Part shown: positions 1 through 64,000 of the stretch, piece by piece
Layout: the number at the start of each line of letters is the position of its first letter
Position numbering within the stretch: position 1 is the first letter of the stretch
Position numbers and translations under genes: made by a program
Origin: Mustelus asterias
Taxonomy: Eukaryota
Reading direction: 5' to 3'
Assembly (NCBI RefSeq): GCF_964213995.1
Contig: NC_135810.1
Span: forward strand, 9,734,001-9,798,000
Length of the DNA: 64,000 nucleotides
Notes under the pieces: model-generated
The model's input: the letters and a program-made list of their open reading frames with translations, nothing else
Told to the model about the DNA's origin: nothing
Database searches by the model: none

Positions 1-329
1 GAAAGTTTCCCCTTCCACCAGCAATGGGAATCATGGCAGCCGGGGTCACTAAATTTGGCGCGATGGAAAATGTCAGTGTCCTGCCAATGGGAAATTAGTT
101 TAGAAATTTATTCCCCTGACTTTGACAGTGGATTAAAGTTTCCTGCTGAACTATGCCAGAAATCACATTTGTATTAAGTTGCATTTCATGAACGCTCATT
201 AAAGGCCAGAAGAACGTTCCCCTCCAAAATAAATGTCCCACAAGTGAATAAATAGAACAGCTGTTTCCCGAATATAAGTGGCACAGACTTGATGAGCATC
301 ATTTTAGCGACAAATTCAATATCCATAGA

Positions 330-559
330 CAAAGAACAAAAAACAAAGAACAAATAAAATTACAGCACAGGAACAGGCCCTTCGGCCCTCCAAGCCTGCA
401 CCGATCATGCTGCCTGACTGAATTAAAACCTCTTACCCTTCCGGAGACCATATCCCTCCATTCACATCCTATTCATGTATTTGTCCAGAGGCCCCTTAAA
501 ACTCACTACCGTATCCACTACCTCCCCCAGCAGCAAGTTCCAGGCACCCACCACCCTCT
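330..559 (-). mobile_element. CR1 LINE 3' end fragment
   Basis: Reverse complement of a CR1 3' UTR with (CAAAGAA)n-type tail and the acagcacaggaacaggcccttcggccc motif; abuts the element at 560. Confidence 0.8.
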
Positions 560-905
560 GGGCCTGATTTTACCATTTTGAGTCTAAGTGCCGAATCTGG
601 GCGTCAAATAGATCCGCACCTGGAATCCTCTTTCCAGTGCGCCCATACGCGTTTTGCCGGCTCCAGTCCGATTCGCGCTGTGGGCGGGGCTTAGCGCTGC
701 TGGAATGATTGGAGTTCTGAACAGCGCATGCAGTGAGAGGAGGGAGGGGTGGGAGGAGGAGGGGGGCTGGGAGGAGGGGGAGGTGGGAGGAAGGGGGGGC
801 AGGACCCAGATCATCCTCTGGTCGGGGCCCAGATCATCCTCTGGTCGGGGGGGGGTCCGCTGCCAGTCTGCGGTCGATCCCTCCTCCCGGAGTGGACGTG
901 CGGCC

Positions 906-1060
906 ATGCCATCCCACAAAACCTTCAGGATGAAGCGATTCCTCGCTAAGAAGATGAAGCAGAACCGGCCGATTCCACAGTGGATCCGCATGAAAACCGG
1001 CTACAAGATCAGTACAAGTCCAAGAGGAGACACTGGAGAAGGACCAAGTTGGGCCTGTAA
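906..1060 (+). pseudogene. RPL39: Processed 60S ribosomal protein L39 pseudogene (full length, 1-nt frameshift)
   Basis: ATG906 encodes [35 protein letters not shown]; after a 1-nt deletion (atcag^tac) it reads [18 protein letters not shown](1058-1060). 155 nt vs 156 expected; no introns. Confidence 0.95.
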
Positions 1061-1137
1061 AGGGATCGACCATCACTGGTACACTCCCAGCCACAGATTA
1101 CTCTTCCCTGCAGGGGCAAGAGAGCGGGAGAGATGGC

Positions 1138-1263
1138 TGTCTCCTCTTGGACTTGCACTGATTTTGTAGTTGGTTTTCATGTGGATCCACGGTGGAATCG
1201 GCCGGTTCTGCTTCATCTTCTTAGTGAGGAATCGCTTCATTCTGAAGGTTTTGTGGGATGGCA
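1138..1263 (-). pseudogene. RPL39: Second, truncated RPL39 pseudogene copy in inverted orientation
   Basis: Reverse strand reads [34 protein letters not shown]...; 118/126 nt identical to 907-1032 by manual count; same 1-nt deletion; lacks ATG and the C-terminal codons. Confidence 0.93.
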
Positions 1264-1671
1264 CCCCCCCCACCACCCCCCTTCCCACCCCGCCTCCCCC
1301 CCCCCCTCCCACCACCCCCTCCCCCCCAGACCAGAGGATGATCTGGGTCCCGCCACCCCCCCCCCGCAGAGGATGGCCTGCGTCAGAGAGCTGTTGCAGG
1401 CTCTGACCCCGCTCTTTGGAAGCTGCAGCGATGACTTCAGACTTTTATTTTGCAGGTCGCTTACAGCGCGGATGCGGAACGGGCCAGAAGACGGTAAAGT
1501 GGGATTTGGCGGTAGGGTTGGGCGCGCGGTTCATTAAGTCGATTTAAATGCCCGTGCCCGAATCGGTTGTCGGTACAGCCGCGATCTGCTCGGAATCGGG
1601 TGCAGATCACGGTTTAGGCCCGACGCCCAACTTTACCGCGATTCCGCGTCCATTTTGGTCAAATCGGACCC

Positions 1672-1850
1672 TAACTGCCGAATCTGGGCGTCAAATAGAT
1701 CCGAGCCTGGAATCCTCTTTCCAGCGCGCCCATGCGCTTTTTGCCGGCTCCAGTCCGAACTGCGATGTGGGCGGGGCTTAGCGCTGCCGGAACGTTCGGA
1801 ACTCTGAACTGCGCATGTGCAGTTCGAAAAAAATCCGAAGCAGCGCGTCC
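1672..1850 (+). mobile_element. Partial second copy of the left subterminal region of the same TIR element
   Basis: Direct repeat of about 584-733 (tgccgaatctgggcgtcaaatagatccg...gggcggggcttagcgctgc); truncated by CR1 at about 1851. Confidence 0.75.
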
Positions 1851-2410
1851 TGGTCTCCTTTTCTGAGGAAGTTTGCTCTTGCTGTCAAGGTAGTGCAGCA
1901 AAGGTTTACCAGGCTGATTCCTGGGATGGCAGGACTGATATATGAGGAAAGATTGTCTAGGTTAACATTGTTTTCGCTGGAGTTCAGACAAATGAGGGGT
2001 GTTCTCATAGAGACTTATAAAATTCTAACAGGGCCAGACAGGGTAGATGCAGGAAAGATGTTCCCGAATGTAGGAGAGTCCAGAACCAGGGGCCACAGTC
2101 TGAGGATTCGGGATAGACCATTTAGGATGGAGATGAGGAGACATTTCTTCACCCAAAGAGTGGTGAGCCAGTGGAATTCATCATCACAAGAAGTAGTTGA
2201 TGCCAAAACATTGAATGTATTCAAGAGGTGGCTGGATATAGCACTTGGGGCGAATAGGATCAAAGATTATGGGGAGAAAGCAGGATTAGGCTATTGAGTT
2301 GGATGATCAGCCATGAATGTGATGAATAGCAGAGCAGGTTCGAAGGGCCAAATGGCCTCCTCCTGCTCCTATCTTCAATGTTACTATGTTTCTATGTTTT
2401 CTATGTTTGA
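1851..2410 (+). mobile_element. 5'-truncated CR1 LINE (ORF2 C-terminus and 3' UTR)
   Basis: ORF 1815-2297 contains VQQRFTRLIPGM..YEERLSRL.LFSLEFR..RG.LIETYKI..TRGHSL..FFTQRVV..WN; (TTCTATGT)n tail near 2385-2408. Confidence 0.9.
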
Positions 2411-2592
2411 GTGCCATGGTGAAGCAGATGTTTACACCACAGCGGGCCTGCTGTGACTGAATGTGCGGTTGCCATTTAAATATGGCGCCAGGACGTTTGA
2501 TTCTATGAGGTAATGGTAGAGTGGATGGATCTCTGCTCCCCCCGCCCCCCCACCCCCGGCGCACCCCGTCCCCCCACACCCCCACCACCACA

Positions 2593-2858
2593 CAAAGAAC
2601 AAAGAACAATACAGCACAGGAACAGGCCCTTCGGCCCTGCAAGCCCGCGCCGCTCCCTGGTCCAAACTGGACCATTCATTTGTATCCCTCCATTCCCACT
2701 CCGTTCATGTGGCTATCTAGATAAGTCTTAAACGTTCCCAGTGTGTCCGCCTCCACCACCTTGCCCGGCAGCGCATTCCAGGCCCCCACCTGTGTAAAAT
2801 ACGTCCTTCTGATATCCGTGTTAAACCTCCCCCCTCCCTCACCTTGAACCTATGACCC
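2593..2858 (-). mobile_element. CR1 LINE 3' end fragment
   Basis: caaagaacaaagaacaatacagcacaggaacaggccc tail plus reverse-strand ORF2 C-terminal remnant. Confidence 0.8.
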
Positions 2859-4242
2859 AATTCAATTCATGACACAATTCAACATGATCCTTGTCGATGC
2901 AAAATCAATGAGTTGAAAAGCCAAAACATTGAGGGGATACATCCACCCCACCACCCAAAGGAACCTGATCAACTTTCCTGCCTGCTGCTCTATTCTCCAG
3001 AATGGAAAATTCCTCCCATGGTCATACTCAATTGTGGAGCAGGCTCAAAGGTCCACTGCTGCCTCTTTCCTATTATTACCTTTGTCCTCACAAGAATGTT
3101 GCTTCTATTGTTTGCAAGTGAACGTGGCCATGGATTTAATTTCTTCGGTGAGACGTGTTACAGTAAGAAAGTACAATTGAAATCCCTGGCGATTGCGTCT
3201 TCTGAATCTGTTTTTATCTCGAATGTGCTGCATTTAATTCCCTTGAGATCCTGTGACAGAAATTATATATCGAAGCAAAACACTGCAGATGCTGTAAGTA
3301 TGAAATCATTCTGGATTTTATATATTAAATAAATGCAGAAATTATGTATTTCCGCAGGTAAGACTTTCCATTTTGTGCGGCACAATTTTATGGGATATCT
3401 GGCCAAAAAATGAGATTGCAATTTGTAAAACAATTGTAGTTTTGATCAGATTTACATGTTATTTCTCTGTGTAGGACAAAGGCAATCACAATGCAGTGAC
3501 TGCATTTCATTTCTTATTTTTATTAGTTAACTGAGTATTCTTTACTTACAAGTGAATTATTCATAGCATGCGACTGTGAGACTGCTGGCTCACATCCCTA
3601 CTATGCGATACAACGCTTGCTGCAAACAGCATTGAATGCCTCTCTGAAGGCCAAATAAATGCAGAACGACTCCAAAAAGTCTGAAAGGCAATACATTAAG
3701 GACCCTGCGGCATTCAAATAAACACATTTACTCCCGCACTCCGAATAATGTGAGCAGGGATCTGAACTTTTGCTCGCTGTCTGCACGTTAGTCACTAAGT
3801 GCCCAGAGTTGGCCTTTAGTTACATCAGAATCATCAACTCTACAGTGTGCTACCTCTGCGGGTCAGTGAGCTGAAGGCGAGTTGACAAAGGACTCACTCA
3901 GTCGTTCAGTCTACCACTCCTTTCCTGATTCCCCATTTTAAATCTTTCTGGCCTTCCTAATCATCAGCCTTGAGTTTGCAGCGTTCTTGACTCTGTCACC
4001 TTCTGTTCAAGCAATTCCATTTCTGCCCTCATAACGGGTCTCTTATTTTGTTTCTTCTCTGTCATTTGAGCTCTGTGTGTCTAAAACGTTCAGAGCCCTT
4101 GTGGACATTTTTAAATATATCTGCTGCTTTCTTTAGTTCAATTTATTTCAAATTTAAAACCCTTGGTCTGCAAGCAGTATCCAATTCCAACTTCTTTTCA
4201 CAGATTTGTTTTACGCTGGGTATGTTCCTCAGAGTCACTGAT

Positions 4243-4680
4243 TGACCAAGACTGCAAGAAACAACAAAGGGTTGAGAATGAAGTCCAGTCCATCACACAA
4301 ACGTCCCATCCATTGACTCCATCTACACTTCTCGCTGCCTCGGAAAAGCAGCCAGCATAATTCAGGACCCCACGCACCCCGGACATTTTCTCTTCCACCT
4401 TCTTCCTTCGGGAAAAAGATACAAAAGTCTGAGATCACGTACCAACCGACTCAAGGACAGCTTCTTTGCTGCTGCCATCAGACTTTTGAATGGACCTGCC
4501 ATATATTAAACTTATCTTTCTCTATATCCGAGCTGTGACTCTAACACTATATTCTGCACCCTCTCTTTCCTTCTCCTCTATGCACTCTATGAATGGTTTG
4601 CTTTGTCTAGTGCCCAAGAAACAATACTTTTCACTGTATCCCAATACATGTGACAATAATAAATCAGATCAAATCAACTC
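4243..4680 (+). mobile_element. Rex1/Babar-type LINE 3' fragment
   Basis: Encodes QDCKKQQRVE..QSIT..SI..SRCL.KAASII.DP.HPGH...LPSG.RY.S....T.RL..SF; ends gtgacaataataaatc(aaatc)n. Confidence 0.75.
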
Positions 4681-4882
4681 ACAGATTGTCCCTGTACTAG
4701 CACTCTGCAATCCGTTGCATACTTAGGTTTGCCCAGTATCTGGAAGGTAAATGTGGTGAACCCAGGGTTTGAACAGAGAACCTTTGCCATGGCATTGATG
4801 GTTTCCAGACATATCACATGTGCTCATGTGGGGTCTTCAGCTGCTGTACATAGGAACATAAATTTGAGGCTGTGCTTTAGAC

Positions 4883-5374
4883 CAGTGGTTCTCAAGCAGT
4901 GTGCACTGGTGTGCCATGAAGACTTTCCAACTGTGCCACAAAGGATTGAAAATGATTTATAATTCATGTAATTAAACTAAACCTAACCTTTGTCTTCAGC
5001 TCTGTGGTCGGCATCTCCATGAGCCGAAATACCTCAGGTCTCCGGCGCATGCGTCAGCTGGGAAAGAGCCATACATGCGCGGTTAAGATTTTTTATGTTG
5101 TTCAGGCCCATACACATGACCAACGGGACTTGGAGCTGAAGGCAAAGGTCCCACGCACCCACATAAGAAGCGAAAACTCAAAAAGGGCACAAAAGTCCTG
5201 AGAGAAGTGAGAGAGAGAGACAGGGAGAGATTAAAAAAAAACGCAAGCGTGGACAGGGAGAAGTTAAAACGAAGTTCCCATTCAGGAAAAAAGGCAGAGA
5301 AATAGGAGGTTTGCCTCAAAATTTGTTTCTTGGATAGAGGTATGCCATGACATATAAAAGGCTGGGAATGACCG
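4883..5374. mobile_element. hAT (Charlie-like) non-autonomous element
   Basis: Perfect 8-bp TSD CTTTAGAC (4875-4882 and 5375-5382); left TIR cagtggttctcaa, degenerate right TIR gctgggaatgaccg. Confidence 0.75.
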
Positions 5375-5580
5375 CTTTAGACTATCTTGCTTTTCACAAC
5401 CTCAGCACACACAGAAGTTCTTGACACCCAATGATGACATTCTGAAATGTAACCACAGTCATAATGCGAGACATTTAGACCCATTTGTTGAACACTATGT
5501 AGATAAAAGAATCAGATTATACACAACAGTAGATGTGCAATAAATGCAATATTTATTATTCCTCAGAATATCAGAAAAAG

Positions 5581-5908
5581 AGGCGGCATGATGGTACAGT
5601 GGTTAGCACTGCTGCCTCACAGTGTCAGGGACCCGAGTTCAATTCTGGCCTTGGGTCACTGTCTGTGTGGAGTTTGCACATTCTCCCCGCATCTGTAAGG
5701 GTTTCCTCCGGGTGCTCCGGTTTCCTCCCACAGTCCAAAGATGTGTGGGTTAGGTTGATTGGCCATGCTAAATTGACCCTAATGTCAGGGGGATTAGCGG
5801 GGCAAATATGTGAGATTATGGGAATAAGGCCTGGGTGGGATTGGGGTCAGTGCTGACTCAATGGGCTGAATGGCCTCCTTCTGCACTGCCGGAACGCTGA
5901 CTCTATGA
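5581..5908 (+). mobile_element. HE1-type tRNA-derived V-SINE (CR1 tail)
   Basis: Head ggcggcatgatggtacagtggttagcactgctgcctcacag with Pol III A/B-box-like motifs, V-domain gtgtggagtttgcacattctcccc...ggtttcctcccacagtccaaaga, CR1-like tail. Confidence 0.85.
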
Positions 5909-7168
5909 AAAACGGAAGCCCTCCCCTCTCCCAACTCTAAATATAGAGAGGGATGCAGACAGAATCCCTGACTCGTGATGACATGTGTCTTTCAATCTAA
6001 GCTCTGTCCATGACTGCTGAGTGAGGTGGAGGCCAATTTCCCATTGCACCCTCAAATTCTTTTAAACAAAGAAAAATAATAATGAAAAAAAATAACATTC
6101 CTGAAGCTTCATCGCTGTTAGCAGTCAAATGTGTACCGGACGGGATGTTTGGGTTTGAATTAATTGGTTTGTCTCCAAACGAAGGAATAGATGATCTTTT
6201 ACCATTTGAATACTGCTGTAATACTTCAATTGTTGTTGCACTAAAAAAGAGAAAAGGACATGTTAATTTTTATTTCAAAGTGTTTAATGTTTGTTGGCAG
6301 GGATGGTCCTATTTTATGTATGGAGCTAGTAATAATTAAATCTGCCACTGTGAAATGAAGGTATGCCGAGAATTGTCCAAAGTGGTTGATCTTTTTCAAT
6401 CAGAATATCTCAAACTGTGTTTTGCAGAACACTGGGGTTCATAGAATCCATAGAATCCTACAGTGCAGAAGGAGACCATTCAGCCCATCAAGTCAGCACC
6501 GACCACAGTCCAAAGATGTGTGGGTTAGGTTGATTGGCCATGCTAAACCACAGAGATAAGGTTTAAAGCCATGTTTCCTGTAGTTTGCCTACACAAGATA
6601 CTCACACAACAGAACTTAACCCCAACGTGGTGACAGGGGAACAATCCCTTCTGTATCTTACAGTTCACAAAGTTCAAACAGGACAAACCATCGAAGAGGA
6701 TTTAGAAGCATAAAAGGATTCAAGGGGCCACATGTGGAATAAATATGCAGGGCAGTAATGCACTTACAAACAGATTCACAAAATTCAAACCATACAAAGG
6801 TGAAAGGAATCTTGTCCCCTAGTGAGTGAATTGGGAAAATTTACACTGGGACCATGACTAGTATAGAGGATAGAATGAACATAGTTAATAGGATAACAAG
6901 GTCAATCCCATCCAGGCCCTCTCCCCATAACCCCATGCATTTATCCCAGCCAGTCGCCCTGACACTAAGGGACAATTCAATCCACCTAACCCGCTCATCT
7001 TTGGACTGGTTCCATATGATCTCTCAAGGGGTTCCGTGGTAGGCCACGCTTGTCCAACAAATCACAGTCAACTCATTCAACTGATGTACATTTGAAAAAT
7101 GCGATAAAGCTGCTTGTACAATCAGAGGCTGGTTTTTTTCTGGAGTGGTTGCTGATATACTCACCAGT

Positions 7169-7188
7169 ATGTGTGTGTGTGTGTGTGT
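7169..7188 (+). repeat. (TG)n microsatellite
   Basis: About 9 TG units seen directly. Confidence 0.9.
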
Positions 7189-8030
7189 CTGCAGGGATAT
7201 ACATTTAAATGTAGCCTGTGACATTGACTCAAATTGGGTCAGGAATGGCCATAGAAAGGACAAGGATTCTCTCCCCCGCTCCCCCCCAACCCCCCACTCC
7301 CCCCGCACCACACCACCTCTCATGCACCACTCACCACTCCAGTGCTCTCATGCAAAATAAAACATTAGGAAAATGGGACATTTTGAACTCCATTTTGTGT
7401 ACTTCAATAATTTTTCAAAAATGGCATTAAACCCACCCCAAGACTGTGGACGCTAAAAAGCCTGTTAAATGTTCCTAGGCAAAATTGAACTTTTCATTGT
7501 GGACAGAAACCTTTTAAAATGATCTTCAGGTCACCTCTAATATTATCAACATGGGATTCTTTGAAGGATAAGCTAAATTGTGCAATTTATTTTAGATCAT
7601 TAAAGTGCCAATGTTGGCAGCCAAGCCTTCAGCAGCCTAGGCCCGAAACACTGGAACTCCCTCTGATCCTTTTTGCATTTCCAGCTCTCTTTCTCCTTTT
7701 CATGACCTTCATTAAGTCCTACTTCTTTGATCAAATGTTTGGTCAACTCATCTAATACCTCCCTATGCACCTCAGTGTTAAACTCCATTGAATAATACTG
7801 CGGTAAAGTGCCTTGAGCCTCTTCACCATATTAAAGGGCGCTCATAGGTACAAACTGGCATTGTCAGTGACAAATTTCAGGTGGAATCACTGGTATATTT
7901 TTTGTTTTACATGGGGTATAGAACACAAAAAGGTGTTCTTGTGCTTGAAAAACTGTTTCGGCACACAATGAACAGCCTATTAATTTGTGAAAAAATAAAT
8001 ATCCAGATAATGAATGCAATTATAATTGGT

Positions 8031-8200
8031 AATAGGTGGATTGGCCATGCTAAATTGCCCCTTTGTGTCAGGGGGACTAGCTAGGGTAAATGCATGGGGT
8101 TATGGGGATAGGGCCTGGGTGGGATTGTTGTCAGTGCAGATTCAATGGGCCGCATGACCTCCTTCTGCATTATAGGATTCTATGATTCTATGGTCCTATG
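8031..8200 (+). mobile_element. HE1 SINE 3' half
   Basis: ggattggccatgctaaattgcccc...(ttctatga)n tail. Confidence 0.8.
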
Positions 8201-8409
8201 AGCTGGTCTTAAAGGGGAAACAATAAGTTTTTGATGCCATTTTCGTAACTAAGGTCGATATTCATTGTCCCGTCTGCCACGGAATCGGAGTGGGCGAGGG
8301 GCGGACTATGGAAAGGTCCGTTGACCTCGGGCAGGATTTTACCGTTTCAGGATGAGTGAAGCCATAAAATCCCGCCTTAAATTTTTCATGGAGCAGTCAT
8401 ATCTCAATC

Positions 8410-8608
8410 TAATTCAATTTGATTTATTATTGTCACATGTATTGATATACAGTGAAAAGTTTTATTTCTTGCGCGCTATACAAAGCATACCGTTCATAGA
8501 GTACATAGGGAAGAAGGAAAGGAGAGGGTGCAGAATGTAGTGTTACAGTCATAGCTAGGGTGTAGAGAAAGATCAACTTAATATAAGGTAGGTCCATTCA
8601 ACAGTCTG
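8410..8608 (-). mobile_element. Rex1/Babar-type LINE 3' end
   Basis: Reverse complement of the 3' end seen at 4480-4680 and 16700-16920. Confidence 0.7.
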
Positions 8609-8609
8609 A

Positions 8610-10570
8610 TTTCTCATTGTTCTAGAGGAGCGATTTGAGGCCACAGTACAAAGGGTAAGGGATCGACTTTTATTACTTACCTTTCCGCGGGGTTTCTTTG
8701 TTACTAACTTTAAGGGAAAAGTGGAAGTAGGCCGGGTGCGGGGTGACCTGGGAAGAAAATTGGTTTTTTTTTCAGCGCGCGGGAGGTTTAAAAGCAGGTC
8801 GCACTATTCAGCGGGCAACGTTGTAGCGGGCAGCGGAGTGTGCAGGGAGCAGAGTGAGAGCTAAAGGGCTTTGGCTCACCGGGCTTCGGCGTAAACAGGC
8901 AGAGGCAGGGTTGGTACTGTTCTTCGTTCATCCAGTAATTTAAAGAAAGGGGTAATTATGAGTGGGAGGCCAATTTTTTGCTGTCGGATGTGGGAGTTCA
9001 TGGAGTCGCCTAGCCTCCCGGAAGTCCATATCTGCGCCAGGTGCGTCGAACTGCAGCTCCTGAGAGACCGCGTTAGGGAACTGGAGCTGCGGCTCGATGA
9101 CCTTAGTCTAGTCAGGGAAAATGAGAAGTTAATAGATAGAAGTTACAGGCAGGTCGTCACACCAGGGGCACGGGACGGAGGCACGTGGGTCATGGTTAGG
9201 AAGGGTAAAGGTCACGTACCAGAGAGTACCCCGGTGGTTGTCCCCCTTAACAGTAAGGGATGGGTGTCAGACGGGAGAGAGGAGGGGAGAGAGCAGTAAG
9301 TGATGGTATCCCGTGTTGTTGTCCCCCTCCAAAATAAGTATACCGTTTTGGATACTGTGGGGGGGGGATGACCCTCCAGGGGTAAGCCACGGTGACCAGG
9401 TCACTGGCACGGAATCGGGCTCTGTGGCTCAGAAGGGAAAGAGGGAAACCAGGAGAGCAATAGTAGTGGGGGATGAAATGGTTAGAGGCACAGACAGGCG
9501 GTTCTGTGGGCGTGAACGAGACTCCAGGATGGTAGTCTGCCTCCCTGGTGCCAGGTCCTGGATGTCTCTGAGCGGGTAGGAAGCATCCTAAAAAACGCGG
9601 GTAACCAGACAGACGTCATTGTCCACATTGGTGCAAATGACGTAGGCAGAAAGAGCAGGGAGGTCCTGCGAGAGCAATTCAGGGAGTTGGGTAGTCGGCT
9701 AAAAAGCAGGGCCTCTAGGGTAGCGATCTCTGGACTACTCCCAGTGCCACAAGCTAGTGAGGCTAGGAACAGGGAGACTGCACAACTGAATATGTGGCTA
9801 AAGGACTGGTGCAGGAGGGAGGGTTTTGAATTCATGGATCACTGGGAAGTCTTCAAGAGAGATGGCACCTGTATAAGAAGGACGGGTTGCACCTAAACTG
9901 GAGGGGTACGAATATCCTAGCTGGGAGTTTTGCTAGTGTGGTTCGGGTGGGTTTAAACTAATGTGGCAGGGGAGTGGGGATCAGAACAATAGGTCAATAA
10001 GCATAGAGGCTGGGGACGAGGTTGGGGCCAAGACAAGGCTATCTAAGAGGAAGGGCATTCTGGGGGAGGATGACCTCTGTGGGCCTGGAGGTCTGGAGTG
10101 CATCTGCTTCAATGCAAGGAGCGTCACGGGCAAGACAGACAAGCTTAGAGCCTAAATGCTTGCGCGGAACTTGGATGTGGTTGCAGTGATGGAGACTTGG
10201 TTAAAAGAAGGACAGGACTAGCTGTTGAATATTCCGGGGTATAAGTGTTTTAGGCGAATCAGAGGAGGGGCGAGGAGAGGTGGGGGAGTAGCAATGCTGG
10301 TTAGGCAGCATATTACAGTGGTACAGAGGGTGGACAATGTGGAAGGGTCAAGTAACGAGTCACTGTGGGTGGAGCTCAGAAACAGGAAGGGCGCAGTCAC
10401 TATGCTGGGGGTGTACTACAGGCCTCCCAACAGCCCACGGGAAGTTGAGGAACGGATATGTAAGGAGATTCTGGACAGGTGCAGAAAAAATAGGGTTGTT
10501 GTAGTGGGAGATTTTAATTTCCCTCACATAGACTGGAAATCGCTTAGGGCTGGGGGCCTGGACGGAGAAG
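8610..10570 (+). mobile_element. CR1 LINE 5' part: 5' UTR, degenerate ORF1 (Zn finger and SGNH esterase) and start of APE endonuclease
   Basis: ORF 8958 CCRMWE..HICARCVELQLLRDRVRELE; IVVGDEMVRGTDRRFCG..MVVCLPGA (GDSL-like); CFNARS and ETW..GGGVAMLV..ESLWVEL..GVYYRPP..VVGDFNFPHIDW; multiple stops and frameshifts. Confidence 0.9.
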
Positions 10571-10821
10571 ATATCCTGCTGTATTCTCTGACAATGTTCA
10601 TCACTATCCGCAACTCCAGCCATCTTCGTCTCGTCCGCAAACTTATTGATCACACCAGTTACATCTTCCTCCAAATCATTTATATATACCACAAACAACA
10701 GAGGTCCCAGTACAGAGCCCTGTGGAACACCTCTAGTCACAGATCTCCAACCGGAAAAAGACCCCTCCACTGCTGCCCTCTGTCTTCTATGGCTAAGCCA
10801 GTTCTCCACCCATCTAGCCAT
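10571..10821 (-). mobile_element. Inverted CR1 RT-core fragment
   Basis: Reverse strand: WVENWLSHRRQR..VTRGVPQGSVLGPLLFVVYINDL..KFADETK. Confidence 0.9.
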
Positions 10822-11396
10822 AGGAGGAGAAAAAATTACCTCATTTTCCATTTGATAATTCATCAGCTCTCCATCTAACATTTTTGCACAGAACCATATT
10901 CTGCGTCAAGACAAAACTAAATCTGTGTTTGTTGAACTGAAGACGTAAATGGCAATAAAATTTAACTTTTGAAAAATTCCCAAAATAAATCTTCAACGTT
11001 ATTCTTGAGGCAAATAATCCACTTATTCTGAAAGAAAACATCCTGTTGAATCCAATGGTAAAGGAAGAATGACTAAGGAGCCAGACAAATTTCAGTAATT
11101 TAGCTAAGGGCTCCAGATGTCTTTTAATGTACACATGAGCCCTTTATAGCTGCACTTTGCCATCTCACATTTACTTCTATTCATGGGGGAATTGGTGCTT
11201 GCTAATACCTAAACCATTATTGTTTTCAGAAGGATTGAGAAATAAAGTGAATATAATTCTATATTTCTTAAGTCAGAAGACATTACTTCAAAAGTCAGAC
11301 TCCCCTCCTCAGACATGCTTGCCAGTATAGTGGGATCCCTCGATCCACGTGAGGCCAGAAGGCAAGTGTCAGCCACTGAAGCAAAGTTGAGCAAGC

Positions 11397-11745
11397 TGGG
11401 AGGCGATGGCCTAGTGGTATTATCACCGGACTATTAATCCAGGAACTCAGTTAATTTTCTGGGGACCGGAGTTCGAATCCCACCATGGCAGATGATGAAA
11501 TTTGAATTCAATAATAAAAAAAATCTGGAATTGAGAATCTACTGATGACCGTGAAACCATTGTCGATTGTCGAAAAACCCATCTGGTTCACTACTGTCCT
11601 TTAGCGAAGGAAATCTGCCATCCTTACCTGGTCTGGCCTCCATGTGACTCCAGAGCAAATGGTTGACTGTCAACTGCCCTTGGGCAACTAAGGTTGAACA
11701 ATGTTGACCAGCCAGTGACACCCATGTCCCATGAATGAATAAATA
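11397..11745 (+). mobile_element. tRNA-derived SINE with L2-like (TGAA)n tail
   Basis: A box tggcctagtgg, B box gttcgaatccc; tail cccatgaatgaataaa; near-identical family members at 12790-13148 and 60583-60950. Confidence 0.75.
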
Positions 11746-11876
11746 ATTTTTTAAAAAGCTTGGTTTCTTAGCAGAGTTTGATCCAGTCATTGCTCATTGT
11801 TCAGACACATGCCCAAAGGCATATTTCATAACTTGCCAATCAGAAGCCATGATAGTACAAAGTAAAATGAGGAACA

Positions 11877-12765
11877 ACATAGAACATAGAACACTACAGC
11901 GCAGTACAGGCCCTTCGGCCCTCGATGTTGTGCCGACCAGTGAAACCAATCTAAAGCCCACCGAACCTACGCTATTCCAATATCATCCATATGGATAGTC
12001 ATCCAATGACTATTTAAATGCCCTTAATGTTGGCGAGTCCACTGCAGGCAGGGCATTCCACACCCTTACTACTCTCTGAGTGAAGAACCTACCTCTGACA
12101 TCTGTCCTATATCTATCACCCCTCAATTAAAACTATGTCCCCTCGTGCTAGCTATCACCATCCGAGGAAAAAGGCTCTCACTATCCACCCTGTCTGATCC
12201 TCTGATCACCTTGTATGCCTCTATTAAGTCACCTCTTAACCTTCTTCTCTCTAACGAAAACAACCTCAAGTCCCTCAGCCTTTCCTCATAAGACCTTCCC
12301 ACCATACCAGGCAACATTCTGGTAAATCTCCTCTGCACCCTTTCCAATGCTTCCACATCCTTCCTATAATGCGGCGCCCAGAACTGTACGCAATACTCCA
12401 AGTGCGGCCGCACCAGAGTTTTGTACAGCTGCAACATGACCTCCTGGCTCCGAAACTCAATCCCTCTACCAATAAAAGCTAACACTCTGTACGCCTTCTT
12501 ACAACCCTATCAACCTGGGTGCCAACTTTCAGGGATCTATGCACATGGACACCGAGATCTCTCTGTTCATCCACACTACCAAGTATCTTACCATTAGCCC
12601 AGTACTCTGTAATCCTGTTACTCCTTCCAAAGTGAATCACCTCACACTTTTCCGCATTAAACTCCATTTGCCACCTCTCAGCCCAGCTCTGCAGCTTATC
12701 TATGTCCCTCTGTAACCTGCAACAACCTTCCACACTGTCCACAACTCCACCGACTTTAGTGTCAT
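11877..12765 (-). mobile_element. 5'-truncated CR1 LINE (RT C-terminus and 3' tail)
   Basis: ORFs 12479-12742 and 12123-12485: LQRDIDKL..WAERWQMEFNAEKCEV..LYKTLVRPHLEYCVQFWAP; (CATAGAA)n tail. Confidence 0.92.
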
Positions 12766-12789
12766 TTAGTAATGGGACAGGCTAAGAGG

Positions 12790-13148
12790 GGAGGCAGTGG
12801 CTAGTAGTATTATCGCTGGCCTATTAATCCAGAAACTCAGCTAATGTTCTGGGGACCCAGGTTCAAATCTTGCCACAGCAGATGGTGGAATTTGAATTCA
12901 ATAAAAATATCTGGAATTAAGAATCCACTGAGGACCATGAAGCCATTGTCGATTGTCGGAAAAATTAATCTGGCTCATTAATTCCCTTTAGGGATGGAAA
13001 TCTGCCGTCCTTAACTGGTCTGGCCTACATGTGACTCCAGAGCCACAGCAATGTGGTTGACTCTCAACTGCCTTCCAAGAACAATCAGAGATGGGCAATA
13101 AATGCTGGCCATCCAGCAACGCCCATGTCCCACGAATGAATTAAAAAA
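12790..13148 (+). mobile_element. tRNA-derived SINE with L2-like tail
   Basis: Same family as 11397-11745. Confidence 0.75.
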
Positions 13149-13189
13149 TATATGTGGTTAGAGGAGGAGTAAGTGGGAATATGGGAATC

Positions 13190-13810
13190 TTTTCCAATGA
13201 CTGTCACCCAAACAAAAAAATGGGGTCAGAGGTCGTGATCAGAACTTGTTGAATGTGTTGAGTCTTGAATGCTGTCGACTGCTTGATCGAAAGATGAGGT
13301 GATGTTCCACAAGCTTATGTTGAACTTAATTGGAAACAGCAGGAGACCAATGGCAGAGAGGGCAGAACGGGAGTGGGATGGAGTATTGCAATAACGGATG
13401 ACCAGAAGCTCAGGGTCACACTTGTGGACTGAACGCAGGTGTTCCACAAAGCAGTGATCCAATCAGCCTTTGGACTCCCCATCGCAGAGGAGACCACACT
13501 GTGAGTAACAATTACAGGGTATTAAAGATAGAGGTACAGGGACACCAGCTGTTTCACCTGGACAGAATGTTTGGGATCTTGGATGGTGAGAAATGAGGAA
13601 GTAAAAAGACTGGTCTTTCGATTAGGCATTTCACAACCTTGCAGATTCAACATTTAGTTCAACAAATAATGTCTACCCCATTCTATTTGGATTCTGGTTT
13701 TTGATGATGAATCTGTTTTCCCCATTCACACCTCCTCTAGATCTATCCTTTACTTCTTTAGTTATCCCTTTATTACCTTCTTTCCCCATGCACCATCATC
13801 CTTTTTGCCA
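13190..13810 (-). mobile_element. Degenerate Penelope-like element (GIY-YIG endonuclease region) with inverted 3' piece
   Basis: Reverse strand resembles C..CGLL..GE.K..LDHCFVEHLRSVHK.DPEL.V...N, as in the Penelope GIY-YIG C-terminal part; from about 13615 a similar 3' segment runs on the plus strand. Confidence 0.6.
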
Positions 13811-13821
13811 ATCTGATTTGA

Positions 13822-14000
13822 CTAATCTATCTGTAGGTCAAAATCACCCATGATTACTGTCATATCTTTCTCACAAGACCCCATTATTTCTACCTGTATA
13901 CCCCATCCTACGGTATAGTTACACTTCGGAGGCCTATAAACTATTCCCACAAGTGACTTCTTACTTTTGCCATTTCTAATCTCTACCCAAACTGAAATCA
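13822..14000 (-). mobile_element. CR1 endonuclease fragment
   Basis: SVWVEIRNGKSKKSLVGIVYRPP..VIMGDFDLQID. Confidence 0.8.
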
Positions 14001-14004
14001 AATC

Positions 14005-14215
14005 TTTTGATTTGATTTGATTCGATTTATTATTGTCACATGTGTTGGGATACAGTGAAAAGTATTGTTTCTTGTGCGCTATACAAAGTATACCGTTCAT
14101 AGAGTACATAGGGGAGAAGGAAAGGAGAGTGTGCAGATTGTAGTGTTACAGTCAGAGCTGGGGTGGAGAGAAAGATCAACTTAGTGCGAGGTAGATCAAA
14201 TCAAATCAAATCAAG
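14005..14215 (-). mobile_element. Rex1/Babar-type LINE 3' end
   Basis: (TTGAT)n tail followed by ttattattgtcacatg... Confidence 0.7.
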
Positions 14216-14704
14216 GTAAAATGATTTGAATGTGACTATTAAACTGACATGGAGTGAGAGATGGGCAACATTATGGAGGAGGGGCCTTTGCACCTTTGTG
14301 ACAAAGTTCAGTTTAGGATCAATAGAACCCCAATTTGTGAACAGACAGATTCAGCTCAAGGCAGTGACCAGGGTTCGGGTTACTGTTGGTGTGGAGGGAA
14401 ATGCCATATAATGTAACCATTCACTCATGCAACTAAGGTGCCACTTCCGTTGTAGCGGATTACAGGAGGTGATGCCCTACACTATCCAAATCAAATGCAG
14501 CAAATAGAGGCAGTTGAAAGATTTTCCAGGTAACTTTAGCATCTGGTTCTGGTGCTGTTCTCTGACAAAGACATGCAATCAAATTGACCAAAGTTAATTT
14601 CTCAGTCCAAAGATGAAGGAAGTATCACAAAGGTGTAATTGTCATATTTTAGGTTTACTTAAAAAAGGATCTTTCTTTTAAAGGGACCCAAAGAGCCGAA
14701 AGTC

Positions 14705-15009
14705 TATTTATTTATTATTGTCACAAATAAGCTTACATTAACACTGCAATGAAGTTACTGTGAAAATCCCCCAGTTGCCACACTCTGGCGCCTGTTCGGG
14801 TACACTGAAGGAAAATTTAGCATGGCCAATGCACCTAACCAACATGTCTTTCAGACTGTGGGAGGAACCCGGAGCACCCGGAGGAAACCCGCACAGACAC
14901 AGGGAGAATGTGCAGACTCCACACAGACAGTGACCCAAGCCAGGAATCAAACCCGGGTCCCTGGCACTGTGGGGCAGCAGTGCTAACCATTGTGCCACCA
15001 TGCTGCCCC
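14705..15009 (-). mobile_element. HE1-like SINE variant with non-CR1 (Rex1-like) tail
   Basis: HE1 head and V-domain, then tail ...cagtgtacccgaacaggcgcc...gtaacttcattgcagtgttaatgtaagc...tgtgacaataataaataa. Confidence 0.8.
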
Positions 15010-15344
15010 TGATTTCAGTTTGGGTAGAGATTAGAAATGGCAAAAATAAAAAATGGCTGCCAAAAGTCACTTGATGTGGAAACATTTGCCTATCTTCTGG
15101 AAGCCTCCAAGTGGACTGCAAGTAGATATATCCAGATATCTGAAGACCATTGAAATCCAATTCACACTTCCACAAAGGTAAACGGAAACTCATTGCCAAT
15201 GGTTTCCCTGGAAGTGTGAATAGCTCTTTACTATGTCTCCAAACCCAGAAGGATGGGAGTCATTTTAGTTAATGACTGAGACATTTAATAGGTTAATTAC
15301 CTTACCTAAAAGACAATGGATGGGACTCTGTACCCTAACTAAAC

Positions 15345-15650
15345 TTACCATAAACAGGTCCAAGCAGTGGGCAGTTGTTCGATCTGACTGTCAGCCCCTC
15401 TACCATGACTACATTCCAGTCCCTGGAGAGGGAGCATGCAGTGTCTGAGGGTACTGTGGATGCTTTCCGTGCCTGCTGGGCACTGCAAGGGCTGGGATGT
15501 ATTATCGACCCCTTTAATCACATTTTAGTTTGATGTTTTAAGTTTCCTTTCTAATTGGTCTTTTGTTTCAGGTGGTTCCCTTCTTTTTGGGGGCTGCCCC
15601 TTTTAATTTGTCCCTCAGTAAATTTGATTCAGTTTACTTGTTTAGTCTAA
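15345..15650 (+). mobile_element. Tx1/L1-type LINE 3' fragment
   Basis: Degenerate ..SLEREHAVSEGTVDAFRACWALQGLGCIIDP.NHIL.., resembling Tx1 ORF2 C-termini. Confidence 0.55.
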
Positions 15651-16073
15651 AAGATAAACCATGTCCTCTGACCTAATATGGAAGCATGATTTGATAGTTA
15701 AGGATCGAAGCCATTTTCAGTTTTGAACTATATAAAGTCTGACTGAATGCAGTCATTTTCTGCAAAGAACCCAAAGCCCTCTGGAAGCTTATGTCCATCC
15801 CATAGGAGTGAACAACAGAGAGCAGGTTTCTCTCTGCCATCAGGAGTCAGAGGAAAAGTTGGCCAGAAATCGTCACTGTTATGCTAAAAAAGCAATCCAA
15901 GCAGTCTTCAAGTGTAGTGCTGGCAGAACTAGTCAAGAAACCTTCGCTTGTCCTCCTAAGCTGTTTTAACCATTGAGTCCACCTGAAAAGACAAACATCA
16001 TCTCGGCAACTACAAAAGTCATCGCAGCTGCTGAACATAACCAATTTCTCCAGACAACCAACACTCCACTGTG

Positions 16074-16360
16074 AGCACGGTGGCACAGTTGTTAGCATTG
16101 CTGCCTCAGAGCGCCAGGGACCCAGGTTCGATTCCCGGCTTGTGTGCAGTTGCACGTTCTCCCCATGTCTGCATGGGTTTCCTTCAGGTGCTCTGGTTTC
16201 CTCCTACAGTCCAAAGGTATGCTGGTTAGGTCGATTAGCCATGCTAAATTCTCCCTCAGTGTACCCAAACAGGCGCTGGAGTGTGGCAACTATGGGATTT
16301 TCACAGTAACTTCATTGCAATGTTAATGTCAGCCTATTTGTGACTAATAAATAAACTTTT
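16074..16360 (+). mobile_element. HE1-like SINE variant (Rex1-like tail)
   Basis: Same structure as 14705-15009. Confidence 0.8.
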
Positions 16361-16449
16361 AAATTAGCTATGGCCGTACAATGGTATCTTAATGGACTGA
16401 ACTGGACCTAATCTTTACAAGTATCTTGTATCTTTACCTGCATCTAATC

Positions 16450-16925
16450 TTTCTGGTTGCATTATTTCTGGTTGTATCACAGCTTGGTATGGCTCCTGCT
16501 CCGCCCAAGACCACAAGGAACTACAAAAGATCATGAATGTAGCCCAGTCTCCCATCCATTGACTCTGTCTACACTTCCCGCTGCCTCGGCAAAGCAGCCA
16601 GCATAATTAAGGACCCCACGCACTCCAGACATCCTCTCTTCCACCTTCTTCCTTTGGGAAAAAGATACAAAAGTCTGAGGTCACATACCAACCGACTTAA
16701 GAACAGCTTCTTCCCTGCTGCTGTCAGACTTTTGAATGGACTTAACTTGCATTAAGTTGATCTTTCTCTACACCCTAGCTACGACTGTAACACTACATTC
16801 TGCACTCTCTCATTTCCTTCTCGATGAATAGTATGTTTTGTCTGTATAGCGTGCAAGAAACAATACTTTTCACTGTGTGTTAAGACATGTGACAATAATA
16901 AATCAAATCAAATCAAACCAAACCA
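16450..16925 (+). mobile_element. Rex1/Babar-type LINE 3' fragment
   Basis: SIISGCITAWYGSCSAQDHKELQKI...; (TCAAA)n tail. Confidence 0.8.
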
Positions 16926-17748
16926 AATCTTTGTAACTATCTTTGAGCTAATAGCTTAATCACTTTTACTTCAGAAACTTGCAGCAGTAGTTTTGCAATA
17001 AAAGAACCTTTGACTAAAGCTTAACTGTTTGGTTATCTTTTTTTAAAGTGAAGCACTCACAAGTTATAAGGGGGCTACATATAGACACACACAAATTCTT
17101 AGCTTGCGGACCACTTTGAGGATATGCCTGTCATGGGGTTGTAAAGAATGTGTGTTCCTTAGATTGAGGGGACTAACTGGTGGGACATGAGTTTTAAATG
17201 TGAGAATGGTAATCATTAAACACCGAAGTTTTAAGGCATTATAATGAAATTGGTTACTGCTCCTCCCTCTTTACAAGAAGCACGTACATTTGTCTTCATA
17301 GGATTCAGTCAAAAGATCCTCTCATCTTCTAGATGAGACCAGCCATAGTACACAACAATGAAGGGCAGTAAAGCAGACTCTCCTCATAAGTGCGCACATT
17401 CTCGACACTGTAATGCAAATATCCTTGTAATATCAGTTACAAAATTGGATGGGCACTTGAGGGAAATAAACTTGCATGGCTATAGGAATAGAACAGAGGA
17501 ATTGGACTGACATTGCACTATAGAGAGCCAGCATCAACTCGATGGGCCAAAGGGTCCCCTACTGTGCCTTAATGACTCTGTGACTTGAAACCAATTGCGT
17601 AATCTGATAACCTAAATGGTGATTTCAGTGTTCACAGCTGGAGTTATTAGAAATATGTTTATTTGCCCACAAGCATGTTTTTGGTTACTTTACTCATCGT
17701 TTGCTTAAGCAACAAATTCTGATAATATAATTGCTGACTCGGAGGAAC

Positions 17749-18057
17749 TAGAATCATAGAATCCCTACAGCGCAGAAGGAGGCCATGTGGTCCATCGAGT
17801 CTGCACCGACCACAATCCCACCCAGGCCCTATTCCTGTAACCCCACATATTTACCCTGCTAATCCCCTGACACTAGAGTCAATTCAGCATGGCCAATCTA
17901 CCTAACCCGCACATCTTTGGACTGTGGGAAGAAACCAGAGCACCCGGAGGAAGCCCACGCAGACATGGAGAGAAAGTGCAAACTCCACAGACAGTGACCC
18001 GAGGCCAGAATTGAACCGGGGTCCCTGGCGTTGTGAGGCAGCAGTGCTAACCACTGT
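17749..18057 (-). mobile_element. HE1 SINE
   Basis: Near full-length reverse-complement HE1 with (catagaat)n tail. Confidence 0.85.
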
Positions 18058-19059
18058 TAGTGGGACATAGTTTGAAGATGGTAATCAGGGGCATTACATG
18101 TTATAAAGGTCTAAACTATTTTTTTAAATATGAAAGATGTTACATGGTCTTGTAAAAGGCGGATGATAATGTGATTCTCAGCAACCCAGATCTTATTTAT
18201 CCATTGAATTACTTCACAACCTGGATATAATTTGCACTATTGTACTGTCTATAAAATTAGCACACTATTTGTCTCTCGCAGCTGTTTTATTGCATTATAT
18301 ATTGGCTTTCTATTGAACCAGCTCAGCATCAATGACAACAAAGGATTCTTTGAAGAATCTAACAAACTGAATGTGTGCACTGATGATATGCTTGAGACCA
18401 ATGGGCAACATTAGCAGGATAAAACCTGACATAAATACGCAGTGACACCTTATAGATGTCTTGGAAAAGCAATTTAAAGAATTGAATTCCAATCCTTTGG
18501 GATATTCTGTCTGTAAAATGGAGCAGTCATTTTAAAAAAACTCCAGCATCTCTGCATCAGGTATTAGAAAACACTGGTCACGCAAGTCTGTGTCATTAAG
18601 GTGAAATCAAAAAGGCTTTGAATTTTTTTTTCTTTTAAAATATTGTGCATGCATTATTTATTATGGATTCCAATGGGAACAGGATTCATAAACTTGCCAC
18701 TCCTGAAGTAACAGTTGGCTCTTATTGTAGATCAGGAGACAATTGATGATACAGAGCCAATGTTTGGTTAAAGCTGTTCTGTGTACAATACTATTATGGA
18801 GACTGCATTTGTGATACAGACACAGAGGTATGAAAAAAACCCTCGATTTTTCTGTCGATTTTAATGCTGTCAGTTAGAACAGTGCTGACTACGTTTTCTT
18901 ATGCTTGATTTAGTGAAAAATGAATTTGATAGTGTAAATGCCAGGAAACCAAGTATGACAACATCTGAGGAAACCCTTAAATTTTGTCATTGGTGAGAAA
19001 GCACTCTGAGACAACCTGAGGTTGGGGGAGATGGTATATAATTGTTATAAAGATGTCAT

Positions 19060-21870
19060 GGGTGAAATTTTATCAAACAAATTGGCAGAGCGTTGGTTCC
19101 AGCAAGAAAAACGTATTTCTCTGGAGACGCTGGTTTTTTTTCTCCAGATCTTACCACACACTGGCCGGAATTTTATCGACAGGCCCAGCCTGGAATCGGA
19201 GTGGGTGCGGCTCGGAGAACGGAATTCTCCATTGGCCTCGAGCGGGATTTTACGAGACTGGCCCGAGCGACGTCGCAAAATACTGGCCTCTGTCACTCCA
19301 TCAGGTGGAGAGGAGGGGCTAAACACACTGGCAAAGCCCGGCTGCACTGAGATTGAGGCATCCTGTTTAAAGGGTGCCCCGATTAGCCCAGAAAGTAACC
19401 TCCTCACCCCCCCCCCCCCCCCACCCCACGCCAACTCCACCATGGAGGTCTCAGGGGTTCCCCTCCTGCAGCCCTATCCTGTCCCCCACCCCTGTGATCA
19501 GAACAGACATTCGCCTCTCCCTCTGCAACAGGCAATGCCAGCACTCCCTGCACTCCCAACAGTCAATTAGGCAATAACCCCCCCCCCATCCCCAGGTCAT
19601 TGATCCGCTTCCCCCTCCAAGCCCGCATCCAATCAGCCATCGCCAACATCCCCAGCTCTCACATCCGTTCTCCCTCCACTGTCACAAATAAGTGAATCCC
19701 CCCCACCGCCATGAGGCTCCCACTGGAGTCATCCCCTGGCAATGCCTCCTGCTACAGGTTGACACTGCCATGTTGGCCTGGTGCCAATGTGTGCCGGGGG
19801 CATTGCTTGACCACATCCATCTTCCCCAGGAGAAATACTCACCTTTACACATCCAGAGGGGATCTCATGATGGAATCTCATCTGGGTGAACCCGTAGTAA
19901 ACTGTGCCACTGTGACAACGTATTGGCAAGGTTTGAAAATACACCTTGGGCTCAATATATGGTGAGGGAATGGTTAATTATATATTAATGTATTCAAATG
20001 TACTGAAAAAAGGTTCATGCCCGCTGTATATCCAAGATTCTTTGATACCGTTCTGGATGTCTTGGTGGAGAAGATGGGCAGGTTAAGGGATGGCCTTTAT
20101 CCACAGGAACCTCCCGACAAACTGTGTGGAGCTCAAGTTGCGATAGTTATGGGAGCCAATACCAGGAGCCTAGCCCCAACAACCTGGAAGTTGTATCCCA
20201 AAAAGTTCAATGACCTGACATGGACACTCAAAATCATTGAATGACTTCAAATGCCATATCCCACCAGCTCCCTCACTGGCCTCACACTCTGCTCAGTGCA
20301 CCATCACTCCATCACTCGCCTCCCAGCCTTTTCATGACTCACACATAATATTCCTATGTTTATCTCACCTTCACGCATATAGTATTGCTACAAGCCTCAC
20401 ACTTGCATCTCACAGCTTGCACACTTTGCCAGCTATTCAATCATGACCATCATATGCCCAAATCCTTTGAAACACACTCCCTGAAACACACACAGATTTC
20501 AGGGCAAACTTCCCCATAACCAGAGGTAGCAGGAATTAACTGGTGGACAGGCATGGTTACGTGACCTTTCTTCCCTGACAAGATGATGTTTATCCTCCAA
20601 AGATGTGTTGGTTAGGTGCAATGGCCATGATAAATTGCCCCTCAGTGTCCCAGGATGCATAGGTTAGGGGGATTAGTGTGGTAAATATGTGGGGTTATGG
20701 GGATAGGGCCTGGATGGGATTGTTGTTGGTGTAGACTCAATGGGCTGAATGGCCTCCTTCAGGACTGTAGGGATTCTATGATTCTATGATTATCATAATT
20801 GGAGCAACAATGACTGAGGATATGGTCAGTGGCTGAAATCATTGAAGGTGGCAGTGTCCTCAAACTCACATCCCACATGCCTCTCATTCCATAATCTCTT
20901 CTGATCTCTAAGCTATAAGTCAGCATGCAGCTTTTGGATACCCCCTGCCACCCCACCCATCCCCACCCCTGCGCTCGTCACAAGCCTGCTCTTGTGACTG
21001 TTTTCCTTCAGACTCCCAAGAACTGCAATGTGGCCAGGTAGTGGTGGAAGAGGAAGAAGTGGAGGACCAAGAAGACAGCATTGAAGAAGAAACACCATTG
21101 CTCATTCTCACATTCACAGCCACCAGCTCTGACACTGATACTGCCCATACTTTAGAGGAAAGCACTGAGGTGGCATCTGGCATAGTAAGAGTGGATTGCA
21201 ACCAGAGCCAGGGCCAAGGTGGTAGAGGTGCCTACGGCAGATGATACAAATGAAAGCTTCAGTGGGATGGCCTTCAAAGTAAGCCTGATGTGGGACATGC
21301 ACTGAAACATTTGTTGCTTTGACATGCCTGTCAGAAATTTTATCACAATGGAGGAATCTGAAATGATCTCCAATGAGCTACAGTCGCACATCATTCACTG
21401 TCTTTAGTTTAACAGAGGGGTTCCAGAATAAATGTTGAAGAGTGTTGATGTATGCTTGACTGAAGGTCACAAAGGGTCTCCCGCACTGTCTCAGAAGTCC
21501 TCTTCAAATGCAGTGGAATCGTTCTATCCCCAGTAGCAGGTGAAGCTGAAATGGCTTTAAACAGCATTTGCAACCCTTGCCAATGACTTCTTTACTCCTG
21601 TTCTGTTGGTCACTGTTACGAAGTGTCATTAGCTGCAACGTTGGCCAACAAAATGGTGTGCAGCCTCATTAATGAGCTTTTGGAATCTATTTAATTGGCC
21701 ACCAGAGTTTGCATCAGCCTCAGGGCAGCTGTTGCTAGTGGATTTGCAAACTCCTTTACCAAAATGCATGTTAAGCTAAGCACAGGCTAACCAAACATTG
21801 TTGTTAAAGACCCCATTTCCGTCACCTCCAAGACTCTTCCGCACCTGAAACTTCTGGATAAATTATTCCA
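19060..21870 (+). mobile_element. Degenerate PIF/Harbinger element with Myb/SANT-like ORF remnants (interrupted by HE1 at about 20597-20790)
   Basis: GG..(G)AATTTTATC-type ends; 20017-20244 PRFFDTVLDVLVE...LYP....QVA..GA..RSLAPTTW...KKFNDLT matches the Harbinger Myb/SANT DNA-binding protein pattern; acidic segment 21041-21244. Boundaries approximate. Confidence 0.6.
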
Positions 21871-21893
21871 TACAAAGTTAATTTTTGCTGATC

Positions 21894-22218
21894 AGCACAG
21901 TGGCACAGTGGTTAGCACTGCTGCCTCACAGTGCCAGGGACCCGGGTTTGATTGCCGGCTTGGGTCACTGTCTGTGTGGAGTCTGCACGTGTCTGCGTGA
22001 GTTTCCTCTGGGTGTTCCGGTTCCCCCCCCCCCAACAGTCCAAAGAAATGCAGGTTAGGTGGATTGGCCATGCTCACTTGCTCCTTAGTGTCAGGGAGGT
22101 TAGTAAGGTAAATATGTGGGGTTACGGGGATAGGGCCTAGGTGGGATTGTTGTTGGGTGCAGATTCGATGGGCCGAACGGCCTCCTTCTGCATTGTAGGG
22201 ATTCTATGATTCTATGAT
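21894..22218 (+). mobile_element. HE1 SINE
   Basis: Full head, V-domain and (ttctatga)n tail. Confidence 0.85.
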
Positions 22219-23169
22219 GTTATTGATCACAAAATACCCACGTTTGGGCATGCTGGCTTCAATGGGAAATCCTTACTAACATAGAGAAATGTCTGAATTT
22301 CATCTGCTGGTTGGTGTACCTTAACTTAATCCGTACCATTTTCCCAATGAAATGCAAAGGGGCCACATGATAGGCGGGTAAGGCGCTGCGTCTTAAGGGA
22401 AACTGCAGATGAGAATAGACCTTTTAATTAATTAAGATAAAGAATTTTTAAGGCATTAGACTGAACAGGTGCATGTGAATGCATGTGTGGTCCAATAATT
22501 ATGCACCATACTAATATGTCAAATGACCTGCCACATGTTCCATCAGCTTGAACACTTCGATTGATTGCCACAATTCTGAAAAGCTCATCTTATGAAATTG
22601 CGATACTGAAATGGAAAAATGAGCTTACACCCTTATCAAAATATCAACTCTGGAATTCTGCAGTATTTCTGCATAACTCCAGAAGGAGACTGTTTACAGC
22701 CCCAGGAAAAGCTTGGGGGGGCTACCCAAGAGTTTGCCTTCTTGTTTGTAAAAGTTGGAACCCTTTATTCATCTTTGTAAATATAGAATGGATGGAGTTG
22801 TACTGAGGACCAAGCCTTGATCCTCAGTTGGGGCCTAACACTGCGGCGTGGCCAATATGCCAAGTTGATGGGGTCCTGCAGTCTTCAATAAGGTTTGCAT
22901 GTGCTTCACAAGTGGGATCCAGCCCAGAGAAGGTGCATCGCTTTTTTCAAGGCAGGGTTCTCGGGGGAGCGTGAGAAACTCCATTCCCAATGGGTGGGTG
23001 GAGAAAGTTTTAGCAAGACTTGGAGATGTGCACAAACTAATGCTCACCTATCCATGCAAATGAAGTGTCTGCCCCCAACCTAGCAAACTCCAATAGGATC
23101 AACGCGAGAGGGCACTATTGACACCATCATCCCTACGCTCTTTAAATGTCTATCCAAGGTTAGAAGAAG

Positions 23170-23507
23170 AATAGAATCCCTACAGTGGAGAAGGAGGCCA
23201 CTTGGCCCATTGAGCCTGCATCGGCTCCACAACAACAATCCCACCTAGACCCAATCCCTGTAATCCCATGTACTTACCCCGCTAACTCCCCCAAGCTAAA
23301 CATCTTGGGACACTAAGGGACAGTTTAGCATGGTCAATCAACCTAACCTGTAAATCGTTGAAGTGTAGGAGGAAACCGGAGCACCTGGAGGAAATCCACG
23401 CAGGCACAGAGAGAATGTGCAAACTCCACACCGACAGTCAAGGCCGGAATTGAACCCAGGTCCCTGGCACTGTGAGGCAACAGTGCTAACCACTGTGCCA
23501 CTGTGCC
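23170..23507 (-). mobile_element. HE1 SINE
   Basis: Reverse-complement HE1. Confidence 0.85.
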
Positions 23508-23509
23508 AG

Positions 23510-24400
23510 GTTAGGGAGGATTACCAGCTATCGATCAGGAGAATCCTTGAGGAATTTTCCAACGACTTTTCTGAAGCATACATTAAACTTGTCGTGTCCA
23601 ACATAGCTTTTGCAAACCTGACAGTTTTTCATTAACCCACACCGGGAATAGTGATTGATGGGGAAAACAACCAGTCTAGAAAAGGCCCCATTGCCTCTAT
23701 CCCTGCTGAGAGATTTGCTGACATCATTGAGCATTGGAACTGGATAAAACAGGATGACAGCTGAAGTATTCATGGAAGAACTGGATGGTATAGCGACTGG
23801 TTCCTCCCATGTCTCCACTGGCTTTTCAGGCTGTGTTTCTGGCATACAAATTGAGGACAATGGTAGGACTCCACTGTCGCTGATAGAGCAGTGCAGATAA
23901 TTGACTTTGCCTCAGGTCTTTGTGAATCAGGTGAGCCACTTCAGTAGCATCCTGAGCCTCATCATGCAATGAGCCTGTGGCCTTCTCAGGTGAACAACTT
24001 TGCTGAAATGGATTCACTCACGGGAATAACTTATTTTGTGAATAGTGTCGCTCCGATTTCTCTTTAGGCTGCCTATTCGTTCAGCTCCTTCTGCAGCATC
24101 AACACTGGCTACTGTGCGGTTGAAAGACTCACTGCGTTATTTCCTGCTGAATATATTTTAATAGCTTCTCCTAATCTTGCCCCCTCTTCGCACAGCAACC
24201 CACTGAGCTGGGAACTCATATTTTTACTTTCCATTCATGTCCATTCCGCACAATTGAACATGGTTCTCTCAGGACAAGCTTTAACATGGTTTTTGCACAT
24301 TTTGACAGGCACTCTTCCATTTATTTGCACTTGTTTCAGGTGAATTAGAAGAGAGGGAACAATCTTCAAAAATAACAACATCATATTCTATTGTTGGAAA
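23510..24400 (-). mobile_element. Highly degenerate LTR-retroelement/ERV pol relic (RNase H end and integrase)
   Basis: Across frameshifts, in the expected order: GNNAV (RNase H C-terminal GN..AD-like), H-x-H...QWSPTI...VCQKH..KPV (HHCC zinc finger), P*ILQL..FIQ and FSRLVVFP (integrase core). Confidence 0.4.
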
Positions 24401-24507
24401 CTTGCTAGCCATTCACACTTGCTGTGGTGTGTGGCTTGGAGGGAAATTTACTGGTGGCTGTGTTCATTTGCATCTGCTTCCCTTAGTCCATCTACGTGGT
24501 AGGAGTT

Positions 24508-24824
24508 CATAGATTCATAGAATCCTTACAGTGCCAAAAGAGGCCACTCGGCCCATCGAGCCTGCATCAACAACCATCCCACCCAGGCCCCATCCCCATA
24601 ACCCCATGTATTTGCCCTGGTAATCTCCTTGACACTAAGGCGCAATTTAGAATGGCCAATCGACCTAACCTGCAAATCTTTGGACCGTGGGAGGAAACCG
24701 GAGCACCCGGAGGAAACCCACTCAGACACGGGGAGAACGTGCAAACTCCACACAGGCCAGAATTGAACCCAGGTCCTTGGAGCTGTGAGGCAGCTGTGCT
24801 AACCACTGTGCCACCGTGCCGCCC
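24508..24824 (-). mobile_element. HE1 SINE
   Basis: Reverse-complement HE1. Confidence 0.85.
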
Positions 24825-25729
24825 AATCATTGCAGATTGTTGGAGCCACACACATCCAAGCAAGTGGACTGGTTTTGAGGAGTTACTTCCCTCAGAATCC
24901 CCACGGTATTTAAATCTGGTCCAGTTGAGTTGCTGATCAATGGTTACCCACCACCATCACACCCCTCCCCCCCACCCCCCAGGATGTTGGCATTGGGAGA
25001 TTCAACGCTGGTGATAGTGTTGAACTTCAAGAGAGATGGTAATTGCCAGGCACTTGTGTGGAGTGAATATTATTTGACACTTCTCAGCCCAAGTTGGTTA
25101 CTCCATATAACACTCACTTTCAACTTAATATTTGTGAATCATTTAATTTAAATTCAACCACCAGCCATGGTGCGATTTGAACCCATGTTCCCAGGGAATT
25201 AACTTGGGCTTTTGGACTACTAGTCCAGTAACATTACCACAATGCATTGTCTTCCCATGAGTATAAATTGCCGACTGAAAGAATGTTCAGTCAACGTTGC
25301 TTTTAGATTATTTGTTTGAATAACAGTTTTAAATTGACCCTTCCAATCACTGTAAATTTGAATATCTTTCTAAAGGTTATTACTCTCTATGGGGATTGAA
25401 ACTGTTTCGTCTTTCAAAGAAAACTTACATATCTCCATTAATTATTATCCCTTTGTGTCAGTGTCATTATAAAAATTCCGTAAATTAACGGTATAAAATT
25501 ATCATCAATCCATTTGCAAAAAAAAATTGTCACACTTGCTTGAAATAAATATTCTTCATTGTTTGACTGAGGCAGATAATTTGTGTGTCCAATTGGTAAT
25601 ATCTCAGTCAGAAACAAATGCAACATTTAACCCTAACAGCCTGTCAAATACTGCATTGATTTCCTGTCACTGTGTATCACTGGGTATGTTTGGCCAATAC
25701 GACACTATATCCTATTTAAAAAGTACTTT

Positions 25730-26078
25730 CATAGAAATCATAGAAACCCTACAGTACAGAAAGAGGCCATTCGGCCCATTGAGTCTGCACCGACCACAAT
25801 CCCACCCAGGCCCTACCCCCATACCCCTAAATATTTTAGCCGCTAATCCCTCTAATCTACGCATCTCAGGACACTAAGGGGCAATTTTAGCATGGCCAAT
25901 CAACCTAACCCGCACATCTTTGGACTGTGGGAGGAAACCGGAGTACCCGGAGGAAACCCACGCAGACATGAGGAGAATGTGCAAACTCCACACAGACAGT
26001 GACCCAAGCCGGGAATCGAACCCAGGTCCCTGGAGCTGTGAAGCAGCAGTGCTAACCACTGTGCCACCATGCCGCCCC
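25730..26078 (-). mobile_element. HE1 SINE (young subfamily with (tttctatga)n tail)
   Basis: Full-length, CpG-rich reverse-complement HE1. Confidence 0.88.
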
Positions 26079-26159
26079 AGTTAAGAATGTCTCAGGGCAA
26101 ATTATAATTTCCTAAATTAGTTTTATCTCTGTTTTAACTCATTGGGCTGGACCTTAGAG

Positions 26160-26668
26160 AGATTGATTTGATTTGATTTGATTTGATTTATTATTGTCAC
26201 ATGTATTAACATACAGTGAAAAGTATTGTTTCTTGCGCGCTATACAGACAAAGCATACCGTTCGTAGAGAAGGAAAAGAGAGAGTCGAGAATGTAGTGCT
26301 GCAATTATAGCTAGGGTGTAGAGGAAGATCAACTTAATGCACGGTAAGTCCATTCAAAAGCCTGACAGCAGCAGGAAAGAAGCTGTTCTTGAGTCGGTTG
26401 GTACGTGATCGCAGACTTTTGTATCTTTTGCCCAAAGGAAGAAAGTGGAAGAGAGAATGTCCGGGGTGCGTGGGGTCCTTAATTCTGCTGGCTGCTTTGC
26501 TGAGGCAGCAGGAAGTGTAGACAGTCAATGGATGGGAGGCTGATTTGCGTGATGGATTGGGCTATATTCACGACCTTTTGTAGTTCGTTGCGGTCTTGGG
26601 CAGAGCAGGAGACATACCAAGCTGTGATACAACCAGAAATAATGCTTTCTATGGTGCATCTGTAAAGG
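26160..26668 (-). mobile_element. Rex1/Babar-type LINE 3' fragment
   Basis: ORF 26334-26528 SKAASRIKDPTHPGHSLFHFLPLGKRYKSLRSRTNRLKNSFFPAAVRLLN; (ATTTG)n tail. Confidence 0.85.
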
Positions 26669-26669
26669 T

Positions 26670-26890
26670 TGGTTAGCGCATTTGGCTGGATGGCTGGTTA
26701 GTGATGTGGACACAAGCCAATGGCATGGGTTCCAATCCCGTACTGGCTGAGGTTATCCATGAAGGCCCAACCTTCTCAACCTCGTCCCCTACCTGAGGTG
26801 TGGTGATCCTCAGGTTAAATCACCACCAGTCAGCTCTCCCCCTCACAGAGGAGAGCAGCCTATGGTCATCTGGAGCTATGGCGGCTTTAC
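26670..26890 (+). mobile_element. tRNA-derived SINE (another family)
   Basis: B-box-like gggttccaatcccg, internal hairpin cctgagg..cctcagg; family not assigned. Confidence 0.5.
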
Positions 26891-27919
26891 TGAAGAGGGG
26901 CATCTTGTAATATACCTTGTGAGATAGATGTTATCCGTCGCCCTCTTTTTGCATCGCAAATTGCTGGATGTATGTGCTGATACATTGAAGTATCTGGAAA
27001 CTCGGTGAATGAGGGCACCAATAGCTGCTCAGCCAGATACACAGGATAAAGGAAGGAAAGGAAACACAGAAAAAAATTTCAGACAATTCAGATACAGATT
27101 GAAAAATAAAGAGAAAAAATTCAATTAGATAAAGAAAGAGAGAGAGAAAAATAACAAAGAGGAAAAAAAACAAGTAAGACAAAATTGAAAATTAAAATAT
27201 TTTTTAAAAATCTCTTTATATCCAGCAGGATTGAGAATCTATCATATAAATTATTATTTTTCTGGGCTGCAAGGTTAATTATATTGTGCGATTTGAAAGC
27301 AAAGGAGACAATTTTACAATTGCAGTGCTGCTGGTACAGGAGTCAATGTAGGTCAGTAAGCACAGGGCTGGTGAATGAACAGGACTTGGTTCGAACTGTA
27401 GACAGCAGAGTTATAGGTCAGCTTTACAGAGGGCGAGTTTCTCTGGCCACCGCTCAGCCTTTTATCCTGCAATATCAATTAGCGCGCCAATGATTCGTCA
27501 GCATCATTGTAAAGTGACTCAAAGCATGATGCAAAGATTGGTGGAAAGCATACATCATGCTACGTTCGTGGATTCTTCAATTTTTGAGCTTAACTTTGAA
27601 AATTCATGATCTGTAACCTCATGGCCCAACATATTTCCCACTCTACCATGACAATCAATGTTGGCGATCAATCCCGGTTCAATGAGGAAGTCATTCCAGG
27701 TGCAGCACCAGGCAGACCATTGTCAACCTGGTGAAGCCACAACACAGGAGTACTTGCATTTAAAACAGCAATAGCAGAATGCAACTGGCTAAGTGATCCC
27801 ACAACCAAAGGATCAGATCGAAGCTCTGCAGTTTTCCCACATCCAGTTGTGAATGGCAATTGCATTTTTTTTTAAAAGAAGGATTTCAGTCCCCACAAAA
27901 ATGCTTGCATTTGTATAAT

Positions 27920-28250
27920 GCTTCTCATTACCAGCAGGCATCTCAAGGTGCTTTACAGTCGATTGGGTACTTTTGAATCATCATCACCATTGTAACGAGG
28001 GAACTGCAGCAACCCCAATTTGTGCATGGCAAGCTCCCACAACAGCGATAAGGACGAACTCATCTGTTTTCTGTAATGCTAATTGAGGAATATTGACCAG
28101 GGCACTACTTGCCTGCTCTTCTTCCAAATAATGCCTTGGGATCATCCACATTCTCCAGAGCAGACAGATGGACATCTCAGTCAGCAAAACAGCTCATCTG
28201 ACAGTGCAAACCTCCCACAGCACTGCACCAAATTGTCAGCCTTGATTGTT
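27920..28250 (-). mobile_element. Old DeuSINE-like (SacSINE1/AmnSINE1 Deu-domain) element
   Basis: Reverse complement resembles ggctgac..cagtgc.gtgggag..tgcactgtc.ga.g..ttt..tga..gagatgt..atctg..tggatgatcc...aagaagagcagg. Confidence 0.5.
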
Positions 28251-28263
28251 ATGGGCGAGCCCT

Positions 28264-28584
28264 GAATCATAGAATCCCTACAATGCAGAAGAAGACCATT
28301 CAGCCCATCAAGCCTGCACCAACCACAATCCCACCCAGACCCTGTTCCTGTAACCGCACACATTTGCCTTGCTAATCCCCTAACACTAGGGTAAATTTAG
28401 CATGGCCAATCAACCTAACCCACACATCTTTGGACTTTGGGAGGAAACTGGAGCATCCGGAGGAAACCCACATAGACATGGGGAGAACGTGCAAGCTCCA
28501 CATAGACAGTGACCTGAGGCCGGAATTGAACCTGGGTCCCTGGCGCTGTGAGGCAGCAGTGCTAACCACTATGCCACCGTGCCG
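28264..28584 (-). mobile_element. HE1 SINE
   Basis: Reverse-complement HE1. Confidence 0.85.
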
Positions 28585-29127
28585 CTGGGTGGGTCTTGAA
28601 CCCCAAGCTGATGATTCAGATGCTTGTGGGCTACCTACTGAGCCACAGCTGGCACTTAACTGTTTCCTGGAGCAGTATTTGCATTCTTCACTCCAGGAGA
28701 TCCCGAGACCTTCTGAAGTTAGATCAGACAATTGAGTAACCCCCACAGAAATTTATGCCTTTATAAATTTTTATTGTGAATAAAGTCTCACTAGATGTGA
28801 ACTCTAATTTGTGTACTCTTGCCAAAGGACACATTTTTGGAAGTCATTTGAAAATGATGACCTACCTTTTTGCAGGTAACATGAGTTAGATTCTCTAAAG
28901 TGAACTTCATCACAAGGGCTATGTTTATTTGGATGCTTAACTTAAATAGACACTCTGCCAAATGTCCTTGAAGCATCACAAACATAATCTAATTTTCTTG
29001 TCCTTAACCTCTCTCCCTCCTGTTAAGTGCATTTATTACATGGTTGTGCTGGCAAATCACAGCCCCTAGAGGATTTCACTCATGAAAATCAAACGAAAAT
29101 GGGAGCTTGTAGCAGTCTAAAACAATG

Positions 29128-29450
29128 TCACAGTGGCGCAGTGGTTAGCACTGCTGCCTCACAGCGCCAGGCACCGTGTTCAATTCTGTGTGTGGCTGTG
29201 TGGAGTTCACACGTTCTCCCCATGACTGCGTGGGTTTCCTCCAGATTCTAGAGTTTCCTCCCACAGTACGAAAGATGTGCGGGTTAGTTTAATTAGCCAT
29301 GCTATATTGCCCCGTGGTTGCAGGGGGATTAGCATAGTAAATGCGTGGGGTTACGGGGATATGGCTTGGGTCGGATTGTTGTTAGTGTAGACTCGATGGG
29401 TTGAATGGCCTCCTTCTGCACTGTCAGGATTCTATGATTCTATTCTATGA
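29128..29450 (+). mobile_element. HE1 SINE
   Basis: Head, V-domain and CR1 tail. Confidence 0.85.
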
Positions 29451-29530
29451 TATGGGTTTGGTAGCAAAACCATGAGATCTGTTTAATGCATATCCGGTTA
29501 AAGTCCAACAGGTTTATTTGGTAGCAAAAG

Positions 29531-29573
29531 CCACACAAGCTTTCGGAGCTGCAAGCCCCTTCTTCAGGTGAGT
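29531..29573 (-). ncRNA. Mirror-image hammerhead ribozyme core on the opposite strand
   Basis: Reverse complement reads acucac-CUGAAGA-a-ggggc(uugca)gcucc-GAAA-gcuugugugg; the single palindrome mismatch becomes a G-U pair in stem II. Confidence 0.6.
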
Positions 29574-29583
29574 GGGAATTCCC

Positions 29584-29626
29584 ACTCACCTGAAGAAGGA
29601 GCTTGCAGCTCCGAAAGCTTGTGTGG
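29584..29626 (+). ncRNA. Minimal type I hammerhead ribozyme core (PLE-type)
   Basis: cac-CUGAAGA-a-ggagc(uugca)gcucc-GAAA-gc-uu-gug: conserved CUGAnGA and GAAA boxes, 5-bp stem II, palindromic AAGCUU mini stem III, cac/gug stem I. Confidence 0.65.
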
Positions 29627-29916
29627 CTTTTGCTACCAAATAAACCTGTTGGACTTTAACCTGGTGTTGTTAAACTTCTTACTGTGTTTACCCCAGTCCA
29701 ACGCCGGCATCTCCACATAATGCATATCAGCAGATTAATTAAATTCCCAATTCATACTCATGGTTTAAATGCTTGAGCAGCTATGCAATGGAAACAATGT
29801 AAGCTCATTCACTAAAGAATGGATCTTGACTTTCATGTCGCTGTATATTTTATTTTTCAAATAAACAAGACAGATATCTGAATTAATTCAGAATCCCAAA
29901 ATATAGTTTTTAAAAA

Positions 29917-30216
29917 TGTATTTATTAATCACAAGTAGGCTTACATTAACACTGCAATGAAGTTACTGTGAAAATCCCCTTGTTGCCACACTCTGGCGGC
30001 TGTTCAGGTACACTGAGGGAGAATTTAGCACGGCCAATGCACCTAACCAGCACCTCTTTTGGACTGTGGGAGGAAACTGGAGCTCCCGGAGGAAACCCAC
30101 GCAGACACAGGGAGAACATGCAGATTCCGCACAGATAGTGACCCAAGCAGGAATTGAACCTAGATCCCTAACGCTGTGAGGCAGCAGTGCTAACCACTGT
30201 GCCACTGTGCTGCCCA
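29917..30216 (-). mobile_element. HE1-like SINE variant (Rex1-like tail)
   Basis: Same structure as 14705-15009. Confidence 0.8.
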
Positions 30217-30419
30217 TATAGCAATTAGATGTATACTTTCCGTGATAATATACACACTTTAAATTGAAAATATTTTCGATCAAGTGGGGTGGGTACCTGC
30301 CACATTTTATGCTTCCCCTCCTGCCTCCCCCCCACGGAGGGAAACACCCCGGCTGGGGTTAGGGTAAAACTCAGCCCTTTGTGCATTTTTTTCTATCAAT
30401 CTGCTTGACTGACTCAAGA

Positions 30420-30865
30420 GCGGTGAGGTGGCACAGTCATTAGCACTGCTGCCTCTCAGCGCCAGGGACCCGGTTCAATTCCGGCCTCAGGTCACTATCT
30501 GTGCGGAGTCTGCATGTTCTCCCTGTGTCTGCATAGGTTTCCTCCGGGTGCTCCAGTTTCCTCCCACAGTCCAAAGGTGTGCAGGTAAGGTGGATTGGCC
30601 ATGATAAATTGCCCCTCAGTGTTCTGTAGGTTTGATGGATTAACCATGGCAAATTTCCCTTAAATGTTCAAAGGTGTGCAGGTTAGATGGATTAGCCATG
30701 GTAAATTGCCCCTTAGGGTTCAAAGATGTGTAGGTTAGATGGATTAGTCATGATAAGTGCATGGGGAGTTACAGCAATAGGGCGTGGGAGAGGATGAGAC
30801 ACTCTGTTAGAGAGTCGGTGCTGACTTGAAGGGCTGAATGGCCTCCTTCTGCTATAGGAATACTC
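30420..30865 (+). mobile_element. HE1 SINE with internal tandem expansion
   Basis: About four degenerate copies of ggttagatggattagccatg(gtaaattgcccctt) between about 30580 and 30755. Confidence 0.75.
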
Positions 30866-31261
30866 TGAAGTTTGGTAGCTGCCATTGTTGTGTTCTTGCT
30901 GCATAATATAGTATTTATGCTCCTCGGAAGTTTCCGATTTCATTTAACACTACTAGAGAATCCTTCTTCTCCTTTATCCCTCATGTGGTTACCTTGATTC
31001 CCCTTCAATCCATCTTCACCTCAATTACTCTGGGTGGTAGCGAATCCCCCTTTCTTACCCTTCTTTGAGTTACCACCTTATATTTATTGGAACAAATATC
31101 ATAGAATCATAGAATTCCTACAATGCAGAAGGAGGCCATCCCACCAGGCCCATCCCCTGCCCTATCCCCGCAAACCAGCACATCCACCATAGCTAATCAA
31201 TCTAACCAACACATTTGGGACAATTTAGTGGCTGGGAATGCTGCCATAGCAGCGCCAGAAA

Positions 31262-31588
31262 TCATAGAATCATAGAAGCCCTACAGTGCAGAAGAGGCCA
31301 TTGGGCCCATTGACTCTGCACTGACAACAATCCCACCTAGGTCCGATCCCCGTAACCCCACATATTTACCCTGCTAGTCCCCCTGACACTAAGGGGCAAT
31401 TTAGTATGGCCAATGCACCGAACCTGTATATCTTTGGATTGTGGGCGGAAACTGGAGCGCTCAGAGGAAACCAACGCAGACACGAGGAGAACTTGCAAGC
31501 TCCACACGGACAGTGACCCAAGCCGAGAATCGAACCCAGGTGCCTGGAGCTGTGAGGCAGCAGTGCTAACCGCTGTGCCACTGTGCCG
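31262..31588 (-). mobile_element. HE1 SINE
   Basis: Reverse-complement HE1; a further 3' fragment lies at about 31099-31225. Confidence 0.85.
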
Positions 31589-31649
31589 CGCTAGCCATTG
31601 CGGGGGAATTCCAGCGTTTAAGGCCTAGCAGCTAAAGACATGGTGATCA

Positions 31650-32030
31650 CAGAAACATAGAAAATAGGAACAGGAGTTAGCCATTCAGCCATTGAAGCCT
31701 GCTCCTCCATTCAAATATAATTGTGGCTGATTTTCTATCTCAACACCATATCCCTGCACTCTCCCCATATCTCTTGACATCTTTCGAGTCTAGAAATCCA
31801 TTTATTTCCTTTTAAAATATATTTGATTTTGATTTGATTTGCATATATTCAGTGATTTGGCCTCCACAGCCTCCTGTGGTTAAGAATTCCATAGGTTCAC
31901 CACCCTCTGGGTGAAGGAGTTTTTCCTCATCTCAGTCCTAGGTGGCTCACCCCGTATCCTGAAACTGTGACCCCTTGTTCTAGACATCGCCAGCCAGAGG
32001 AAACAATATCCCTGCATCCAGTCTGTCCAG
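31650..32030 (-). mobile_element. CR1 LINE 3' fragment
   Basis: (catagaaa)n tail and reverse-strand TRGHSF...FFTQRVVNLWNS-like sequence. Confidence 0.75.
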
Positions 32031-32780
32031 CTCAGTCAATGATGAATTGATTAAAATTTGGCTTGTGCAAAACACCAGAATCGAAAAAGTTCAGAAATCT
32101 TGGACATTCGTCAGCCTGGAGGAGATTACAGTTAAATAGGTCAACAAATATATGGTTGTACTCCTTCTGTATGGAAGTTATAATCATGTGATCCAAACCA
32201 TTCATTGGTGGTAAAGCCATTAGTAGGCATTAGCAACAATTTCTGCGTACAGATTACAAAAGCAAGCACCACAAAATGCATAACACATCCAGAAACAGTA
32301 GTCCTCTGCCAGAATCTGGTGTAATTCTCTGGAACATCTGATACAACAGATGTCGACTCTTCGGAGAGCTTTCAGTCAATGTTGCAACCGAAGTGTTCAT
32401 TACAGAGCAGCAGTTAATTACTCTGGTAACCAATTAAGTTACGTCGGGGCAATGAGTGGAATATATCTATTTGCATCTCTTATAATACTTGGATGTACAA
32501 CCCTGGTCCTATAAGCTGCCTTGACTGCATGCAGCAGTACACAGTAAAGACTGGTATAAAAAATCAGAGAAGCTTTAACATGTTTATCAGAATGCCTATC
32601 AGAGAGGCCTAGGAGAATCTATGGAAAGCACCACATCTGTCAGAGGTATTGAAGTGCATCAAGGGGACTCAAAGCAAAACTCCAATTACTCCAAGTTATT
32701 TAAAACCAAGATTTTGTTACTATTTCTGACTCCTTACAACCTTCTTTTCAGCTGCAAGGACAAAGAGCAGAAGGACAGGG

Positions 32781-33047
32781 TCAGGGACCCGGGTTGGGTT
32801 CCTGGCATGGGTCACTGTCAATGTTCTCCCCGTGTCTGCATGGGTTTCCTCCGGGTGCTCTGGTTTCCTCCTACAGTCCAAAGATGTGCGGGTTAGGTTG
32901 ATTAGCCATGCTAAATTGCCCCTTAGTGTCAGGGGGTTAGTAGGGTAAATAAGTAGGGGTATGGGGATAGGGCCTGGGTGGGATTGTGGTTGGTGCAGAC
33001 TTGATGGGCTGAATGGCCTCCTTCTGCACTGTAGGGATTCTATGATT
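32781..33047 (+). mobile_element. HE1 SINE (5' truncated)
   Basis: V-domain and CR1 tail. Confidence 0.8.
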
Positions 33048-33059
33048 CCCTGAATATAC

Positions 33060-33430
33060 CATCACCTCCTAGTCAACATCACCCCAACTTGGAATCTTAT
33101 CGCTATTTCTTCATAGCCACTGGGTCCAATTTCTGGAACTCCATTTCTAACAGCACTGCGGTTGACTCCTTCAAAGTCGCTGGGCCAAATTTCTGGAACC
33201 CCATTGGTAACAGCACTGTGGATATACCTACACCATACAGAGTGCAGCGGTTCAAGAAGACGGCTCACCGCCACCTTCTCAAGCCCAATGAGGGAAGGGA
33301 TGCTGACTTTGTCAGTGATGCTTGCATCCTACAAACAACTATTTTCCAAAAGAATGATAAATGCACCATTACTTGCTGCAGGGCAATGAGGGATGGACAA
33401 TAAATGCCAGTCTTGCCAATGATGCCCATA
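33060..33430 (+). mobile_element. L2-type LINE 3' fragment with small internal duplication
   Basis: ..ctggaactcc..taacagcactg (twice)..cagcggttcaagaag.cggctcacc.ccaccttctcaag..gggcaa.agggatgg.caataaatgc. Confidence 0.6.
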
Positions 33431-34100
33431 CCTCAAAAATACATTAAAACTTATACATTAACCGCTATAAATAACTTACTTTGGGAACAATATGGGAAGC
33501 ATATTATAAAATGCTGGATATATGACAGGGAATGTATATGAGTTTGTGCTTTCTCTGCCAATATCACCACTAACATAATTAAGTGTGGTTATAGTAGCAA
33601 ATCTGCAGAATATTTCTGGGCGCTAAGCACTGAATGAGCCGCAAAATTAATATGTATGGCTTAATTGAAATTAATTTCTTCCATGGCGCCACATAAAACA
33701 CGATAGCCACAGTGCTGGAAAAGGCATTCTGCCCTAGTGAAGAAATTTAAAAGATTAATTCCTCCCATACAAAAGCAGTGAAACAGCCTTGCAAGTCGCT
33801 GCATCATGAATATGTAGTTGCTTTTCAAGTGTTTGTTTGTTTGTGAATTGGAGCACAGTATTACTATGTCATACAGGCATGAACCCAGTGTACTGAAACA
33901 TTTTTTCCAATTACATTGGTTACGTCTCCAGTAATAGGTTAATATTCTGTCTGTTCCCTCCACATCAGTGCAACTAAATACAATACTGCACAAATCATGC
34001 GGTGCATTCTAATCTACCTTCTACCTTTGCCAGTGACAAGAGGTGGGGGGAGGCGGAGAGGGCATTCTTGGCTGCTGTATTACACTGATGCAGTGACCAC

Positions 34101-34262
34101 AGCATGGTGGCACAGTGGTTAGCACTGCTGCCTGACAGTGCCAAAGAACTGGGTTCGATTCCCGGCTTGGGTCACCGCCTGTGTGGAATCTGCACGTTCT
34201 CCCCGTGTCTGCATGGGTTTCCTCCGGGTGCTCTGGTTTCCTCCCACAGTCCAAAGATATGC
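34101..34262 (+). mobile_element. HE1 SINE 5' half
   Basis: Head and V-domain. Confidence 0.8.
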
Positions 34263-34918
34263 TAAAGAAATCAAACAGACCATCTTATGTGGGATCTGCT
34301 ATTTTGCACATTTAAATTGGGATGGAGTGCAATATCTGAATGCAAATCCTGAACATTTTCACTTCAATATTAACCTTCCTCTGCCCTTCAAATGCTGTAA
34401 ATTTCTGGTATTTTGGGTGTTGTTATTTCACAATTCCAGTATTAATTTCCCCTTTCATTGCTGATTGATAGCGAGTTATTGAAACGATGTACATTTCTTT
34501 TTAATATTCACCTCAGGAGGTTTGAAAGTATCAATGACTTTTGACAGTGCTTTGATGTCCGTAAGCAGAAATTCCACTGCTGGGGTCACCAGGGGGAATC
34601 TTATTACCGTACCAGCAAAGGTGTGCAGGAAGATAACAGCAAGGTATGCTGCATAAAATCACAATTGAACAAAGTCTCTGAATGCATATATTGGCTGCAG
34701 CTTCCATGATATAAGTAGGCACTTGATGATATGGTGGTTGTGGAATAAAACTTGACTGCCAGGAATCAGGAATGCAAGCAAATGATAGCTTATATCATCC
34801 AGGCCCAGATGTCCATAAATGTATGCAGACATGGACCTGATCTGTGTTGCAGCACAGGGGATAGCACTTATGCTCTGTTGCTGTAAGTTTTGGGTCCAAG
34901 TCCCACACTAGAGACTTG

Positions 34919-35247
34919 GGGCGGCACAGTGGCACAGTGGTTAGCACTGCTGCCTCACAGCGCCAGGGGCGCGGGTTCAATTCCAGCCTCGGGTCCCCGT
35001 CTGTGTGGAGTTTGCACTTTCTCCCTGTGTCTGCGTGGGTTTCATCCGGGTGCTCCGGTTTCCTCCCACTGTCCAAAGATGTGCGGGTTAGGTTGATTGG
35101 CCATGCTAAATTGACCCTAGTGTCAGGGGGATTAGCAGGGTCAATGTATGGGGTTACGGGAATAGGGCCTGGGTGGGATTGTGGTTGGTGCAGACTCGAC
35201 GGGCCGAATGGCCTCCTGTAGGGGTTCTATGGTTCCATGGTTCTATG
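34919..35247 (+). mobile_element. HE1 SINE
   Basis: Full-length. Confidence 0.88.
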
Positions 35248-35249
35248 TT

Positions 35250-35720
35250 GAGGCTGACACTCCAGTGCAGTATTGTGGGAGTGTTGCATTGTTGGAGGTG
35301 CCCTTTCCAATGAGATGTTAAACCAAGGCCCACCCTGCCCCCTCGGAGGGATATCAGACGGCCCATGGAGTCATTCTGAAGAAGATCAAAGGAGTTATAC
35401 CCCATGTCGAGCCAGTATTTATCCCTCAAGCAATGTTGCCAAAAGGATATTGACAAAAATTCTCCCATTTCGCCCGCTACGATTCCTGTGGACAGAAAAT
35501 TCAGCAGACCATTTAAAGGTCTGTTGAGCTTGGGCAGGAATTTCCAGTCTTGGCGTACATGTGACTGGAGAATCCTACCCATTATCGAGTCCTTACCTCA
35601 ATGCTGTCTGCTGCATCCTGTTGTGCGCAAATTAGCTGCCATGTCTTTAACATAGGAAGCTAAACCTTAAAAACATTTAGTTGGCTGTAAAGTACATTGG
35701 GATGAATTTAACTCATGAAA
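35250..35720 (+). mobile_element. DeuSINE-like element, interrupted by a short TIR MITE (about 35452-35580)
   Basis: aggctgacactccagtgcagtattgtgggagtgttgcattgttggaggtgcc..gagatgttaaaccaaggccc..gaagaag..tatttatccctcaa matches the Deu-domain pattern from memory. Confidence 0.65.
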
Positions 35721-35728
35721 TACGCTCC

Positions 35729-36094
35729 TGATGCGCGATATAACTCACGAGGCTAGAGATGCTCGAGGAAATAAAGGCTTTTATTGACTACTACAATAGA
35801 GCTACCATAGATAATACACGATCCCAGACTGAAGGGTCCCAGAAAGAGCAGTGACCTTTATACCTCTCCCAGGAGGCGGAGCCCGACTGGGATGTACCAT
35901 AATAACTATAATACAGGTAGAACAGCCCAACCCTAACCCCAACAGTAACATGTAGAACAGCCCAACCCTAACCCCAACAGTAACATGTAGAACAGCCCAA
36001 CCCTAACCCCAACAGTAACATATATACAGACTCATAGTACTGGCCAGACCCTGGCTCAGTACTACCTGGTGGGAACCAACGATGGTTCACCACA
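35729..36094 (-). mobile_element. Solo LTR (Gypsy-like), 366 bp
   Basis: TG...CA ends with 5-bp TSD GCTCC (35724-35728, 36095-36099); TATAAA and AATAAA on the minus strand; minus-strand termini TGTGGTG...GCGCATCA. Confidence 0.88.
35917..36021. repeat. 3 x 35-bp perfect tandem repeat inside the solo LTR
   Basis: gtagaacagcccaaccctaaccccaacagtaacat at 35917, 35952, 35987. Confidence 0.95.
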
Positions 36095-36118
36095 GCTCCA
36101 TTAGTCCCAAGCTTTTTT

Positions 36119-37128
36119 GGGGGAGACCTTACTGGTCGTGCCACTGGTCGATGGGTGGAGTGAACCGGTAAGATCATGCGAAAGGTGAAAAATTGCATTT
36201 GCACCTGATTTCTTGGATCTTACGATCTTACCGCGTCTGGATTTCTGGCATGTTCAGCCTCATGCCCAGGAAGGGCGCAAGGCTGATTATAATATTTAAA
36301 TCCATTAAATATTATTAGTGAGCCCGGGATGCAATCATGCTGGCTCACTTGCCTTAGCGGCCTTGTCGGTGAAGATCCTCACCGGCATGGATCATGTAAG
36401 GTCCCCATCAACGGGGACTTGATGTGGAGGCCTCACTAGTAGGACTGTAGGCCATTGAGAACCGCAGGAGATTGGGGGATTGGCATGCAGTGCCTCTTGG
36501 GCACTGACAGCCTGGCACTGCCAACCTAGGATGCTGGCAGTGCCAACCTGGTACCCTGGCACTGATGGCCTGGCATTGCCCACTGGGCACCGAGCAATAT
36601 CCAAGGGGGTGGGGCCGTGATGGGGTGGGGTCTAAGGAGAGGTGGGCTGGGGGAAGCTGCACATTCTGCAACCGACGATCGACCAGACCAGGGGTGCAAT
36701 GCGATCAGCCTGATCGGAGGGGGTCGTAATCAGCCATGTCGGGGAAGGAATGACGATTGACCGGGCTGGAGGGGGTGGGCGGTGTGCGATTGGCTTGGGG
36801 TAATATCCGGGTGGTGGGGGGGCTGATCAGCCGGGGAGGACACCGATCATAGGGGGCAGTAAGGCAGGTGATATCCGGGGAAAGGATGCGGGAGGTGACT
36901 AATAGATCTCTCTGTTCTGTTGCAGGAGCCATTGCACCCTCTAGTGTGAACAGTTGACTTTCCGGCAATCTGATTCCTGCCCTCTCCCCCTGCTGGCAGG
37001 AATCAGATTGTGCATTTTTTTTTACACTAAGTGCCATTAGATTTCATTTGTGGCCTTGCCAAAAAAATGGATCTGAAACGCTCCCGTTTTCACGCTCATT
37101 CAGCATTTTGAATTGTAAGATTTCCCCC
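36119..37128. mobile_element. Non-autonomous PIF/Harbinger-like TIR element (about 1 kb, GC-rich)
   Basis: TIRs gggggagaccttac (36119-) vs gtaagatttccccc (37115-37128, revcomp gggggaaatcttac); G-rich interior with tggcactgcc repeats. Confidence 0.7.
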
Positions 37129-37837
37129 CTTTTCTTTTTACTTCTAGTGGTGCGCTGATATCCTTGCTCTGTGAGAGCATCATCGTAGTCCATGCCTGTC
37201 AGCCATTTTATGCTCAGGTACAAAGGTCAAAATCTACACCTGTGAGTGTTGAAGATTTATATAACCCATTGACCCAACTGCAACCATTTCATGAGTCACA
37301 GACACATTACCCTCCTCTTGTGAGGGACAGCGATATTCTCATGATACCGAAAAATGCTGTTATTTCACTAAGGAAACCTTCACTTCAAAATCTTAAAGCC
37401 TGGAAGGGTGATATAATTACTTCAGCAATTTTAGCACCCATTTCTCTCTGTATAGTAAATGACAATCTAGGCGGCTTTGTGCATTATTAATTCTAGTTTG
37501 CAGAATGTGAGTTTAACACAACAGTGACTGTTTTATGCCACTAAACAAGGAACAGCTGAGACGGTTATTGACGTAACTCACATAATTCCAGTTAGATATT
37601 CAAGATGGGTAGGGCTATTTAGACAGAGGAGGTCTGAAAATACTGATTCTGTTCACACGAACAAGAGGATACTGATTTAAGTTGATTGGCAAACAATGCA
37701 GAGCGAACATGAGGAAACATCCTATGACTTAGCAAGTGGTTAGGGTCTGGAATGCACTGCCTGGGGTTGTGGTTGAAGCAAATTGAATCCTGGCACTGGG
37801 TAGGGAATAAGACCATTGTCTAATGGGAAAAACATGG

Positions 37838-38180
37838 GTGGCATGGTGGCACAGTGGCACAGTGGTTAGCACTGCTGCCCCACAGATCCAGGGATCTGGG
37901 TTTGATTCCTGGCTTGGGTCACTGTCTGCGGAGTCTGAATGTTCTCCTCATGTTTGCATGGGTTCCCTCCGGGTGCTCTGGTTTCCTCCCACGGTCCAAA
38001 GATGTGTGGGTTAGGTTGACTGGCCATGCTAAATTGCCCCTTAGTGTCCCAAGGTGCATAGATTAGAAGGGATTAGTGGGGTAAATATGTGGGGTATGGG
38101 GATTGGGCTTGGTGGGATTGTTGTCGGTGCAGACTTGATGGGCCGAATGGCCTCCTTCTGCTCTGTAGGGATTCTATGAT
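37838..38180 (+). mobile_element. HE1 SINE
   Basis: Full-length. Confidence 0.85.
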
Positions 38181-38990
38181 TTGCAGGGCCATGGGGAAAG
38201 GTGTGGGAGTGGAACTAGCTGAGTAGATTTTGCAGAGAGCTAGCACAGACTTGATGGGTTGAATAGCCTCCCTCCATGTTGTAATCATCCTATAGTTTTA
38301 CACTTAGCCAGATCCTCAGACCAGGCATTATCAACACTGGATGTTAGTATTTGGTGTCTTTATATTTTGCAGCATTAGAAGGAGTTACTATGTACTAATA
38401 AACCTTTTCTACACCTTCTCCAAAGCCTTCTCATCCTTCCTATAACACAGTGCCCCGCATAATATACAGTATTCCAGCTGGGGATGGACTATTGTTTCTT
38501 GTGAAGGCTTGGCACAACTTCTTATGCTTTGCCTCTACTTATAAAGCAAAGATTCCAGATACTGAATCAACTGCTATCTTAATCTACACGATATTCTTTT
38601 TCTTTTAAAGATCTAATGGAATGCACAATTTAAAATGGGTGAGCAGGGCATACTGATTCATGTGGAGGTATTATTTATGAACACTGATTATTTTCCTGCA
38701 CTGCTGTGTGCTCAATTATGTACAACGAGGCTGCATTAATTCAATCAAGAGTGGTCGACTTTGCAGAGCTGAAGAGCTGGGAAAAGAAAATATACATTGT
38801 TAAAAAGTCATGAGTTTAACAATACTGTCCACTTGTGTCTTTATGATATTCACATTATACAAGTAAAGCAAGCAAGGCATTTTGAAACCTTGTCTATCAA
38901 TGTGATTTTTATCATGCTTTGTTTCCAGTTTACTATTATCTCCCTTCCTCTTGTTCTTTCTCTGTCATTTCCTATCTCACTTCACTTTGA

Positions 38991-39341
38991 GGGTGGCACG
39001 GTGGTGCAGAGGGTGGCACGGTGGCCCAGTGGCTAGCACTGCTGCTTCACAGCGCCAGGGACCCAAGTTCAATTCCAGCCTCGGGTCACTGTGTGTGTGG
39101 AGTTTGCACATTCTCCCTGTGTCTGCATGGGTTTCCTCCGGGTGCTCCAGTTTCCTCCCACAGTCCAAAGATGTGCAAAGAGTTAAGTTGATTGGCCATG
39201 CTAAATTGACCCTAGTGTCAGGGGGGTTAGCAGGGTAAATGAGGGTTACGGGAATAGGACCTGGGTGGGATTGTGGTTGGTAGAGACTCGATGGGCCAAA
39301 TGGCCTCCTTCTGTACTGTAGGGATTCTATAATTCTATGAT
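38991..39341 (+). mobile_element. HE1 SINE
   Basis: Full-length with duplicated 5' head. Confidence 0.85.
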
Positions 39342-39446
39342 TCACTGGTAGTTTTAACCCTGTTCTTTCTATTTTGTGTTCAGTGTGTGATACCCTCTCC
39401 TCAGTCACTCCCACACCTTGTCATTTCCCACGTCACCTTTCCATGT

Positions 39447-39674
39447 TGTAGTATGTTGATTGGAAAGGCTGAGGAATGATTGCTGAGACATTGCTATTTC
39501 TAAACAATAACTGGTTTATTAGATACAACTGAACTATATACAGGTACTTTGGCATTACTTTGTTGAAGATAGAAACATTATCCCCTTTGACTCTTAATCA
39601 TGTGTTTCTCACATCATCATTATAGATGTCACTATTTACTCAGTCCCACACATTAACCCTTTCAACATGCTACA
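39447..39674 (-). mobile_element. 3' LTR of a degenerate Gypsy element
   Basis: Terminal inverted ends tgtagtatgttga / tcaacatgctaca; adjacent purine-rich PPT on the minus strand (ggtggagaaga, 39675-39685). Confidence 0.65.
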
Positions 39675-40722
39675 TCTTCTCCACCAAGTCTTTGTCCATA
39701 TTATTTTTCTATATTTGTATTTACATACTACTCCATTGCTCCCCAAGTCTCTGATTTAATAGATTCAATCTGCCAGGACGTTTTGTCTTGTTCTTTGGTT
39801 GTGTTCTTGTCATACTCGGAAGGTCAGAATCTCTTTAAACTTCCTTTTCTTGACTTGGTTGGTCTTCATTGGGCACTGCAGTATCTGGTTCCTTGTCAAT
39901 TTCTGACTGTAAATCTGGTTCTTCCAAATGTTTGACTGATGGTCATCTTTGAGAAATAGAAATAAGATTCCTCCAATGTCTCCGTATAGTACCCTCTGGA
40001 ACATGTAGTAAGATCTCCGCTGATTTTCATCTCTCTTGACTGTTACATCTTCTTTGCCTTAGTCTCATTTCTGGATCTAAACTTGGTATTTTTCTTCCTT
40101 TCTTTTCTGTTATGCTTTCCTCAATCACTTGTCCCTCTCTCGATAGAATTTTATAGGTTTCTCCCAGTAGTCATTCATTCTCAAACTCTCACATCATCCT
40201 GGATTGCTACCTCTTGAAATACTTGTTCTGGGAGGATGGTTATGATTAAACCACTTTATCAATATCTAGTTTCCATTTAAGATCCAGCAGAACTGGTGTA
40301 GCAATAAGGTCACTGTCTTCTAACCTAAAAAAGGGGGACATTGTATGGCTTGGTTCCATGTCTAATGTTGGACTTTTATGGCTGGATGATCATTTTTGAT
40401 GGATGGGTAGGTATAGATGTACCTTCTAGAAGATCACCACTGTCGATTGAATGTGGTATTGGAACAAAGTATTCTGACACCAGGATTTCCATTTTCCACT
40501 TTCGAAGCAGTACTATTATGTGATGAATGATCCGTGTCTAACTCAGGTATTCTCTGGTCTAATTGTTTCACTGTGCATTTGGTATGAGCGAGTTCACATC
40601 TCCCCTCCTGCACACCTCCTGAAAAATGGCTAGATTATCAGCCATACCATTTTGACTCTCTGGGAAGAGTGTCAAAAAATCAGTTTCAGGGCTTCATTTC
40701 TGAAATCATCCTTGGATGTTTG

Positions 40723-40921
40723 TTGGAAAATCTCAGCAGGTCTGACAGTATCTGTGGAGAGAGAATAGAGCCAATGTTTTGAGTCTCGATGACCCTTCGT
40801 CAGAGCTCTATTCATTCGCTGGCTCGATCCTCTCTCCACAGATCCTGTCAGACCTGCTGAAATTTTCCAGCATTTTCTGTTTTTGTTTCAGATTCCAGCA
40901 TCTACAGTATTTTGCTTTTAT
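40723..40921. mobile_element. Penelope-like inverted-repeat insertion with decayed hammerhead core
   Basis: Arms ggaaaatctcagcaggtctgacag.atctgtggagagag / ctctctccacagat.ctgtcagacctgctga.attttcc; minus strand CUGACGA-agggucaucgagacuc-AAAAcauu; imperfect TSD ct(t/c)ggatgtttg. Confidence 0.7.
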
Positions 40922-41011
40922 CTCGGATGTTTGATAATTGACTTCATCCACCTTCCTGATAAGATTGAGGTCTATACGGGCTTTTTGCCTCAGAAGAGAG
41001 AATTCTTAATT

Positions 41012-44000
41012 CATAAGAACATAAGAAATAGGAGCAGGAGTAGGCCATCTAGCCCCTCGAGCCTGCCCCGCCATTCAATAAGATCATGGCTGATCTGACG
41101 TGGATCAGTACCACTTACCCGTCTGATCCCCATAACCCTTAATTCCCTTACCGATCAGGAATCCATCCATCCGCGCTTTAAACATATTCAGCGAGGTAGC
41201 CTCCACCACCTCAGTGGGCAGAGAATTCCAGAGATTCACCACCCTCTGGGAGAAGAAGTTCCTCCTCAACTCTGTCCTAAACCGACCCCCCTTTATTTTG
41301 AGGCTGTGTCCTCTAGTTTTAACTTCCTTACTAAGTGGAAAGAATCTCTCCGCCTCCACCCTATCCAGCCCCCGCATTATCTTATAAGTCTCCATAAGAT
41401 CCCCCCTCATCCTTCTAAACTCCAACGAGTACAAACCCAATCTCCTCAGCCTCTCCTCATAATCCAAACCCCTCATCTCCGGTATCAACCTGGTGAACCT
41501 TCTCTGCACTCCCTCCAATGCCAATATATCCTTCCTCATATAAGGGGACCAATACTGCACACAGTATTCCAGCTGCGGCCTCACCAATGCCCTGTACAGG
41601 TGCATCAAGACATCCCTGCTTTTATATTCTATCCCCCTCGCAATATAGGCCAACATCCCATTTGCCTTCTTGATCACCTGTTGTACCTGCAGACTGGGCT
41701 TTTGCGTCTCATGCACAAGGACCCCCAGGTCCCTTTGCACGGTAGCATGTTTTAATTTGTTTCCATTGAGATAGTAATCCCATTTGTTATTATTTCCTCC
41801 AAAGTGTATAACCTCGCATTTATCAATGTTATACTCCATTTGCCATATCCTCGCCCACTCACTCAGCCTGTCCAAATCTCTCTGCAGATCTTCTCCGTCC
41901 TCCACACGATTCACTTTTCCACTTATCTTTGTGTCGTCTGCAAACTTTGTTACCCTACACTCCGTCCCCTCCTCCAGATCATCTATATAAATGGTAAATA
42001 GTTGCGGCCCGAGTACCGATCCCTGCGGCACGCCACTAGTTACCTTCCTCCAACCGGAAAAACACCCATTTATTCCGACTCTTTGCTTCCTGTCGGATAG
42101 CCAGTCCCCAATCCACTTTAACACACTACCCCCAACTCCGTGTGCCCTAATCTTCTTCAGCAGCCTTTTATGGGGCACCTTATCAAACGCCTTTTGGAGA
42201 TCCAAAAACACCGCATCCACCGGTTCTCCTCCATCAACCGCCCTAGTCACATCTTCATAAAAATCCAACATGTTCGTCAAGCACGACTTTCCCCTCATGA
42301 ATCCATGCTGCGTCTGATTGATCGAACCATTTCTATCCAGATGCCCTGCTATCTCCTCTTTAATAATGGATTCCAGCATTTTCCCTACTACAGACGTTAA
42401 GCTGACCGGCCTATAGTTACCCGCCTTTTGTCTCCTTCCTTTTTTAAACAGCAGCGTAACATTAGCCGTTTTCCAATCAACCGGCACTACCCCAGAATGC
42501 AACGAGTTTTGATAAATAATCACTAACGCATCCACTATTACCTCTGACATTTCTTTCAATACCCCGGGATGCATTCCATCCGGACCCGGGGACTTGTCCA
42601 CCTTCAGTCCCATTAGTCTACCCAGCACTGCCTCTCTGGTAACATTAATTGTATTAAGTATTTCTCCTGCTGCCAACCCTCTATCGTTAATATTTGGCAA
42701 ACTATTTGTGTCCTCCACCGTGAAGACCGACCCAAAAAACGTATTTAAAGACTCAGCCATATCCTCATTTCCCACTATTAACTCCCCCCTCTTGTCCTCC
42801 AAGGGTCCAACATTCACTCGAGCCACTCTATTCCTTTTTATATATTTATAAAAACTTTTACTATCATTTTTTATATTAATTGCTAGCCTAGCTTCATCGT
42901 CTATCCTTCCTTTCTTTATCGCTTTCTTAGTCTCTCTTTGTTGTTTCTTAAATTTTTCCCAATCACTTGTTTCTCCACTATTTTTGGCCACTCTGTACGC
43001 AGCTGTTTTTATTTTAATACTCTCCTTTATTTCCTTCGTTATCCACGGCTAGTTCTCCCTTTTCTTACAATCCTTGTTTTTTGCTGGAATATATTTTTGC
43101 TGAGAACTGAAAAGGATCTCCTTAAAAATCCTCCACTGTTCCTCAGCTATCCTACCTGCCAGCCTGCTCTCCCAGTCTACCTTTGCCAATTCATCCCTCA
43201 TCCTATCATATTTCCCTCTGTTCAAACAGAGGACACTGGTTTGGGACCAAACTTTCTCCTCTTCCATCTGAATCAGAAATTCGACCATATTGTGGTCACT
43301 AGACCCAAGAGGGTCCTTCACAATAAGATCCTTAATTCTACCTACCTCGTTACACAATACCAGATCCAAAATAGCTCGTTCCCTCGTCGGTTCCGTAACA
43401 TGCTGTTCAAGGAAACTATCCCGACAGCATTCTAAGAACTCCACCCTTACCGACTTGAGTCTGCCAGTCAATGTGCATGTTGAAGTCCCCCATGATTATT
43501 GCCGTTCCGTTTTTACACGCATCCCTTATCTGCTTGTTTATAGCCCTCCCTACCTCAACATTATTATTTGGGGGCCTATATACCACACCTACTAGTGTCT
43601 TTCTCCCTCTACTATTCCTCATCTCTACCCATAATAATTCCACGTTTTGTTCCTCAGAGCCTATGTCATCCCTCAGTACTACCCTGATATTATCTCTTAT
43701 TAATAGCGCGACCCCACCACCTTTTCCTTCCTGTCTATTCTTCCTAAACGCCTGATACCCCTGGATATTCATCTCCCAGTCCTGGTCACCTTTCAGCCAC
43801 GTTTCTGTAATGGCCACTAGATCGTACCCACTTGTGCTGATTTGCACCATCAACTCATTTACCTTGTTCCGAATGCTTCGTGCATTCAGGCAAAGTGTCC
43901 TTCTTCCAGCTTTTATCTGGACCCGCTTTGATGAGTCGCGAACACCCTCTCCCTCTACTCCCTTATCTAAATTACCGCCTTCATTCACTTGCACCCTCTC

Positions 44001-44234
44001 CTCTACCATTAATTTTGTAATTCCCCTTACCCCTGCATCCTCCCCCCCATCAATTAGTTCCTTGATCCTAGTCAACTCTTCTAGCTCCCCTCCCCCCAAC
44101 CTATCTAGTTTAAATTCTCCCCTGTAGCCTTAGCCAACCTACCGGCCAGGATATTGGTCCCCCTGTGATTCAAGTTCCACCCGTTTTTTGTATACAGATC
44201 ACCCCTGCCCCTAAAGAGGTCCCAATGGTCCAGG
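41012..44234 (-). mobile_element. Young 5'-truncated CR1 LINE with nearly intact ORF2
   Basis: End of ORF1 esterase (DHWDLF..GTNILAGR), endonuclease (CLNARSIRNK, ITETWL, GDFN, LDLVL..SDH), RT, (TTCTTATG)n 3' tail at about 41012-41030. Confidence 0.97.
41105..42991 (-). CDS. CR1 ORF2 reverse transcriptase domain (628-aa open segment; full ORF2 about 41105-44099 disrupted by a TAG at 43049-43051 and a frameshift near 43440)
   Basis: KSPGPDG, NYRPVSLTS, QHGF..GKSC, DLQKAFDKV, GVPQGSVLGP, YIDDL..KFADD motifs. Confidence 0.95.
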   Translation of the reverse strand: MAKNSGETSDWEKFKKQQRETKKAIKKGRIDDEARLAINIKNDSKSFYKYIKRNRVARVNVGPLEDKRGELIVGNEDMAESLNTFFGSVFTVEDTNSLPNINDRGLAAGEILNTINVTREAVLGRLMGLKVDKSPGPDGMHPGVLKEMSEVIVDALVIIYQNSLHSGVVPVDWKTANVTLLFKKGRRQKAGNYRPVSLTSVVGKMLESIIKEEIAGHLDRNGSINQTQHGFMRGKSCLTNMLDFYEDVTRAVDGGEPVDAVFLDLQKAFDKVPHKRLLKKIRAHGVGGSVLKWIGDWLSDRKQRVGINGCFSGWRKVTSGVPQGSVLGPQLFTIYIDDLEEGTECRVTKFADDTKISGKVNRVEDGEDLQRDLDRLSEWARIWQMEYNIDKCEVIHFGGNNNKWDYYLNGNKLKHATVQRDLGVLVHETQKPSLQVQQVIKKANGMLAYIARGIEYKSRDVLMHLYRALVRPQLEYCVQYWSPYMRKDILALEGVQRRFTRLIPEMRGLDYEERLRRLGLYSLEFRRMRGDLMETYKIMRGLDRVEAERFFPLSKEVKTRGHSLKIKGGRFRTELRRNFFSQRVVNLWNSLPTEVVEATSLNMFKARMDGFLIGKGIKGYGDQTGKWY

Positions 44235-44512
44235 AGAACATACAATGTTTTTCCATATTAGCTTTGCCCTGTATCAAATGTAATGTGTAATATTCCCTTA
44301 ACTTGTAGTTTGACCCCTTTTGGACCATATAGCTAGGTTTCTGTTGACTACAGTGTGTTGGTGACCACGGTTCTTTGTCTGATAAAATCATCGCACTCGG
44401 TCTGGTATTGAGTTAAAATTTAGAGTTAAATTTGGAGTCCATTGACATAAATATTTGTGCTTCAGAATGTATAACTGGGATTATTAGCTGCATTCAGGAA
44501 ACAATTTACAAA

Positions 44513-45157
44513 GAATCCATAGAATTCCTACAGCGCAGAAGAAGGCCATTTGGCCCATCGAGCCTGCACCGACTCTTCGAAAGAGCATCTTACCCAGGCC
44601 CTATTCCCGTCACCCCACATATTTACCTTGCTAATCCTCCTAACCTACACATCTTGAGACACTAAGGGAAAGCTTACCATGGTCAATCCACCTATCCTGC
44701 ACAGTGGCACGGTGGTTAGCACTGCTGCCTCACAGAGCCAGGGACCCGGTTTCAATTCCGGCCTCGGGTTAATATGCAAAGTTTGCACGTTCTCCTGTCT
44801 TAGGTGCTCCAGTTTTCTCCCACAGACCAAAGTTGTACGGATTAGGTGAATTGGCTATACTAAATTGGCCCGTAGTGTCAGGGGGATTAGCAAGATAAAT
44901 ACATGGGCTTATGGGGATAGGACCTGGGTGGGATTGTTGTCGGTGCAGGTCCAATGGGCCAAATGGCCTCCTTCTGCTCTGTAGGGATTCTATGAACTTC
45001 TTCTACTCTACCTTTAGACTATGGAAGGAAAGCCGAGCACCCTAAGGAAACCAACGCAGACATGGGGAGAACGTGCAAACTCCACACCTGTCCAAACTCC
45101 ACCTATGTCCCTGGCATTGTGAGGCAACAGTGCTAACTACTGTGTCATTGTGCCATC
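44513..45157. mobile_element. Nested HE1 SINEs (plus-strand copy about 44698-44997 inside a minus-strand copy)
   Basis: Minus-strand HE1 breaks at about 44697 and resumes at about 45010 (ctttagactatggaaggaaagc). Confidence 0.75.
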
Positions 45158-45865
45158 CTTGTTCTTCTGGTTAAAACTCCTCAACCTCATCAATCGCCTT
45201 ACGCATGAAGACTAACTCCTTAATACTTGTAAAGTCACAGCCTTTATTTCAGCATATCTTCTGAAAATGGCCAATTCTTTTGCAGGGACAGCAGTCTGCA
45301 GTGCTTACAGGATACTTTTCACACCTGTGAGGCTTTTTGGTGCCACGGTGCTGGCATGATTTGATGGCATCCCGTACTGTAGCTTCTTTACTAATGCTTC
45401 TTTCATACTCCTGTGCTTATGGAACTCAATGGTCACAGGGTGTTTTCTCAGCCAATGTTTGTCTTCATCTCAGCATTGCTCTTTTCTGTTTATGGACCTC
45501 TGTCTCAGTCACAAGCGGCATTGCTATCTCCAAAGTTAGGCCTTCATTACATTGCAGTAGATCTGATAGGATGTCACTGGTACTACAAACTAAAATGCAG
45601 TCTTGTATTCTTTTTGTTTTTAGGTCTCCATGTTCATTCCTTTCAGCCAATCTGTAAAGGTCATTAATACAAAACATGTCCTGGTTCACCTGGCTTCTGG
45701 GCTCTTCCATTGAATTTGGTCCTTTTCGGAATCTTATTGCTTTGTGGTTTGAAATAGTTACTGAAGACCTTTAAGACCTCCTTAAATTTAGTCGAGGTCT
45801 CATTAATCTTTTAATAACTTCATCTGCTATTGTTCCTACAAAGTAAAGGAATGTACTGATGTGTT

Positions 45866-46197
45866 CATAGAATCATAGAATCCTCCAGTGCAGAAGGAGG
45901 CCATTCAGCCTATCGGGTCTGCGTCGACCACAATCCCACCCAGGCCCTATCCCCATAACCCCATGCATTTACCCTAGCTAGTCCCCCTGACACTAAGAGG
46001 CAATTTTGCATGGCCAATCCACCTAATCGGCACATCTTTGGACTGTTGGGGGGGAAACTGGAGCACCCGGAGGAAACCCATGCGGACACGGGGAGAATGT
46101 GCAAACTCCACACAGACAGCGACTCAGGCCGGGATTTGAACTCAGGTCTCAGGCATTGTGAGGCAGCAGTGCTAACCACTGTGCCACCGTGCTGCCC
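45866..46197 (-). mobile_element. HE1 SINE inserted in Gypsy gag
   Basis: Full-length; gag reading continues across it. Confidence 0.85.
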
Positions 46198-46789
46198 ACA
46201 ACTTCAGATTTATTGTGCAACCCTTAAGCAATTCGGAACCGTAAGAATCATTTTCTCCAAAGTAGTCAGTTTTGCTTTTGATTTGATCCTTCTATATGCT
46301 CAAATCTCTCATTTAGATAAGTTTAGAATCCATGGCATCCCTAAGTTTCTAGCTGGTTTTCCAAAGTTTTAACGTTTCCTTGCAGTAATCTACTTCACCA
46401 CACTGATCTGTCTTTCACCAAGATCCATTGCAGTCATTTGGTTATTATTTTCCAGGCCTTCTTTCCAGCAGGATCTTCCAGCCCCACTGAAAGCAATGAG
46501 TTCCCCAGCGGCATGGTCGAAGAGCAATGCAAATGGCCAATGGCAAGCAGTCTTTGCCTCCTGAGAACCTGCCGCAGGAGGGACTGGAAAATCCTGGCTA
46601 TTGTCTCTTTTGGGTATTTATCTCTGAGCTGTTTATCTCCAGCCCAAACACCACTGGGCAGGTGTAGGTGGGACAGGAAAGTTTGGAGAATCATTGACCA
46701 CAACTGAACATTTAGATTATACCAACACATAACTGGGTGGAGCAAATTTTAACTGAACAATGGAATCGAGTTTGAGCACAAAGTTATCA

Positions 46790-47138
46790 TCATAGAATCT
46801 CTAGTGTAGAAGGGGGCCATTTGGCCCATCGAGTCTGCACTGAGTCTCTGACAAAGTATCTTACACAGCCCCTTTCCCACACCCTATCCCTGTAGCGCCA
46901 CAGACATAGCATGGCTAATCCATCTAACCTACACATCTTGGGACACTAAGGGGCAATTAACCATAGCCAATCCATCTAACTGCACATCTTTGGACTGTGG
47001 GAGGGAACCAAAGCACCCAGAGGAAACTCACGCAGACACAGGGAGAATGTGCAAACTCCAGAGACAGTTACCCAAGGCTGGAATTGAGCCCGGGTCCCTG
47101 ATGTTGGGAGGCAGCAGTGCCAACCATTGTTCCACTGT
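46790..47138 (-). mobile_element. HE1 SINE
   Basis: Reverse-complement HE1. Confidence 0.8.
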
Positions 47139-47232
47139 ACAGCATACATTGCAGTTCTGTTGGCGAGATTCAATTTTAAGTAAGGCTCTCAATTGAAATG
47201 CATTAATTACAACACGATGGCATAATGGTTAG

Positions 47233-47570
47233 TGGCACGATGGCACAGTGGTCAGCCTCACAGCTCTAGGGACCTGGGTTTGATTCCCGGCTTGGGTTAC
47301 TGTCTGTGTGGAGTTTGCACATTCTCCCCGTGTCTGCGTGGGTTTCCTCCGGGTGCTCTGGTTTCCTCCCACAGTCCAAAAAATCTGCTGGTTAGGTGGA
47401 TTTGCCATGCTAAATTGCCCCTTCGTGTTCTGGGATGCATTGGTTAGAGGGATTGAGGGCGGTGGGGGGTAAATGTGTGTGGTCATGGGGATAGGGCCTG
47501 GGTGAGATTGTTGTTGGTGCAGATGCGATGGGCCAAATGGCCTCCTTCTGCACTGTAGGGATTCTATGAT
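47233..47570 (+). mobile_element. HE1 SINE
   Basis: Head, V-domain and CR1 tail. Confidence 0.85.
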
Positions 47571-48083
47571 TTATACGGAACACACCCTTAGTTGCAACTT
47601 GAGCACATTAAGTACCACATACAGAATTAGTCACTAATGTAAGCGAACATTTCAGAAATTAAAATTCTTGGAACAAGGCAAGTAAATCGGCATCTTAATA
47701 CATTTAGAAAGTAAAAGATGGAGCCAGGGTCATTGCACTTTCTGCTGCTGAGTGTCTATAGCCTACCTGACTATGGATTGCATCTCGTCAATAGATATTC
47801 CACTTAAATACCATTAGAATCATCCTTCATTTAGTGCAGCAGCACCTGAATCATAAATCTGGACTTCTGCACTTTTTCTCATCTGATAATTTGGCATTAA
47901 CCAGAAAACTCATTCTAGCTTTACATATTAGATGTGTTTTTACAAGCAGAAAGGACATAGGCTGGTTAATAAGTCTGGAACAGGGGTAGGAACTTATTTT
48001 TTTATGTAGTTATGTACATAAAACATAAATTCAGTTGGGAGCATTCCCTGTGCAATCTCCTGATGTTTGTGCGTGGAGGACAC

Positions 48084-48304
48084 TCATGTGTCTGTATAAT
48101 GGGACTCCAGGGTTACTGGGGAGTTTGAAGGTTCCGCAAGCTCGTTTGGAGAACGCAGTAATTTTGTTTCTGGATCTTTCCTGTGATTTATCTTTTCTCT
48201 GTGCTTCCTGGAGCTACTTGGATTGTGAGGGTCCCTTGGGGCAATCAACTCAGTTGCCTCTGTTTTTAATGTAGGGTTGTTACTGTCACCGGTGAGTATT
48301 ACCA
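48084..48304 (-). CDS. Candidate terminal coding exon of an unidentified gene
   Basis: Acceptor ttcctgtttattcaatcag, phase 1, open to TGA: VILTGDSNNPTLKTEATELIAPRDPHNPSSSRKHREKINHRKDPETKLLRSPNELAEPSNSPVTLESHYTDT*; non-repetitive sequence. Confidence 0.3.
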
Positions 48305-48339
48305 CTGATTGAATAAACAGGAAGCCAATAAGCTAATAG

Positions 48340-48342
48340 CCC

Positions 48343-48373
<31 letters not shown>
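48340..48373 (+). repeat. poly(C) tract followed by (CA)n
   Basis: Seen directly; lies in the candidate 178-nt intron. Confidence 0.9.
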
Positions 48374-48482
48374 CAATACTGAAAATGCAGAATGTCTAAT
48401 TCAGTTGAAGCATATTCCATTTAATTAAACTGCTTGCATGTTATTTCGACTTATTGAACTCAAAACTGTATTGCACACTTAC

Positions 48483-48632
48483 CGGGCAGCTGAAACTCTG
48501 AGCGATTGCTGGTTGTCTGAGCAGGAAGATTGAAATGCAAAACAATCAGCTTGCGGGGGCAAATGGATAGCCTCTTAATAGCCCTGTATGCCGGTGCCAT
48601 AGGATAAAACTGATGGTCACTTGGAGAATGAA
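48483..48632 (-). CDS. Candidate 150-nt internal coding exon (phase 1-1)
   Basis: Acceptor ggtaatttcag, consensus donor CCG/gtaagt; open frame HSPSDHQFYPMAPAYRAIKRLSICPRKLIVLHFNLPAQTTSNRSEFQLP joins in phase to 48084-48304. Confidence 0.3.
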
Positions 48633-49088
48633 CTGAAATTACCAGGATTGTTGCTTACAGCGCTTCCCTGTTTTCTGCCCTTTACAAGTAGTTAATGAAC
48701 CAATGAAACACTGAAAGATATTTTGGGCTAGAATTTATTGGATTTGTCTCATTCAGCTGCAACAACTTTGCTGGGAGTTTGGCAGAAAACCCATCTATGC
48801 TATTTCTATCATTGTTTCTCTGCTGAAATTCTATCCCGCTTTACTTGCTAAAGACCTATACGCCATTAATTAATTTCCAACAAAAACCTTACAGCTTGGG
48901 CTTTCTCTCGATACTTGCCTTCACAAGTAGATGACTGTTTCTATAATTAGACTAAATCCCATATGAACTGAAAGTTTATTCTGCGCTGTGAACAATTTAG
49001 CATGCTCAGGATTAACAATTAGTATCTCATAATGGAAAACTTCTTACTGGAGAATGCATGGATGGTCCGCCATGGGGAGCGAGGAACA

Positions 49089-49335
49089 GGGGCGGCACGG
49101 TGGCACTGTGGTTAGCACTGCTGCCTCACAGTGCCAGACCCGGCTTGGTTCGCTGTCTGTGTGGAGTTTGCGCGTTCTCCACATGTCTGTGCGGGTTTCC
49201 TCCGGTTTCCTCCCACAGTCTGAAAGACTTACTGGTTAGGTGCATTGACCTGAACAGGCAACTAGGGGAATTTCACAGTAACTTCATTGCAGTGCTAATG
49301 TAAGCCTTACATATGACTAATAAATAAATTTTACT
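49089..49335 (+). mobile_element. HE1-like SINE variant (Rex1-like tail), internally deleted
   Basis: Head plus tail gtaacttcattgcagtgctaatgtaagc..tgactaataaataa. Confidence 0.75.
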
Positions 49336-49635
49336 TTTAGCAGGCCAACGCATTCAAGGTGAATCACCCAGCCAGCATGACATCTGGAGTAATTTACAGA
49401 AAGCTAAAAGCACAGTAATATGCTAAAACAGCATAGAACTTAAAAATAACAGAACTAGAACCATTCCACATTAATTTATTTTAGAATGTTTCTTATCATC
49501 TCTAAAAAGGGACGGGATTTTTGAATGGTTTGCCCCATTTATGGATCTCTAATGTCACAGGTGGACAATATAATCTTTTACAGTTCAGGGCCTTTGAAGG
49601 CCCTGTTGTCAATCACATGGGGGTTAAAGACACAA

Positions 49636-49916
49636 TGGTTGAAATTTTGCCGCCACCCAATTCCGGGGCGGGCAAGGCTCGCAGAATGAAATTCTCTGTT
49701 GGCCTCGGGTGGGATTTTCCGAGCCGAGCCTGAGCGAGGTCATAAAATCCCGGTCAATATATTGGAATGGTTGCATGGGGGCGGGATTTTCTGGTTGTGC
49801 CGCGCTGCGGGACCAGAAATTGTCACCCAAAGTCAACTGACCTACTGCTGACCCGTCAAATTTTCCGCCTCACCTGCCACAATTTCCACGATGGGTGGGA
49901 CCAGAGAATCCGGCCC
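49636..49916. mobile_element. Two adjacent short Harbinger-like MITEs
   Basis: TIR pairs of the gggcgggattttc/gagaatccggccc type; similar 120-200 bp elements at about 8240-8378, 35452-35580, 46445-46597, 60960-61130, 61571-61697 and 63628-63830. Confidence 0.6.
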
Positions 49917-50237
49917 ATGGAGTGATAATGAACAATTAATTTCATATCATTTTAAAATCTGCCTTGAAAGCAAACACATGGCCAAAGCCACTTTATTTTG
50001 ACTAATGTTCAGGACAGTCAGTATTTCTTGGTTGCTGCTGACAATGAAGCACCAGGTTTAAGCACGGCACAGAGGAAGTTGTGTCCATTTTGGCCTTAAT
50101 ACGACTTCAATATGCATAAATGTAAGGCAATAGTTTTCCGATCTGCCAGTCTTGTGCTGTGTGTCCCAATGCTTGATAGGAATATGACCAAAATACATAG
50201 AGGTCACTCAGAGTTATTTAAACAATGGATCACTAAA

Positions 50238-50790
50238 AGTGGCACAATGTTGTGGTGGACCTCAATTGTGCCTTTGTCATATATGGACCACCGTTGTGTG
50301 TGCTTGTCATACCCGGACACATCCCCTTCCAGTTTGGCTCCTCCCCTCGGCACCTAGTATAAAGGTGGTTGTCTCCTCCCCCTTGTTCAGTCCAGGTCGG
50401 TTATTTGTTGGGATCTGCTCCTGATTCTGTTGTGAATAAAAGCCTACACTTGTATTGGCACACCGGTAGTCTTTCGCCTTATTGATAGCGCATCAAATGT
50501 TTAGCACTGCTGCCTCGCAGCGCCAGGGACCCGGGTTCGATTTCCGGCTTGGGTCACTGTCTGTGTGGAGTTTGCACATTCTCTCCATGTCTGCGTGGGT
50601 TTCCACTGGGTGTTCTGGTTTCCTCCCACACTCTGAATGATGTGCTGGTCAGGTGTTTTGGCTGTGTTAAATTCTCCCTCAGTGTACCCGAACAGGCACC
50701 GGAGTATGGCAACTAGGGGATTTTCATAGTAACTTCATTGTGGTGTTAATGTCAGCCTACATGTCGTACTAATAAATAAACTAAACTAAA
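50238..50790 (+). mobile_element. HE1-like SINE variant (Rex1-like tail) interrupted by a solo LTR
   Basis: Head gtggcacaatgt ends at 50250; ttagcactgctgcc resumes at 50501. Confidence 0.8.
50251..50495 (+). mobile_element. Solo LTR (Gypsy-like), 245 bp
   Basis: TGTGGTG...GCGCATCA termini, 5-bp TSD AATGT (50246-50250, 50496-50500), TATAAA about 50358, AATAAA about 50435. Confidence 0.88.
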
Positions 50791-51219
50791 TTGCGGGGCA
50801 TCAGCGTAGATGGAAGCACAACCATATAAAGGAGTTCCGCACCATAAGGGCCTGGAATCTATACAGGGCTAATGTGGGACTGAATACAGTACTGGCCACA
50901 CAGTGATGTGAGAAGGCGTTTGACCCAGCCGGGTCGGCTTAGTGTTAAGCAGAGGCATGTTCAGATCTACCTTCATGTGACTCTCGATCAACAGCATTGT
51001 TGGTGACACTTAAATGCCCTCTGAATTGGCCTAGCAAGCACTCAGTTCGAGAACAATTCAGGATGGGCAACAAATGTTGGCCCAGCCAGAGACACCCACA
51101 TCCTAGGAATGAATAAAGAATTCTAGATATAGAAATAGCTCCTTGTCTTTACCCTTCACTGTTTATATGTATTTAGTTATAAGTAGTTAGCAAAGACTTG
51201 TTTATAAATAGAAGCTACC

Positions 51220-51575
51220 GGGGCGGCACGGTAGCACAGTGGTTAGCACTGCTGCTTCACAGCTCCAGGGTCCCGGGTTCGATTCCTGGCTCGGGTCACT
51301 GTCTGTGTGGAGTTTGCACATTCTCCTCGTGTCTGCGTGGGTTTCCTCCGGGTGCTCCGGTTTCCTCCCACAGTCCAAAGATGTGCGGGTTAGGTTGATT
51401 GGCCAGGTTAAAAAATTGCCCCTTAGAGTCCTGAGATGCGTAAGTTAGAGGGATTAGTGGGTAAATATGTGGGGGTAGGGCCTGGGTGGGATTGTGGTCG
51501 GTGCAGACTCGATGGGCCGAATGGCCTCCTTCTGCACTGTAGGGTTTCTATGATTTCTATGATTTCTTTCTATGA
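51220..51575 (+). mobile_element. HE1 SINE (young subfamily)
   Basis: Full-length, CpG-rich, (tttctatga)n tail. Confidence 0.9.
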
Positions 51576-53639
51576 TAACAAAGACCTAATTACAGACATC
51601 TGTGACCAACACCATTACTACAATTTCAAGAAACAAACTGTGCAATTACAGATATCTCCACTTCTTGTTAGCCATTCAGTAGAACTTCCTTAAGGTATTT
51701 GTTGTGTCGCCAGCTTAAGTGACAAACTTAAAGGGACTTTAATGTTAGCATTCCCTTTCCTGAGCCTACAATACATTTTTTTTCTATTTGCGATATGCTG
51801 ATACCAACCTTTATGCATCTTCTGAGGGGTCAGAGCCTCGGAATAAGGAGTCAGCAATTCAGGACTGAGATGGGGAGAAATCTCCCCCCTCAAAGGGTCA
51901 TGAATCTTTGAAATCCTCTGCCACAGAGAGTTGTGCATGCTCAGTATCCAGAATGAGACGGAGTTCAAAAGATTTTTGAGTACTCGAAGAATTAAGGACT
52001 GTGGGGATGGTTGCAGATAGTTGAACTTGCAGTGGGTGATTAGCTATGCTCTTGTTCAATAATGGAGTAGGCACAAAACAGCCAAATAGCTTACTGCAGC
52101 ACACATCTCTTACATTTTTAGTTGAAAGAAATTGCAGCAGGAATATGAGATAACAAAAGCCAACAGAAAAAGAAATCAGACCTCTTCACTCTTGTAATAT
52201 ATAAATAGCATCTGTACCTCTTGACCCTCAACACTTAGACTGAGATGGTTCAAGAAGGTGGCCCACCACCATCTTCTAAAAGCAATTAGGGATGGACAAC
52301 TAATGCTGGCCTTGTCAGCAACATTCACATCTCGTGAGTGAATAAAAAAAAAATAATCTTTGGTTCCTGGATAACCATAGCTACCTCTATTATCCAATTA
52401 CAATAGGTTGATAGGTATATAACTATTATTCGAGCACAAAGGATTTCAGCATCATTAATAAGGGCACTGCATCAGGATCCCTTTCAGTAACATGAAGATT
52501 AAAGTGTGGTTTTAAGCAACATCTGATAGAATTGAAGCTGAGATGAGAGGTGCCAGCTATGTGACCCTCATTAGGTGTAGATTGTTGAAACGCGTGGAGG
52601 AAACCATACAGAGAGCTTTCCATGGCTGAGTGAATGGCTCTAGTCAGTGCTTGACTAGTTAAGTGCTACTTAGCCACTTCAGACATGGAAAATGAGAATT
52701 ATAACTGGAAAATTCTGATTGGCAGCTTTGGTGTTGATGAGGGGATAAAATCACCCAGAAGAAATAGACTTCAAGTTATTAAATAAAATGGGAGCGCATT
52801 GCGATTTCTGAATGAAAATGTTTGTCTTAGAACGTTGCAGTGTTCTTCTGATGTGCAATTCCCCAGAATATTTTGCATTTTTGCCCACCATGTGGGGGCC
52901 ATGGGTGCCATTAGGATTAACAGCAAGTCTACAAGATTATCAGGTCATTATCACATTGTGGTTTGTGGAAATTTGCGGCATGCAAAATGACTTTTTCCCA
53001 GGGTGGAGGGGTTGAGTACAAGAGGGCACAGGGTTAAGGTGAGAGGTAGTATGTTTAGGGGAGACAGGCGGGGAAGGTTTTTCATGCAGTATTGGGTGGC
53101 TGGAATGCACTGCCAGTGGAGGTGGTGGAAGCAGGCATGTTAGCAACAGTCAAGGTGTATCGTGATAGACATGGGAGGCGAACAGAGGGATAGAAACCAT
53201 GTATTGGCACAGGCTTGGTGGGCCAAAGGTCCTGTTTTTTATCCTTGCTGACTCCTGCATTTCTTACATTGTAACAGTTACCACAAAATAAAAACACTTA
53301 ACTGACTTCCTGAAGTTGTGAAAGGTGCTATATAAATGCAGGTATTTCATTCATTTCACGTCCTCGTTGAACTGCACTGAGTGTGTGATGTCACATTCAG
53401 AACATTGGAGCCATTACTTTCCTGCAGCTAACAAGGCAGATAATCTGAATGCCTTCAATCAGATCTGATTGGATATTTGAATTCACCGTGAGCAATTGGT
53501 TTCGCTGACACATAATAGTATTTGCAGTTTTCCTGTTTGGGTAATTGAGTGAATAACTATTTCAATAGTTACAGTATGTACTTTCTGTGAAGAAGCTGCC
53601 TTTCCTGCTGGACCTGCTTACTTAGTCACTTTGTTGCTG

Positions 53640-54283
53640 GATGTATCCTATTCAGCGGGATCCCCCCACCCCCACCGATTGTCCCCCCAGAGGTCCCACC
53701 CCCTCAGACCCCGCCTCCATCAGGCCCCTCCCCCTTGGTACTGCTCCATGCCCAGTGGGCAGTGCCAAGGTGCCCCCTGGGCATTGGCCCCTTTGCTCCT
53801 TGGGGGGCCCAGGCTGGCAATGCAAAGGTGGCAATTCCTAGAGGGCATTGCACACTTACCCCTGGCCCTTTGGTGGGCCTCGATGGGCCCCCCTTTCACT
53901 CCAGCAGGGTCGGGCCGCCCGCTCTCCGCAAGTGGGGAGTTACTTGTGAACCCTGCTGGAGTGAACCACTCTTGGCTGTGGGCGGAGGGGGGGGGGGGGG
54001 GTGCGGGGGGGGGGGGTTGGCGGGAGAGGCTCGCGGGCCCAGACATTTCATTCCCAAACCCGCTAATGCTAGTTAAAATCTATTAAAATTAGAAGCTGCA
54101 GACATTATGCAGCTCTGCGCTGATTTCCAGCCTGGAGCTGATGGCGCTGGAAATCTGGAGCTGGGAGACACACGGTGGCCTGGACACCCATCGCCAATGG
54201 CGTGAATCGGCCGCCATAAGAGTCCTCGGCCCACTGAGTTAAAAAAGCTGGGCAACTGAATGGGAGAATCACGCCCGCCCCCC
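53640..54283. mobile_element. GC-rich Harbinger-like non-autonomous element remnant
   Basis: gggcagtgccaagg-type internal repeats as in 36119-37128; right end gggagaatcacgccc. A similar remnant lies at about 59306-59903. Confidence 0.5.
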
Positions 54284-55422
54284 AGTGTATTGTACCATAA
54301 AATGTTAGAAGTCACGATGGAAATTGTTATGGAAATTGAAATAATCCACCATTGGGCAGAAGTAGAGGTCAGTTTGAGTCAATGGCTAATTAATGGTTAT
54401 TTTTGTTTATACTTCATCCTTGATGAATTTATTTGACGCCACTTTGCATTTATATAGCGCCTTTAATGTAATAAGATGTCCCAAGGCATTTATAAATACA
54501 TACATCTTTCTATTTTACAATTGTCGATGTTGAGAATCTAGTACGTGCTTGGCATTTGCAGATCATTTTCTTGTGCTTGAACTGAAGCTGTTGAGTTGGG
54601 AGTGTTCCCATGCAAATGAGAGAAACTGGTGTAATTTTCAATACTGGAAAATTTGCATCTATTTAATTAACACATTTGTCATTAATGCCTGGCAGTCGTT
54701 GGTGTTAATAGTGTGCAGAACATAGTAACAGCATAAAAATCTGCAAAAAAAAAATGTACCAAATAACCTGCCACTTGGAGTTTTAAATATAAAATTAAAG
54801 CAAAAAAAAATATGAACAGGGATTTGTGAGGACAGATTCTAAAGTCTACTGTATCCCGCATTGGACTGCGATACAACCCAGCCAGCAATGCGCATATTTG
54901 TTGAAATTCTTAAAACAGAGCTCATTGGATTCTCTCCTAATTTTGTTTTTTCTACATATGGAGATGGAGCATAAACAATAAAAAGACCCATTAAGTTCCT
55001 TCTGTTGTCCCCACAAAGAGAGCTAATATAGTGCGTCAGCCCTGAGACTGCTAGCATCATTAGTTATTATGCAGAACACACAAACATTAATATTCAGATT
55101 CAGCACACTTGTTTCCTTGCTAAAATGCCTCAAAACAGCTATTTGTGCTTAAAGTGTGAAAAATGTACACCGCTAACACCTGTCATGCTTTTAGCTACAC
55201 CCCCTGAGCAGTTAAACAATATTTTCATTGACATACATTTAACTCGTTCGTAGATCAAGTATGGGATTGACAACCACTAATGCATCTTTGTGCTGAGTGA
55301 TTACAATTAAATTCCTTAAACGTGTGCCAGCTAAGCAGATAATAATCCTAATATCGCATTGTTAATCATACTCTGACTCTTACATTCCTGGATTGTTCTA
55401 TTTCTTTGCAATCACGGGCATT

Positions 55423-56432
55423 CATAGAATTATAGAATCGTACAGTGCAGGAGACAGCCTTCTGATTCGGCCCACCGAGTCCAAACCAACCACAATCCCA
55501 CCCAGGCCCTATCCCCATAGCCCCCATGCATTTACCCTAGCTAGTCCCTCTGACACTAAGACGCAATTTAGCATGGCCAATCTACCTAACCCGCACATCT
55601 TTGGACTGTGGAAGGAAACGGGAGCACCCGGAGGAAACCCACACAGACACAGGGGGAATGTGCAAACTCCACGGTAGCACAGTGATTAGCACTGCTGCTT
55701 CACAGCTCCAGGGACTTGGGTTCGATTCCCGGCTTGGGTCACTGTCATCGTAGAAATCATAGAAACCCTACAGTGCAGAAGGAGGCCATTCGCCCCATCG
55801 AGTCTGCACCGACCACAATCCCACCCAGGCCCTACCCCCACATATTTACCCGCGAATCCCTCTAACCTACGCATTTTAGGATTCTAAGGGGCAATTTTTA
55901 ATCTGGCCAATCAACCTAACCCACACATCTTTGGACTGTGGGGGGAAACCGGAGCACCCGGAGAAAACCCACGCAGACACGAGGAGAATGTGCAAACTCC
56001 ACACAGACAGTGACCCGAGCCAGGAATCGAACCCAGGACCCTGGAGCTGTGAAGCAGCAGTGCTAACCACTGCGCTACCATGCCGCCCTGTCTGTGTGGA
56101 GTTTGCACATTCTCCTCGTGTCTGCGTGGGTTTCCTCCGGGTGCTCCGGTTTCCTCCCACAGTCCAAAGATGTGCGGGTTAAGTTGATTGGCCATGCTAA
56201 AATTGCCCCTTAGTGTCCTGAGATGCGTAGGTTAGAGGGATTAGCGGGTAAATGTGTAGGGATATGGGGGTAGGGCCTGGGTGGGATTGTGGTCTGTGCA
56301 GATGGGCCAGATGGCCTCTTTCTGCACTGTAGGGTTTCTATGATTTCCACCAGATAGTGACCCAAGCTGGGACTCGAACCCAGGTCCCTGGTGCTGTGAG
56401 GCAGCAGTGCTAACCACTGTGCCACCGTGCCA
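55423..56432. mobile_element. Triple-nested HE1 SINEs (- / + / -)
   Basis: Outer minus copy 55423-55671 and 56350-56432; middle plus copy 55672-55746 and about 56089-56349; inner full-length minus copy about 55747-56088. Confidence 0.85.
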
Positions 56433-56759
56433 TGTGAACTAGACTTTCCATGTTTCTGGCTGGATGTGCACTAAGTGATATCAGTGCAGATTTTTGAAGG
56501 TGTGGGCTGTAATCATACAATCCCTACAGTGCAGAAGGAGGCCATTTGACCCATTGAGCCTGTGCCGGCAACACAAATCTTTGGAGATGGCTGACACCTT
56601 TGAACAATGTTAAACAAAGGCATGTGGGAACCATTTTAAAAATTATTTCATGGAATGTGTCCATTGCTGTCTACGTCAGCATTTATTGCCCGTCCCTGAT
56701 TGCCCTTGAGGAGCTGTTGAGCCACCTTCGTGAACCGTTGCAGTCCGTGTGTTGTGGGC

Positions 56760-57005
56760 CCGGAACCAGTAACCCCACATATTTACCCTCCTAGTCCCCC
56801 TGACACTAAAGGGCAATTTAGCATGGCCAATCAGCCTAACCCGCCCGTCTTCGGATTGTGGAAGGAAACCGGAGCACCCGAAGGAAACCCATGCAGACAC
56901 GGGGAGAACGTGCAAACTCCACATGGACAGCGACCTAAGGCTGGAATTTAACCCAGGTCCCTGGCACTGTGAGGTAGCAATGCGAACCACTGTGCCACCG
57001 TGCCA
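56760..57005 (-). mobile_element. HE1 SINE
   Basis: Reverse-complement HE1. Confidence 0.8.
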
Positions 57006-57085
57006 TCCTGAGGTTTAATCTGTTACTCATGGATGAAGGAGTGGAGTAAGGGGAAAGTATGGGACTTCTGCTGCTTTCACTACTT

Positions 57086-57241
57086 AAGATGTGGAGATGC
57101 TGGCGTTGGACTGGGGTAAGCACAGTAAGAAGTCTCACAACGCCAGGTTAAAGTCCAACAGGTTTATTTGGTAGCAAATACCATTTGCTACCAAATAAAC
57201 CTGCTGGACTTTAACCTGGTGTTGTGAGACTTCTTACTGTG
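57086..57241. mobile_element. Penelope-like palindromic insertion lacking the hammerhead core
   Basis: About 59-bp arms (57121-57179 / 57183-57241), same family as 29495-29717; 10-bp TSD TTCACTACTT at 57076-57085 and 57242-57251. Confidence 0.8.
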
Positions 57242-57482
57242 TTCACTACTTCAACCAGGGTAACAGGCTTCTGTTTTATTTTTCTTCATGATGTACCTTG
57301 AGACATTCTTCCCTCTGAAAGTCACTACCTGCTTGCAAGCAGCTATTGCCATTTTAATGGGAAGTTAAAGTTTGGATTGCAAAGAAATCTCAGCAGTGTA
57401 GAAATCTCGTGTTGTGGAGCAGTAGAACAGCATTGTGGTAGATAATTACAATTTAGCTATGGAGCTACTGTTCCAAGGATTT

Positions 57483-58042
57483 GGGGCAGCATGGCGGCAC
57501 AGTGGTTAGCACTGCTGCCCAACAGCGCCAGGAAACAGACATAGAAACATAGAAGATAGGAGCAGGAGGAGGCCATTCATCATGATCCATGGCTGATTGT
57601 CCAACTCAGTCGCCTAATCCTGCTTTCTTCCCATAACCTTTGATCCCACTCTCCCCAAGCGCTACATCCAGCCGCCTCATGAATACATTCAATGTTTTGG
57701 CATCAACTACTTCCTGTGATAATGAATTCCACAGGCTCACCACTCTTTGGGTGAAGAAAAGTCTCCTCACCTCCATCCTAAATGGTGGAACCTGGGTTCA
57801 ATACCAGCCTGGGGTCACTGTCTGTGTGGAGTTTGCACATTCTCCCTGTGTCTGTGTGGGTTTCCTCCGGGTGCTCCGGTTTCCTCCCACAGTCTAAAGA
57901 TGTGTTGGTTAGATTGATTAGCCATGCTAAATTGCCCCTTAGTGTCAGGGGGATTAGCAGGATAAATACATGGAGTTACAGGGATCGGACCTGGGTGGGA
58001 TTGTTGTCGGTGCAGGCTCGATGGTCTGAGTGGCCTTTTTCT
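57483..58042 (+). mobile_element. HE1 SINE interrupted by a minus-strand CR1 3' fragment (about 57533-57783)
   Basis: Head stops at ...cagcgccagg and resumes as ggaacctgggttcaa at about 57787. Confidence 0.8.
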
Positions 58043-59039
58043 GCACTGTAGGAATTCCATGAGTATGTGAGATTATCTGGCTAAGTACTCAGAGAAACCC
58101 AACCCGCAGCATGCATAGAGGAAATGGCTATTACTGTTATATCATGTGATTCCTAGAAGTTTGAAATAATCAAATGCTACAGCTTCATTGAACATATTTC
58201 TCAGATCTTACAGTGTGCTGCAGACTGATACATTACTACTCAGTAATGCAGTGGTGAGTGATGTGGCACTCTGGATGCTTTATGCAGGAACATATCGGGT
58301 GGGATTTTCCAGCCGTGTTCGCTCCAAAACTGGAAAACCCTATCTGAGGTCAACGGACCTGTCCGCCCCTCACCCGCCTTGCTTCTCCCCTTCCATCCCT
58401 CTCCACAGCACCTCCAGGAAGGCTGATAACTCTTTCAATTATTTTTGCAAAAGGTTAGCAATCTCCTCACAGCAGATTTGGACACTTCCATTTAAATTGG
58501 AGTGAAAGCCGTTAGGTGCTGCAAGCCCTTCTGATGTCTCTTACGTCTGTGGCACTGACAATCCCATTGTTTGAGATATCGACAGTGCAAGGTGAATATT
58601 TTAAATAGAAACAGGAGCTGGGATCATAACATCAGACAAGTCCGGGTCTCCACTGTGCTGCCACGTGATGTACCCCATGTGGGCAGAATGGGAAAAATCG
58701 CTCCATCGTTTCCGAATCACATTGGAATGATATAACATGATAACATTGTACCTTCATCACTTAGAGCTGGCAGCCGATGAGAAAGAAGGATGTTGACCTG
58801 ATCAGATCCGCAAGGTAAGCCTAAACACTAATACTTTTATCGAGTGTGATAAGCGACATATGCATGCCACAAAGCATTTCCTCACACCCTGCTAAACACT
58901 GACTGCTGCGCCACGCAAGGCACTAAGCAAATACTATCTTAACACTTGGATAAGCAAAATACTGTGAATGTTGGAATCTGAAACAAGAACAGAGGCCTCC
59001 ATTTCCCCTCCCACAACACAACACCTGTCTTTTGTTCTT

Positions 59040-59305
59040 ATAGGTTTAAGGTGCGAGGGGCAATGTTTAAAGGGGATGTACGAGGCAAGTTTTTTACACA
59101 GAGGGAGGTGAGTGCCTGAAACTCGCTGCCGGGGAATGTAGTGGAAGCAAATACGATAGTGACTATTAAGGGGCGTCTTGACAAATACATGAATAGGATG
59201 GGAATAGAGGGATATGGTCCCTGGAAGGGTAGGGGTTTTTAGTTCAGTCGGGCAGCATGGACGGTGCAGGCTTGGAGGGCCGAAGGGCCTGTTCCTGTGC
59301 TGTAA
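59040..59305 (+). mobile_element. CR1 LINE 3' fragment
   Basis: ..RGKFFTQR....LPG.VVEA..FK..LD and 3' UTR ggagggccgaagggcctgttcctgtgctgt. Confidence 0.75.
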
Positions 59306-60196
59306 TTTGGCACTCCCAAAGGGGCAAAGTGCTTATGCCCAGGGGCACCTTGGCACTGCCCATCAGGCATCGGGCAGTGTCAAGGGGGTGGGGCCTATTG
59401 TGGATGGGGCCTAGGGCTGATCGGTGAGGGTGGGAGGGGGGTCCTGCTGCCACTCTGTAGACAGGATCGGTCTGGGATGGAGGGAGGGCAGCGATTGGGG
59501 CAGGCTGGGGGGGGTTGTGGGGGGATCGCCACTGCTGGGTATGGGGGGCTGGACATCAGGGCACTCTGGGACGAGTGGGGGTCAGGGCTGGCCTGGGAAT
59601 TGCTGTGGGGGCCGCGATCAGGCTATGGGGGAGCTGGAGGGGCAGCAGTTGCAGGGGTCCCAGGCTGACCAGCGATCGAGCTGGCCAGCAAATGGGAGTT
59701 TGACAGATCGGGGCCACTGTGCATGCGCAGAGTTCCAGAACTGTTGAATAGGCCCTGCCCCCTGGATTTTTAATGAGATTCATGACTGGGACCTCCGCAA
59801 TGCACAGAGTGCGGAGACTCAGGTGAGAAGCTGAACTGAGAAAACAGTTGGGATTTAGAACAGTTTTCCTGCCAATTCAGTGCTTTTTGGGAGAATCATG
59901 ACCAATATTTCAGAGGCATCCTTGTCCAGGTTTCACATACTCGAGGATTAACTTAATGGAATCCATGGAATGATGCCTTCATTGCTGGCTTCAAGTCTCC
60001 TGCCATCCAGGTCAGAACTGAAGGACAAAAGGGACATGGTTGTAATAGATATCTCACTGTAGACACATAGCACTCAAAGCCTCACAGTTCAAGGGACCTT
60101 AAAAATCCCAGAAAACAAGCAGGATCAGTGACCGCAACATCGGAGATGGTGGAAGCAGTTGTAGGACCACCTCATGAGCAAGCATGGAACGTACAT

Positions 60197-60487
60197 GGGC
60201 GGCACGGTGGCACAGTGGTTAGCATTGCTGCCTCACAGCGCCAGGGACCCGGGTTCAATTCTGGCCTCAGGTGGCTGTCTGTGTGGAGTTTGCACATTCT
60301 CCCCGTGTCTGTATGGGTTTTCTCCAGGTGCTCCGGTTTCCTCCCACAGTCCAAAGATGTGTGGGTTAGGTTGATTGGCCATGCCAGCTTGCCCGTTAGT
60401 GTCAGGGGGATAGGGCCTGGGTGGGATTGTGGTCTGTGCAGACTTGATGGGCCAAATGGCTTCCTTCTGCACTGCAATGATTCTATG
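60197..60487 (+). mobile_element. HE1 SINE
   Basis: Full head, V-domain and tail. Confidence 0.85.
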
Positions 60488-60582
60488 TCCAAAGCAGTTT
60501 TATTCCTAGGAAACTCCGACTGAAACCAAGTACCCAATCCTTCACTTAATCCTTATACTAGGGAAGAAAAAGGAGCATAATG

Positions 60583-60950
60583 GGGGAGGTGATGGCGGAG
60601 TGGTTTTATTGCTAGACTATGAAACTCAGCTAATATTTTGGGAACCCGTGTTCGAATCCCACCATGGCAGATGTTGGAATATGAATTCAATTAAAAAAAC
60701 ATTTTTAAAATCTGGAATTAAGAATCTACTGATGATCGTGAAAGCATAGTCAATTGTCGGAAAAACCCATCTGGTTCACTGGTGTCCTTTTGAGAAGGAA
60801 ATCAGCTGTCCTTACCCGGTCTGGCCTACATGTGACTTCAGAGTCACAGCAATGTGGTTGACTCTCAACTGTCCTCCAAAGGCAACTCGGGATAGACAAT
60901 AAATGCTGGCCCAGCCAGCGACGCCCATGTCCCACAAACGAATACAAAGA
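60583..60950 (+). mobile_element. tRNA-derived SINE with L2-like tail
   Basis: Same family as 11397-11745 and 12790-13148. Confidence 0.75.
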
Positions 60951-62959
60951 ATAGACTATGGATGGGATTTACCGTGTCACCCACCAAATGTTTAGCGGTG
61001 GTGCAACTCCACAGTTATCAACAGGGTTTGCCATTGAATGCTCCCCCTTGCCGCTGGGAAACCTGCGGCGGGAGTGTGCCGTTGGCAGGACTGGAAGATC
61101 CCGCTGGCGTAAACAGCTTGAAAGTTCTGGCCTAGAAGAGCCCTTGCTGTTCACAGCCACCCAGGGAAGCATAAGGAAAATCACTAAATACATGTACAAC
61201 AGCAAAATTACAAGAAACATATTTGTTCCTCTTCATTTCTTAAAAATTTGCTACTCATGAGTCATAAGAAGGCAGGTCCAATGAATGATGACCACCCATA
61301 GTAGTTAAGGTAGCACAAAAAGATAAATTAATAGAGATTTTTAACATCACAGGAGCGCTTGCGAGCAGATGCAGTATCCAATTGTGAGGGAGGCCAAATC
61401 TAGCAAAAATATAATATAATTAATAATAAATCCAATGGGAAATTCAGGAACACTCATCTTGCCCAAAGAATGGGAAGAAGAGAGACCTTGCTACTCTCTG
61501 GAATAATTGCGATAAATAACATAGATACATTTAACGGGATGTTGGCTGGAGAGAGAAAGGAATTGAAGGATGGGCGGGATTTTACGGCCTTGCTCATTTG
61601 GAAACCGTAAAATCCCACCCGAGGTTAAGGGATCTTCCCATGCTCCGCTCCTCACCCGCTCTGATTCCCGTGGCGGGCAGTCCGGTAAAGCATCCAGCCG
61701 ATATGTTGACAGGGTTAAATGAAGGGGAGTGGAAGGAGTCTCTTGTGGAATGTGAACACCAGCACAGCCCAACTTGGGCAAATTTCTTGCAACTGAGCCA
61801 TGAATTCTGTATAAATGGGTGCCTCGGGCATTTCCTTGAATGACTCCTTTAAGAGTGATTGGTCTGCAATTCCTCCGGGCTGCAGAAGCATTTCAGCAAC
61901 ATTGTCCTCAGGATACACACTAATGGCCTGACCTTATTGGCAAGTGACTTCTCCTAACTGCTTTGCTTGCGGTAGAAAAGTTGTGGAGCTTTCAGCAGAC
62001 AAGTTTGATCATGGAGGACCTGGTGGGACTGCACTTCATCAGTACAGGCATCCTGAAGCACCACTTTTCCATAAGCCAATAATTACTCTATGATTATTGA
62101 AGCAGATGCATGGGTTGGAGTGTATCAAATGGCAGCACAGTGGAGACCTGGGCCCGTCTGACATTATGATTCCAGCTCCTATTTCCATTTTAAATATTCA
62201 CCTTGCACAGCCTGTATCTCATACAATGGGATTGTCAGTGCCAGAGACATAAGGGAAATCAGAAGGGCTTGCAGAACTTAACGGCTTCCACTCCAATTTA
62301 AATGGAAGCGTTCACATCTGCTGTGAGGAGATTGCTAGTTTTCCAAGAAAATAATTGAAAGAATTATCAGCCTTCCTGGAGGTGCTATGGAGAGGGATGA
62401 AAGGGGAAAAGCAAGACTAAAAGAAGGAAAAAGCAATGAAGATGCAAAGTGACCATAAGACATGGGAGCAGATATAGGCCATTCGGCCCATTGAGGTTTA
62501 ACATTCAATTTGTGGGAACTAACAACTGGCATTTATAGAATGTTTTTAAGCTGGTAAAATGTTCCGAGCGACAGGGGAATATTATTGAAACAAAATTTTT
62601 ATTTATTTATAGAATGGCAAGCAGCACCAAGCATGCAAAAAGGAAATGAAACCCTTCAGACAACCCATATCTTAAAAACCCGGCCAAACATAAAGTCAAA
62701 ATTAAATTTTCACAGATTGCCCGAATGATTGTTTATGGTTGAAGGTTCGCTTTCCACAGTGGCAGACACTGTGGAATGTGAATTCTCACTGCAACAATCG
62801 TGGCTAGTTGATTCTCATTAGATTCAGAATCCTCCTTTAAGAACTCTTGATTTTCAGCAATAAGGTCTTCTGGTGGGTTTTGAAATCACAAGCAACTCAA
62901 CTGTGATGGGAGATGTTTCAGAGAAGAAGTGAATTGGGGGCTATGGCAGTTGCCCCATG

Positions 62960-63200
62960 ACAATTTATCCCAAAACCCCACATATTTACCCCCGCTAATC
63001 TCTCCAAACTGTACATCTTGGGACACCAAGGGGCAATTTAGCATGACCAATGTACCTCAGCCGCATATCTTTTCGATTGTGGGAGGAAACCAACACACGC
63101 AGAGGAAACCCCCGCAGACACAGGGAGAATGTGACCTTTCAGTCACCTAGGACCCTGGCTCCCTGGCACTGTGAGATAGCAGTGCTAACCACTGTGCTTC
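62960..63200 (-). mobile_element. HE1 SINE (degenerate)
   Basis: Reverse-complement HE1. Confidence 0.7.
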
Positions 63201-64000
63201 TGTGATGCCCACATTTACCAGTTTGCTGTGTGCAGAGTTCTTCCAGACAGTACCAAGATAGGTGGGTGTAGGATGGTGTGGACTGTTCTTCATTGATAAG
63301 GAAGGGGGAGAAAATCGTACTGGTACTCAGGTAAAAGTAACATCTGGCGTCCCCACACAATTATCATTAATTTTGAACTGCTCAATTTCAGGTGGCATGG
63401 CAGCAGAAGAAACAGTTCTTCTCCACAAAGCATCTGTCAGCAGAGCAATAAATAATCAAGTGGGCCTATCTAATCTTGTACACTGAATATAACTCTATCC
63501 TGATTTTAAAAACCCCCCAGCTAACGCTGCGTTTTGTGATAAATTGCACGGGATCCTGTATCACTTCAGATACTGTTAAATTATATCTTGCAAGCACATG
63601 TATACTTAACAAGATGTACAGGGTTTCCCAGTCCTTCCTGCTGGAGATATCTTCCAGTCCTGCCAAAGTTCACCCCCGACCACAGATTCCCTGGCAGTGG
63701 GATGGTGAGCCATGCAAAATCCTGTCGAGTTTGACGGGACAGGAAGATCATGGCGGTGACCAATGGTTCGCCGCATCAGCCGTGAGAAAACTTGCCCCGG
63801 GTGTGGGGGTGGAGGCAAGATAGTCCTGGCCAACGCTTAAAGGTACAGGCACCGGACAACATATCCGGAAAGCCTGAGACTGGACCTGTACCGGATTTGT
63901 GGATTTTCCAGAATTCGGATTGGGGGGGTGAGGGGGGAGAAGATAATAACTAATTAAAACCTAAAGCCGGGCTGATTTCTTTGCCCCAGGAAAGGGTTGA

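Follow-up and report, generated by a model that had tools for sequence, protein, structure and literature searches.

Hundreds of Copies of a Small Cut-and-Paste Transposon Carry Intron-Free RPL39 Sequence in the Mustelus asterias Genome

The Window Element

The window, a stretch of 64,000 nucleotides (C10:9734001-9798000) from a 3.68-Gb assembly, contains near its start a small transposon element with spliced RPL39 sequence at its centre. The element and its right-hand neighbour consist of the following features, where L222 is a transposase-bearing element from elsewhere in the genome and the parent is the RPL39 gene itself.

560..575, + strand: left terminal inverted repeat (TIR), 16 bp, a boundary common to many loci with differing flanks
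560..731, + strand: left end shared with transposase-bearing Harbinger elements (89.5% identity to L222 over 172 bp)
732..888, + strand: G-rich internal arm including a cctcctccc tract, from sequence comparison
889..905, + strand: remnant of the RPL39 5' UTR, the last 17 nt of exon 1 ahead of the ATG, from alignment to the parent
906..1060, + strand: spliced RPL39 CDS of 155 nt, with both introns gone, a 1-nt deletion at the exon 2/3 junction (1012) and four substitutions relative to the parent
1061..1096, + strand: first 36 nt of the RPL39 3' UTR, up to a fold-back junction
~1101..1263, - strand: second, inverted RPL39 copy, lacking the first base of the ATG and carrying the same 1-nt deletion
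1264..1426, + strand: C-rich internal arm, in part an inverted repeat of 739-854, with the stretch that joins it to the right end
1427..1657, + strand: right end shared with transposase-bearing L222 (81% identity over 243 columns)
1656..1671, - strand: right TIR, matching the left TIR at 13/16 bases
1672..1853, + strand: TAA and the remaining part of another left end from this family, beginning at its internal self-target site

The original prediction described a Pack-type PIF/Harbinger-like element with imperfect 16-bp TIRs followed by TAA (1672-1674), holding an intronless RPL39 copy without poly(A). These points stand: the RPL39 sequence at 906-1060 has no introns, matches the PF00832 profile over the first 36 codons (E 4e-13) and is identical to the parent CDS at 151/156 positions, and no poly(A) lies 3' of it. 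The copy had also been called full-length, which it is not. It has 155 nt instead of 156, and the missing G at 1012 breaks the frame after codon 35-36, so that the C-terminal 15 residues lie in another frame. Nor is the cctcctccc tract an RPL39 leader, as had been supposed, since similarity to the parent begins only at 889 and the tract is part of the transposon arm, present in RPL39-free relatives as well; the parent does have a pyrimidine tract, but further upstream, and no cargo alignment includes it.

The second, inverted RPL39 copy had been overlooked. It ends 76 nt past the stop, has an internal deletion that spans the late CDS into the UTR, and is 94% complementary over 126 nt.

The TAA on the right had been taken for a target duplication. 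The left flank (557-559) is TCT, and the window copy itself thus has no such duplication; the sequence at 1671-1853 is instead a second family left end from its internal TAA on, at 88% identity over 147 nt. It follows that the window element sits inside another family member or is fused with one; it belongs to subfamily B (see below), nested at the family's own self-target site. The mismatched flanks are explained by this nesting. The remainder of the second member was found neither in the window nor in 10 kb upstream. Its left end is truncated by a repeat (window 1851-2372) that recurs at 64-66% identity in several other loci; its ORF (1815-2297) may correspond to the 3' end of a CR1/L2-type LINE.

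Element Ends and Transposase Partners

Are the TIR-like ends true element boundaries, as had been predicted? Both family ends were found in 116 distinct elements, 89 of which contain RPL39. The RPL39-bearing elements have a perfect 3-bp target duplication in 66/89 cases and one with a single mismatch in a further 20/89, while shuffled flanks gave a mean of 5.1 and a maximum of 16 perfect duplications. The ends are thus conserved as boundaries across the family, with distinct duplications. The predicted target motif, TWA, fared less well: distinct 3-bp duplications are present, but only 13/66 of them are TAA or TTA. A TWA target is a feature of plant PIF/Tourist elements. Here, 52/66 duplications have a central A/T, and the surrounding target sequence is loosely palindromic.

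The element's own left end resembles this loose palindromic target. At L014, L025, L068/L272, L133 and window 1672, one member has inserted into the left end of another at bases 26-28, a TAA-like site, which suggests a self-insertion hotspot at this position. The nested examples were read by eye; a pattern count was discarded because it matched ordinary ends too.

A search of the genome with the DDE_Tnp_4 profile gave 10,689 first-look candidates, many with open frames of more than 400 amino acids, and this genome has a very large Harbinger load. Of these candidates 150 were scored and 40 were examined as 10-kb stretches, many of which have the family's ends. Six of the loci (L199, L211, L217, L219, L222 and L226) have the family TIR pair and a 3-bp duplication at lengths of 4.2-5.9 kb, and three of them (L217, L219 and L222) match DDE_Tnp_4 with E values of about 1e-36 (for example, 3e-36). 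The ends of the transposase-bearing elements are up to 92-94% identical to those of subfamily A. One of three candidate N-terminal ORFs of these partners matches Myb_DNA-bind_4/5 at E 0.006-0.008, below the curated cut-offs. The predicted PIF/Harbinger assignment agrees with the TIRs, the 3-bp duplications and the ends held in common with DDE_Tnp_4 elements, and by these sequence features the family is classed as a non-autonomous PIF/Harbinger DNA transposon.

No transposase-sized interior was present in 20 extended left-end loci, where long interiors proved to be minisatellite expansions. The RPL39-free members L139 (C1:929.0-935.0 kb), L140 and L152 have an internal 40-bp minisatellite of up to 118 copies, and such an expansion has produced a 6-kb family element with its target duplication intact.

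Copy Number of the Family

How many elements carry RPL39? With window positions 880-1075 as a query, 1,066 candidates were found genome-wide; among the 40 that were scored, the top ones are 95-99% identical and lie on many contigs. A profile search with PF00832 yielded 3,700 candidates at first look; 150 of them were scored. In the genome, the 23-mer spanning exon 1 and exon 2 at their junction is found 905 times without mismatch (452 forward and 453 reverse), and its reversed control not at all. On C1 there are 64 of these matches in 52 clusters, and scaling up from them gives about 735 elements whose 23-mer is exact, which is the case in only about half of the copies (6/12 and 18/32). The family left end has 4,288 exact matches, an undercount of all ends (45/76 are exact). 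Among the first 30 left-end loci, 12 contain RPL39 sequence and the majority, 18, are RPL39-free siblings.

By extrapolation from the end of one contig, these counts put the number of RPL39-bearing elements in the genome at about 1,050-2,470, or roughly 1,000-2,500. Hundreds of copies of this small cut-and-paste transposon carry intron-free RPL39, and probably over a thousand do. The prediction that processed RPL39 is carried by a mobile PIF/Harbinger family dispersed in many copies is thus borne out by its identical placement in hundreds of copies and by the 905 junction matches. The same placement refutes a one-off insertion of a retrocopy, even though 18/30 siblings are RPL39-free. There is very little doubt that the cargo was amplified by transposition. 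The thousands of PF00832 candidates will inflate gene-family and retrocopy counts in this genome and confuse the mapping of RPL39 reads.

Subfamilies and Their Relationships

The RPL39-bearing elements and their nearest relatives fall into four subfamilies. Subfamily A is about 1.9 kb long, with one RPL39 copy, usually in frame, followed by a second cargo of 650 bp; it numbers around 50-65 copies (49 matches to one probe, 65 candidates), and its consensus differs from the live RPL39 gene at 1/156 positions. Most copies belong to subfamily B, which is typically 1.0-1.5 kb and shows, besides the 1-nt deletion and the inverted duplication, three further substitutions common to its copies. On average, copies diverge from the consensus by 2.7% in A and by 1.8% in B. 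One locus, L042, has the B structure with an intact frame and is an intermediate.

At the same central position, subfamily C (L229-L258, for example L236, and L137/L143) has a cargo of its own, about 560 bp long and with edges duplicated in inverse orientation; the subfamily accounts for 26/34 matches of the search that found it. Its arm ends in GGAGTG, the six-mer found at the 5' edge of the RPL39 cargo. In subfamily D, only 18 nt of the RPL39 5' UTR are kept, folded back on themselves.

A tree of the element ends was built from 500 columns and 55 sequences, among them subsamples of 10 for A and 15 for B. In it, subfamilies C and D and two autonomous elements fall between A and B, which are not sisters; support is moderate. 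Since one 5' junction is common to all copies, we infer from this tree that the capture happened once and that ends were exchanged and cargos replaced afterwards. A donor for the 650-bp cargo of subfamily A was sought in 35 loci and in the 50 kb surrounding the parent gene, without success. The series of subfamilies (in-frame, frameshifted, fold-back and cargo-replaced) amounts to a datable record of how a cargo is gained and reshaped.

The Parent Gene and the Extent of the Cargo

SNORA69, which is hosted in RPL39, served as a lead to the parent gene. It has one match in the genome (C14:8589693), inside a three-exon RPL39 gene at C14:8582.8-8590.2 kb whose introns measure 1,737 and 5,322 bp and which has an AATAAA at position 8590185, about +144 in the 3' UTR. 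The gene lies outside any such transposon element. Two splice-site patterns for the parent gene had no match in the genome; they missed it because its donor and acceptor are atypical. The acceptor of intron 2 has a weak pyrimidine tract, and the 1-nt loss of subfamily B lies exactly at that exon 2/3 junction. The first letters of intron 2, moreover, are almost those of exon 3, which gives an 8-nt repeat across the intron (C14:8584671, L062, and 8589993, L063).

In alignments to this locus, the cargo joins all three exons exactly, with per-exon identities to the subfamily A consensus of 99% and 98.5%, and both splice junctions are crossed, as expected from the original prediction of intron loss. 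Identity of the UTRs to the parent mRNA did not follow: the cargo lacks both the pyrimidine tract of the 5' UTR and the poly(A) signal. The two ends of intron 1 have only one base in common, so its exact loss points to an RNA template. An RNA origin of the cargo can be regarded as nearly certain. Could the gene have been captured as DNA and its introns deleted later by way of microhomology? The 8-nt repeat across the two ends of intron 2 would lend itself to such a deletion, but intron 1, with its single shared nucleotide, was lost just as exactly, and neither the A consensus nor the second cargo of A contains intron, promoter or downstream sequence of the RPL39 locus. This explanation is largely refuted and has next to no probability left.

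The 5' edge of the cargo is one junction in all copies, mostly 22 or 17 nt before the ATG, and no alignment begins earlier. The 3' edges lie mostly at +17, +36 and +76 after the stop, with none beyond +77, and coincide with inversion junctions; therefore, the original 3' end is not preserved. Neither poly(A), nor AATAAA, nor a flanking LINE-type duplication was found in any RPL39-bearing copy. The absence of poly(A) is no proof that mRNA was captured directly, as the present 3' edges lie at fold-back junctions of later date, and an original tail may have existed. A genome search with the distal 3' UTR gave two candidates, the parent and one old free copy, neither of which is within an element. 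This free copy (L108, C9:30873.6-30873.9 kb) is 5'-truncated, lacks the 5' half, ends in an A-run and is 81% identical to the mRNA; thus, RPL39 mRNA does get retroposed in this genome. Compared with a processed pseudogene, the cargo in the elements has the exact intron loss and the 5' truncation but neither the poly(A) nor the flanking duplication.

Entry of RPL39 into the Transposon

By which route did the RNA copy enter the element? The favoured one, with somewhat better than even chances, is a LINE-type insertion of RPL39 cDNA into one element, followed by loss of the 3' end. A LINE reverse transcriptase would have inserted a slightly 5'-truncated cDNA into the middle of an element, once. 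Fold-back (template-switch) rearrangements at the centre would then have deleted the original 3' end with its poly(A), leaving subfamily A with one in-frame copy and the 650-bp cargo and subfamily B with the 1-nt deletion and the inverted duplication. Both would have been mobilized in trans by the transposase of related autonomous Harbingers. Three points speak for this route: the slight 5' truncation agrees with it, the 3' edges arose secondarily, and the genome contains RPL39 mRNA retroposed at another place. A DNA transposon that received a retroposed sequence and then amplified it is known from bats, according to the available text of PMC4224331. The non-sister placement of A and B in the tree counts against a simple LINE scenario, for which end exchange or cargo replacement must be assumed. 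No clean pre-insertion element was identified, and the nearest cargo-free relatives, C and D, look rearranged or derived.

A second possibility, clearly less probable but not negligible, is that cDNA or mRNA patched a double-strand break at the palindromic centre, without target-primed insertion by a LINE, and that this centre is a recurrent capture site. The cargo is truncated at both ends and has no poly(A) in any alignment, although the junctions at its 3' edge are secondary. The centre is also occupied by at least two other cargos (650 bp in A and about 560 bp in C), each with inverted-duplicate edges. The arm of the RPL39-free subfamily C ends in the same six-mer, GGAGTG, as the 5' edge of the RPL39 cargo, and this could be a microhomology that favours a repair-type capture; microhomology gap filling is also the model for Pack-TIRs in the portion of PMC8277862 available. 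However, the folded-back 18 nt in subfamily D show that short RPL39 relics exist, the six-mer in C may be one of them, and both C and D group among the RPL39-bearing subfamilies in the tree of the ends.

The usual route for gene capture by such elements takes up genomic DNA (PMC8277862), and the available text of PMC4224331 includes captures of pre-existing retrogenes. It has therefore to be considered whether a processed RPL39 pseudogene was already present in genomic DNA taken up by the element, the 650-bp cargo of subfamily A being its flank. The family does take up other, apparently genomic, DNA. Against this, no donor was found: all 35 inspected second-cargo matches (of 49) have the full RPL39 CDS and element ends. 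The sole free retrocopy found is too divergent and lacks the 5' half, and the near identity of the A consensus to the live gene leaves little time as a pseudogene. Genomic capture is thus improbable, and the LINE-type insertion continues to be the preferred reading.

Coding State and Fold-Back Centres

The RPL39 ORF is intact in 21/35 subfamily A loci, which were picked by their second cargo. Over all codons of 27 subfamily A copies with a 156-nt CDS, the spectrum-corrected nonsynonymous ratio is 0.66 (p=0.04, uncorrected for multiple testing), and over the first 35 codons it is 0.83 (p=0.46). The ratio for 26 copies of subfamily B is 1.14, and A and B do not differ (Fisher p=0.21). A first selection test (pN/pS 0.5, p ~6e-5) was rejected, as most of its copies had been chosen by protein score and transitions were unweighted. 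There is no clear evidence of purifying selection on the in-frame subfamily A. The slight deficit of amino-acid changes in A argues weakly against pure neutrality; most likely, the RPL39 cargo is a neutral and mostly broken passenger.

Of 23 position-ordered elements (L097 was dropped in de-duplication), 21 contain RPL39 in both orientations, nine have stems of at least 140 nt, and each contains 46-199 21-mers identical to the parent mRNA. For the centre of the window element, the predicted fold has -273 kcal/mol, a value obtained without a shuffle control. If transcribed, the centres of subfamily B would be expected to fold into long hairpins. A 234-nt contig covers 881-1096 without gaps; it comes from a sequencing run that is only guessed to be RNA and is not counted as evidence of expression.

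A more far-reaching proposal holds that the palindromic centre is a site of RNA-templated break-repair capture, and that its commonest product, more than 1,000 dispersed head-to-head RPL39 repeats, yields hairpin RNA and small RNAs complementary to RPL39 mRNA. This is very unlikely as a whole. If the hairpin reading were true, transposon silencing would be tied to the host's RPL39, an essential ribosomal-protein mRNA.

Comparison with Known Systems

The best precedent found is the bat Helitrons with retroposed mRNAs. In PMC4224331, as far as its available text goes, four mRNAs were retroposed into bat Helitrons and amplified to 118 copies, six of which contain RPLP0 (HelibatN424); that paper calls its case the first report for any DNA transposon. 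Like the RPL39 family, HelibatN424 is a non-autonomous DNA transposon that has amplified a copy of a spliced ribosomal-protein mRNA, and its cargo likewise misses only a little of the 5' UTR (PMC4224331). The carriers differ, in that HelibatN424 is a rolling-circle Helitron and the RPL39 family is a cut-and-paste TIR element. The numbers also differ, with around a thousand RPL39 copies against six for RPLP0, or 118 over all four cases, so that the RPL39 family has about 100 times the copy number of the best precedent found. Poly(A), flanking duplications and empty exemplars were shown for the bat Helitrons and not found for the RPL39 family, whereas the inverted duplication of the cargo has no counterpart described in the available text of PMC4224331. 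Retroposed mRNA in a DNA transposon is thus already known; what is notable here is the type of carrier, a TIR transposon, and the scale. The gene amplification has two steps, an RNA copy and then cut-and-paste transposition.

Animal Pack-TIRs resemble the RPL39 family in having host gene sequence between TIRs that is spread by repeated transposition, and their cargo is of similar size, with a median of 224 bp compared with 254 nt for RPL39 (PMC8277862, available text). The survey in that paper lists four multicopy Pack-TIRs among 100 reference genomes from animals, as well as Ssk-FB4 in flies, and the word Harbinger is absent from its main text. Pack-TIRs are defined by genomic cargo with introns, whereas the RPL39 family has lost both introns exactly. 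Intronless captures of multi-exon genes were discarded by design in that survey (PMC8277862), and the retrocopy pipeline in PMC13320880, whose available text does not mention RPL39, filters candidates that overlap repeats. As far as these descriptions go, both filters remove such cases, and the class of spliced cargo may be undercounted.

Non-autonomous Harbinger-PIF elements have been surveyed as carriers of gene fragments among plant Pack-TYPE elements (PMC8903248), as the RPL39 family is; unlike the RNA-derived RPL39 cargo, that work concerns plants, and the words 'intron', 'mRNA' and 'spliced' have no occurrences in its main text. Vertebrate PIF/Harbinger elements, in the available text of PMC9179366, have TIRs, a 3-bp target duplication and a DDE transposase, and their autonomous partner has another ORF that is Myb-like. 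The TIRs of the RPL39 family are about 16 bp, compared with the 25-50 bp quoted there, and the family has host cargo in addition. A search of the open literature returned no report of RPL39 in a Harbinger element or of a TIR transposon at such a scale; the family could already be catalogued in Repbase or Dfam.

Contigs of two sequencing runs under other organism codes (X7 record 10 and X8 record 18) bridge the transposon arm and RPL39, which suggests that the element is not confined to one species label.
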